Positions 1 to 64,000 are shown, numbered from the stretch's first letter. The stretch is DNA of 64,000 bases from Macrostomum hystrix (GCA_950097015.1 CATNEN010000030.1:310001-374000); one strand, 5' to 3'. Notes: generated from the letters alone by a model not told the origin. Numbers and translations are program-made.

Positions 1-300
1 TAGACCCGCAGCCAGCGAGGAGGCAATTCTGCCCATTTCGCTGACTCTTGAGCACCCACGCACACAGTTACCGTAGGCAGGCACACACTCACACAGGTGT
101 GTACATCTGCCCTGACTTTCTCATCTTCAGGCAGTGTACACTTTCACTGTGCCTTGGAGGTTGGCCCTCAAGGGCGTACACTGCACGACAAGCCCCCAAG
201 CCTTCTCTCAGCGGCTGCGCCCCAAATAAATGTGGCCTCGCCGCGGAATCGAACTTAGGAACCTTGGTGCGAGAGGCAAACGCGTTGACCGCTCTGGCAC
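1..300 (-). mobile_element. tRNA-derived SINE family A, copy 1
   Basis: Reverse strand reads GTGCCAGAGCGG (A-box-like) ... AGTTCGATTCC (B-box), then the body GAGAAAGTCAGGGCAGATGTACACACCTGTGTG ... GGCAGAATTGCCTCCTCGCTGGCTG. The same body recurs at ~32390, ~49820, ~54010, ~55360 and ~61245. Confidence 0.8.
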
Positions 301-339
301 CGACCTCCTCGCTCCCTACCTTACATTCTCAAACCTAGA

Positions 340-413
340 TTCCCTACCCTACATTCCCTACCCTACATTCCCTACCCTACATTCCCTACCCTATATTCCC
401 TACCCCACATTCC
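340..413. repeat. 14-bp tandem repeat (TCCCTACCCTACAT)x~5
   Basis: Seen directly; ends ~50 nt before the bark acceptor at 463. Confidence 0.85.
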
Positions 414-463
414 AACGTCTTATGGTTCGAAAGTGTCATTTGAACTCCATCTCGTGACCCAAG

Positions 464-3400
464 GTGTCCGTGGACGAAGGTCGCAAGATGACCGAGCTGT
501 CAGTGACCGAGTCGGAGTTTTACTCGAACGTACAGCGCGGCCTGACGGTGGCCAATCCCTGGACTTACGTTGTGGTCCGCGAGAGCTCCTTCCGGGCTAA
601 TCTGTTTGACGCCGGTTTAAAAATTGTCAACGGCTCCAGTGACGTGTTCGTTAATAAAACCAATTTCCATGGCAACGAACGCGCCGGACTCAACATCACC
701 ACGGCTAGCGGCCTGCGAATTGTCAACGCCAGCACCTTCCAGTATCAGCAGGGCTTCGGCCTGGACGTTTGGCATCAGTACGAGAACCAGACCAGATTCG
801 GCACGCAAGGCTATCCTAGGCAGACGGAGGTGTTTACCTCCAACTTCAGCTGGAATGTTGAGGCCGCTGTCAGGTGAGTGATTGCTCAAACTTTTGTAGC
901 ATTCTGTGATAGCTCTGGGTATAGTTCTGATAGTTCTGGGTCATTAACAAGGAATAGTTCTGGGTCCTAAACAAGGAATAGTTCTGGGTCATAAACAAGG
1001 AATAGTTCTGGGTAATAAACAAGGAATAGTTATGGGTCATTAACAAGGAAGTTATGGGTCATGAGCAAGAAATAGTTCTGGGTCATAAATAAGGAATAGT
1101 TATGGGTCCTTAACAAGGAATAGTTCTGGGTCATAAACAAGGAATAGTTCTGGGTCATAAACAAGGAATAGTCCTGGGTCCTTAACAAGGAATAGTCCTG
1201 GGTCCTTAACAAGGAATAGTTCTGGGTCATTAACAAAGAATAGTTCTGGGTCATTAACAAGGAATAGTTCTGGGTCATTAACAAGGAATAGTTCTGGGTC
1301 ATTAACAAGGAATAGTTCTGGGTCATTAACAAGGAATAGTTATGGGTCATGAGCAAGAAACAGTTCTGGGTCATAAATAAGGAATAGTTATGGGTCCTTA
1401 ACAAGGAATAGTTATGGGTCATTAACAAGGAATAGTTCTGGATCATTAACAAGGAATAGTTCTGGGTCATTAACAAGGAATAGTTCTGGATCATTAACAA
1501 GGAATAGTTCTGGGTCATTAACAAGGAATAGTTCTGGGTCATGAGCAAGAAACAGTTCTGGGTCATAAATAAGGAATAGTTATGGGTCCTTAACAAGGAA
1601 TAGTTATGGGTCCTTAACAAGGAATAGTTATGGGTCCTTAACAAGGAATAGTTATGGGTCCTTAACAAGGAATAGTTATGGGTCATTAACAAGGAATAGT
1701 TCTGGGTCATTAACAAGGAATAGTTCTGGGTCATTAACAAGGAATAGTTCTGGGTCATTAACAAGGAATAGTTCTGGGTCATAAGCAAGGAATAGTTCTG
1801 GGTCATAAGCAAGGAATAGTTCTGGGTCATGAATTGCAAATGCTCAGCACGCAATCACTCTCCCACGTGACCTCAGATTCTACAACTCGTGCGACACTCA
1901 CAACATCGTGGTGAACAACAGCGACTTCCGTCAGAACCAGCGCCAGGCCATCATGGCATTCTCCTGCCTGTACAGCCCGCGCGGCGTCACCAACTTCACC
2001 GTAGCATTCAGCCAGTTCACGGAAAATGTGCGCAATTCAATAGAAGTGGCGCCAATGCTGAACATGATTGGCCGGTTGGCTAACAACACATTTGAGCAGC
2101 ACAATCGGTCTGTTGTACTCATCGATAACGGCATCGATTTTGTTCAGCAAAGAATTTACGCCTCAATGTCAGTGAAATATGCCGTTGAGTACAATATATT
2201 TCAAAACAATAGCGGCTATTTTGTGCTCAACGCTCGCCTGCTACTCAACAGTGTTGTGCAGAGTATCAGTATTATGTATAACAAATTTCTCGACAATGTC
2301 ATCAAGAAGGCACCGGGATTTCTGAACCCAAGGAGCAGCGTACAGGCTGTGGTCATTCTTAGCTCGGATCTGAACCAACTGGCGTTCTGTCGGAACTACA
2401 TCAACAATAGCCAGTCAGATTATGACATTGGCACGCATCTGATGTCGCCAATGTTGTACATTAATGCCACGCTAAATTTCTGGGGCACGCCCACCGATCT
2501 GAAAGTTGGCACCTGGGATAGCATGGCACCGTTGGTGTTCAATCGACTGTTTGATAAGATTGCCAGGTAAGGCTCTAGGAGTCTGCTGATTCTAAATGAA
2601 ATATTATTGTCGTTTAAATATTTTTCTTTTTCTAGAAATTTTTTACTAAACTTTTCTTGTTCTTGCTATCGTTCTTGTATAAAAGACCTTAATAATTAAA
2701 CCTACCAGTAATCCGGATAAAGACATTTTTACCAATATTACCATTTTATGTAGTCAAAACTATTGCTAACAGCTAAGTAGATATACACTAATCTACTAAA
2801 TGTACTTTTGAAGTAACTAAAAACGGCCCTTTTAGGGGTCAACTAAAACTCGCCCAATTTGAACAGTCCGGACTCTGTTGCTTGTAAATTAGAAGCTTTC
2901 TAGCATTTCATCTGTTTTAGATAATTTTAACTACTGCTAACAGCCAAGTAGACCAATCAAAGCGTAATTTTATGACGTTATTGATTATCAGAAAACGGCC
3001 CTTTTAAGGGTCCATACATCGTCGAAGATTTTATGCGTTGTATTTGAACGCCTAATTTAGTCGACTGTCTGAAGCTTGTAAATTAGACATATGAATTAGC
3101 CAAAAAGAGTGCGAAAGGGTTAAAATAATAAGTGTTTCCTTTATTGGCGCTATATTTTCAGGCTTATTGCTAAGCTTAGTACACGTCAGTGTTAGTTCTT
3201 ATTCTAGATAAATAAATAATCAATATATTTCAGATACACACTGGCCCAGGTTAAATACTGGCCCGTACTGAAAGAGCGCCTGCTAAACACGGACAAGAAC
3301 ACTTTCGACACGCCGGAGTATATCTACAAATTCCGAGAGGGCACCTCAACCGAGATTGGCGGCCCGATTCTGGACGATTTCATTAGCGTAGTCCAGTTGG

Positions 3401-6400
3401 AGTCCAGAGTGTTTAGGGTGAGGCAATCTGTCATATTGGTAAAAGTAGGCAAATGAACGATCAAATTCAATTCAATTTGCATTAAAATGTTGCGCAGGTG
3501 TCTCGCGATATTTTCATCCCAATGCGCAAGAAGCTCATTATCGAGCCTGGCGCTCGCCTCGAATTCGACAACTCTGTCGGCATCTTCATCGAAGGCTCCC
3601 TGGTTGTTGGCGGCAACGCCATCCAGCCCGTCACCTTCACCATGGGCCCGGAGAAGTACATCGGGAACCTGAACATGAGCTCATCTGCCAACGGAACTGC
3701 CAACAGCACGGATCCCAACGTCACCATTCGGCTAGTCGATGGCAGCAGTTTCACCGAGGGCCGCTTAGAGATTCGCGTCAACGGCGTCTGGGGCACCGTC
3801 TGCGATCGCGACTTTGAACTAGCCGAAGCCAACATCGCCTGCAACATGCTGGGCATGACGGCTCATCCTGCCGACTGGCAGATCCTGCCCGGCGAGCACC
3901 AGCCAGGTCCTGCCTCCATGCCCATCCTGCGCTCCGGCATCCAGTGCCAGCCCTGGGATCTGGACATTCGCGCCTGCCCGGCAGACGGGCCAGCAGATCA
4001 CGACTGCGACCACAGCCGGGATGTACACATCCGCTGCAAGCGGAAGGCCTGGGCCGGACTGCGCTTCACAGCCTCCAACGATCTCAGCACCGTCAACTAT
4101 TTGAATGTGGACTCTGGCGGCATGCTGGACTATTTCCGGATGTACTATTCACCTGGCGTGCAGGTAAGCGAAAATTTTTGAAACTTTTTTGCAAGCCTGT
4201 ACCGTGTCATGTGAGGGAGGCGTTAAGTGGTTGGCGTCCTTCTCTCGCGCCAATCATCTCTTGTTTGTTGACTCTTACCTTGACTGGCCCTTCCCTTCCC
4301 AACTCCAGGTTGACTACAACAAGCACCTGTTTCAAAACATTCGCGTCTCCAACTGTATGTCGCACGGTTTCGTCATTCTGCACAATGAACTATTTCGCGA
4401 CAATCGGCTTACAGACAGCCAGCTGACTGACAATCTGGGCAACGGGGTCCTGATCCGCAGCCCACTGGTCGGCCTGACCGCCTGCAACATGTCCGGCAAT
4501 CGGGGCTCCGGATTCGAGTACAATCCCGGCTTCACGGAGCAGGAGGCCTACGATTTTCGTTCTTCATTCCCGCCGGTGCGCAAGACTATGCTCACAAACC
4601 TGGCCGCGGCCCAGCCCTTCGAAGTGATTGGCATACAGTCCAGCGACACGGACTACCTGGTCACTAATCCCAGCGTGTCATCTGTGACTGGCACGTACAG
4701 AGTGGAGCTCCGCTCAGGCCAGCCGGAGCAGCGGCTCATCATCTCCGTGGTGGACTTCAACCCGAATCCAAACTGGGAGCGGGTCACAGTCTACGATGTA
4801 CGCGCACAGTCTGTTAATGTGAACTCGCCAAAGTGGCGAATCCCTGAGGACCTGGCGCTGTTCCCAGCCGTGTCCTCCGGTTCCTCGGTCACTGTGGAGT
4901 TTAAAGTCAACGGCCCGGTGACGGATCGGCTGGCGCTCATCGTCCAGTCCATGGACATGCGCGGCATGCCCGATGCCAACGTGCCGGATTATTATCCACC
5001 TACGAAGCTGCTGCTTGGCAACTGCCAGATGGTCGGCAACGTCAAGGGTATCTCGATTACACATTATAACGACGGCACGGACGATCAGGGCTCCAAGGTG
5101 TACATTAGGCGTCGCTTCGAGACCATTGAAATGACCAACCTGAACATTTCCAACAATCGCGACTTTGGACTTCACGTGCCCAGCGTTAGTCCGTTTCAGG
5201 TGAGACATTTCTGCGGTATTCTATCGACTGCCTGGGGTGTAGTTAAGTGGGCCTGCATCGGTGTAACTCAAATTCTGTTATTTTGCATACCCGCCTTGTA
5301 GAACGACTTATTCGCGCCGAGCTATGCCGAGGTGGACGAAGGCTCCTCGCGCATCGCTCGCATCCAGTACCGCATCAACAGCTGCCAGTTCACCGGCAAT
5401 GGTCAAGCCGTGTTCTCGGAGCACAATCACGTGCAGTACGCCAACAACCTGTGGAACTACACCATCACCGACTGTCTGTTCTCCGGCAACACTCGCGACG
5501 GTTTCGACATCGATTTCCCGTTTGTTAGCAAGAAATTCGACTGGCGCTACGAAGAGGACCTCACGCACTATGTCACGTTTCGAAACAACCGCTTCACAGC
5601 CAACACCAACACCAGCATGGTGATTCGTGGCTACAATGCCGACATTAAAATCACCAACAGCGAGTTCACTAACAATCGTTGCCTAAGGCGGAGTCTAATC
5701 CGATTAGCCGGCATGGAGAAGAGAGTCGTCATCACTGCCAACACAATCACTGGCAATGTGAACTGCACCGCTCTAGTCGACTTTGACATCATCTCGCAGA
5801 CTGAATTCTCCACGTTGGTCCCGGCCAGCGTCACTAGGAACACGATTCGCGGAAACACCTGTCCGCCATCCACTGACCCAGACGGTGTGCTTGACTCGTC
5901 AACACCTACTTGCTCGGCCGTTAGCGTTCAAGGCATTCAGGACGTGCTAGTGCAACGAAACATCATCAGCAATGGCTACCAAATTGAGCTGATCGCTGGC
6001 TTGTTGTCCACCAGCATCATCAACAACTTCAACTGCACCGAGAACTACTGGGGCACCGTCGACATCGAAACGATCCGATCACGCATCTTTGACTACGACA
6101 GCTGGAACAATTTTGCTGTAGCCGTCTTTAGCCGCTTCCTGCTGACCGAGTCGCTGGACGCCGCCGTCAGCTCGGCTGTCGTGCCGCCAAGGAGCATCGA
6201 TTTCAGCCGGCCATTTGGTGGTCGCATCCAGCAGAACACGCGCTTGCCTTGGCGCCGAACGCCCTACCTAGTGAATCGCGACATCACCGTGATGCCCGGT
6301 GTGACGCTCAGCATTGATGCCGGAGTTGAGCTGCAGTTTTATCCCAATGTTGGCATCCTGGTCTTGGGCAGAATCGACGCAACGGGCTCCTTTGCTTCAC

Positions 6401-9400
6401 CCATCAGCATGCGCCCAGTTGTCAAAGCGAACGCCGCCGCGGCTGCTGGACGCAGACGGCGACGTCGAGAGACTACGACAAGCTCAACTGCCGAGTACTA
6501 TAACAAGTACACGGAGCCTCAGCTGAAAAATGGCGCCGTGAAAGTGTCCCTGGAGAAGAACGGCATTCGACTGGTGGCCGGTCGCATTGACAACGAAGGA
6601 TTCGTGCAGTTCTACAACAGCACCGCGGCCAGGTAGGCTTGCTATGATCAAAAGCCAGATCGTTACAAGTCTCACTATGGTCTTGAATTTGAACCATTTG
6701 ACTTTTTAAATAAAATGGCAAAAGTAAGGTGTGTTGGCTGAAAATTAAAAATAATTGATTACACCTGCCCCGATCGTGCCCCGATCGGGCCAGGTGTGCA
6801 GCCGACAGCACAGCCGCGGCTATTGCGCGGCGCATCTGAAGGTTGCAAACGGCTGTTCAGTCTATGGACTGGGGGGACGCCACACCCACCCTCAATTACC
6901 CCCAGCTAATGCTGGTACCCATTTAACAGCTGTGTGAACTGAAGCAATGCAATTTGAGCAATTCTAAAGGACACAAATTGTTCCAGTGGAGTAGGGATTC
7001 GAACCGCCACCGACCTTCAATTCGTGAATCCGACACTCTAGCGGCGCCAGCTTGGCTACGCTCGTACGAGTACAACCCCCACGTGAGATGAGTAACATGT
7101 GAAACTCTCTTAAACAAGATCCTTGAGCTCGAATCCGCACCTTAGGCCAAGGTAATGTCGTGCACTGCGGGATGATAAAAGATCAGGGTAGATGTTCCCA
7201 TTGTACACAAGTGTGAGTGTGTGTCTGCCTAACTTATTTGCTTATGTTGTCAGAGGTTAGCGGAAGGGGCACAATCGCCTTCTCGCTGGCTGTAATAAAA
7301 AGATAATTATTAATAATCTTTTAAATTCACCTTAATGGTGCAAAGTTTTCTGATCAAATCACCATACTCAACTTAACCCAGATGGGACATCGCGTGCGAC
7401 AATCAATTCTCCGAGGAGGTTGGTCGTGTTGTCTGTCGCGAACTCGGTGTCGAGACATTTAATGTAATTGTTCGCGAGACCTATCTGTACGATCACTATG
7501 TGTACGGCTTCGACAACCAGTTTGTGCGCAAGTACTTCTGGATGCGCACTTACAACTGCAAGGGCACCGAGCGGAGCCGGGCAGAGTGCACCGAACGGCT
7601 CAACTACGACTCTGTGATGTGCGGCCAGCGTCGTGGCTACATATTCCTTCGCTGCGGCCAGTCCAACCTTCAGCCCGGTGAGACCTACTGGGGCAGCATC
7701 CGGGTGGCCCACCCGGCAGTGGAACAGTCAAGTCCCATCTCCGGGGAGCCGTCGCAGTTTCGCTACGTCAACATTTATGGGGCCGGTGTACTTCACCGGC
7801 AAAAGGTGGCGGCCATCCAGACTACCTATCAGTACCCTCTGTTCGACACCGTCACAATTACCAACTGCGCTAGTGACGGTTACAAAATCATTGCGCCCAG
7901 GCGGTTTGTGCGCGTTGGCAATACAACTGTGCGCGACAACTTGGGCACCGGCTACTCTATGATTGTTCTCAACGGCGACTCGGCCGACCCGGCAACCACC
8001 CCGCTGGTGAGCTTCAATCCGCTAGTCGAGAGCAGCATTCCCTACAGTCTGGTTGGCCTGGTGGACATCTGCGATATGCGCAAGGACATGATTGTGGTGG
8101 ACCGGCTGTTGGTCTTCTACAAGTACTCTTACGAGACCAGAGCCTGCACTAAACTGTTCCGCTCGCAGGTCAGCGCCAAGCGGGTGGCCCTTCGGTTCCT
8201 GCAGATTCAACTCTACTACGATCCGTTCAGTAAAAACTCAATAGAATTGTTCAACGGCGATCGATTTAACACTACGGAACTGCTAGCCGAGATCACAGCC
8301 GCCAACATGACCAACCCGAACGACCGTCGGAGGACGTTTAGAACCACAGCAGCCTACGACACTCTGGGCATTCACCTTCACGCCTCAAGTGCCGCTCCGA
8401 CTAACGGCTTCATTGCCGAGGTTGTCACGCTCCCGCTTAGCCCGGACAAGACCTACCCAGACCTGAACAACTTCATGGAGCACTATGTGCGACAGTCGGT
8501 CTTCACTAACAACCAGGAGGGCGGCGTTCACTACAGCGGCGTTGGCGAGATTAATCCCGACTTTGTGGCTCACTTTAACCAGTTTGAGAGGAACGGATTA
8601 GACATTCTCAACTTGACCAGCCGGCCTGTGCTCTTTGCTCAGATGCAGAACGGTCGCTATCTGGATGTGTCAAACAACCTTGTGAGTGCATATAGTGTCT
8701 GTGCGTGCATAACTTAACTTATTTATCAAAGGAAAACAATTAACTAATTTTTAGCATGTTTGTAGATTCAGAATCTTAAAGAACATGTTCCATTTTCTCG
8801 GCTGAATATACTTTTTTTAATACAATATACATAATACTACTAAGAGTAGTACTTTGTAGTTTCTCAGAAACCATGAAATCACTATTAAAAAACTTCACCA
8901 CACGCAGGTGTTGAACAACTTCGGCGGCATGCAATTCGACATGTGGTGCACCGGCTTGTCCAAATCGGCCAAATCTAACATCACGAACAATGCCATCGTT
9001 CGGAACACCCACGGCGGCGGCCTGTGGATTAGCGGAAATCACTACAATCTGTTCAAGGTCACCGACAATTTCTTCGAATCGAATATGGCCGAGATGCGAG
9101 ATCTAGTCAGCATTCAAGGTGTGTTAATGAAACCGTTCGCTAGGAACTATTTCCATCGCAACGTGGCTGGCTACATCATGAACGCGTCCGGGCCCGAGGA
9201 TCTATCCACAATGAACGATTTCTCCTGGAACGGGTTCTACCAGAATCAGGCCCTTAACTGGACTCGCCGATCCACCGTTTTTCTTGGCAGCTCCAAGCAT
9301 CAGTTCCGCAATAACTATTTCCGCAATTTGGCTAATAACTTCGAGATCGCCACTGGCAACATGTCGATCATCTACTATGCTAACATTGACACTAACGGCA

Positions 9401-10962
9401 ACTGCCTGGCCGAACCCTGGGCCTGCAAAGAGGGCTGGGTCAAACGGCTCGATCTTTACAAGTGCGTCTGCTATCGGCTGGACAAAATCGACGCCCGCTA
9501 CAACTGGTGGGGCGAGCCGTACAGTTTCTACGCACCCGGCCGGCTGTGGGATAACGCCGATGATCCCTACATTATCAGCATTGACTACAGCAACTTTTAC
9601 ACTGATAATAGTTCTGTGCTGGAGAGTCCACAGTGTCCGCCAACGTTCAATGTCTCTAACAGAAATTGCTATTGGTGGTTCGGCGCTCCGCTTAGCTACG
9701 ATCGCGCTAAACTATTCTGTCAGAATGAAATCAGCGGCGTTATGGGCGATAGTCGCGACAGCATCCAGTTTATGACTAACCTTATGGCTAGCAGCCAGAA
9801 CAACTACGAATGGATCAATCGGTATGCTTGGACCACGCGCGGTTGGGTCTACAGCGAGCAGCCTTTCCCAGCCGCCTGTCCAGTTGTTCGCAACAACTGG
9901 CTCGAAGGCTTCCCCTGCGACACGCCGACCTCGTTTTTCTGCCAGGTCTCACCGTCTGGCACTCTGCGCACCATGGAGACGGCTGTCATGGCCTCCATTG
10001 GCTCAATCCTAGCGCTGTTCCTCCTGCTGGCCCTAGTGCTGCTGATCCTGTGGGCCTACAAGTCGCGCCAGCGTCAGAAAGCTCGCATGGTTCGACGGGA
10101 GAACTATCGCGCCACGATGAAATCGTCTCGCAGTGCTGGCGTGCTTGGTGGCACCGCTGTCACCCAGCAGGAGTACCTGAGCGGCGGCTCGCGGAGCAGT
10201 ACCGGGCTGGGATTCTATACCCTGCAGAGCGGCGTACCGATGTCAGATTACCGACCGCCAGCTGACGCGCAGTCGGTTGTGACCGGCTACACTGGCGCCG
10301 GTTTCAACAGCCGGCGCGAGTTGGACCGCGGCATCCGTCTAGCGGACTCCGTGGACACGCTGGATCGGGCCAAAGTCGAGGAGCTGCAGAGCGCCTCTTC
10401 CGCTGCTAGCTCGGACGCTTCGTCGTCTGTTTATCGACCCTCTCTGGGTGTCTCTCTCGGCGCTCCGCCAACCACACTTAGCGGCGGTCGCCGATTTATG
10501 ATCGAGAACCAGATTCCGGAGGCCGAGACTCCTCAACTGAGCGGCGCCGCTGCGGCCGCCCCACCCCGCATCCGCATGGGAACCGGCGGCGTAGGCGGCG
10601 GTCCGCCCGATCACATGCGCCGCAATAAGCAGACGCTGTCCCGCCCGGCCACCAACCCGATGCAGACCCGCCATCCACAAGCTGCACCGCCCAATGTGTC
10701 ATCACAGCAGCAGTACCAGCCTCCTTCATCCTTGAGCGGTCGTCAGCAGCGTGGTGATTTTGACTCTGAGTTTGAAGACGACGATGATCAGGAAGGCAAG
10801 ACTTCTAGCGACGAGTTGACACCGACCTCGGTGCCGCAGCAGCAGCAACAGCAGCAGCAGCAGCAGCCGCGCCCGGCCTACCTGCATCAGCCGCGTCGCA
10901 GCCTCGGTCGTACGGTTGACGACACCAAACGGTTCGCCTCGGCCGGAGAGTCAGATATTTAA
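464..10962 (+). CDS. bark: Protein bark beetle / Anakonda homolog (tricellular septate-junction type I membrane protein), 5' end lies upstream of the window
   Basis: Phase-consistent GT-AG exons: 464-873, 1877-2566, 3234-3417, 3498-4163, 4309-5199, 5302-6632, 7382-8681, 8908-10962 (TAA). Asn-rich beta-helix repeats (F..N..N), SRCR domains (IRLVDGSSFTEGRLEIRVNGVWGTVCD ~3725; RLVAGRIDNEGFVQF|RWDIACD ~6570-7400), CUB-like segments, recurring NYWG/NFWG motifs, C-type lectin (CPPTFNVSNRNCYW ~9635), TM (IGSILALFLLLALVLLILWAY ~10000), low-complexity tail ending ESDI. This repeated architecture is characteristic of the Bark/Anakonda family. Confidence 0.9.
925..1830. repeat. 24-bp minisatellite (TTAACAAGGAATAGTTCTGGGTCA)n filling a bark intron
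   Basis: Seen directly; occupies ~90% of intron 874-1876 and explains the spurious MTQNYSLL ORF. Confidence 0.97.
6745..7065 (-). mobile_element. tRNA-derived CORE-like SINE family B, copy 1
   Basis: Minus strand: B-box GGTTCGAATCC (6995-7005), then GTGTCCTTTAG...TTGCTTCAGTTCACACAGCTGTTAAATGGGTACC resembling the CORE domain (MIR: GCCTCAGTTTCCTCATCTGTAAAATGGG). AT-rich tail. Second copy at ~58970-59160. Confidence 0.75.
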
Positions 10963-11569
10963 ATAATTTTAACACTTTTTTTCGGGTTTGTTTATACATC
11001 TTTCTCGTGGCATTGTTCGTACCAAAGAGAGCCAAAATGAAACTATTTTAAGCTAGTAAGACTTATCGAAGACTAAATTCGGGTTCGCGTATTGAGTACG
11101 GTAAAAAATACTTCTGTAGGTAAGCTCTTGGTCAGCTCTACATTCCAAATGTTGCCCGATTTCCCTATTGATTATTTAAGAAGATGATCACAAATTTTTT
11201 TATTGCTTATAGGATTTTATGATTATAATCTAATAGCATAGTTATATAAATATTATAAATGACAGATTTTTTGGACTGTGTCGTAATACGAGTAATTGCG
11301 TAGTTCAAACAGTGCTTTACTTTTGTCATGCCCCGCTAATGCTGCACTCAATTCATTTATACTGAGTGTCGGTCTAATTGCACTTACAACCGTTTTTCTA
11401 TTGTTTGCTTTTAAATGCATGATGCAAGTGTATATATTCAAGTACCATACTTTATCGTTCTTACCATTTGTTTCTAATTCTATAATGTTTCAGAATATGA
11501 GCGGAGCTTTTTATATCAGTAAGTCGCTTTTTATATACAGTCCGCCTATTCAGAAAGAATGAAGTTTCT

Positions 11570-11850
11570 TATTGCGCCCCTTATCAGTTGGGGTCAGGGG
11601 AGTCCGCCTTCAAGAAAGTGTGAAGTTCTTTTTATGGCGCCCCTTATCAGTTGGGGTCAGGGGAGTCCGCCTTCTAGAAAGTGTGAAGTTTTTTTTATGG
11701 CGCCCCTTATCAGTTGGGGTCAGGGGAGTCCGCCTTCTAGAAAGTGTGAAGTTCTTTTTATGGCGCCCCTTATCAGTTGGGGTCAGGGGAGTCCGCCTTC
11801 TAGAAAGTGTGAAGTTCTTTTTATGGCGCCCCTTATAAGTTGGGGTCAGG
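11570..11850. repeat. 63-bp minisatellite, ~4.4 copies
   Basis: Unit TTTTTATGGCGCCCCTTATCAGTTGGGGTCAGGGGAGTCCGCCTTCTAGAAAGTGTGAAGTTC seen directly. Confidence 0.95.
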
Positions 11851-13224
11851 GCAGAAAGCACCCTAGATTTTATCAATTCATTCAGAAGTTTGTGGTGCCA
11901 AGCTTGTCTCATGCTAGTATCTGAGAGCTAGCTGCGCAAATCGTATTTGGGGCTAGCTGTACTGCGTTCTCGTAATTTTTGTATCATTCCATGCTTACTT
12001 CTTGAACACTTTCCATTCTAAATTTTACCACACGTTTTTATGCAAAAAATATGTACATGTCTACATGGGCTTCTTTTGATGTTAAAAACAATTTCGCAAT
12101 GACTTTATATGTTAAGCATATAACTTGAAGCCAATCGATTTGCCGTGACTGTAGTCGTGCTGCAACTCTTGTTTGTGGCTCTATTTGCTTTAGCTGTTTT
12201 ACTCGTATAATTATACTATTGTGCTGTGTATTTACTATTCGATCTAGGCTGTTCGGGTTGCTAAATGATCATGAAATATACTTGTTTATCGATAATTTCA
12301 TGCGATGACCTACTAAATAACTCAAATGATTGCTAATGAGGATGTTTTCTTTGCGTGCAGTTCACAGAACCACACACATGTAACACTGAGGTTGACTGCT
12401 TTGTGAAAGCATCGCAGAAATCTTTTGAGCCATTGAGCATAATTAAGCGTGGATCGTATTCTCAGTAGCTAAGACCTCAGTAAAGCTCACTGCAAATAAC
12501 AAGTGTCCACCTGTGCCTGTTTGAGATTCGTTCGTCCCAATGATCCCGGCCCCAGCCCTCTCTGGGCGGAAAGACGCTAAAAGTTAATTAAAAGAAGTAA
12601 GATAGAGAATAAAGGGATTGAAGGGCAAAGCCCCATCTGATTTCCTTTAGTAGCAACACCGCACCGGGGCGCAGGGGCCAGGAAGGGAAAATGGGGAAGA
12701 ACACGGGGAGAGAAAGGCCTCAACCCGCGGGTCAGGGCAGCCTAGAAAGACTATTTTCAATCAAGAGGTTGGGAATGGGAGAGCAGGGAAAGCAATGAGC
12801 CGTCTTGCATGCTGGTATTAAAGCGTTGCCGCCACCCCCCACACTCAGGTGTAGCGCGCGCGTCTTCGCATCTCTGCCGCGTGTATGCAGTGCGTCTACT
12901 TTATTTCATCTCCTTTGACGAATTTGATTAAATCCGTATAGACTAGAGACTCCTGCTCAACCGAATGCGTGACATCGCAGCTCTCAGGGCTCCGGTGTTC
13001 GACGTCTGCTGCATGCGCCTATTTCTACACCGTCATTTCATCTAATCTCTTTCCCTCTTTTTACCTAGTTTGTTATCCTTTGTTATTGTTGTTGTGCGTG
13101 CGTGCACTGTAGTGTTTTGTCTTAACACCTGACCCTTAAAACATATGCTCATATACTTTCTAGTATTCAGATGAATGATAATGAGACTGGTTTTTCTGGG
13201 AATGTCTGATATTAGCACAAAATC

Positions 13225-13350
13225 ACGTGTGACACGTGTACATACCTCTTTTACAGCTGTGACACATGTACATATCATTCTGACAGCTTTGACACATGTA
13301 AATATCATTTTGACAGCTGTGACAAAAGTACATTACTTTTTGACAGCTTT
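13225..13350. repeat. Degenerate 30-bp tandem repeat (TGACAGCTGTGACACATGTACATATCATTC)
   Basis: About 4 diverged copies. Confidence 0.75.
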
Positions 13351-13424
13351 GACACAAAATTGCGAAAAATAATTTTTGCGCAAATTTAGATTTTCAAGAT
13401 TTTCTTACAAGCGTAGTGTAGTAT

Positions 13425-14405
13425 GAAATAGTATTGTACGAGTATCGTAGTATCGTAGTATCGTAGTATCGTAGTATCGAATAGTATCGTAGTATCGTAT
13501 AGTACGTATAGTATCGTAGTATCGTAGTATCGTAGTATCGTATAGTATGGTAGTATCGAATACTATTGTAGTATCGTAGTATCATATAGTATCGTAGTAT
13601 CGTAGTATCGTATAGTATCGTAGTATCGTAGTATCGAATACTATCGTAGTATCGTAGTATCGTATAGTACCGTAGTATCGTAGTATCGAATACTATCGTA
13701 GTATCGTATAATATCGTAGTATCGTAGTATCGTAGTATCGTAGTATCGTATAGTATCGTAGTATCGAATACTATTGTAGTATCGTAGTATCGTATAGTAT
13801 CGTAGTATCGTAGTATCGAATACTATCGTAGTATCGTATAGTATCGTAGTATCGTAGTATCGTAGTATCGAATACTATCGTAGTATCGTATAGTATCGTA
13901 GTATCGTAGTATCGTATAGTATCGTAGTATCGTATAGTATCGTAGTATCGTATAGTATCGTATAGTATCGTATAGTATCGTAGTATCGTAGTATCCTAGT
14001 ATCGTATAGTATCGTAGTATCGAAGTATCGTAGTATCGTATAGTATCGTATAGTATCGTAGTATCGTAGTATCGTAGTATCCTAGTATCGTATAGTATCG
14101 TAGTATCGAAGTATCGTAGTATCGTATTATCGTATAGTATCGTAGTATCCTAGTATCGTAGTATCGTAGTATCGAATACTATCGTAGTATCGTAGTATCG
14201 TATAGTATCGTAGTATCGTAGTATCGAATACTATCGTAGTATCGAATACTATCGTAGTATCGTATAGTATCGTAGTATCGTAGTATCGTAGTATCGTAGT
14301 ATCGAATACTATCGTAGTATCGTAGTATCGAATACTATCGTAGTATCGTAGTATCGAATACTATCGTAGTATCGTAGTATAGTAGTATCGTAGTATTGTA
14401 GTATC
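13425..14405. repeat. (TAGTATCG)n 8-bp satellite with interspersed inverted units
   Basis: Seen directly; recurrent TAGTAT-CGA-ATACTA and CGTATAGTAT variants. Confidence 0.97.
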
Positions 14406-14469
14406 GTGCAGCGCATTACTTAACCCTGCAGAGAGATACATGCATAGTTGAAACCCAGAAATGGGAAAC

Positions 14470-14712
14470 TGATAGAGGTTCATACAGAGCAATGTTAGTT
14501 GTCCTTGTCACCAAGGTCTTTGACAAGAATCGCTGAATATCTCGACGATACTGACGTCGAACGGCTTTGAAAGTTAGTTCATTGTTAAGGGGCGGAAAAT
14601 TATCATCCATACGATGGACTTTCACGAAAATCGGGCATTCGGTTTGGGAGCTATCGTGAAGTAGACAGTGGGTATTCGAACTATCCCCTGTGGTCTTTCC
14701 TTGAACGGTTAA
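14470..14712. mobile_element. MITE family B, right-half fragment
   Basis: ATAGAGGTTCATACAGAG ... TTTCACGAAAATCGGGCATTCGGTTTGGGAGCTATCGTGAAGTAG ... GTGGTCTTTC matches 48815-49042 and 60360-60714. Confidence 0.75.
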
Positions 14713-15284
14713 AGTTTTTTAAATAAGAATTGCGAGGTGCGATTAGAAACATTTTGTCCTCTTTGTACTATAGAAATCTGTTCTTCTCTCTATGAGCTCG
14801 TTTGTTTGACATCAAAGCAAAGCCTTATACTTGCAGATGAATGCAGAATATAGTGATCATCTGAGCTCTAATGGCAATTATTCAGTATTATTCGGCTAGC
14901 GTGATTTCTTTCAGGTTGACTCGCGTTGACCATTAGGGCACTTTGATAAACAAATATTCAGACGCTTGAATCGGAGCCATTTCTTATCGCTTAGAGGACC
15001 TTTATCAGGCTTTACAGTGTTCGATTCTTAGTAAATTAAACAAACAAGCTGAGAGGCTGTCAACCAAACTGGATGCTACCAACGGCTCGCACTTTTAGTA
15101 GAGTTATGCAGAAATGAATGCTAGATTAGTTTCGAGTGTGATACGCTACGACACGCAGATCTACATTAGGTCCACTTCAGATTGCCCAACACAAGGCTCG
15201 AGCATCAAGAGCGTCGCTTAGTCCCGATCAGTATTTAGCCGACTCCGTAATAAGTGCTGATTGTTAGCACCAGCCATGGAAGCA

Positions 15285-15565
15285 CCACCAGACGTCGCAG
15301 CAACCACCCGACGTCGCATCAGCCACCAGACGTCGCAGCAACCACCCGACGTCGCATCAGCCACCAGACGTCGCATCAGCCACCAGACGTCGCATCAGCC
15401 ACCAGACGTCGCAGCAACCACCCGACGTCGCATCAGCCACCAGACGTCACAGCAACCACCCGACGTCGCATCAGCCACCAGACGTCGCAGCAACCACCCG
15501 ACGTCGCAGCAGCCACCAGACGTTGCAGCAACCACCAGACGCCTCAGCATCCACAAGATGTCGCA
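15285..15565. repeat. ~19-bp-based tandem repeat (CCACCAGACGTCGCAGCAA / CCACCCGACGTCGCATCAG)
   Basis: Seen directly; explains the two repetitive ORFs at 15254 and 15261. Confidence 0.9.
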
Positions 15566-16379
15566 GCAATTCCAAGCAACAACAGAGCATTTTTAATTTT
15601 TTGCTTTATATTAGACTTCTTTGCTATTTCCTTTCGGTATGTTATAATTAAGAATTCGAATGCCCTTGTATTAGTTATCAACCTCTGACAGATACTGTGA
15701 AATGGCAAAAGCTTATGTACGAGTAGTTGAGCACACAGTCGAGAAAAGACAAACGACTCCACCAGAAGCAGTTAGTTTTGCAGATGAGGCACTCTGAATT
15801 TCTAATTAAATATTTATTAGATTTTGGTGCTAAGGGCTATAAAAAAGCGAAAAACGAGTGTGCATTTAGGATGAAGCTGTCAAATTTGATTTCGTTTTTA
15901 AACCTGACATTCCCCAATGACTGACGTGTTCGCAGTTGTACTAATATCAAATAAACGTGAGAAACGCAGAACTAAAGACTTGAATAATAATGATAATTGA
16001 GTAGATATACACTAAATTTTATATTTCAAGATTCATAACAATTTATTAGGCAAAGCTTCACAAGAGGTGCTCTACAAAAAAGTTAGTTTCTGCGCGCGAT
16101 TTTTCTGGAATTCAGCTTCTCTTAGTCAAAAAAATTAAGAACACATGAACAGGTTCACTACACCAATAAACAGCCGAAAATTCCCTTAGTTGAACATTTT
16201 TTCTCCAGACACAAATTTCTAGTGCACACCAAGTTTTGCACGCGAGTAGGCCATTTAAGCCAGCATAGAAGGGCGCTTGTGCGCTTAAAACACGGACCAC
16301 AGCTCAGTTTGAGCTGGTCGAGTAAGCATAGTTTTATCAATCCATTTAGAAGTTTAAGATGCCACAATTCAGAGAAATT

Positions 16380-19300
16380 CTAGTCAATCGGAACAATGCC
16401 CAGCCACGCACTAACTGGCTTGGCCTCGCGGCAAGCGTCCTTCATGGCCTCTCGCATCAGGTCGCCCTCTTCGTTCTTCCCAACGTAGCTCAGCACTAGG
16501 CGACCGATGGGTGTCTCGTCTTTCTGTCCTCCGGCACCGCCGCCGGACTTGCTCTCCTGACTGGAGGTGGAGCGCCGCCTGTTGCCGCTGTACACTGACA
16601 GGACCAGGCTGGTGTCACGGCGCTGATCTTTGGGCACCTTGAACTGAAAGGATTCGCTAAGCCGTACGGAGCGACTCTCACCGCACTGGTGGTGCGAGGA
16701 CTGCTTGCTATCCGCTTTGCTCTCGCCGTGGTAGCGCTTCAGTTTGATGAATATGTCTGCAAATGTTTAACGAGAATGCTAGGAATGCTTGGTTGAGCGG
16801 CGATGTGGCACTCTGGGTAAGCAGAAGATAGACATTTGAATGAGCAAGATGCTAGTCGTATCGTAACTAGACACCAGGCACTCGAAGGAACTACGAGCGT
16901 ATAGTACGCATATTTGTATCACTCGGGTCTGCTTAGCTCTCCTTGAGCTCAAAAAAGCTCTAGGCTATTGCTTCAAAGGAAATTATCACGAAACTCGGCC
17001 GGGTCAGCCTCAGATGTTTTGTACGGACTGCAGGGAACAGTCGGAGACCTCACCTGAGGCTCAGAAATCGGAAGCAAACTGCGCCACAGAGGCTTGCCTC
17101 GCTTCCGATCTTCTTCAGTTTTCGGTCTCTTTCTGTTTGCTCTTATTCTTCTTCACTAAATTAGTGCGCAAACATGCAACACGTAACTCGCTTGCTGGAC
17201 GCACTTTTCAAACGACACAGCTGGCCTAGATAGAGCTACATTTGATTTGCTTAGAAGATGTGACAGCATTTAGATTCGAGCTATGTTCTGCGATTCGTGA
17301 GCCAGAGTGTCACTGCAATCCGTGAGCCCCTCTCACCAGAGTGTCACTGCAATCCGTGAGCCCCTCTCATCAGAGTGTCACTGCGATCCGTGAGCCCCTC
17401 TCATCAGAGTGTCACTGCAATCCGTGAGCCCCTCTCATCAGAGTGTCACTGCAATCCGTGAGCCTCTCTCATCAGAGTGTCACTGCAATCCGTGAGCCTC
17501 TCTCACCAGAGTGTCACTGCAATCCGTGAGCCTCTCTCATCAGAGTGTCACTGCAATCCGTGAGCCTCTCTCATCAGAGTCTCACTGCGATCCGTGAGTC
17601 TCTATCATCAGAGTGTCACTGCGATCCGTGAGCCCCTCTCATCAGAGTCTCACTGCAATCCGTGAGCCTCTCTCATCAGAGTGTCACTGCGATCCGTGAG
17701 TTTCTATCATCAGAGTCTCACTGCAATCCGTGAGTCTCTATCATCAGAGTGTCACTGCGATCCGTGAGCCCCTCTCATCAGAGTGTCACTGCGATCCGTG
17801 AGTCTCTATCATCAGAGTGTCACTGCGATCCGTGAGTCTCTATCATCAGTCTGTTTTATTGCTTTGTCTGCTCGGTCTGGTAGGGCGATGCTCACATGCA
17901 TAGGCAGTAAGCTGCTTAGAGCTGCTCATATTCCGTTGTATCTGTTGTCCTATGTTTTTATGCTGCCATAAGTAAACATTCCCAAATAAACTCCCGAGGC
18001 ACCTATTGACTTAGATTACCCCCAGTCGACCTGATAATTCCCTGCTTAATGTCAAAGCAATGCAATCGTTGGGACGACACAATTTTGCATAGGAGGCAAA
18101 TTATTTTTATGCATCCTAGAAGTCCAAAGTCAACCGACTTGCTTCCTTGCTATCACCGAATGCGGGACATCAGCATGGCTGAGTGATAGCGATTCTCAGG
18201 TGCTCTGGTTTCGACTAGGCTCTTACACTGATGGATATACTAAGGATTGAGATCTAGCCACCAGGAAATCTACTATGGATTGAGATCTAGCCACCTAGAA
18301 ATCTACTGCAGATTGGGATCTAGCCACCTAGAATTCTACTGCAGATTGGGATCTAGCCACCAGGAAATCTACTGCAGATTGGGATCTAGCCACCTAGAAA
18401 TCTACTGCAGATTGGGATCTAGCCACCTAGAAATCTACTGCAGATTGGGATCTAGCCACCAGGAAATCTACTATGGAATGGGATCTAGCCACCAGGAAAT
18501 CTATTGCAGATTGGGATCTAGCCACCTAGAAATCTACTGCAGATTGGGATCTAGCCACCAGGAAATCTACTATGGAATGGGATCTAGCCACCAGGAAATC
18601 TACTATATTATTGGGATCTAGCCACCAGGAAATCTACTATATTGATTGGGATCTAGCCACCAGGAAATCTACTATATTGATTGGGATCTAGCCACCAGGA
18701 AATCTACTATATTGATTGGGATCTAGCCACCAGGAAATCTACTATATTGATTGGGATCTAGCCACCAGGAAATCTACTATATTGATTGGGATCTAGCCAC
18801 CAGGAAATCTACTATATTGATTGGGATCTAGCCACCAGGAAATCTACTATTGATTGGGATCTAGCCACCTGGAAATATACAATGGATTAGGATCTAGCCA
18901 CCTGCTAGATCCAAATGCTGGAAATCGTTGGAAATCGCTGGAAATCTACTATATGGATTGGCATCTAGCCATATGGAAATCTACTATATGGATTGGGATC
19001 TAACTATCTGATAACATAACAATAGATTGGGTTCTACTTAATACTGCGTAGTGGAAATTGTCCTTTGAGATTTTAGCAATCGTTCTCTAGGACTCTAGCC
19101 ACCAGGAGGTATCTTTTTAAAGGCTCGATTTCTGTATTACCGAAAATCAGTTGGCAGACTGCGTAATTAAAAATTAGTTTACTTACCTTTATTTTGACAA
19201 TCCTTGATTTGGTGCACCTCGTTTACTGTGACCACGAGACGCTCCAGCATTTCATAGTAGCTCAGAGTGATGTGCATCAGTCCAATGGTGAGTCCAGCCT

Positions 19301-22300
19301 CCACCGCCTTGCTGGAGGCGCTGAGATCTCGCCACATACTGATTGGCTGGCCGGAGTCCGCCTTGCCGTCGCCCAGCTCGCGCATTGTGTAGAAGGCGTG
19401 CCCGATCACCTTCTGGCGACCGTCGGGCCACGTGTCGATGGCCACAAAGTGAAGGCAGCACTTCTTTAAGTAGGAGCGGTCAACCTTGAGTTAAATATAT
19501 GTGAGAAAGGGGTAAGGGGGTGTTGCTAAACTATCATGGCTGTGAAATTAGCTGGGGTAAGGGAGGGTGTTGCTGAAGCGTCAATGGTGTGAAATTAGCT
19601 GGGGTAACGGAGGGTGTTGCTGAAGCGTCAATGGTGTGAAATTAGCTGGGGTAAGGGAGGGTGTTGCTGAAGTATCAAGGGTGTGAAATTAGCTGGGGTA
19701 AGGGAGTGTGCTGTTGAAGTATCAAGGGTGTGAAATTAGCTGGGGTAAGGGAGGGTGTTGCTGAAGTATCAAGGGTGTGAAATTAGCTGGGGTAAGGGAG
19801 GGTGTTGCTGAAGTATCAAGGGTGTGAAATTAGCTGGGGTAAGGGAGTGTGCTGTTGAAGTATCAAGGGTGTGAAATTAGCTGGGATAGGGGAGAGTGCA
19901 CTTTTAGCACTTCTGTGCTATAAAAGGTACAGAAGTCTGCAGGAGCGGTCCCAGTATTACATGTTTGTTTATCGATAAAAGTACGCATTCACGAGTATGC
20001 TTGCTTGAAGGCTGTTCTATTTCCCATGTTCAGAGATAACTTCTACTAACTAATGATTATATCTAAATTGGTTTAGATATCTATTTATCTAAGCGAACAA
20101 CCAGCCGCTAGTTCATTGAGCCAAGCAGAGCTCTTAATCCAGACCTCATCGCTGATATAAAAGTACAAAAACTAGCTAGACTCAAACAGACTGTTAGAGA
20201 CAGAAAAATGGTCGTTGAAAAAAGCTAATAATTAGCTAAAACCTTTTAATGTTGGTTGACTGTGCTTGATTTCATAGCCAATTCAAAATCAAATTGACAA
20301 GGAAGAGACAGCAGCAGAGAAGTAAGAGTGATTGATTAGAACAGACGAACTGTCAGGCGATGATTCCCCCGTTGGACATTTTTGTCCGCAGGGGAGCTGC
20401 TAAACAGCGCGTCGGCTCATTGATGCCGGCGTCCGCTTCACGCCGCAAAGAGCCATGGCAAAGCGCAAGCTTCTGCCTCACGCCGACCTGTGCCTTAGAG
20501 ATTTGAAAGACAGCGGCGGACTCCACGTCTTATCTGACGGCGAACCACGCACTCTCAATCTCACCCAACGCTAAAAAATCATCATCCCTTCGAGGGAAGA
20601 CGCTAACGAACACTGGAACCACCAGGAGGTCCACTGCTACGAGTATACGGACGGATCCCTTAAAGACGGCCTTGCCGGCTTTGGGGTCTGCATCCTGATC
20701 AACGGCCGCGTCATCGCCACGCACGCCCAGCATTCTGGGAGGCTTTCCACGGTCACAGAGCTGAATGCCAGGAACACGAGAGGAGAGACTATCGTCATCC
20801 ACTCTGACAGCCAAGCGGCCTTACAAGCCCTTTGCCGCACCACCACGTGCTCCCGGACAGTCGCTGACTGTGCCCGGCAACTCAACCTCCTGGCTCGTAG
20901 CAACACAGTCAGGCTGAGCTGGATCCCAGGGCATGCGGGCTTCCCAGAGAACGAGCTAGCGGACACCCTTGCCAATCGCCAAATTGATGACTGGGCTGAG
21001 TCCCTCCACAGGGACAGATGGGCGGGCACCCAGAAATGTCGACGATCCCGTGCAGTTCCGCGCCTCGCAGTTCTCGCAGGCTTAGGAACATCGTTTTGAG
21101 CCAAACCGTAATCCGCGCCCTCACCATACCCCCAAGTAATGCAGGTACCTATTTTTACAGCCGTGTGAACTTAATATTTAGGGAATTTATTATCTCACTC
21201 TGGGAGTTGGTTTTTGTAAGCAAAAATAGCAAAACAGTAAAGTGATTCGTCGGCTCAACTAAACCGGCCGTAAACCGGCTGCATTTTATGCACTTTTATC
21301 AAGAATTGTCTTCAGGTGTGGCTCGCAGGCTTCATAGCAACACAGGCAGGCTTCACGGGTTCATATTTTCAAGGATGCTTGGAAACCCAATTCGCAATCG
21401 TTGGTGAGCTTATCTTATTGCCACCCATCTCCGCCTGTTGCAATAAGCCTGCAATTTGAAACTAAGAGTCTTTCATGTGAAAATAATGAATTTCGTCCTT
21501 AACTGTTTGGAGCCACCATAGCAGGTTCGATACTATATCTTCGTACTGATCTATACTTCAGTCACTCTCACCTCAGTCACTCCCTTCTTTAGTCACTCCA
21601 TCCTTCAGTCACTCTCACCTCAGTCACTCTCACCTCAGTCACTCTCAACTCAGTCACTCTTAACTCAGTCACTCTCACGTCAGTCACTCTCAACTCAGTC
21701 ACTCTCACCTCAGTCACTCTCACCTCAGTCACTCCCTTCTTTAGTCACTCCATCCTTCAGTCACTCTCAGATCAGTCACCTTCACCTCAGTCACTCTCAC
21801 CTCAGTCACTCTCACCTCAGTCACTCTCACCTCAGTCACTCTCACCTCAGTCACTCTCACCTCAGTCACTCTCAACTCAGTCACTCTCACCTCAGTCACT
21901 CTCAACTCAGTCACCTTCACCTCAGTCACTCTCACCTCAGTCACTCTCACCTCAGTCACTCTCACCTCAGTCACTCTCAACTCAGTCACTCTTAACTCAG
22001 TCACTATCACCTCAGTCACTCTCAACTCAGTCACTCTCACGTCAGTCACTCTCAACTCAGTCACTCTCAACTCAGTCACTCTCAACTCAGTCACTCTCAC
22101 CTCAGTCACTCTCAACTCAGTCCCTTAGCTCAGTCTCTTACCTTCATGTGCTTCAATCAATCTAAAAGCGAACAGAAAATGGAATGGCAAGCTGAAGAAA
22201 ATCGTCAGTTAGTGCCTCAAGGTTTCTCAAAAAGGCGGGCTAATAGTTTTAGCCTCAAATAGGTAAGAAGCTTGGATACAGAAGCTCGCAGACTCGCGCA

Positions 22301-25300
22301 AACACATACACACACACACACACACACACCGTGCTCTCCCAATGTTTGCTCGTAAATGTTTTAGCAGCTAAAACAGGAGCAGAGAAAAAATCCTGGATTT
22401 GCTCTCCAGGCCGCCTCGTCTATCTGGGCGACACTAAAAAGGTGCGAAATTTCCGAGAATACCTTTTACTTGCTCACTTCTGGCTACTCATGTGCTGCCA
22501 GAAGTGACTGCTCAGAAAATCTGAAAATGAATTACTCGATTTTTATACCAGGGACCAACAGAGCCACATAGATGGCCTAGAAGGAATTCTCGCTGGACAA
22601 GCACACAAAGGTAGATTAAAGTCGGATTAAACAAGACAAAGGGCTTCAACGAAAAGGTACGGAGAGGCTGGGTTAGAGAATCTGGGATTGGGGAGAAAAT
22701 TTGGGTTTGGGGGAGAAAATTTGGGATTGGGGAGAAAATCAGGGATTGGGAATGGGCGAGAATCAGGGATTGGGAATGGCGAGAATCAGGGATTGGGAAT
22801 GGGCGAGAATCAGGGATTGGGAATGGGCGAGAATCAGAGATTGGGAATGGGGGGAATCAGGGATTGGGAATGGGGGGAATCAGGGATTGGGAATGGGCGA
22901 GAATCAGGGATTGGGAATGGGGAGAATCAGAGATTGGGAATGGGGGGAATCAGGGATTGGGAATGGGGAGAATCGGGGATTGGGAATGGGGAGAATCAGA
23001 GATTGGGAATGGGGGGAATCAGAGATTGGGAATGGGGAGAATCAGGGATTGGGAATGGGCGAGAATCAGAGATTGGGAATGGGGGGAATCAGGGATTGGG
23101 AATGGGCGAGAATCAGAGATTGGGAATGGGCGAGAATCAGAGATTGGGAATGGGGGGAATCAGGGATTGGGAATGGGCGAGAATCAGGGATTGGGAATGG
23201 GCGAGAATCAGGGATTGGGAATGGGCGAGAATCAGGGATTGGGAATGGGGAGAATCAGAGATTGGGAATGGGGGGAATCAGGGATTGGGAATGGGGAGAA
23301 TCGGGGATTGGGAATGGGGAGAATCAGAGATTGGGAATGGGCGAGAATCAGGGATTGGGAATGGGCGAGAATCAGGGATTGGGAATGGGCGAGAATCAGG
23401 GATTGGGAATGGGCGAGAATCAGGGATTGGGAATGGGCGAGAATCAGGGATTGGGAATGGGCGAGAATCAGGGATTGGGAATGGGGGGAATCAGGGATTG
23501 GGAATGGGGGGAATCAGGGATTGGGAATGGTCGAGAATCAGGGATTGGGAATGGGGGGAATCAGAGATTGGGAATGGGGGGAATCAGAGATTGGGAATGG
23601 GCGAGAATCAGGGATTGGGAATGGGCGAGAATCAGAGATTGGGAATGGGGGGAATCAGAGATTGGGAATGGGGAGAATCAGGGATTGGGAATGGGCGAGA
23701 ATCAGGGATGGGGAATGGGCGAGAATCAGGGATTGGGAATGGGCGAGAATCAGGGATGGGGAATGGGCGAGAATCAGGGATTGGGAATGGGCGAGAATCA
23801 GGGATTGGGAATGGGCGAGAATCAGGGATTGGGAATGGGCGAGAATCAGGGATTGGGAATGGGCGAGAATCAGGGATTGGGAATGGGCGAGAATCAGGGA
23901 TTGGGAATGGGCGAGAATCAGGGATTGGGAATGGGGGGAATCAGGGATTGGGAATGAGCGAGAATCAGGGATTGGGAATGGGGGGAATCAGAGATTGGGA
24001 ATGGGGGGAATCAGGGATTGGGAATGGGCGAGAATCAGGGATTGGGAATGGTCGAGAATCAGGGATTGGGAATGGTCGAGAATCAGGGATTGGGAATGGG
24101 GGGAATCAGAGATTGGGAATGGGGAGAATCAGGGATTGGGAATGTGGAGAATCTTGATTGGAATGGAGAGAATCAGAGATTGGGAATGGGGAGAATCAGG
24201 GATTGGAATGGGGAGAATCAGAGATTGGGAATGGGGAGAATCAGGGATTGGAATGGGGTGAATCGGGGATTGGGAATGGGGAGAATCGGGGATTGGGAAT
24301 GGGGAGAATCAGGGATTGGAATGGGGTGAATCGGGGATTGGGAATGGGGAGAATCAGAGATTGGGAATGGGGGGAATCAGAGATTGGGAATGGGGAGAAT
24401 CAGGGATTGGGAATGGGCGAGAATCAGAGATTGGGAATGGGGGGAATCAGGGATTGGGAATGGGCGAGAATCAGGGATTGGGAATGGGCGAGAATCAGGG
24501 ATTGGGAATGGGCGAGAATCAGGGATTGGGAATGGGCGAGAATCAGGGATTGGGAATGGGCGAGAATCAGGGATTGGGAATGGGCGAGAATCAGGGATTG
24601 GGAATGGGCGAGAATCAGGGATTGGGAATGGGCGAGAATCAGGGATTGGGAATGGGCGAGAATCAGGGATTGGGAATGGGGGGAATCAGGGATTGGGAAT
24701 GGGCGAGAATCAGGGATTGGGAATGGGGGGAATCAGGGATTGGGAATGGGGGGAATCAGGGATTGGGAATGGTCAAGAATCAGGGATTGGAATGGGGAGA
24801 ATCAGAGATTGGGAATGGGTAAAATCAGAGATTGGGAATGGGGGGAATCAGAGATTGGGAATGGTCGAGAATCAGGGATTGGGAATGGGGAGAATCAGAG
24901 ATTGGGAATGGGGGGAATCAGGGATTGGAATGGGAGATCAGAGATGAAGAGGGGATTATGAAAAAGTGATAAAATTGCTGAATAAAAACCATTCAACTGG
25001 GAGGGCTTTTGACTGAGAAAAGGGGAGAAAACCGATTGCTTTATATGAAATATTCGGTGTGAAAATGTCCTCAAACAGCTCAGAAAATGCCTCTCGGCGA
25101 AGGTACCGGCCTCCTTGGTTGCTGGCCCTTAGCAGCCGCATTCCTTTCGCATTCGATGAAGATAATTGGCATGTGCATTTATGCATGCGTGTCTGGATGG
25201 TGCGTGTGAGCATGAATATATATACGCGTATTATCCGTGTACTCAAAGGCCGGCTTGTGCTTGGCCAGTAGGTTCCGCGGGACTCAAGGAAGGTGGGAGA

Positions 25301-28300
25301 AGGCATGTGTTAAGAATCTGGGATCAGCGGGCGGGCATGCTGGGTTACGCAGTCACGCCTCGGCCTGGCCTAATTGCTTGAGAAGCCAGTGCGGAAGGAT
25401 AATAATAGGAAACGGGTGGAAGATATTAGGAACACGGAAGATGGGATCAGACGGGTGCTAGCGGAAGAGACCGCTCCAACCCAGAAGAGTGATAGGCAGA
25501 CTGGGGGAGAGAGATAGACAGACTGGGGGAGAGTGATAGGCAGACTGGGGGAGAGTGATAGACAGACTGGGGGAGAGAGATAGACAGACTGGGGGAGAGT
25601 GATAGGCAGACTGGAGGAGAGTGATAGGCAGACTGGGGGAGAGTGATAGGCAGACTGGGGGAGAGAGATAGATAGACTGGGGGAGATTGGGAAGAGGAGT
25701 TGACGAACTCGGGGGGAGATAGGGGAGACGATGTGACCATTGGGGGGAGATGGGGGAGAGGACGAGAGGCACTGGGGGGAGATCAGGGAGAGGACGAGAG
25801 GCACTGGGGGGAGATCGGGAGAGGACGAGAGGCACTGGGGGAGATCGGGAGAGGACGAGAGGCACTGGGGGGAGATATGGGAGGGGAGGTAACACACGGG
25901 GGGAGATTGGGGAGGGAGACAGACTGGGGAGGAATAGAGTCGTTGAGGCTGGGCAAAATTTTCTTTCTGTGTTTCCTCAACAGCTCATGTCGGATAGTGG
26001 GATTTGGTGGAGCTGCATTGGGAGGAGCTGCAGTAGCAGCAAAGGCTGGTCTAATGTAGCAGATCAAAATCATCAGGGGGAGAGAAATATCAAAACACAT
26101 TCCATTGAGGAGAAGTAAACAGACGAGAAAGTGCCTCACAATAGTCATGATGAGGATTTCGCATCTCTAATGGATTGGAGGAACGGGATATTTATAGTTT
26201 AGAAAGGTGATTAAGGATATGGGGAAAATCCTGTTTAATAAAAAGCTGGAAAACTATTTACAATGGCTCAGAAGTTGGCGATAGGGAAATTATTCTATCT
26301 AAAAGATTGCTCGAGTGAATGCCTAGCCCCATCATCTGTTCTCAATCACTTGCAATTCTAAATTCTCTACTCGGACCCCAATATCCAGGCACACGCCAGG
26401 CAGTCGCTGGCTTTAGGAAATGCCAGTCTCTCTGCATCCCTCGCGGTGTTCCAGGCGCACTTTTGAGCTTAACTCCCTGAGCCAGCTGGGTGCAGCTCTT
26501 CTTTCTCGATATTTTCCCCCATTTTTTAGTACAATGGCCAATCATTTTAATGGCAGGCTTGGCACAGTTAAAAGGCCGGTTGTTATATTTAGTCTTTTGT
26601 TTAATCTGCTTGGTCTGGTCACAGGGTGGCTCCGGGATCCCTCTATTAAGGATTAAAGGAGTTGTGCCGATGACCCCCAGTAAATCAAACCCGGTCAAGT
26701 CTATCACACCCCGGTCAAGTCTCTCACACCCTGGTCAAGTCTCTCACACCCTGGTCAAGTCTCTCACACCCTGGTCAAGTCTCTCACACCCTGGTCAAGT
26801 CTCTCACACCCTGGTCAAGTCTCTCACACCCTGGTCAAGTCTCTCACACCCCGGTCAAGTCTCTCACACCCTGGTCAAGTCTCTCACACCCTGGTCAAGT
26901 CTCTCACACCCCGGTCAAGTCTATCACACCCTGGTCAAGTCTCTCACACCCTGGTCAAGTCTCTCACACCCTGGTCAAGTCTCTCACACCCTGGTCAAGT
27001 CTGTCACACCCTGGTCAAGTCTCTCACACCCTGGTCAAGTCTCTCACACCCTGGTCAAGTCTCTCACACCCTGGTCAAGTCTCTCACACCCTGGTCAAGT
27101 CTCTCACACCCTGGTCAAGTCTCTCACACCCTGGTCAAGTCTCTCACACCCTGGTCAAGTCTCTCACACCCTGGTCAAGTCTCTCACACCCTGGTCAAGT
27201 CTCTCACACCCTGGTCAAGTCTCTCACACCCTGGTCAAGTCTCTCACACCCTGGTCAAGTCTCTCACACCCTGGTCAAGTCTCTCACACCCTGGTCAAGT
27301 CTCTCACACCCTGGTCAAGTCTCTCACACCCTGGTCAAGTCTCTCACACCCTGGTCAAGTCTCTCACACCCTGGTCAAGTCTCTCACACCCTGGTCAAGT
27401 CTCTCACACCCTGGTCAAGTCTCTCACATCCTGGTCAAGTCTCTCACACCCTGGTCAAGTCTCTCACACCCTGGTCAAGTCAGGGCCAAACACATTTTCT
27501 GCTTTTCTCTCTTCACACTCTGTAGATATTTTAGGCTAGAGAACTCAGACTTCGCACCGTAGCGATAAGTTAAAAGCCCTCCAGCGCTCCGGATTAAGCC
27601 CATGGGGGCCAGGAGCTATAATCCCCAGTTGAAGTATCAGGCAATTATTCAGAATTTGCTGCAATAATCTTAGCAAATTCGCAAATCCTTAGTTCCCATT
27701 AGGGATAAATTTAACGTTTTCCATCTCAGGCTTTTGTGCACTTCCACTGTGAAATTAAAATAAATTTGACATTCAGTGGCACAGGTTTATGATTAGCCAA
27801 TTTTTTTGCAAAAAGTTCAGCATCACTGTTAAAAATAAGCCATGTCGATCAGCGTACAAACCCGTTAAACCACTGCCCTAACATCTCTACACCTGATGCC
27901 CACATCACTAAACCTGATACCCACATCACTAAACCTGATACCCACATCACTAAACCTGATACCCACATCACTAAACCTGATGCCCACATCACTAAACCTG
28001 ATACCCACATCACTAAACCTGATACCCACATCACTAAACCTGATACCCACATCACTAAACCTGATACCCACATCACTAAACCTGATACCCACATCACTAA
28101 ACCTGATACCCACATCACTACACCTGTCATCACACCACCCACACTCACATCGAACACGAAGGTCTCGTTGATGTCCGGGTTGTTGGTATTTTTGCGCACC
28201 TTGGTCTGCCAGGTCCTGTTGCACAATGGCGGCAATTCCACACTGACAAAGGCAGAGCAGTCCGTGCTGGTGAATCGCCTGGCCTTGTTGTACAGGTTGC

Positions 28301-28547
28301 GCGCTTTGAACACGCTCACCTCCAGCTTGTTTTCGCCCGGCAGATATCGAACCCGGAACCAGATCCGGCCAATGTGCTCCTCCGTCACTTCGTAGTACTC
28401 GTCCTGGTCGAAGTTCAGGTACAGTGTCGGATCCACGTGGCCAATCTCCTTGTTGCTGAGGCGCTGGCTAAGAGGTCGCTTGCAAACCGGGATGACAAAT
28501 GGCACATCCGCCTGCTGCTGCTGCTGCTGACCGCTCGACATGCGAAT
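16380..28547 (-). CDS. Synaptotagmin-like tandem C2A-C2B protein (probably Ca2+-independent)
   Basis: Exons 28547-28149, 19484-19187 and 16756-16380 join in phase (FVFD|VDRSY; NKG/D|IFIKL). C2A: IGRIWFRVRYLPGENKLEVSVFKARNL...QTKVRKNTNNPDINETFVF. C2B: IGLMHITLSYYEMLERLVVTVNEV...LSESFQFKVP...TPIGRLVL. First ATG at 28541; an upstream exon cannot be excluded. Confidence 0.85.
17295..17850. repeat. 34-bp minisatellite (CAGAGTGTCACTGCAATCCGTGAGCCTCTCTCAT)n
   Basis: Seen directly, inside a synaptotagmin intron. Confidence 0.96.
18240..18990. repeat. 33/35-bp minisatellite (GGGATCTAGCCACCAGGAAATCTACT...ATT)n
   Basis: Seen directly; the unit changes from 33 bp to 35 bp near 18600. Confidence 0.95.
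19545..19885. repeat. 47-bp minisatellite (GGGTGTGAAATTAGCTGGGGTAAGGGAGGGTGTTGCTGAAGTATCAA)n
   Basis: About 7 copies, ending ~60 nt from the synaptotagmin acceptor at 19485. Confidence 0.93.
20575..21099 (+). mobile_element. Non-LTR retrotransposon RNase H remnant (I/R1/Loa-like group)
   Basis: Frame from 20644: YTDGSLKDGLAGFGV...TELNA...IVIHSDSQAALQAL...VRLSWIPGHAGFPENELADTLA. These are the TDGS, SDSQ, WIPGH and NELAD motifs of the non-LTR RT-associated RNase HI. No ATG and no RT seen; short internal deletion after the Glu motif. Confidence 0.85.
21555..22135. repeat. 15-bp minisatellite (TCAGTCACTCTCACC)n
   Basis: Seen directly; source of the spurious VTEVR ORF. Confidence 0.96.
22303..22329. 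repeat. (CA)n microsatellite
   Basis: Seen directly. Confidence 0.85.
22680..24935. repeat. 24-bp G-rich minisatellite (GGGCGAGAATCAGGGATTGGGAAT)n, ~2.25 kb
   Basis: Seen directly; stop-poor on +, giving the GENQGLGM/ARIRDWEW artefact ORFs. Confidence 0.97.
25480..25930. repeat. Purine-rich tandem repeats (GAGAGTGATAGGCAGACTGGGGGA; GAGAGGACGAGAGGCACTGGGGGGAGATCGG)
   Basis: Two adjacent degenerate arrays seen directly. Confidence 0.88.
26690..27480. repeat. 20-bp minisatellite (CTGGTCAAGTCTCTCACACC)x~39, nearly homogeneous
   Basis: Seen directly. Confidence 0.98.
27895..28130. repeat. 21-bp minisatellite (CACATCACTAAACCTGATACC)n next to the splice donor
   Basis: Seen directly; begins ~20 nt into the intron after synaptotagmin exon 28149. 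Confidence 0.96.
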
Positions 28548-29139
28548 CTTTAGAAATTGTCAAACGATTTGAAATCTGACAAACAAGCTCATTCCCGGCT
28601 TACTGGCGAGTCTGTTCGGGTTCACTCCTATTTATTCGGGGCTGAACGAGGTACTGAGAGGCTGCAGGGCCAGGTGGAGGGGTGGTGAGTGGCCCAGGCT
28701 GCTAGCCAATGGCGCCTTAGAGCTCCGCATTTAGTCGCCCCTTCTGTCCCTGATTTAGTACAGTTTTAATCATCTGGAGAGGCCCAACCATCCAAATCCC
28801 AATGGCTCGTTGAGGAACAATATTTGTGCGCTGTCAACCTCCTCCACCTGTCAAGGTGTGCTCCAGATTGCAATTTAAGTTTGCTGACTGCAGCCAGGAA
28901 GTGAAGTTGATGGCATTCTTTCTCTGTCTCTACGTGATCTCGCCCCGACAAGCAGCCCTTACAATAGCCGAACTACTATTCTTAACTATTATGTTTGCGA
29001 GACAAAAGCTTCTTGTCAACCCCGGCTCGCTCCAATCAACAGCATGCGGATGTGCGCGCTTGCTTCTGTTCTATACCTGAGTTTAGCTCGGAATCGACCG
29101 ATTTAAACTGATGGGATACATACTCTGTTAATGGGATTG

Positions 29140-29480
29140 AGAATAGAGAGAGAGGGTTGCTGAGAATAGAGAGAGGGTTGTTGAGAATAGAGAGAGGGTT
29201 GTTGAGAATAGAGAGAGAAATTGAGAATAGAGAGAGGGTTGTTGAGAATAGAGAGAGAAATTGAGAATAGAGAGAGGTTGTTGAGAATAGAGAGAGAGGG
29301 ATTGAGAATAGAGAGAGAGGGATTGAGAATAGAGAGAGTGGGATTGAGAATAGAGAGAGAGGGATTGAGAATAGAGAGAGAGGGATTGAGAATAGAGAGA
29401 GAGGGATTGAGAAGAGAGAGAGAGGGTTGTTGAGAATAGAGAGAGAGGGATTGAGAAGAGAGAGAGAGGGTTGTTGAGAA
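29140..29480. repeat. 21-bp AG-rich repeat (GAGAATAGAGAGAGAGGGATT)n
   Basis: Seen directly. Confidence 0.93.
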
Positions 29481-30144
29481 TAGTGAGACGGTATGCGTTA
29501 TTGAGAACAGCACAGACTTATGAAAAACAGGAGTAAAATTCAGTTAGAGTAGATTCGCTTAGCAGGTGGATAAAAATAGATTTCTCTTCTAAAGAGAGGT
29601 GAAAAACAAAAGGATGTATTTAAGCGAAAAAATATTTTACTCGTTCAAATATCTACTTTAGGAAGCACAACTCACTGCTGCCTGCGTCAATAGATGCTTT
29701 TTTGATGCACCGACCATTGTTTTGCTCAGCTATTAGCATTGTCAATTTGCACTTCCGCTAGCTAGGGATTAGATTGGAGATTAGCTAGGTTCAGCTAATC
29801 TGATTGTAAGCCACTTTACAATGCTGTAAATTTGCTGCGAGCTACTTCAACGGAGGAAATTAATCCCTGCAGTTTCACCGAATGAATGTTTACAGCACTG
29901 AAATAGTTGGAAACTAGCTTTAGTCGACTCAGATTTGGCTCGAATTTCGGCTCAGCACTTGCTAACTTATTTCCCGGAATTTCATTAGTTTGAATGAGAT
30001 CTTCAACAATTCTAGCACTAAAGAGTTGGCTGACTTGAATATGTTTAGGAGTTTTCAAAAACCATTCGTTTACGTACCCGCTAAATACAACTTGCAAAGA
30101 AATACAACTTGCATTAAAAGACTCACATTAAATGCACATTTCTT

Positions 30145-31115
30145 AAAGACTCTCATCCTTAATGGACATTTCTGATAGACTCTCATCCTTAATGGACATT
30201 TCTGATAGACTCTCATCCTTAATGGACAACTCCGATATACTCTCACACTTAATGGACATTTCTAATAGACTCTCACATTTCATGGACAGTTCAGATAGAC
30301 TCTCACACTTAATGGACATTTCTGATAGACTCTCACACTTAATGGACATTTCTAATAGACTCTCACACTTAATGGACATTTCTGATAGACTCTCATACTT
30401 AATGGACATTTCTGATAGACTCTCACACTTAATGGACAGTTCAGAGACTCTCACATTTAATGGACAGTTCAGATAGACTCTCACATTTCATGGACAGTTC
30501 AGATAGACTCTCACACTTAATGGACATTTCTGATAGACTCTCACATTTAATGGACAGTTCAGATAGACTCTCACACTTAATGGACATTTCTGATAGACTC
30601 TCATACTTAATGGACATTTCAGATAGACTCTCACATTTAATGGACAGTTCAGATAGACTCTCACACTTAATGGACAGTTCAGATAGACTCTCACACTTAA
30701 TGGACATTTCTGATAGACTCTCACACTTAATGGACATTTCTGATAGACTCTCACACTTAATGGACATTTCTGATAGACTCTCATCCTTAATGGACAACTC
30801 CGATATACTCTCACACTTAATGGACATTTCTGATAGACTTTCACACTTAATGGATATTTCTGATAGACTCTCATCCTTAATGGACATTTTTGATAGACTC
30901 TCATCCTTAATGGACAACTCCGATATACTCTCACACTTAATGGACATTTCAGATAGACTCTCACACTTAATGGACATTTCAGATAGACTCTCACATTTAA
31001 TGGACAGTTCAGATAGACTCTCACACTTAATGGACATTTCTGAGACTCTCACACTTAATGGACATTTTTGATAGACTCTCATCCTTAATGGACAACTCCG
31101 ATATACTCTCACACT
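30145..31115. repeat. 30-bp minisatellite (AATGGACATTTCTGATAGACTCTCACACTT)x~32
   Basis: Seen directly; three interleaved sequence variants. Confidence 0.97.
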
Positions 31116-31406
31116 TCTCGAAACAACGGAAAACGAACAGTTCTTGACAATTTTCTGCTCGAAATCAACAGCAATATCATTTTGTCTAAATCGCTTTACG
31201 ATTCCGCGTGTCTATGATAATTAAATAGCAAGTTTTCAGCCTTGCATACGGTCATTTGGTTTTGACCATAGACATCATCCCTAAGCTGGCTGAAAACAAT
31301 TTATACAAAAGGCATCAGTTTCGTCACAGTCAGCTTGTTAATTGTTAGCTTAATCAGTGAATTAGGCTGCAGTGTAATCTCATCTCGGCTTGAAAAACCG
31401 TTAAAA

Positions 31407-33864
31407 ATGTCCGGTAGAAGCCTACCAGAGCACTGCTCAAAGTCCGGCCCGGCCTTCTGTGCCTGGCAGTTTCCCAATGTCTCCATGTCCGCTGCAACCG
31501 ACGCTAAGACCCACTCAGAGCGATGGAGCATGCATCCTGGATTCTTGGATCCATTTCATGTTGTGTACCAGTGCGTCAAGCGACTGAAGGCTGCCACATA
31601 CGTCAATGTGAAGTACGCCAGTAGGTTCCGCTCTACAGAGGCCAGGGACCAGGAGCCGGACAAATCTCAGCTGTGCCTTGGACTCGTGATCTACCTAGCC
31701 AAATTAGTACCGGACCAGCAGGTGAGTTACAAGACGCAATCACAGCGAACTACTTAATAAACTGTACAATAAATAGGCAGATAATTAGAACGAAATGGAT
31801 TAATGATGTTAGTCTCAAAAGACAAAATGTATCTAAGAATCTACCTGAAAACCTTGGCTGACAATCTACTAATACCAGAAATCTTGCAAAGGTTTCTAGT
31901 TGCAATGCTTCATAAAAACCTAATCTTATTAGATATTTTTAGCAGCTTGATTAGCAGTGTGTTTCTGAACAGGCTTCACGCATTCTACAGGGAGGAAAAT
32001 TTAATTTCCCTAATCAGATGTCCTTTAATGCGGATTAGACCAACCTGAGTCGTCGCAGCATTCACTAAATTTGTGTGATCAGTGCGAGACTGTGAGGTCG
32101 TTCTCGTTGCTGCTGGGAGTTGATTACAAAGATTACTAACCACCGGCTTTCAATTTTCGCCTCTGTTGTAACTTTTACTTTTTTTTAAGCTGAATACTCA
32201 AACAGTTCAGAAAATCATTGTTAGTGTTCTAGACATAAATGCTACTAATATATTAATTCACAGCTTATACATATTATTGTGTGAAAATACGACAAATATT
32301 ATGAGCATGGGTATAACAATGAGTATTTTTCTGTGGACACGGATGCATGATTCAATGCAGCAAGGAGGCCATTTTACATGCTAATTCCGCTGACCCATTA
32401 CACAGGTGTGCATGTCCCTCTTCTGCCCTGGCTTTTTCATCGTCAGGCAGATAATTTAATGTCATGTAATTGTACGACAAGCCCCAAAGCCTTCTCTCCG
32501 TGGCTGCGTCCCAAATCAATATGACCTTGCCACGGAATCGAGCTCAGGGATATCAGGTGCAATAATCAAATACGCCACTCACCCCATGATCGTAGTCTGT
32601 TCTCGAAAAATTAATTCTGCTTCGATTAGAGCTCCAGACTTCTGACCGAGAGGTCGGGAGTTCGAATCGCAGGCTGAAAGAAACTTTTTGTGCTGTGATA
32701 AAGAAACTTACCCAGCAGCCTGAGTTCACCCCACTATAAAAAGGTAGCAGCATTAGCTAGGTAAAATTGCAACTTTTAGTGCATCAGTGCATGAGGGGGA
32801 GAATCAGTGCATGAATAAGGTTGTACAAGACTTCCTGTCCGAGCTGAAGTCTGGAATCATAATCTACGTGGTTGATGGAAAGGAGGGCTACAAGCCGAAT
32901 CCGGTAATTTAAAAGAAAAATTTCTTTGCATTTTCTACTTCATCTGGGTTAGGTGCCATTCACATTCATCCGCCTACTTATATTGTTTGCCAATGTTTTG
33001 CAGGTTAACTACGACGTCAAGGAGCACATCAAGAATGGATCGTCCGAGAATGTGACGGCTGTGATTCAAAATTACCCCCGCCTAGAGCAGGTGTTGCTAT
33101 TCCTTCTAAAATACCTGAAGGAGCGCGGCCCGTTGATGAAGTTTAAATACAACTCCACCAGCCTGCTGAACGAGGTGACAGCCAATCCGCGCTACATGGT
33201 TTCGACCTTTCTCACCACCCTCAGCGAGTTCGAATTGGAATTTCACGCTGCTGTTGTGATTGGCGAGTATCTCAACTTTGTCCTGTACGTGGCCTACGCG
33301 CACGATCTGTTCTGGATGAAGGAGCTGCTTTCCGAAATCTGGGCGCCATTGTTAATCGACTTTGTGAACGTCGGCGACCGACTGGCCGACAATCTGACTG
33401 AGATGCAGAAGGCCAGCAAGCAGCGGCTCATGATGCAGCGCATGATTGATACCCTGCCTTGGGAGAAGCTGAAAAGCCAGGAGAACATGAAGGTCACGGT
33501 CAATCCGCAGGTTAATGATTCCTATTTGAAGCGCAGGGCGGCAGAGGCGGCCAGGCAGATGCAGCGCCTGACAGTTAAACCGGTGCACCAGCCGACGCTT
33601 CTATCTGTCGGCGGTGGCATTGTGAAACTGCTTGGCAACTTGGAAACCAAAGGACCGAAGATTATCGGTGACGATCCGGTAGCAATGGCCGCACGCGATG
33701 CCGAAGAGATTGAGAAGAAGAAGCGCGAAGGGGAGATGCAGAAGCGAAATGCGATGGAGGAAGATAATCGGGACTATTGCAGCGAGTACGGCTACAGCCA
33801 GGATTTTCGGGAGAAGCACGCGCCACACGGCATGTGCAAGCCTGGCTGTGACGCCAGCCTCTGA
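31407..33864 (+). CDS. Uncharacterised two-exon protein (~391 aa)
   Basis: AAAAATG at 31407; exon 31407-31721 (CAG|GTGAGT) joins in phase 0 to exon 33004-33864 (TTTTGCAG|GTT). Non-repetitive, helical and globular-looking sequence with a charged C-terminus. No family recognised. Confidence 0.7.
32390..32550 (-). mobile_element. SINE family A fragment
   Basis: ACACAGGTGTG...CATCGTCAGGCAG...CGACAAGCCCCAAAGCCTTCTCTCCGTGGCTGCG...CCACGGAATCGAGC matches 90-260. Confidence 0.7.
32795..32910 (+). pseudogene. Duplicated fragment of GTPase exon 1 3' end plus donor site
   Basis: 116 bp, matching 36480-36595 except for one substitution (TCC vs TGC); lies in the intron of the 31407 gene. Confidence 0.9.
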
Positions 33865-35886
33865 GGCTGAGGCAACGGAAAAAATTAAGGACGAAAAACT
33901 AGCAAGAACCATGTGTTGCATTAGATTAGTTTTTGCGCTGTCCTCTACTTCACCGATGATTGTTTAATTTTGACGGATCTGGTTTACCTACTGCAATTAC
34001 CTTGAAAGATGCACTAGAATCGGTTGAAGGATGGCGAGGATGAGGATGGCGCAAAATTAAGGTCCTAAAATGAAGTATTCAGTTAGACTTACTAGTTCTC
34101 ATGAAGGCTCATATTAGAGTTGGCCCGTTGGGACACCGACGTCATGACTGTCTGTCGCACAGCACACTATTCTGAGCCAAATGGCTTGATTATCCTTCTT
34201 TATGTTTTGCAACATCTTTCAGTTTAAATGAGTGAAACTGTGCGACATGTGGCTACCCCGTATATAATTTAATTTAGTATATTAGTAAATTAGTATATAA
34301 TTTCCCCCTCCCAATGTCAGTGCTTTTCGGTAGAGATAGTATTAAGGACTACCCCTCGGTTGCCGCTTTTTGGTAAAAGTGAAAAATCTGCTGCCATATT
34401 TTTCCACCCATTTTTTGGTGGACTAATGCTTCTTTTCAACTCTTAGCTCGCACGCATGTGTGAGCTGTCTCTACAAGCACAAACACATTTAGATACTTTA
34501 TTTATGTTTAGCTGTAGCTAGACGATGGTTACTTAGTATTAGCATTCATACTTCGGCAAAAAGTCACTTCGTTAATATACAATTTTAGCTCGCCAGTAGT
34601 TTAGCTTCGCAAGATAAATATTGCTCCTGGTTCTCTGTTTTTTCTTCAATGTCTTTTTATTCGAAAGATCCAGAAATCTTTCAGATTGTGCAAGACAAAC
34701 TACTCTAGTTCAATGTAGCTGTTTGCACAGGAGAGAAAATGAATTAACGGCAAACAGACGAGACAGAAGTTCATATATTTGTTTGCCGATCTAATCCAAG
34801 GCCTCTTAAAAGTTTAGTAACTGTATCTATTAGTCAGCTATTTTTATGCGATTAAAGAATACAAAGTGAAGTGGCCTAAGCAAGGGAATCAACGAAAGTC
34901 GGCTAAAACGGCCCTAATAAGGGATCGAACACATCAGAACCCAGAATAACAAAAAAATACGGACAGCACCTGACATTTGGTGATATTCAAATTAAGTTTG
35001 TATGATGTTGAAATTTGAATTGCAGTATGCTGAAACTGCAGTTTACAGATCCCTCTGACTTCGACCGGATTGGGATTTCAGTAAAAGGGAGATGAAATTA
35101 AGTGAATTCAGAGTTTCACTAAACTAATACTTTATAGATTTTAATAAGTTTGACGAAACTAAAGTGCAACTCCTTGTTTCTCACAGCTTTTTGAACGTAT
35201 ATACCCATCTCTATTTGCGCACCAAAAAGCACAGTACACGAATGATCACATGTATTAGGATACAGTAATTTATAATTTCAACATTTTGCTACTGATTAAT
35301 TTACTTTTGATTTACCCTGCTTAACAGCATGTTCAGAAAGTTGCATCCGGGAAAGCTTCTACGTTTAGCTTTACACAGCAATTATAGTTTCGATAAGTAT
35401 TTATGGTTGCCAAACACAATCTTATGTACTCGGTGCGCAGCAGTGTAATGCAAAACGAGAGTGAATTGTGCTCCGCGAATGTGGCATTGTGCACACACCC
35501 ATGCACTAGACACAACTTCTTTCTGCAACCGAATGCTGCACAAGCGCTGCTGGACTGGGAAGGGTGCCAAAAGAATGCTAGTAAAGAGAAGTCCTGCAGC
35601 CTATACCCCTTAAAGGCTGTACAGTTGAGTGTACATTCGGCCGCGCGCTTCTCTAGCCCGACATTATCTGTCCGGGGAAGGGGGCAGCCTGCACCCCCCA
35701 TTCGTGCCCTCAACACCTACACAGAACTTAAATTTGGTCCATTTAGACAGTTGACTGCCAGCCAGTTGTTGTCAGTCCGAGGCTGCTTATAAAACTTCTT
35801 CACTAAGCACCAAACGAGACAGCGTATTTAGTTATTCGCATCCGCTTCAATCCTGCGCGGCTCTCACACGGCTGAGAAACCGAGCT

Positions 35887-38800
35887 ATGGAAGCCCTGGA
35901 TCGCAACGAGTACGCCAGACGATTCCGCGAGTCGCAGCAACTGATTGTGACCGCATCACAGAATCGCTATCGGTACCTGCAGCAGATGGCATCCTGCATC
36001 GAGGACTGCCAGGCGGCTGTAGAGCGGGCCAAACGGCAGCAGCCGCAGGCGCAGTTCTCACGTGACACCGGAGAGCTGGTCAACGCGCGCGAAAAGTTAG
36101 TCCAACAGTTGACACTATCGCTGATCGTGTTTGGCAGGAGTAACACGGGCAAGTCCACCCTGCTGAACCAGATACTGCGACAATGGCCCGACGAGGCCAA
36201 CAGCTTGACATTGTTTCCAACTGCCGGCCACAATTGTTCGGCAAGAGTGGCCGTTGTCAAATACGGTCCGCTGCAAGAGATCAGAGTGAAGAGCATGGGT
36301 CCGGGTCCCGTAATGGAGCTAGAGAAACGCACCTTCCAGTGCAGTGAGAGCATCCGCGACTTCATGGACCTCGAGACAGGCCGTCGGGAATCGGAAGAAG
36401 AACTGCGAAAACAGGTGGAGATACAGTTGCCGCATCCGCTGCTACGAGCCCACCTTCAGGTGGTGGACAGTCCAGGCATGGGGGAGAATCAGTGCATGAA
36501 TAAGGTTGTACAAGACTTCCTGTGCGAGCTGAAGTCTGGAATCATAATCTACGTGGTTGATGGAAAGGAGGGCTACAAGCCGAATCCGGTAATTTTCAAA
36601 AATGTTTTTTTGGATTTACTACTTCAGATTTTGCATAGTTCAACTTCTTTGGTTACCTTCAGGACAGTGAAAATATAAAATTCCTGATGGAGCAGCCTGT
36701 TGCCGTGCAGCGCCTGATCGTGGCCAACAGGGTCGATTTTGACTTCTTCACTTGGTTTAAAGACCTGCCAGAAGACGACGCGTTGTGGGATATCGACGAT
36801 GATCCGATAGAAGAGGTGCTGATAGGTCTCTCGGAGACTATGAATTTTGACTATACTCAGCACTGTGAGAGGCACACTGCCACGCGACTAAGTTCCGTAC
36901 GACAGCAGGTGGAACAGCGTCATGCGGACTATCTCACGGACGGACGAAATGCGGAGGAGCTAGTCATTGGGGTTTCTGCCAAGTCAGTGAAGGACTTTAT
37001 CGCAAACCAGCTGCAGCTGAGCCACGCACCCTACCTGGACTCATTCATGCAGCTGGAGAGTCGTATTGCGGCGCTGGTGTACGACAACGGTCGTCATCAC
37101 CTATTGGATGCGGCAAGGGTCGCGCAGCAGCAGCTGATGCAGACTAAGACCCTGTCTATGAACTTCTACTGCGACCAGTCCGAGCGGAGCAACGAGATGA
37201 TGCGACTGTTAGAGAAGAGCATTAAAAGCATACACGAGATTTACAAGCACATCTGTATATCTCTGAATAGCGTAGTAGAATGCAACTCACTCGACCTAAG
37301 TAACGAGGGCAGTGCAATCAATCGCCTCAAGATGCGCTTCGTTCGAGAGGACATCACACCTGAGCAGCAAATTATCGATACATCGTTGATGATGCGCGAG
37401 ACAGAAGCGAATTTCGTTGAATCGCTCGTCAGAGCTTCGAGTGGAACCCGCGAGGCTAAGCTCGCGATACGATTGCTGTGCGACTTCAAAGACATGATTG
37501 TGAGCCAGCTGCGCACCATACTAATGTGGAACTACAAGATGATTTTCATGGTGGAAGCCAACAAGCCGCTGAGCAAGCTTGACGCAGAGTGCAAAAGACT
37601 GCTTGATAGCCTGAAGTCGCAGTCGACACAGATTAGCGGTGGCAGCCCGTGCGAGGATGTGATCATGCTGGTGCGTTCGCAGATGTTCTCACCGGATCCA
37701 TCAGTGTTTGACAATGTTTGCACAGCAATTCTGGCCGAGTCCATGCGTCAAGCTTTGGGAGCGGCTGTTCGTCGGGACGAATTTCGTCGCATCACCGACT
37801 CGCTGACTCCGCAATCTAACCGCTTAGAGGAGGACCGAAATAAAGTGCTCACCTACTTTATGGACAACGTGAACTTGCTGGAACGGATATCTGATGTCAT
37901 CATCGAATACAAGAGTCAGCTAAAGGATCAAATGCTGTTCGTTGATAATCTGCTCAGCGCACTTTTGCACAATCTTCGCGAACAGGGAACGCGAACTCAA
38001 GATGAGCTGAAGGTTATGCGGTCGCACAATGAAAAAATGTCTGCCATGTCGTTTTACATCGATGCTCTTATCACAGAGGCGAATTGGACAGCAGATTACG
38101 AAATTAGTAAGATAGATTTTCTTTACTTTTGTGAGTAATTGGAAGATCATGACTTCCAATGTCTATACTGAACGAAATTAAACTCCAATTCAATTTAAGG
38201 TCTGCAAGAATTCCAGAACCAGTGCACCAGCCAAGCCCAAAAATGGTCTCATCGTCGACTGCAGCGCCGACTACAACCAAGATTTTCCGGCCCCTGCCAG
38301 CAGCACGGACATGTGTTACCTTCCGAACTGATTTTGCATTATCGACTGATCAGGATGCAGCAAGATGATGCCAGGCGATTGGCATCGGATCTGGCGCAAG
38401 TCAAGTAAGTCAAGTATATGTAAAATACAGCAATTTTTAATTAAAGAAGTATCCTCTAGATAATTTGCGTCACCTGGTCTGGTTGTTTTGATATTTGAAT
38501 CTGAGGATCTGATTGAGTGACAGACTAGAATATTGGGATCTGGTTGAGTTACAGACAAGAATCTGAGGATCTGGTTGAGTGGTTGAGTCACAGACAAGAA
38601 TCTGAGGATCTGGTTGAATGGTTAAGTCACAGACAAGAATCTGAGGATCTGGTTGAGTGGTTAAGTCACAGACAAGAATCTGAGGATCTGGTTGAGTGGT
38701 TGAGTCACAGACAAGAATCTGAGGATCTGGTTGAGTGGTTGAGTCACAGACAAGAATCTGAGGATCTGGTTGAGTGGTTAAGTCACAGACAAGAATCTGA

Positions 38801-40121
38801 GGATCTGGTTGAATGGTTAAGTCACAGACAAGAATCTGAGGATCTGGTTGAATGGTTAAGTCACAGACAAGAATCTGAGGATCTGGTTGAGTGGTTAAGT
38901 CACAGACAAGAATCTGAGGATCTGGTTGAGTGGTTGAGTCACAGACAAGAATCTGAGGATCTGGTTGAGTGGTTGAGTCACAGACAAGAATCTGAGGATC
39001 TGGTTGAGTGGTTGAGTCACAGACAAGAATCTGAGGATCTGGTTGAGTGGTTAAGTCACAGACAAGAATCTGAGGATCTGGTTGAATGGTTAAGTCACAG
39101 ACAAGAATCTGAGGATCTGGTTGAATGGTTAAGTCACAGACAAGAATCTGAGGATCTGGTTGAGTGGTTAAGTCACAGACAAGAATCTGAGGATCTGGTT
39201 GAGTGGTTGAGTCACAGACAACAATCTGAGGATCTGGTTGAGTGGTTGAGTCACAGACAAGAATCTGAGGATCTGGTTGAGTGGTTGAGTCACAGACAAC
39301 AATCTGAGGATCTGGTTGAGTGGTTAAGTCACAGACAAGAATCTGAGGATCTGGTTGAGTGGTTGAGTCACAGACAACAATCTGAGGATCTGGTTGAGTG
39401 GTTGAGTCACAGACAACAATCTGAGGATCTGGTTGAGTGACAGACGAGATTTTCCAACGCAATCTTCAGAAGTCGTATAGCCGGGCCCGTCCGCTTGAGC
39501 TGGCTAAGCCTAGCCGAAACTTATCAAGGCCACATGGAGGAGCCCGACGCTCGACTGCTCATCGGTTTTGATGGTAACTTCGCCAGTCTGGCTTCGCTGC
39601 CGCCAAAGAGACTCACAAAAATTGCCCGGCTGGCGCTGCTGCGCCGCCTCGTTGAATGCTGGGCAGGAGTGACTGGACTCACCTACAAACCTAGCGACTA
39701 TCGGCCCACCTGCATCCTGCTGCGGCGCCGACGGCAGGATGAGTCAACTCCTAACGAAGAGAGGGGCTTGGATATCGACGGTCTTGTACTCTGTGAGGCC
39801 TTTCCGGATCCTACTCAGCTGGTTACGGCTGACGGCGAATCCGCCAGTTCATTGGTCGCATGCGCGGTGGCGCTATTTTTCCAAGAAAGCCGCGACAATG
39901 ACGATGATGCGATGACGGACCCAGCGGAAGATCCATACGGCTGGGAGGCAAGGCACGGCAGGGAGCTTCAGTTGTCCCATGGGAATCGAACCCGCTACTT
40001 GGCAGGCCTAAGACGCCGCCTAGCAGAAGCCGGATGGCCTGAAGGCGCCACCGGCGTCCTCTCACAATTCTCTCGAGCCTGCCTCGAAGCCTCGGACTTT
40101 GAAAGTGGCAGGCTACGATAA
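35887..40121 (+). CDS. Dynamin-like (Dynamin_N/BDLP-type) GTPase + helical region + degenerate kinase-like C-terminus (DSTYK-like architecture), 1000 aa
   Basis: Exons 35887-36588, 36663-38106, 38200-38404 and 39470-40121 join in phase (3003 nt). G1 GRSNTGKS (36133), G2 region PTAGHNCSAR, IQLPHPLL, G3 DSPG (36466), G4-like NRVD (36726). The last exons resemble kinase subdomains but lack HRD/DFG. Confidence 0.8.
38490..39445. repeat. 39-bp minisatellite (CTGAGGATCTGGTTGAGTGGTTGAGTCACAGACAAGAAT)x~24
   Basis: Seen directly; fills GTPase intron 3 and ends ~25 nt before acceptor 39469. Confidence 0.97.
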
Positions 40122-41521
40122 CCGATCGGCGGCTTCGCTGGAAAAGTCGATTCAAGACGCAAGGAACGCTCTGCTATCTGCCTCTGTCGCCTTGTCTGAA
40201 ATGAACTAGAGCTTCGGCCTGAAAGGTAAGCCGTGCAAGGAGGGCTACACACCGAATCCGGTAATTTTTCAAAATAGAATCATGAATAGAAATAGAATGG
40301 ACGCATTATCATCATGACTCCGTGATTGCCTAAGAGACAATATTCCGCAAAAAAATAAATCCAATAAAAACCAACAAACCTTCTAAGCTCTATTTGATTG
40401 CCTCTCCGCTTTTTTTGTTCTAGCCATGAATATGAAAAATGTTACGAGTATTTCGCCTAATTTTTAAGCTCGAATGTTCGTATATTAATTTATTTTATTT
40501 TAGAGTGCCAGCTATACGCTTATAACTCGAGACACTATTTCACGAAAATAACTTTTCGATGTGCAAAAATTAACTTCTGATTAAAATATATACAAAGCAT
40601 TTCGTTCATAGAGATTAAATAGACTAGAGAAAATACTCGTCGATTATTTGGATTTCTTTTTGTTAATTATGCTTCCGCGCCTATTCCCAATATTTTTCGA
40701 CTAAATGGACAGCAAACTAAATATTCAAAACATTTCTCGACGTACATCACTCACAAATTACTGTGTGACGGCCTCTGTGGTTTTTCGCAGAGGTCGATCC
40801 GCGTTCTAAACCAGTTTTCGGGCCAACCTTATCCTTAAATTTATCATAAAAAATCATAAAAATACCTATTTCACATTATCGCGAAAATCATACTGCGCAT
40901 GCTTCTAGATTGCAATTAAGTTTTCATTGAACGCAGTGGCAAGTTTCGCTCTTCTTAACAATGGACTTTAGCTGAACCCCTTCTGTGATTGGCTGTGCTC
41001 TGCTGTGCTCGGCGTCGTAAAATACTTTTCGCGACCCCTAATCCGAGTTTAATTGGCTGAACCCACTAACCAGCTTGTCAGCCCTATAGTGCAGAGGTCA
41101 AGATAGGACTGATTCAATCGTTGACGCTGCGCTGTCGGCGTTCACAGTAAATTAAGTCGCCGCTGTTCGGACAGCAAATGATGTTGCATTAGCGACTGTC
41201 TAGTCAACGATGAGGGTGACTCTGCAGTTCTAGAGATTTATTGTCACTTATTTTCTGTATTAGTCTATGGCACAGCAATACAAAAGTCCAGCCACTATTG
41301 TCAGACTTCATTTCCCTTTCCATAAATACTCGCATTATAAATACAACAAACCCAGCTTGATCAGGACATGCCATTCTCAGATATTTCTCGGTTTTACGCG
41401 TTTCTCGACTGCAGAGGCTGCAGCCATCCTATCCAAGTGAGTGGTTTTTAAGCGCAGCCTCCTAGCTAGCTTCAATGCTGAGCATTGCTGGCTAGTGCAG
41501 ACAACCAGAAGTGAATAAGAA

Positions 41522-41959
41522 ATGTTCGCCCCTCAAGGCAGCATTAGCTGCTGCCCAGTATTAATGCAGGCTGATCAGGAGGGCATGATCTGGAAGGACT
41601 GCATTGAACGATGGAAGCGCAGCCGCGAGAAATGGCGCCAGGAGACCGTTAAGCTTCAGCAGCAGTTGTGCGACATGACTCGAAGTGCCTACCACTGGCG
41701 TAAGCAGACCGCCACGACTCATAGCGAGCTGCATAAGATACAAAAGGCTCTGATTAGCTGGCGCACAGAGGCCACTAAATGCCGCGAGACATCGCGTCAA
41801 TGGAAATCGGAAACCATCCGCTGGCGAGAGCAGGCCCTTAAGTGGAAGAACCAATGCTCTGAGCTCATGGAGCGCAAGGACGATCAACAGATTGCTCTAC
41901 TTTGCCGAGCTAGGCAACGGTACTGCGCTGAGATGAGCTACAAATACGGCTGCAATTGA
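41522..41959 (+). CDS. Small coiled-coil protein with Trp at a fixed heptad position (may be a terminal exon)
   Basis: 145-aa ORF in non-repetitive DNA. All 8 Trp (24, 31, 38, 59, 80, 94, 101, 108) are congruent mod 7 and each is followed by K/R. AATAAA at ~42397. Confidence 0.65.
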   Translation: MFAPQGSISCCPVLMQADQEGMIWKDCIERWKRSREKWRQETVKLQQQLCDMTRSAYHWRKQTATTHSELHKIQKALISWRTEATKCRETSRQWKSETIRWREQALKWKNQCSELMERKDDQQIALLCRARQRYCAEMSYKYGCN

Positions 41960-42813
41960 CCGGTCACGGTTGAGTACATGCGCGCTAATAGATACATGTA
42001 GTGTTCTTGCATTGTGTGTCACCTTTATCACGAGAAAGACATGAAAGACCTTCCGAGCGTAAAGTCACACAGTGGCACAGTGAAGCTGATGTGGCAATCG
42101 CTTTGACCAACCTGTGGCAATAGTACAAGGCACGGTAGATTACCGCACCTGTTTATTTCGCGAACTTCTTCCATAGATCGAGAATTCAAGCGAGCAGCTT
42201 TGTTTTAAATATGTACATCTGTTATGCAATTATGTCGCAAATAACTCTACCTACAGAACTATCAGCGAAACTATAATATTTTCAATTGAAAATTTCATAG
42301 AAACAGAATCGCATACCAGAATTAATTCTTCAACTAATAAGTTCTCGAAAAGGCCCTGTAATGGTTTTTTTACCTGGGCCAATGCAAGCCATGCTTAATA
42401 AAAGTAGCGCGCTGAATGACGCACTTTCTACATTTCATTTGTAACTTTAACTAACTGTAAACTTTAACAACTTTTTAACAACTGCATGACAGACTACAAC
42501 ATGTTGCTGTCTGGTGCATAGCTCGTCTAAAGAGTAGTAAAATATACTGACCTACAGTGACCTACACTGAATTTATATAGAGTGAAACACGACTTGCATT
42601 TTGCAATTATAAGACCTTCTCGTTACGGTAAAATTATTTCTCGGAGGCAGATTTTTGTCACAAAACATAGCGGCTCAGGTTTGTATAAATTCGTATAAAT
42701 ACGCTTGTAAAAGTACAGTGCGTAGAAACACTTTGAAACTTCTCCAAACATCTGAAGCAAATAATAAGTTAAGCCCTGGAAAGTGCCTAAATAGAATAAT
42801 AACCTCCAGGTGC

Positions 42814-45800
42814 CTAGACGGCGAAGTTCATCATCTCCAACTCGGATTGGGGCTGTGGTACTTGCTGAGGCGGCGGCGGCACTGACTGCAGGAACAACTG
42901 CGGCGGCGGAGGCGGTCGTGGAAGCGCTCGGACTTTTTCCGGCTCTTGTGTCCCTTCGCTCATTGGTTCATCGTAGTCTGGCTCAGGTGACGCTCTGCCG
43001 CATGCTTTGCTCTTAGAGATGCAGTTGAGAAGCAGGACAACCAGGAGGCCAAGACAGACTCCGAGAAGACCCAGAAGACCCCAGAGGCCTTGCAGCTGAA
43101 TGGACGACCGAGTTGTGGTGCCAGTGGAGGGTGCGCCGAGAACTGTTGAGCTGTCAGGTGTCGCCACGCAGGTGAGACTGGTGCATGCGGCTTGGGTAGA
43201 GTCCCGGCTAGTGCACCAGCTGATAGCGGACCCGGCTCGTTCTTGGCTGACAATGGACTCGACCGAATCCGCGAATGAAGTGCTCACGCCGTTGTAGTTG
43301 CCTATCTGAATAGTATATTGCACTTTTATTTTGTATGCTCCGAAGTTTTAAAAAGCAAACGAGAAAACGAAATCAGAAATAACAAAATAGTAAAAATTTA
43401 GATTTTGCAAAACATCCATGCCAACCTTAACGTATTGAAATCCTTCCGCCGTTCGTTTGCGATACTGCCATACAGACACGGTCAGCCTGCCCATTCGGTT
43501 ATCGAATATTTTCTGGTAGGTCCAGGCTGTGCCTTCAAAATTACCAGCAAAGCGCTGTGGCTTACCGGCATTCTCAACGCCGTACATGATCAGATTGGCT
43601 CGACTGGCCTGGCCCAAGTTTTGAGCGTGGTAGAATGCCGGACACACTGGCTCACTGTTTTCAGTTGAACACATGTAGGCGACTGCTGTGAGTGTTCCGA
43701 GAACCAATGTTTCAGTGGCCTGAACCACTAGCGGCGTGCGAGACTCCAAGCTGCTGATGGCTCCCCGGCTGGCCAGAAGGGTATCTGTGCATGGCACACT
43801 ATAGAGCGGATTACGCACAAACGCGGTAGTCAGGTAGCACTGGTTGATGCTTTCAAAGTGGAGCCGATCCCACTGACTCAGCTGGCTGGCGTACAGCGGC
43901 ATTGCGGCAGCCCACTGCCTCTCGTAGGACAAGAACGCTGGCGAATCAGCTGCCTCAAACTGCATGGACAATGCACCAATTCCAACGTTGTTGCGACCCG
44001 TGTAGGCTGCTTCGGATGTGCCCACTGACTGCGTCGTCAAAAAGGTCACCTTGCCGATGTCCGTCTCCGCTTGGTCATAGCTGAGGAACGCCTGAAGGTT
44101 GCCCAGATCGGCCAGGAAGGGAACGAAGCGAGCCTTGGACTCACGCAGGCGAGACATCACAACTTGCTTGCACGAGCTGTCAAGAATTTTGCAGTCATAT
44201 AGGATTAGCTGACCAATGCAGAGCCCAGCATCAGATGCTCGTTGCAACAACTCGTTCTTCAGCGACGTTCCAAAGTCAGTGTTCACATAGACCGCAACGA
44301 TGTAGCTTACCTTTAAATATTTTAATGTATCGAGCATAACTTGAACGACAGTGCTCGTTGAAACACCAGTGCGCAAAACATTTGGATACTCAGCAACATT
44401 GCTCAGCTCTGCTGCCGTTGATCCATAGGTTATTAGAGGCAGGTTATACGTCTTGAGCAACTCGGCGGCCTGAGCAGTCTGTGAGCTGCCGTGCGCTCCA
44501 ACGAAGCCAACCACCTTGGTGAAGTTGAAGCCCGGCACGACCAGCCAGACTGCCGTCCAGCAGGCTGCCGAGTCGCCGCACGGTGCAGCTGGGTGAGTAG
44601 CAGGTGTCCAGCACAACGTAGCCCCAGCGCAGCCTCTTGGCGCGCCTGTCGTGAACTCTCTGAAGCAAGTCTCTCACTCCTATAAGGAACTGCTGATCGA
44701 CCTGCGATGTGTTGAAGCCCTTCGGCATTGGATTTCCCTGGCTGAGTGCGTCCACCATCTCGACAACGAACTTGAAAGCCATCGCGAACTCGTAGCCGCC
44801 AACATTTTGCGTCCTGAAAGTGCCATCGCTGCAGTTGAATGCGTCATTTCCAGCAAAGAAGACGGGCACCAGAGCGCCCAGGTAGATGTCGCCCTCCTTG
44901 AACTGAATGAACTGCTTATCCGACTCGCTCACACATTCTGGACAGCTGGCGGGGCACTCTGACGCGAAGCTGCTCGTCAGGGTCGGGAAGATGTCGGGGT
45001 TGCCGCTGGTCAGCTGGTAGAATTTGCTCACGCCAGTCGCATTGAACTCATACGTCTGCGCTGCCGTTCCCGCCTGCTTGAGGGCCAGCTCGCCGAGCTT
45101 CTCCAGCGAGTAGCTGGTCCCGCGCAGCTGGCTCTGGTAGATCTTCACGATGGGCTGCCAGAAGCCGCGGGAGGTGTGCTGCAGGCCCCTGTCCATGGAG
45201 TAGGTGGTGAAGCCGGCCCTGACAAAGGAGTTCAGCAATGTGAACTTTGTCCTCAGTGATGCCAGAGTGACCGTCTTCTGCCGCAGGCTTTGCACGTCGG
45301 CGAGCGAGCCGAGGCTCGGGACTCCGTCAGCAAGAAGCAGAGCGAGGCTGAGAGCTTGGAAGTCGCAGCGGAGGGCCAGCAAGTAGCAGAGGCTACTGGA
45401 ATCGGACCAGACGCACTGGCTGCTGGTCGACTGCTTGAGCCAGTTCAGCCGGCCGTGGGTGGCCTGCAGCTCGGAGAACCGGCCCATGGAAGCAGCATCG
45501 GCAGTGAGGTTGGCGAACAGCGTCCCCAGCTCATCAGTGGCGGGTTCCGGGTCCAGAATTCCCGGGAAGATGAAGACGGTGCCGAGGCCGAGGTTCTTTC
45601 GCCTGGTCGTGTCGGACATCCGGTGGAAGCTGCTGAAGGCGTCGCCAACCAGCACGAGCTGGTAGCGCTTCTCCGAGTCAGCGAAGGCGCTGTCGCCTCC
45701 TGACACGAGGTCCCACAGGCGCAGGAAAGCTGCGCCCGAGCCAGCGAAGACGATCGTGAAGCGGGGCAGCCGTTTGCTGGAGTACACAAGGTCCTTCAGC

Positions 45801-46914
45801 GCCCGGACAGCGTCCGTAGCGTTCTCGCTGTTGAAGCTCAGCAGCAGCGGGAAGCAGATCCTGCGGTCCGTGCGCCCCAGCGACAGCAGCTGCTGTGACA
45901 GGCGGGCTGAGCCCGGCTCCGCCTCCCACAGCAGGCCGACGTAGCTCCAGTTGCTCAGCAGCATGAAGCTGTACGTGGCCTATGGCAGTGAGGCGACCAG
46001 AATGATCAAGTTTAAAAGTTAAAAGTTTTTATTCTCTAAATAATAATGGTCAACCTCAACAATCTGGCACGATTCTCACATTGGCTATTTCACTGATGGC
46101 CGGCACTGCAGTGAGCTGTCCCGGCTGGTCCGTCCGGAGACCGCCTCGCGCAAACCGGCCAGACTCGGACATGTAGTCAGCAGAGGCGGGCAGGCGGCCG
46201 GCAACTGCTGGTTGAAAGGCGTACAATGTCCGCGGACTGTCCGAGCAGACGGGAGTAGGTGGTGGCTGCGTCTAACTCTTTGAATTTGCTCGGTGATAGG
46301 AACACTGAAGATGATAGTTTATTACGTATAATCGGTCAGCTTTCATCAGTCCTATTTTCTATGAAGGACTGCTCGCCGGGGTCATGTACTCACCGAATGT
46401 CTGGTTCGTCCGTGTCCTGATCTGGTTGATTATGTCAGACACCAGGCTACAAGTTTCCAGTTTTGCGCTGCCATTGTCTGTAAGAGTTTGGTAATGAGTG
46501 ATGTAATGCCATTTTCATTTACAAGTAGGTAGTGTAGAACTGAATCTAAATCAACCAATGTTTTCACCTCCAGTGGCCTGGAACAGCATGATGTCCAGCA
46601 CGGCCTCACTAAAGTGCAGACTCAAATCCGGATCTAGGCCTGATGTGCACACACCGGCAGACGATATGTTCAGATTGCTTGTGTGATGATACCACGACTC
46701 AGCGGCTGTCGAGTAGAAAAAAGGCATGGTTGAAAGTGAAAAGCTTAAAAGCTTTTTTATAGCAATAATCTTGCTTTTTTTAAAAGACAGACAGCTTTCA
46801 AGAATGAAATTTCTTACCATTTGACACAGAAATCAACAGTAGCAGCATCCAGCAGCATCCTATCCGACTTCTCGTAGGACCGCATCGGGAAGCGTAATCG
46901 TTGACACCTGCCAT
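42814..46914 (-). CDS. Secreted-type receptor: signal peptide + two mGluR/class C-type Venus flytrap domains + single TM + Pro-rich tail (~1195 aa; two +1 frameshifts in this sequence)
   Basis: Exons 46914-46818, 46705-46568, 46477-46394, 46304-46080, 45979-43426, 43305-42814 (3590 nt = 3n+2). Signal peptide MAGV...CCWMLLLLISVSNA. VFT2 motifs: EGDIYLGALVPV, GYEFAMAFKFVVEMVD, WGYVVLDTC, KVVGFVGAHGSS, LPLITYGSTAAELS..EYPNVLRT, YVK|IGNYNG. One TM: LWGLLGLLGVCLGLLVVLLLNCI, then stop after NFAV. Confidence 0.82.
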
Positions 46915-47882
46915 CAGGTGAGGACTCGGCTCAAACTGGCCCTTGAGCTGTAATACACTGTAGCACCTATGGCTAATACTGCTTTGTATTTACTGCTCAA
47001 AGTCGTAGCTCTCTTTAGAAAAACTGCCACGCAGGTAGGATTTTAGCATCCTTCTTTACCGCCAGTGCACATGCCTTATTAGAGTTTGACAGTGTGCATT
47101 TTTGTTTAAATCAGCCCCTAATGAGAGTACAGAACGCGTCCAGCCCACACTGTAAGCTGTTCATTCTCTCCTATGCCGTCCACTTACCACTCAGCGGGCT
47201 AGCAAGCAAACAATTAAAAGCTGTTTTCGGGCAGGAGCATTCGTGAGTACAAAAAGCGAGACCTATTTTTTTATTATCGCTCTCAACTTAGCCGGATGTT
47301 TTGCTACTACTGAGCCTATTGGAGCGAAGCACGCAAAACACGGGTGTCGATTGTTGTAAAACTACCATTTTCCTCTTCTGTAAAACATAAGCTTTCTTTT
47401 ATCTTGTCGTCAAAATGTACAATTGTAATATTACCATTAAAATAAATATATTATTTTGAATATTTATGTAGGTAAAGCCACACTCGTCAGATAGTATTTT
47501 ATTTTAAAAAAGACAAAAACTGTATGATAAGAAATTTTCTGTTTTTGCTTTACGTCACACGTCGAGGCATAAATTTGAATCATCAGTCTATATACATGGG
47601 AACCAACAGATTACTATAGTATGCTACTACAAGTAGTTAGACTAATAGGACTGCTGATGCAATGAGGCAGCATTGAGTTTTCAGTTGACGAGGTAAAAAC
47701 ACGATTGCAATAGGCGGTCAGTTATTGTTTTTGTTTACAAGCTAAAACATCGGACGAGTTGGAAGCTGTCTGTGGAAATTAATATCGAATATGATTTCTC
47801 GCGCTAAGCGAGTCTAGAAATTCATATATTCAAATACTAAAGTCCATCACAATTTACTGAATTTGTTTGACTCTAAACAGTA

Positions 47883-48520
47883 TTGGTTTTCAACTTCTAT
47901 TTCAAACTAAGTAACTTCAATTTCGCCCGCGGGGAGGGGGATGCTCGTGTGTACCTGATTAGTAACTTCAATTTCGCCCGCGAGACCGGCCTGCCAAGTT
48001 AGAGTAAATCAATTTCACAAAATGTAACTTCTATTTCGTCTCTTCGGCACAGCGATTTGTGTTTGCGTCCGCTCTGTGAAATACGGACTTTGTACTTGCC
48101 TTTGATCTTCGCCGATGCCGCCACCGACTCCGCCAATTGTAATACTCCAAATATACGTAATAATTCTGTCGAGTGTCGAGAGATTTATGGCTCTAAAGCA
48201 CAGAATCACAATTAAAAATCTGCTAATTGGATAGCGCCGACACTTTCACATCCAGCCGCTCTTGAAGCTCCAATCTTATTGGAGCGATAATACGAGCTCT
48301 TTTTGTTGTTTGTGTCCCACTTGGTGCCTTGCCTGAGACGTCAAATATATATATTGAAAGGACAGGCCCATCACGGCCTATATTAATGTTTGAAGCCGGA
48401 GGAAAAATGCAAGGCTAAATAGAAGTCACATTTTGTGAAGTTGGTATACTCTAACTTGGGCAGGCCGGTCTCGCGGACGAAATTGAAGTTACTTATTTTG
48501 AAATAGAAGTTGAAGACCAA
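47883..48520. mobile_element. MITE family A (~640 bp, ~75-bp TIRs, TA duplication)
   Basis: Left TTGGTTTTCAACTTCTATTTCAAACTAAGTAACTTCAATTTCGCCCGC...GAGACCGGCCTGCCAAGTTAGAGTA is the reverse complement of 48446-48520; TA at 47881-82 and 48521-22. Confidence 0.85.
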
Positions 48521-48522
48521 TA

Positions 48523-49043
48523 ATAAGACCACGAGGGTATTTCAGATACCCACATTTTTCATTTCTCTGAATCTCCCAAAATATTCAACCAATCGCCATG
48601 AAAATGCCGAACACTGGCTAAATTATTCATTCCGTTCTATCCAATCAAACAACTCTATCCAGAATCACAAAGCATAGGCATTATTCGAGATATTCAACGA
48701 TTCTTGTCGGAGTGTCTGGTGGCAAAAACCACCTATATAGGCATTAATTTTCTCTGCAAAAAATTTAGTAATAATAACAAATATTATATTATTAAACCAA
48801 TATTGATTCACAATAGAGGTTCATACAGAGAAATGTTCGTTGTTTTTGTCACAATGGTCTTCGACAAGAATCGCTAAATATCTCGACAATGCTGAGGTCA
48901 GACGGGTTTGGAAGTTAGTTCATCCTAAAGGGTGGAAAATTTTGATTCAGATGGTGGCCTTTCACGAAAATCGGTCATTCGGTTTGGGAGCTATCGTGAA
49001 GTAGAAAGTAGGTATTTGAAATACCCCGGTGGTCTTTCTACTG
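48523..49043. mobile_element. MITE family B copy
   Basis: TIRs AAGACCACGAGGGTATTTCAGATACCCAC / GTAGGTATTTGAAATACCCCGGTGGTCTTT; internal inverted pair CGAGATATTCAACGATTCTTGTCG / CGACAAGAATCGCTAAATATCTCG. Confidence 0.85.
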
Positions 49044-49163
49044 TAAGAGGAGGAAATATACTTCTACTCGTAGAAATGAAGATCTAAAAGAGGCCTAAAA
49101 CTATGAGGGTCTTTCCTGTCCGCCGATGTTTTCAGGCCCGCTAAAGTCTTTGTTACATGTCGG

Positions 49164-52100
49164 TCATTTGCCAAAGCGGTCGCCGTCATCATTGTGATCG
49201 TCATCACGATCGACTCTTCTGCTGATTGCGTGGCCAATCTGACACTCGCGTTGTCGGACGCAGACGCCGTTCAACAGGAGTCGGCGACCACGGCAGACGC
49301 AGCCAGACCGGCAGGGCTGCGGACAGGTCTGCCGCTGCTGCTGCTGCTGCTGCTGGCCACAATGTGCCTGACAGGCGCAGTCTGAATAGCGGAAGCCGCG
49401 CGGACAGACCTTGTTGGCGCCGGTGCAGGGGAACTGGGCTAGGTCCAGCACTGGTGACTCGTGGCGGGCGCACTGCTTCAGCACCGTCCGCACCACAGGG
49501 CAGAGGCACTTTGCGACATTCTCCCTGTGACACTTGCACATCTCCTCCTCGCACCAGCTGTGGGGTTAAATGGTTGGGAGACGGTAGATAGCTAGATATT
49601 GTGTTCTAGTGCAGCTAAACTACTTTTAACGGGCTTTCCAAGATCTTCAAACTCCTAGCAAAGGTCTGGAGTTCGAATTTTTATTCAAGACAAAGCTGAA
49701 ATCGTGGAGAAATTTTCCGATAATTGTTAGGGGATGCTTGCCCAGGATCTCCGCCTCTGTCAAGTTAAAATGGGTACAATTGCTGAAAGGCTGTACAAAA
49801 GTATGGCTTTATATCGGTGTGAGTGGCAGAGCGGACTATCGCAGTTTGCCTCTCGCACCAAGGTCCTTGAGGTCGATTCTGTGGCGAGGCCACATTCATT
49901 CGGGGCGCAGCCGCGGAGAGAAGGCCTGGGGCTTGTCGTGCAATTTGCGCCCTTGAGGGGCCGACCTCCAAAGCACAGTAAAAATGTACACTGCCTGACG
50001 ATGAGAAAGTCTAGGCAAATGCACACACCTGTGTGAGCTCAGGAGTCAGCGTAACCGGCAGAATTGCCTCCTGGCTGGCAGCGGGTCTTGTGTCACCAAA
50101 TGATGTGCCATTGCACGGAGCTCTCCTACAACATTTTTGTTTCATATCTGCGTCTGCATATTTATGGGTTTGCATAAATATTGGTTAGCTTTTGCATCTC
50201 AGAACTGCGTACTTGTAGTAGGGCGTCATGTTGATTCTGCGGGCGCACTCCAACCGTTTGAGGGCGCGGCAGTACTGCTTGGCCCAGCGCCGCTGCCGGC
50301 CGCTCAGGAGGCAGTTGCTTCTTGTCCGGTGGTCGGCCTTGCAGAATCCTTCGCGCCAGGCCCTGGTGAACTCCAGCTGCGAGTGAAACATCTCGCCGTT
50401 GACGCCCAACGAGTCGTCGTCCGGCCTGCCATTGTAGTTTCCGCACAGGCCGCACAGGTAGCCGCCAAGACTCTTTGGCGCCTGCACCTCCTAGGAAGTT
50501 ACTGCCGTCCCAAACTATGCGAACACCGTTCAGAAGACGCACCTGCGAGAGAAGCAGGTCAATTGTATAATTTTTTCGAAAAAGCGCAAGGCTACAATAG
50601 ACTCCGAATAGTAAGTGTTTCTAGGCTCAGGCTGAGGACATTGTACAAAAAGCAGTGAATAAAATGACTGACATTTAGCATGCGGTAGAGAGACCACTTG
50701 TGGTATTTCAAATACGTAGCGTGGCTACATTTTTCTTTTTTCTGTATCTCTAAAGTTTCTCTACGTTGTTTGTCTGTCTCTCTATACTTTATGTACTCGT
50801 ATTTCTGGTTCAAAGAATTGAACCAATCGGCATCAAAATCCAGAGCGTGTAGTGACTTCTTCAAATAAATTGGGTCTTCACAGTAAGTCTGTCTTTACAT
50901 CACTGAACGAATCGAAAGCGGACAGGGCTTTTAGGCCGAGAATCAAATATATTAACGGGGAATTCCCCCTCCCCCAGAAAACTTTTTTTGCTGCGTCTGA
51001 ACGAAACAATGCAAGCACACGAAACTCAAGAACACGGGCCAACTTTTTGTTGCGCATCTTCTGAAACAATAATCAAGTCGCCAGACCGTCGAGATATTCA
51101 ATGGTTCTGGCCGTAGGTCAGATTTTTACTGTAAGCGCTAGTGTATTTCATACACCCCAATACACAAATTAGCACAGCGCCTCAGTGCGGCCTTGCCAGG
51201 CCTTCAAAATTTATGAGCATGTCACCCGAATGTGCCTGCATCATCTCCGTGGTCACCTACCTTTATCTAGACGGCTTTGCTGGACCTTGAAGGCCTACAA
51301 CAGGTGGAAATAGGCCACTATGGACACCATGACGCGAATTTCTCCAATTTCACTGATCAAGCCAAAATACTAGGCGCAGCTCAACCACAGTACACCATCG
51401 TCTAGTCTGTCAACCAATCAGTCACCACTCAACGCCGTTAGCATTCAGGCGCTGTTAAAAAAATTTCAGAGTTCCCCCCTTAGTATGAAAACGGGCGGCA
51501 AAATGGCTAGGTAGGCCTACTTTTAACTTAGAGATAAGGAGAGGGCAGAAGGGTAACACGAGTAACGGACGGTCCAGAGGGTAAGAGCTGAAAAGAAGGG
51601 GGTCTGGAAAGAGAGACGAGGAGCTATCCAATCAGAGATGAGGGAAAGGAAAAAGAAACGAATGTTAGCTAAGACGTTGAACAAATAGAGGGAGAAAGGA
51701 GAAAGTTCAATAACATGGTGCACGAGCGTAAAGAAACACAGAGAAGTAATAACAACAAGGGCTAAAATTTTTCACTAGACTTATCTATTGAAAGAGCTTC
51801 CAGAATCACAAAACATCGGCAGCGTCTCTATCTATCTATTTGCAGGGGGGCCCGGGGCACTTGTCGCACAAGCGACGGAGCGCACGCCCCCAGACCGGCG
51901 AACTAGGCGCTTAGCGCCCATCGCGCCGCCTCCCCTGAGCAGGCACCACACACAGCAGCACAGACCAGCCGGGGAGGGCAGGAGGCACCCAGAATAGGCA
52001 GCAGTGCCCCCTACCCCAGCCCCACACGCACAGAGCAGACCAAGCCGGGGGGGAAGGCTGATAAGAAATCAGTCCTCAGGGGGGGAGCCGGGTGATGAGT

Positions 52101-55100
52101 GTACACTTATCCAATCGCGCTGACGGAAATCCAGAAAGCGCGCGCGCGGCGGTGCACACCCGCCCCCCAGCCACCCCCGGCAAGGCCTCACGCCCCAGCG
52201 CCAACGCACACAACTCACACAACGCAGAACAGGCACACAGAAAGGTAGGAGCGAAGCTATTGTTTCAAGCTTTGATTGCACGAAATATGGTGCACCTTCG
52301 CCGGTCGCTACTGTCCAAACCCTCCAACAAGTCCCGAAATTAATCGTGACTTGAAGGGAGAATCGAACTAGCGTCCATTAGGAGTGCGAGGCAGCGACGC
52401 TAGCCGCTGACCCACTCGCCCCCCTATCGGCAGCGTCGAGATATTCAACGATTCTCGTCGAATTGTCTGGTGGCAAGAAAAACACTGCATAGCTTTTCGC
52501 TCACAAAATTTCACCATGTAACCATGTCAGCTAATATTTTTTAGATTGTTTTAATAAAGTTGCTAATAATTATATCATTAAAACAATATGGATTCAAAAT
52601 AGAGGTTTATACAGAGCTATAGTACTTGTTCTTGTCGCCAGGGTCTTCGAAAGAATCACCGAATGTCTCGACAATGCTGAAATCGGACGGCTTGAAAAAT
52701 TAAGTCCTCGCCAGAGGCGGAAATCCGCGTCTAAAAAACATGCCTAAAGTCGACGAAATTGTGAATTCCCAGCAGGTTGAAGTATCAACTTGATCGAAGC
52801 TACTTTGACAGCTTAGTTTAAAATATTTTGTTTGGTTTTTAAAGTATTCAAATCAAATTACCTGAGCCTTTTAAATCATCGGCGTTTTATACACCACTCG
52901 CAGCTATTGTGTTCTTAGGTTCAAGATCAAGATGAAAATCTGAAGAAAAAAATGCTTCTTATTTCTCAATTAGTAGAAAAAACTTTCTTCCCAAATTTCT
53001 AAACCGAAATTATCCGACTATTCGACCTAATTTTTAAACTGAATCCAGACTCAACTAAAACGGAGTACAAACAGCAAAATTGTTGCGAAATGCGAAACTG
53101 ATCATAGCCTGTTGTCATGTTGAAGATAGCATGTTGAAGATTCTTAAGAGTGGTCGGGCTAACCTTCTGGCAGGAATCTGGCAAGAATTCACTTCACTTT
53201 CGTGGATTTTGGAAGCGAAAATCAATTCTGCAAAAAATGTCTCGTACTTCTGACGAGTCCTCTAAGAAGTCTATAGCGCTAGAATTAAAATGAAAATTTT
53301 TTCGCACCTGCAAGGTAACCGTTGAGCACAGTCACTGAGAGCCAGCCGCCGCTGCGAATACCGCTTAGGCTGGTCCTGTGGCCGTTCAACCGCAGCTTGA
53401 ATCCGGCCCCGACGCTCAGCCGGTTGCGCAGGATGCTGATCTGGAGCGCGCGGCCCCTCCGGCCATAGACGAAGCGAATGCGGAACTGCGAGTAGCGCTC
53501 CACGCACAGCTTAGCCAGGGTGTACCTGCAGCGCTCGCGCAGGTGAACAATGCTGGCATCGAAGGTGCGCAGCATCGGCCGGCCGAGCACTGAGCAGGAG
53601 CCGAACTTCTCCACGCACTGCGGGCAGCACTGGCCTTGCCGAGTCTCCAGCTCGAAGCCGGGGGCGCAGCCGCTTCTCTGATCTGGACAGTCCGGCTTGC
53701 GGCAGGAGATCTGGCCACCGCGGCAGACGCAGTGGGAGCAGGTATCCGGCTGCCACTCGGCCATGTGCTGCGGACCGGGTGTGGGGCGGTTGCCTTCGGG
53801 TGTCTGAGTCTATGCAACCAGCATGCAGTACAGTCCATTATTAGTAGTGAGCTGAGTGCACGACTGCTATAAAAATTTCTGCCTCTCATCATTTCTCGAC
53901 ATTAAAGTGAGATTATAATAAGTTCATCAATTTGTCTATTTATCTATTAAAAAACATAATAAGCATAATAAAATTAATAATATAGATGCAGGGCTGTGGT
54001 CAACGGCACTACATTCGGGGACACCAGACCTGCTGTCAGCGAGGAGGCAATTCTGCCCATTCCGCTGACTCCTGGGCACACACCCACACAGATACTGTAC
54101 TGCACACAATCACACATGTGTGTACATCTGCCCTGATTCTCTCATCGCCCGGCAGTGTACACTCTCACAGTGCCTTGGAGGTTGGCCCTCAATCGTGCGT
54201 AAATTGCACGACGAGCCTTCCCTCCGCGGCTGCGCCCCAAATGACCGCTAAGGCAAACGCGTTAGATCGCTCTGCCACTCACTCCATTTAAGTAGTTATC
54301 TAGATAAATAATCTATTATTTAGTATTATTCTGCAGCTTATAATCAGGCCCCAGGACCAAATGGCTAAAATTATTTGCCAGACATCTCCATCAGCGGTCT
54401 CTTGACTCACCAGCAACAGTTGGCCTTACTAATCTGCGCCTAGCTGACTGTGAACTGTACTTCATTTAGTTCAAGATAAGATTATGCAAACTAGCAATTG
54501 TAGAATAGCATGAGCTCGTTCAGAAGTTAGCCTGGACTGACTGCCTACCGATGCGCCGCATTCGCCATGTCCACCCAGTGATTAAACGCTGCTTCTGTCC
54601 ATAATACCCGCTGTGTCCGGCCTAATGAGGCATCTAGACCGTTCAGTTCATGGGGTCACAGCTAAGCTGTTCATCGCCACCGCCGCCACCCCCTAGCAAC
54701 AGCTCCCGCCGCATTCCATGGAGACCCCGGCTGCCTCCGAACTCTCTTGTTCAGCCTTGATGAAGCAACTGTCGAGACCAAGCTGAGGAAAGCAAATATA
54801 GCGGTTTGAAAAATTCCCACATTTACTTCACTGCGCTATAATAGGAAGAAGGCAGTGAGGCAAGTGTAAACTGACTTTGCTAGAGTGACTCGGCGACCGG
54901 CTAAACAAACGTTTAACACGAATCGAGTTTGGGCGAAAGATTTCACGTCCCAGTGTGGGATGGCAACTTTTTAAGTCAACGTTCATACTTGCTCGAGTGA
55001 AAACGGACTAGCTGGTCATTGTTACTAGCTTTACTTTCAAGAAGTTATTCTGCTAACCCACACCGATACGTAGATAGGCAGTTATTCAAAGGCTTGGTAT

Positions 55101-58100
55101 AAACCAATGGGGGCCTGTGTGTGATATAATAAATACGCGAGCCCTTAGCTAGCCTGCTGCTCTTCATGGCCACGATCGAAATTAACGTCGGACGAGTTAC
55201 CGCTCCGACGGAGGTCGTTACTCATACAATGCGACTTCCCTGTACCGTTCTTCATTCCATCTGCTAACTTCTTAAATGCAAGGCAGTTTCATTGCATTCA
55301 TCAAGTCTAGTGGGGTTCTAGCCTAGTGCTTGATTCCCGACTACACTACACCAGTCTAACACATTTGCCTCTCGCGCCAAGGTCCCTGAGCTCGATTCCG
55401 CAGCATTTGAGGCGCAGCCGCGTAGAGAAGGCTTGGGGGCTTGTCGAGAAATTTACGCCCTTGAGTGCAAACCTCCAAGGCATAGTGAAAATGTACACTG
55501 CCAGACGATGAGAAAGTCAGGACAGATGTTATTAGGAGTCATCGAAATAGGTCAGAATTGCCTCCTCTCTGGCTGGAGGTCTAGTGTCCCAAAATGTTGT
55601 ACTATTGACCGCAGCCGTCCAGCAAATTATTATTTTTCTAATGGGTACGAGCTCTAGCCAAGGTAGTTAAGGGTGGGCATGGCAGTCCTACCAGTCCATT
55701 GGACTGTACAGCCGTACGAAGCCTTCAGTTGCATCGCGCAATAGCTGCAGGCTGTGCTGTCGGCTACACATAATGGGGCAGATGTGATCAATATCATTGT
55801 TATTAATTATTACTGTCAAGTCAAACAGTCGTATAAGGTGCCTATTCAGCAATGCCAGGTTAAGTATACCACTTTCGATGGCTAAACCTATCCGCACGAG
55901 GGCGCCAAGATTTCACTTTGAGACAATCAGTGTCCGTGTCTAGATCAACCAGCGCGGGCTATCTTATCAGTAGGACTACCAAGTCTGTTGCCAAATTTCA
56001 AGGTTTGATCAGCGAAAGTAGAGAAATTCTCATCAGGGTGCCAATAGTCGGCTGGTGCCACCTGTTGAAAGTCCAGCAGCTCCGTCTGGATAAAGGGCGG
56101 TGACCACCGAAGTCGGAGATGATGCAGGCACATTCGGGTGACATGCTCATAAAGTAAGGCCTGGCAAGGCCGCACTGAGGCGCAATGCTAATTTGTATAA
56201 GTGGTGCTTAGTGTGTATAGGGGTTTATAAAATACACTAGCGCTTATGGGAAAAATCTGACCTTCGGTCAGAACCGTTGAATATCACGACGGTCTGAAGG
56301 GCTGGCGACTTGGTTCTTGTTTCAGAAGATGTCCAACAAAAAGTTGGCTGGTGTTCTTGAGTTTCGTGTGCTTTCGTTGCTCCTTAATGCAAAAAAAATT
56401 GTCAAGAAGGGAAATTCCCCCTTGGTTGTTCTACTTTTAAAAAATGCGGTGGACGACTGTTAAGTGGGGATTCGCAGCGCTTGAATAAGACAATAATAGT
56501 CTTTCCATCTGTCAGTGGATTGTTTTGTGACAGCGCAATCAACGAACGCACACTATACAGATACACATTGTGAACCACAGCGGTGCGCGCGCAGATAATT
56601 CCTAGAGAATACTGGCCAGTCGCCTTCCCTTCTTCGAGCGCTTCATCTCTTCAGCATCCCGACCGGTCCCATCAGACTAGCTGCGGAGTGGTCGTACAGA
56701 GACAGAGGGCACAAGGGCTTTGTTCTTACCTTGTAGCGCCGTCCGCTGGGGTCGACGCAGTCGCGGCTGTCGCGACAGACTGGACAGCATTCGCTCTTGG
56801 CCAGGAAATAATCCTTCTCCGAGCATTCCAGCACCGCGCAGTTCTGCCGGCGGCACAAGATGGTGCCGTGCTGCGGACAGGGAGGGACAGACAATCGGCT
56901 GGATTGGCGAGTGCCGCGTCAGGTTGGGAAAACTATCCGACCTAAATGGATTCTTGAGTGGGACCTCTCTTAAAAACGGGAGGCCTATATTATTAGCTAG
57001 AATGCCCATGCAGCAACCACCGGCCACCGTTAATGGCCCCTGATAGTTTGGCATCATCAACAACGGAGGGAGTGGCTTCGCAGGGGGATACGGAAAGGAT
57101 GGTTGAATTCCTGAAGATTGCGGAATCCCTTAAGTGGCTCCGCCCGCTCTGTTTGTCTGTCTGTCTGTCTCTCTTGTTGGCAGTTGTCTCATTCATTCGT
57201 GGTGCTTAGTTGGGGCGCGTATACATTTGCGAATCATTTGCCACACACTTTGCAATGTTTGTACTGCAAGATCGCTCCCGATCCTAAACATTCTTTCCCC
57301 GCTTCTGTTGCCGCGCGATCGTTAGATTTAGATTTTTCGTGAAAGTGAAATAAATATGAATCAATATACTCGTGGATTTTGTGTTTTCCCTTGAAAGAAT
57401 GAAATGTTAATGTTTTAATTTTCTTCCACTTAAGTTAATCGCATAAGTTTTCTTAACATTTGCTTCGCACATGCTTACCGTTTGAAATTGAGCTACTTTA
57501 TCATTTTCCAATCAAACTTCCTGCAGTGCAGAGCTCAAATGTCATCTGTACAATTTTCAACATAAGCAGACCTTTGGCAAAACGAATGGACGTTTAAGAG
57601 TGACTGCTTAGAAGAGTTTTGTAGCCAAACAGACAACGCGCCGCACCTGTCTATTGGTTTAAATAATGTTTCAATTTTTTGCTGAAGGCATCGCTAAGCT
57701 TATCTACAAGCTCCTACCTGAGCGGTAATAAACTTGTTCGACGAAATAAAAAGTGAATTACTTCTCACTTCGTCGGCACGACTAGCTTATGTTTGAACAG
57801 AACAGGACGGGGCAAGCATAGCAATTACTATTCAGGCAAATGTTTTATGACTGGAGTGAGTTTGAATAAGCCGAAAACTTGTAAAAAGAGACAAGCAAGA
57901 AATGGACCCAGAGACAAGACATTCATTCACCTGCCATCAACTAAAATCTTCGACGCGATAGACCTCATTTAGTTAAAACTCTGATGAGACCCACAAGCCA
58001 AACACTTCATCTGTCAAGAGGGTCATTTTGAAGAAGATGTCGCCAGGTCAGGCGCCGGGGTCAGCGAGGTCTCCCTCCGTACTCACCCGGCATGAGCAGT

Positions 58101-61100
58101 CGGTGCATCGGTCAACACTCCAGGCGGTGGTGTTTGGGTAGGCCTGGCCCTGGAAGAAGCACTCCTGCTCGCCCGGCCTAGTCCTGACCTCGGTGGCAGA
58201 AACGGCTGAAATGAAAGGGCTTTGAAGATTTCTCTGGATGACACGAGGAACTGCCTGAGGGCCGCTGACGCAGCCAAGTTACTAGCGCAGGGAATGTCAA
58301 GTGGTTTGTGTGTTTAAAATTCTCTAGGAGTTTATTTTCCTGAGTAAATATTAAGTTTAACCATTGAAGTTTATGGGCTTCGGCAATGAAAATTGTGTCT
58401 TGAGATGGCAGATAAAAAATTATAATTTGCACGCAGATCGCTAAGTGAATAAATTACATTTGACTTAGAGATACACACAATAATACGGGATGTACATCTG
58501 ACTTTACACCTGACGAGTCTGACCGTCAGATAGAGATTAATGTTGTATTGCCGCGGATTTGAACTCGGGGAGTTTGGTGCGAGAAAAGGACATGGTCGAT
58601 TTATCAATGAATTATTGCAAATTTTGTAAAGACACTTGTCTAGCTAAACAACTGATTGCAGTTGAACTGGCACTCTCACCTGAACAGGTTAGACAGGGTC
58701 CGCTGTGAGTCTGCTCAGCCGGCGGACAGTTGACAAGCTGGCAAGCGTCCTTGAAGCAGCTAAGCATGCCGCCGTCGCAACGGCAGACCACAGACTGATC
58801 GTCGTACGGGCGCACCGTCTGACCGGAGTTAATGACCATGTTCTTCACGAGGCAGCCGAAACAGCTGGCAAGGCGGGGTTTGGCTTCGTCAGTTCAGTCA
58901 TTTCTTACCGCTGAATGAGCAGCATGTGAGCACACAGGCATGGCACTAACTTGAAATGCCGCAGCCGCAGCTATTGTATTGCGAATCTGAAGGCTGCGCA
59001 CGGCTGTTATTTCAGTCCATTGACTGGGGGGACGCCGCACCCACCCTCAATTACCACAGCTGATGCTGGTTCCCATTTAACAGTTTTGAAATGAATCAAT
59101 GCAGAGTTAGGTGCCTCGCTAAAGGACGCAAATTGTTCCAGTGGAGTCGGGACTCGAACAATAGAGTATAGAGATAGACAGAAAAGTCACGTTAAGAAAA
59201 ATAACCACAGAAAGTCGTTGTTGAATCCTACTTTGAAGACTTCAAAATCTTCAAAATTGTGTAATATCGGCATTGTGCAGCGATAAATTTCTATCACAAA
59301 GCTATTTGAAGATTGTTAAAACTCTAGTCCCTAGCTCCACGTAAACTCGCGAATTGTAACACGCGATTTTTGCCGGCCTTGTCGGCCACTTCAAGACGTA
59401 CGAAGGTTTGGCTGGCTTCTGTGTGTTGCTGATACTACTGTTCAACTTTGCTCCATTAAAATTATAGTAACTATCGAGCGTTTGCTTTTCAACAACATTC
59501 TGTCATTAAATTCACTATGGGCCTTCGTTCCATTAGTGTCATCGTGGATAGATAATACTCTGAGTTAATGACTACCTTTAATTTCAGTTGGAGGACTGGC
59601 TGACACCGTGGGCTGAAATGCTAATAGCAGCAGCAAAATGTTCCACTTAGACTTACAATGCTTTATTTTACCTGTATGTCCCGATTTGAGGACACTATAC
59701 AGGCTTTTCTGACTGCAATGGACGCGGATGATCAAGGGACGGCGAACCGCACAGGTGTTGATAACCGTTTCGTCACAGAAGCCCTGCTGCCATCAGCTCT
59801 CTAAGTCCCCCTTTCACCTTGACACACCTGGGCAAAAATGCTCCAATAGGGAAAACGTTTGGGCAGCTGAAATTATGCATTTCCGCTTTCATCACCTGGA
59901 GCAGCTCAAAGGAAGGAAAAATATGATATCATAATTGACAGCATCCGTCCAAAGGCATTTCCTGACTCGCCCGAGTCGGCTGAGTCCCCAGGGCATCAGC
60001 TTAGGCTTAGGTAAATCCATCAGAGAAAACACCTTTGGGATTGGTTTATTGAAAATCTTGCTCGCTGGCGTGAATATTTTAAATATTCATGCGAAACTAT
60101 GAGTATTACAACATTCTTTGCCTAGAATGACCAACTGAATGCGAAACTGAATGGCCAAGTCATTCAATCTACTCGTATTTTCTAAAGCTAGCAAACCCTT
60201 AATAGTAGAAAGACCATGGGGTATGTCCAAATACTGCAAATATTCAACCAATTCTAATGAAAATTCTGAAACCGAGCTAACATTTTTCGCTCTATCCGAT
60301 AAAACAACTTCCAGAATCACAAAACATCTGCATCGTCGAGATATTCAATGATTCTTGTTGGTCGACGATGCTGACTCCGATGGCTTTGAAAGTTAGTTCA
60401 TCGTAAAGGGCAGAAAAGTTTGATCCATATGTTGGGCTTTCACGAAAATATGTCTTTCGGTTTGGCTCCATATAGTGGGCTTTCACGAAAATATGTCTTT
60501 CGGTTTGGCTCCATATAGTGGGCTTTCACGAAAATATGTCTTTCGGTTTGGCTCCATATAGTGGGCTTTCACGAAAATATGTCTTTCGGTTTGGCTCCAT
60601 ATAGTGGGCTTTCACGAAAATATGTCTTTCGGTTTGGGAGCTATCATGAAGTAGGCAGTGGGGTATTTGTATATACCAAATATACCAAGACCAAATAGCG
60701 TAGTCTTTCTACTATTAACTGGACTTACCTAGCGCAGCACTGCCCCGGCCGGCGGATCTGGTACTCGGGCGTGCAGGTGGGATGGCAGACGCGCACCTGC
60801 TGGGTCAGTAGGCCGGCATGGCACCTGTAGATCTGGCACGGCTCGTCCGCGCTGTGCCAGGTCTGGCCGTGCGGCAGGGTCAGGAAGCGGCCATTGCGCA
60901 GTTCCAGACGACAGCTTCGGCAGGTCTCGCAGCAGCCATTGTGCTCAGTCACGTGACAGTCCGACTGGACTGGCTCGCAAACTTGACGAGTGCAGGTGAG
61001 CCGATCGTTCTGCTCAGGGTTGGGTCGGGTCGTTTGGATGCTCAGTAATGACATGCGCGACTCATCAGCCATTATCGACAACTAAAACCACGACCTAGCC

Positions 61101-63227
61101 CTAGCTCAACGTACCGGGAGCCGCTAAAATAGATAATCAGTTTCGGGGACTCTGTGCTCTGAAGCATAGTTTTGTGACGGGACCAGAAGCCAGCGAGGAG
61201 GCAATTCTGCACACACCGCTGACCCATGGCGTTTGCTGCTCTGGGCATGAGTGGCAGAGCGGTTAGCTCGTTTGCCTCTTGCACCAATGTAGCTGGGCTC
61301 GATTCCGTGGCGAGGCCACATTCATTCGGGGCTCAGTCGCGGAGAGAAAGCTCCGCGTGGCGAGGCCAGAGATTGGCGTGCCAATTTACGCCCGGTTCAA
61401 CCTCCTGGGTACAGTGACAGTGTACACCGCCTGACGATGAGAAAGTCTGGGCAGAAGTACACACCTGTGTGAACGTGTGCCGACGTACAGCATCTGTGTG
61501 CGTGTGTGCTCAGGAGTCAGCGAAATGGGCAGAATTGCCTCCTCGCTGGCTGTGGGTCCAGTGTCACCAAATTATGTCCCATTGCCCACAGCTCTTCTGC
61601 AAACATAAATTAATAATTATTATATGGGGGTTGGCGCTAATGAACGAGAATTGCAAAAAGTACTCAAGTATACTGAAAGGTAATTGGCTGCACCCGCAAA
61701 TGAACGTGGCCTGGACCTCATGGGACACTTCGGTGCGGTAGCCTGACTTTCTTTTTTACTTCCACAGGGACACGAACTACTCAGCCAATGGCCTCCTTTT
61801 CGGCCCACCCCACCGAAGTGCAAAGCTTAACGAGTACCGCCCAGGTAAGGATCGAACAAAGGCATTGAAAATGTGAAGACAGAACTATATTTGGTATATT
61901 GTATCCATGCAAAAGCAAACACTATTTATGTATGCCTTAGAGTTGGGCATTCATCTGTTCCACAAATTGGAGGCTACCAATCAGCCCAAGGTAACTGACG
62001 CCCCTGTTTTCGAATCGAGGCTCGCCTGCCGGTAGTGCCAGACTTTGCCTAAACACAACTGGCTATGGATTCTGCCCACTTTTATATACTCGGCGGGGCT
62101 AAAGTTTTCGCTACTTTTGCTTCTTGTTTGTTTTTTTTTACTTTTATCTTTACAATGCTGTATTCAGCTTGCAACTTGTTCATCATGTTCTTCCTTGTAT
62201 TCCTCTTCTTCACTCCCCGAATCTTGCTGTTACTTTTCACTTCCCCATTATCTCACCTTATCATCCATATTTTTACCCCCTTACATTGATATCCCTGGTT
62301 CCAAGCTACTGTCAAGCAACAATGACGCGCTTGATGTCACTCACATCGCAGAAGCACTTGTGGCAGGGCATCTTCTGCAGGCTGGTCACTCCCGGTGGTT
62401 GGCCACTGTTGAATCGACTGCAACTGGTCCGGTGAATCTCTGCGGAGCGGTTTCGGAGGAGCGATGAGAGATGGGACATGTGAGAGATGATACAGAGGTG
62501 AGATGAGACAGGTAAGAGATGAGACAGGAGAGAGACGAGACAGAGGAAAGATGAGACAGGGTAGAGATAAGATAGTGGAGACACGACAGACAGGGGAGAG
62601 ATGAGATAAGGGAGAGATAGGACAGGGGAGAAATAAGATATGGGAGAGATGAGACAGGTGAGAGATAAGACAGGTGAGAGATGAGACAGGTGAGAGATGA
62701 GACAGGTGAGGGATGAGGCAGGTGAGAGATGAGACAGGTGAGAGATGAGACAGGTGAGGAATGAGACAGGTGAGAGATGAGACAGGGGAGAGATGAGACA
62801 GATGAGAGATTAGGCAGGTGAGAGATAAGATAAGATAAGACAGGGGAGAGATAAGACAGGTGAGGAATGAGACAGGTTAGAGATGAGACAGGGGAGAGAT
62901 GAGACAGATGAGAGATTAGGCAGGTGAGAGATAAGGCAGGTGAGAGATAAGATAAGATAAGACAGGGGAGAGATAAGACATCCGAGAGATGAGTTAGGTG
63001 AGAGATGAGACACGGGAGACAGACTGAAAGGGTTTATCTTGTTGGCTAGTAAGTACAGTAAATAGTAAACCAAATAAGTAATTTAAAACTAAGCAAGAGT
63101 CTCTGCCTGAAACAAAGGGCTAAATGAAGTGTCCAGATGCAAGCAGCCGCTCACCTAGCTCGTCCCTTTGCTGGACGATGATCGCTTGGCTCAGCAGGAC
63201 GGCAATAATGAGCTGGAAGCCCGCCAT
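49164..63227 (-). CDS. BMPER: BMP-binding endothelial regulator / Crossveinless-2 homolog (signal peptide, 5x VWC, VWD, C8, TIL; ~691 aa; two +1 frame problems)
   Basis: Exons 63227-63155, 62439-62345, 61009-60729, 58864-58680, 58205-58087, 56870-56730, 53767-53308, 50542-50213, 49557-49164 (2078 nt = 3n+2). VWC patterns (W..D.C..C.C..G...C...C...CCP.C), VWD (RTFD, IVWDGSNFL, LCGLCGNYNG), C8 (PYYNWCEEEMCKC), TIL (CPRGFRYSDC...CRSGCVC). The domain order matches BMPER/Cv-2. Confidence 0.88.
49821..50125 (+). mobile_element. SINE family A, near full-length copy
   Basis: TGGCAGAGCGG fits the A-box consensus TRGCNNARYGG, followed by the B-box-like GGTCGATTC and the family A body. Confidence 0.82.
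50930..51150. mobile_element. Dispersed repeat family D (inverted copy at ~56225-56425)
   Basis: CACGAAACTCAAGAACACGGGCCAACTTTTTGTTG...AAGTCGCCAG...GGTCAGATTTTT...AGCGCTAGTGTATTT matches the reverse complement of 56230-56370. Shares the CGAGATATTCAA motif with MITE B. Confidence 0.7.
51790..52700. mobile_element. MITE family B partial copy interrupted by SINE C
   Basis: CCAGAATCACAAAACATCGGCAGCGTC|GAGATATTCAACGATTC rejoins to match the uninterrupted copies at ~48660 and ~60310. Confidence 0.75.
51827..52425 (-). mobile_element. tRNA-derived SINE family C, full-length, with 12-bp TSD
   Basis: Flanked by ATCGGCAGCGTC at 51815-51826 and 52426-52437. The minus strand starts AGGGGGGCGAGTGGGTCAGCGG...AGTTCGATTCT and ends in a (TAGA)n tail. 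Confidence 0.85.
54005..54285 (-). mobile_element. SINE family A copy
   Basis: CAGCGAGGAGGCAATTCTGCCCATTCCGCTGACTC...GGTTGGCCCTCAA...GGCAAACGCG matches 10-290. Confidence 0.78.
55360..55635 (+). mobile_element. SINE family A copy (diverged)
   Basis: TTTGCCTCTCGCGCCAAGGTCCCTGAGCTCGATTCC...GATGAGAAAGTCAGG...CAGAATTGCCTCCTC. Confidence 0.75.
55685..55770 (+). mobile_element. SINE family B 3' fragment
   Basis: CCAGTCCATTGGACTGTACAGCCGT...CCTTCAG...CGCGCAATAGC...GGCTGTGCTGTCGGCT is the reverse complement of 6800-6875. Confidence 0.65.
58970..59160 (-). mobile_element. CORE-like SINE family B, copy 2
   Basis: GACTGGGGGGACGCCGCACCCACCCTCAATTACC...GCTGGTTCCCATTTAACAG...TAAAGGACGCAAATTGTTCCAGTGGAGT matches 6865-6992. 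Confidence 0.75.
60203..60714. mobile_element. MITE family B, complete copy flanked by TTAA
   Basis: TTAA-TAGTAGAAAGAC (60199-60214) ... GTCTTTCTACTA-TTAA (60703-60718); contains an internal 43-bp tandem expansion. Confidence 0.85.
60438..60640. repeat. 43-bp tandem repeat inside MITE B
   Basis: TTTCACGAAAATATGTCTTTCGGTTTGGCTCCATATAGTGGGC starts at 60438, 60481, 60524, 60567 and 60610. Confidence 0.95.
61245..61600 (+). mobile_element. SINE family A copy with an inverted 3' fragment just upstream (61180-61225)
   Basis: GAGTGGCAGAGCGG...GCTCGATTCC head plus body. GCCAGCGAGGAGGCAATTCTG at ~61190 pairs with CAGAATTGCCTCCTCGCTGGC at ~61530. Confidence 0.8.
62465..63010. repeat. 16-bp-based purine-rich minisatellite (GAGATGAGACAGGTGA)n
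   Basis: Seen directly; on the transcribed strand it is a pyrimidine tract running up to the BMPER exon-2 acceptor (62440). Confidence 0.93.
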
Positions 63228-64000
63228 TCTAATTGTCGGGAGCTTTTGATTCTATACACTTTCTACTTCAGTAGGCTGGTAGTGAACAGATGAAAATCGG
63301 CCTATTATAAAATTAGAGTCAGCTCTGTTACGAATTTTAATTTGCTTTCGGGTTGCTTTTTAGACCGCCGAATACACTCGATGGCCAACAATGCGGGATC
63401 CCAGCCAGTAGGGGCCATCGGTTGATTAGGGGGAGGCGGGGTGGGCAGGGCTTGGGGTGGCCACCAGATCTCTGGCCGTCCACTTGACTGTCGGGCCATT
63501 CCCTGGCCCAAAATTTGTCTGTGTCCCCATTGGTTGGAAGTTGCAGCCAGCAAACGTCGCACACACCACTGAAGAAGTGCTTTTCTCTCGCGTCTCTTTC
63601 TCTCTTCATTTTACACACTGTGCATGTAATTTTTGCTCAAATCGAATACAATTTTCAGATGAAAAATTACTAAGAGAGGTAGATAGAAAATAGAGTAGCC
63701 AATTGGTGCGCCTTTTATTATCACCAGGGTTTGTCGTTGAAAAGAAAAGATTCTGTCTTTAGATCTTAGGATGTGATAAAAAGTTCTTATTCAATAGAAG
63801 CCCCACTGTATTAAAGCATTAGAAGAATAAAGAAATAGTTTTTGTCTCATTTGCGACAGGCCTGTGCTCATTTTCTAGCCTTATCAAGATCATTAAAATG
63901 TTACAGTTTGAGTTTGGCATTTAAACAGCGAACTAACCCTGACATATATAAAACATAGCATCATTGTGGCTATTGGTCTCTGCCATCTTGCGTCATTACA

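Follow-up and report, generated by a model that had tools for sequence, protein, structure and literature searches.

A tandem Venus-flytrap, single-pass membrane protein gene of Macrostomum hystrix and its possible role as a receptor

Venus-flytrap (VFT) domains are the ligand sensors of the mGluR, CaSR, taste, GABA-B and natriuretic peptide receptors. A sequence-only reading of the window (the whole stretch of 64,000 nucleotides that was analysed) had proposed a gene in which two such domains are carried by one membrane helix, with neither a seven-transmembrane (7TM) region nor an enzyme domain. The locus therefore raises two questions, namely whether this build is real and what a protein of this kind could do.

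Gene structure and transcripts

Spliced RNA contigs and translation showed a minus-strand gene of six exons that starts with an ATG at 46914 and ends with a stop codon at 42816-42814. These coordinates exactly reproduced the gene model of the sequence-only reading. Three runs were informative, one of DNA (X1) and two RNA-like (X2 and X3), and the spliced contigs of X2 and X3 evidenced five GT..AG introns (46817-46706, 46567-46478, 46393-46305, 46078-45979 and 43425-43306). Exon 1 (46818-47028) comprises the 5' UTR from about 47028 and the coding sequence 46914-46818 (aa 1-32); the contigs reach 47028 in X2 and 47004 in X3, and the first ATG is at 46914. The first flytrap, VFT1, starts in exon 2 (46568-46705, aa 33-78; joints 46818/46705 and 46568/46477 in X2 and X3) and continues through exon 3 (46394-46477, aa 79-106; joints in X2 and X3) and exon 4 (46079-46304, aa 107-181; joints 46394/46304 and 46079/45978). 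The 2.55 kb exon 5 (43426-45978, aa 182-1032) encodes the remaining part of VFT1, the linker and most of VFT2, while exon 6 (42599-43305; joint 43426/43305) provides the end of VFT2, a three-Cys stub, the transmembrane (TM) helix, the tail, the stop codon and a 3' UTR of about 200 nt.

The assembled window contains two surplus letters that break the frame, at 46223 in exon 4 and at 44543 in exon 5. Both were missing from X1, X2 and X3, and once they were deleted the coding sequence was open over 3588 nt (1195 codons plus stop), in agreement with the frame-corrected length of 1195 aa given before. The transcripts ended near 42600, at 42618 in X2 and at 42599 in X3, about 200 nt past the stop codon and adjoining a convergent neighbour gene. 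No exon joint beyond exon 6 was detected in the X2 and X3 contigs. A splice that skips 43305-42814 towards a 7TM or cyclase exon had been considered beforehand as a possible complication; exon 6 was joined in the spliced contigs and no such splice was found. The Macrostomum gene is intact and expressed.

The predicted product is a type I membrane protein of 1195 aa, in which a signal peptide is followed by VFT1, the linker ECPASCPEC, VFT2, the three-Cys stub, one TM helix and a tail of 67 aa. As read by eye, the N-terminus is signal-peptide-like, with the hydrophobic stretch CCWMLLLLISV preceding SNA/AE. All motifs quoted earlier were located in the translation, including ECPASCPEC, GAHGSS (Ser679), TYGST (Thr702), WCTSRDSTQAACTSLTC, the hydrophobic helix and the NFAV end.

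Two flytraps, one helix and a short tail

VFT2 (43297-44932, minus strand, aa 531-1035, intron 5 included) was recognized as an mGluR-type ANF_receptor domain both by Pfam (PF01094, E 6.6e-24) and by sequence matches to mGluRs, its nearest solved relatives by sequence being mGluR4, mGluR7 and mGluR1 (E about 1e-13). VFT1 (44963-46705, minus strand, aa ~33-520, exons 2-5) was more difficult to place. No Pfam domain was detected in the 506-aa VFT1/linker piece, the flatworm VFT1 profile gave no match below E 1.8 against PDB sequences, and an exhaustive HMMER search of the same piece against 1.84 billion representatives returned only 7 matches, 5 of them from Macrostomum. On the other hand, hhalign matched VFT1 to mollusc VFT modules at colinear positions (91% probability, E 9e-7), the neighbours in a language-model search were all ANF_receptor proteins (score 0.93), and the top 50 Foldseek matches of the VFT1 model were all class C VFTs. 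A VIA alignment of this model to mGluR lobe 2 gave a partial match (Z 17, rmsd about 2.7-3 Å, about 180 residues). This structural match is partly circular, since the alignment used for folding included genuine mollusc VFTs. The AlphaFold models were poor, the mean pLDDT being 49 (VFT1) and 44 (full-length orthologue); in VFT1 only the central lobe was usable and in VFT2 only some parts, domain packing was not readable, and the first ~130 residues of VFT1 (pLDDT below 50) lay outside the confident model. Taken together, the profile-profile, language-model and partial structural matches support VFT1 as a degenerate flytrap. The proposal of a double flytrap is clear for VFT2 and, for VFT1, missed by Pfam and by the PDB profile, is supported by these further matches. 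The sequence-only reading had called VFT1 highly diverged; none of the five pocket residues is left in it.

The ligand pocket was compared with the five-residue signature S/T/D/Y/D-or-E. VFT2, with Ser679, Thr702, Thr722, Phe750 and Gln831, agrees with it at two positions of five (S and T) and VFT1 at none. The equivalents of Asp208, Tyr236 and Asp318 of mGluR1 are Thr722, Phe750 and Gln831 in this gene and in its M. lignano orthologue, the three residues being identical in both Macrostomum species. The change from D/Y/E to T/F/Q is limited to these two sequences; paralogues and snail proteins keep all five residues. The Ser of GAHGSS and the Thr of TYGST are retained as the sequence-only reading had noted, but amino-acid sensing, which it had suggested, fits in part only: the carboxylate-binding pair is kept, while two acidic residues are lost and the pocket Tyr is a Phe. 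These replacements make a classical alpha-amino-acid ligand less likely for this copy and, because the two missing acidic residues are those that hold the alpha-amino group, its ligand is probably something other than a standard amino acid. Alternatively, by analogy with GABA-B2, the acidic pocket loss could mark a subunit that binds no ligand.

The inter-flytrap linker ECPASCPEC (44933-44959, minus strand, aa 522-530) has the form CxnCxxC. Its three Cys are invariant across the flatworm and gastropod proteins, and in the mollusc proteins the motif follows each VFT. The membrane-proximal stub WCTSRDSTQAACTSLTC (43168-43218, minus strand, aa 1062-1078) contributes three further Cys, invariant in 10 flatworm and gastropod C-terminal regions, with one conserved at 90% or more in the full-length alignment. 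The ectodomain also displays 11 N-glycosylation sequons and a Ser/Thr-rich stalk. The single TM helix (43018-43086, minus strand, aa 1106-1128) is Gly-rich with GxxG spacing and forms the only Kyte-Doolittle peak of at least 1.8 in the protein (2.72); the model of the M. lignano orthologue shows a helix at residues 1097-1126.

The cytoplasmic tail (42817-43017, minus strand) contains the juxtamembrane motif EPDYDEP (42964-42984) and a Pro-rich stretch, and ends in EMMNFAV. Tyr1143 of the motif aligns with the Tyr of the snail EPHYAEP, and a Tyr in an EPxYxxP-like context is aligned in 8 of the 10 flatworm and gastropod tails; paralogue P0010 is devoid of it. The pY-x-x-P class serves as a docking site for SH2 domains (Crk, Nck, Abl). 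The tail holds no Pfam domain, and no YxxPhi or dileucine endocytic motif was visible in its translation. Two other ideas on the tail were discarded, as neither feature is conserved in the M. lignano orthologue: a PDZ ligand at the terminal NFAV, since the orthologue runs 14 residues beyond the same motif, and Pro-rich SH3/WW binding as a conserved feature, since the orthologue does not keep that stretch.

No Pfam match to 7tm_3, NCD3G, kinase or cyclase domains was obtained in the window pieces, the 67-aa tail included. NCD3G was absent at E values up to 1 in the window pieces and up to 0.1 in the orthologue and paralogues. Likewise, 7tm_3 was found neither in the window pieces nor in the orthologue or paralogues, with a single hydrophobic segment only, and no tyrosine kinase domain was found in the window pieces or the orthologue. 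The kinase-homology and cyclase domains of receptor guanylyl cyclases (NPR-A/B type) were not found either. The architecture of two flytraps, one TM helix and a short tail, as first proposed, is real.

Orthologue, conversion tract and relatives

The M. lignano orthologue (PAA84059.1) shares 69% identity, and its gene has a matching 3' end. Synteny between the two species includes a VWC/VWD gene, a small gene and a dynamin-like gene as common neighbours. The dN/dS ratio was 0.16 for the whole gene; it fell to 0.08 in VFT2, where constraint is strongest. Purifying selection acts on the gene, and an untranscribed locus with a relaxed dN/dS, which the sequence-only reading had listed against itself, is at odds with both this ratio and the spliced transcripts.

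A GC-rich gene-conversion tract (44492-45951, minus strand, aa ~192-677), near-identical in a paralogue, was recognized from DNA depth, loose ends and GC3. The DNA depth within it was 2-3.5x that of the flanks, identical loose ends occurred at both borders in X1, X2 and X3, and GC3 was 0.8-0.88 inside versus 0.42-0.7 outside. The corresponding tract is 94% identical between two M. lignano paralogues that have no other DNA similarity. The abrupt composition shift at 44492 is thus explained by a conversion tract that is present in M. lignano too.

The search for the same architecture among database proteins led to gastropods. Proteins of 1060-1170 aa with two Pfam ANF_receptor stretches and one TM helix were found in Patella caerulea (SNE40_017046-017050), P. 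vulgata (LOC126829910 and others) and Haliotis rubra (LOC124274715). They are uncharacterised and about 20% identical, and display the same order of VFT, CxnCxxC, VFT, three Cys, TM helix and juxtamembrane-Tyr tail; their flytraps both carry the five-residue signature that is entirely lost from the flatworm VFT1. The cysteines of both VFTs, of the linker and of the stub occupy invariant positions across flatworms and gastropods. In a module tree the flytraps group by position, VFT1-type and VFT2-type being separated with support of 90/99; the tree is unrooted because no single-VFT class C sequences were included. The bivalve gene prediction KAL3856574.1 of Sinanodonta woodiana also has repeated VFTs, each with CxnCxxC, and its modules 2-5 group with the VFT2 type; it differs from the two-flytrap flatworm protein in having five flytraps and a 7tm_3 domain. 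By these sequence comparisons the gene belongs to a family that occurs in gastropods too and has kinship with multi-VFT class C GPCRs. The group of spiralian tandem-VFT single-pass proteins is unnamed and is defined here from database proteins; the Macrostomum protein has all of its features, i.e. two flytraps, CxnCxxC plus three Cys, and one TM helix with a Tyr tail. Three word-indexed protein searches gave close relatives only and the alignment-based one nothing beyond M. lignano, so the phyletic range is under-sampled. As for the suggestion of an undescribed receptor class, no paper on this build was found in literature searches that covered metazoan proteins with tandem or multiple flytraps as well as the identifiers of the M. 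lignano genes, but the family as such, common to gastropods, was already present in databases without annotation.

Comparison with known systems sets the protein apart from each of them. Class C GPCRs (mGluR, CaSR, T1R, GABA-B) have a flytrap homologous to VFT2 and, more weakly, to VFT1, and their carboxylate-holding Ser/Thr is kept here; they combine one flytrap with NCD3G and 7tm_3, in contrast to two flytraps, short three-Cys connectors, one TM helix and a 67-aa tail. The view of guanylyl cyclases as the normal form of single-pass VFT protein proved too narrow, as it omits NPR-C/NPR3, the Venus kinase receptors and SmGBP. NPR-C/NPR3 binds peptides and is composed of one flytrap, one TM helix and a short tail devoid of kinase and cyclase. 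Its general plan is similar, and an NPR3 cluster was among the nearest neighbours of the snail homologue in a language-model search (score 0.91), but its single flytrap is of NPR type and the kinship is at the level of the ANF_receptor superfamily only. Venus kinase receptors are single-pass, amino-acid-activated proteins of flatworms and insects with a class-C-like flytrap (PMC4038586, PMC2680970); they have an insulin-receptor-like tyrosine kinase and one flytrap, whereas the present protein has two flytraps and no kinase. SmGBP, a truncated mGluR of Schistosoma mansoni, has no 7TM region, is membrane-associated and dimeric and binds glutamate; its 488 aa form one flytrap in which the Arg/Ser/Thr/Tyr/Asp glutamate site is kept (PMC3206071). 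It does not have the Cys connector, C-terminal TM helix and tail that are all present in the flatworm protein. In the bacterial sensor kinases BvgS/EvgS, tandem flytraps precede one TM helix and the membrane-proximal module drives the output (PMC4352136), but these are PBP-type flytraps coupled to a cytoplasmic histidine kinase, and the likeness is an analogy of design, not kinship.

Possible function and significance

The reading favoured here, to which a probability of roughly 40% is assigned, is a non-GPCR sensor of small molecules that would act as a dimer and have a tyrosine-based output. VFT2 would be the working clamp, with the degenerate VFT1 serving as a scaffold or for dimerisation. 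When VFT2 closes, the rigid Cys connector and the TM helix would pass the movement on to the tail, where the juxtamembrane Tyr (EPxYxxP), the only tail motif kept from flatworm to snail, might be phosphorylated by a separate kinase and recruit SH2-type adaptors.

Class C flytraps act as dimers, which suits a rather doubtful alternative, in which the protein would give no output itself and would serve as an accessory subunit or present the ligand. Through its flytraps it would associate with a 7TM partner or a pocket-intact paralogue and tune or block the signalling of that partner, comparable to the split of binding and signalling between GABA-B1 and GABA-B2. Paralogues with an intact S/T/D/Y/E pocket coexist with the altered copy in the genome, related multi-VFT proteins with a 7TM region exist, and the Gly-rich helix suits helix-helix packing. 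In addition, the 1.46-kb core from the end of VFT1 to the start of VFT2 is near-identical in paralogues through conversion in two species, which would preserve a common interface; conversion tracts can, however, be neutral and GC-biased, and a tail motif conserved across phyla is not obviously needed by a pure accessory. A clearance or decoy receptor, which by analogy with NPR-C would bind a small extracellular ligand and, through endocytosis, clear or buffer it with no signal relay, is clearly improbable. The plan of flytrap ectodomain, one TM helix and short enzyme-free tail, and the NPR3 neighbours of the snail homologue, fit this idea, but the VFTs are mGluR-type, an endocytic motif is not visible in the tail, and two flytraps with strict Cys connectors exceed the needs of a sink.

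A role in adhesion or as a structural protein of the surface, the flytraps having ceased to bind small ligands, is slightly less probable again. The loss of pocket positions (five of five in VFT1, three of five in VFT2) and the sequons and Ser/Thr-rich stalk agree with it, whereas the strong constraint on VFT2 and the same altered residues in two species speak for a pocket that looks retuned, not decayed. Finally, the frame breaks and the composition change could recall a pseudogene or an assembly chimera, or the model could represent a GPCR with its 7TM exons elsewhere. These readings were dropped as highly improbable: the breaks are missing from one DNA and two RNA-like runs, spliced transcripts span exon 1 to the 3' end next to the convergent gene, the orthologue has the same end and synteny, the dN/dS is low, and the composition jump belongs to the conversion tract.

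A bolder extension of the favoured sensor would make it the representative of an undescribed spiralian receptor class, with tandem class C flytraps on one TM helix that convert ligand binding into phosphotyrosine/adaptor signalling without a 7TM region or enzyme, and with paralogue heterodimers of different pockets whose interface is kept by recurrent gene conversion. In this complete form it is unlikely, somewhat more so than the accessory subunit.

The build itself is real but unexplored, a familiar sensor domain wired differently. How clamp closure couples to varied outputs is a central question for the flytrap receptors, which are drug targets, and two stacked clamps above one helix and a short tail would show, as an experiment of nature, how coupling works when neither a 7TM region nor an enzyme is present. 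Since RNAi and transgenesis are established in Macrostomum lignano, the function is directly testable there. Subunit specialisation can be approached through the pocket changes that differ between paralogues and through the conserved conversion tract, and the family connects single-pass forms to multi-flytrap GPCRs.

Gene structure and transcript

The ORF search located a minus-strand gene within 42814-46914, and its three long ORFs (45964-44444, 44616-43348 and 43323-42814) carry the motifs quoted in the sequence-only reading. As assembled, the frames of two of these ORFs conflict where they overlap, and a second frame correction is needed in exon 4. Three public sequencing runs were compared with positions 41900-47800. 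Run X1 was genomic DNA, colinear with the window. Runs X2 and X3 behaved as RNA, since their contigs omitted five minus-strand GT..AG intervals, corresponding to the introns 46817-46706, 46567-46478, 46393-46305, 46078-45979 and 43425-43306. All three runs, at full depth, lacked a single letter at each of positions 44543 and 46223; neither lies in a homopolymer run. Without these letters the six exons give a CDS of 3588 nt (1195 codons and a stop, no internal stop), the same length as the frame-corrected protein proposed earlier. Because the letters are absent from every run and the CDS is open without them, both frame breaks are almost certainly assembly errors rather than lesions. Similar false frameshifts may occur in other genes of the assembly.

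The RNA contigs start near 47028/47004 and end at 42618/42599, about 200 nt beyond the stop. The main counter-scenario, a transcript bypassing exon 6 for a 7TM or cyclase exon, was not seen: the X2 and X3 contigs contain no joint downstream of exon 6. A small convergent plus-strand gene (41522-42612), also transcribed, contains a 145-aa Trp/Arg/Lys-rich coiled-coil ORF. Its transcript ends in a poly(A) run at 42609-42612, some 10-20 nt from the flytrap transcript 3' end, and Macrostomum lignano has a 156-aa gene at the corresponding place. Elsewhere in the window, a very large plus-strand gene (464-10962) encodes a protein with beta-helix-like repeats, SRCR-like and C-type-lectin-like stretches and, besides a single TM helix, a tail rich in Gln; many coding-looking minisatellites occur at 1000-31000.

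Orthologue, constraint and probable conversion tract

When 1.84 billion representatives were searched exhaustively with the 506-aa piece of exon 5 (HMMER), only seven proteins scored at E ≤ 0.001, the best matches being M. lignano proteins. PAA84059.1 (1182 aa) is 69% identical to the flytrap protein over its full length. It is flanked as in the window, by a VWC/VWD gene on the upstream side and by two opposite-strand genes, one small and one dynamin-like, on the downstream side; by sequence and gene order it is the syntenic orthologue. Between the two genes, the Nei-Gojobori dN/dS for exons 5 and 6 was 0.16 (pN 0.16, pS 0.58), with 0.08 for the bulk of VFT2 (VFT, Venus flytrap module), 0.18 for the VFT1/linker core and 0.27 for the membrane-proximal three-Cys stub, TM helix and tail, values that are approximate since dS exceeds 1. 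The synonymous excess is clear all the same. Among the runs, 28 single-letter differences were found, some of them mixing paralogues; half were synonymous and 14 nonsynonymous, so that synonymous changes look enriched over a roughly estimated one in four by chance.

Within the gene, a GC-rich tract of about 1.5 kb (44492-45951, minus strand, aa ~192-677) takes in the last part of VFT1, the connector and the first part of VFT2; a paralogue in the same genome carries it in almost identical form, and outside it the DNA of the two genes does not align. DNA depth over the tract was 2-3.5x that of the flanks, with identical branch points at both borders in all runs, and the footprint of this paralogue is visible in reads over the flytrap gene. 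GC3 was 0.8-0.88 inside the tract versus 0.42-0.7 outside. In M. lignano a single contig carries the two paralogues, oppositely oriented and separated by about 185 kb, and their DNA similarity is confined to the homologous 1556-bp tract (94% identity). Over most of aa 170-690 their proteins share 92-100% identity, falling to 75-85% in three stretches of 40 residues; outside this region identity is 15-57%. As the tract is only 76-78% identical between the species, against 94% between the M. lignano paralogues, these identities point to independent homogenisation in each Macrostomum lineage. The pattern resembles GC-biased gene conversion that has recurred between the same boundaries, acting on inverted paralogues 150-185 kb apart.

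In a third M. lignano paralogue (PAA66742.1, P0008, 1499 aa) the N-terminus is extended by ~340 aa, with fibronectin type III matches below threshold and a further hydrophobic segment. The extension could reflect either a fusion in the gene model or a genuine additional module.

Architecture and ligand pocket

The double-VFT claim was borne out directly for VFT2, which is unambiguously an ANF_receptor domain by its Pfam matches (ANF_receptor E 6.6e-24, Peripla_BP_6 E 2.6e-10); among solved structures it is closest to mGluR4, mGluR7 and mGluR1. VFT1 is the weak point of the architecture: it gave no Pfam match, nor did a flatworm-only profile match PDB sequences, yet four other lines support it as a flytrap. 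In a profile-profile comparison (hhalign) it matched mollusc VFT modules with 91% probability (E 9e-7, 112 colinear columns, first half of lobe 2). A language-model search with orthologue residues 25-522 alone retrieved only ANF_receptor clusters (score 0.93). The AlphaFold model of the VFT1 region, folded from an alignment that included true mollusc VFTs and leaving the first ~130 residues unmodelled, was poor overall (pLDDT 49) but had a confident beta-alpha-beta core (residues ~141-290); its top 50 Foldseek matches were all class C flytraps (E about 1e-7). By VIA-align, ~180 VFT1 residues superpose on lobe 2 of mGluR together with the C-terminal strands (Z about 17, rmsd 2.7-3.0 A). All that is gained from the full-length model (pLDDT 44) is the TM helix and a further beta-alpha-beta region.

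The sole Kyte-Doolittle peak (2.72) is the TM helix at aa 1106-1128, followed by SKSK and a tail of 67 aa, and all 11 N-glycosylation sequons lie in the ectodomain. As the sequence-only reading held, 7tm_3, kinase and cyclase domains were all absent from the Pfam results for the window pieces and the M. lignano proteins; so was NCD3G. Lacking their output domains, the protein falls outside class C GPCRs, receptor guanylyl cyclases and VKRs. What it shares with NPR-C and SmGBP (PMC3206071) is only the absence of GPCR, cyclase and kinase output domains. Literature searches for tandem VFTs yielded bacterial BvgS/EvgS and trypanosome cyclases and no paper on metazoan tandem flytraps; the (VFT)2-1TM build is unstudied.

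Five alpha-amino-acid pocket positions (mGluR1 numbering) were mapped through the VFT2-mGluR4 and family alignments. In snail VFT1 and VFT2 and in the flatworm paralogues P0010 and P0008, Ser165, Thr188, Asp208 and Tyr236 are kept and Asp318 is D or E, with one exception at each position; in flatworm VFT1 all five are lost. VFT2 of this gene and its orthologue retains the Ser and Thr noted previously (Ser679, Thr702), an incomplete picture, as the other three positions are now Thr722, Phe750 and Gln831. The same three changes in two species under strong constraint argue for retuning of the pocket, or for a ligand-free subunit, rather than for decay.

Candidate output and molluscan relatives

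The tail shows little conservation apart from a Tyr 13-20 residues past the TM helix, in the context EPDYDEP (this gene), EPEYDVP (M. lignano), EPHYAEP (Patella) or YSYP/YNYP (other Patella paralogues). An internal SE-x-EMM-x-FA motif is common to the two Macrostomum orthologues. An SH3 reading of the Pro-rich run and a PDZ reading of NFAV were discarded, because neither the run nor the terminal position is conserved. Motifs of the form pY-x-x-P make up a known class of SH2 docking site, and the juxtamembrane Tyr could therefore serve as such a site and provide the output. That the protein works as a tyrosine-adaptor sensor is put tentatively at about 40%. The close second, an accessory subunit, is rather unlikely in itself.

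The (VFT)2-1TM architecture, for which a lophotrochozoan search had been proposed, was encountered in gastropods. In the 1134-aa Patella caerulea protein KAK6173633.1, Pfam marks two ANF_receptor stretches, and there is a single TM helix; at least nine further proteins of this type (720-1170 aa) occur in Patella and Haliotis, several adjoining on one chromosome; databases label them uncharacterised or "mGluR-like". As a lead, the Patella protein mapped in a protein atlas to a mostly molluscan cluster of 105 members, whose representative (1283 aa) lists ANF_receptor and no 7tm_3. The predicted Sinanodonta woodiana protein KAL3856574.1 (2798 aa) has five ANF_receptor stretches, four CxnCxxC connectors and a terminal 7tm_3, with neither internal TM helix nor signal peptide; provided that the gene prediction is correct, this would be a five-flytrap class C GPCR.

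Each mollusc flytrap with a further flytrap after it ends in the CxnCxxC element, as do the snail flytraps that lead into the single TM helix, and the flatworm ECPASCPEC is recognisable as the same element. When flatworm and snail proteins were aligned over their full length, invariant Cys appeared in VFT1, connector, VFT2 and stub. A maximum-likelihood tree of 21 modules, unrooted and built without single-VFT outgroups, separated VFT1-type from VFT2-type modules (90/99 support), with bivalve modules 2-5 on the VFT2-type side. This split suggests that the tandem arrangement is most likely older than the divergence of flatworms and molluscs.
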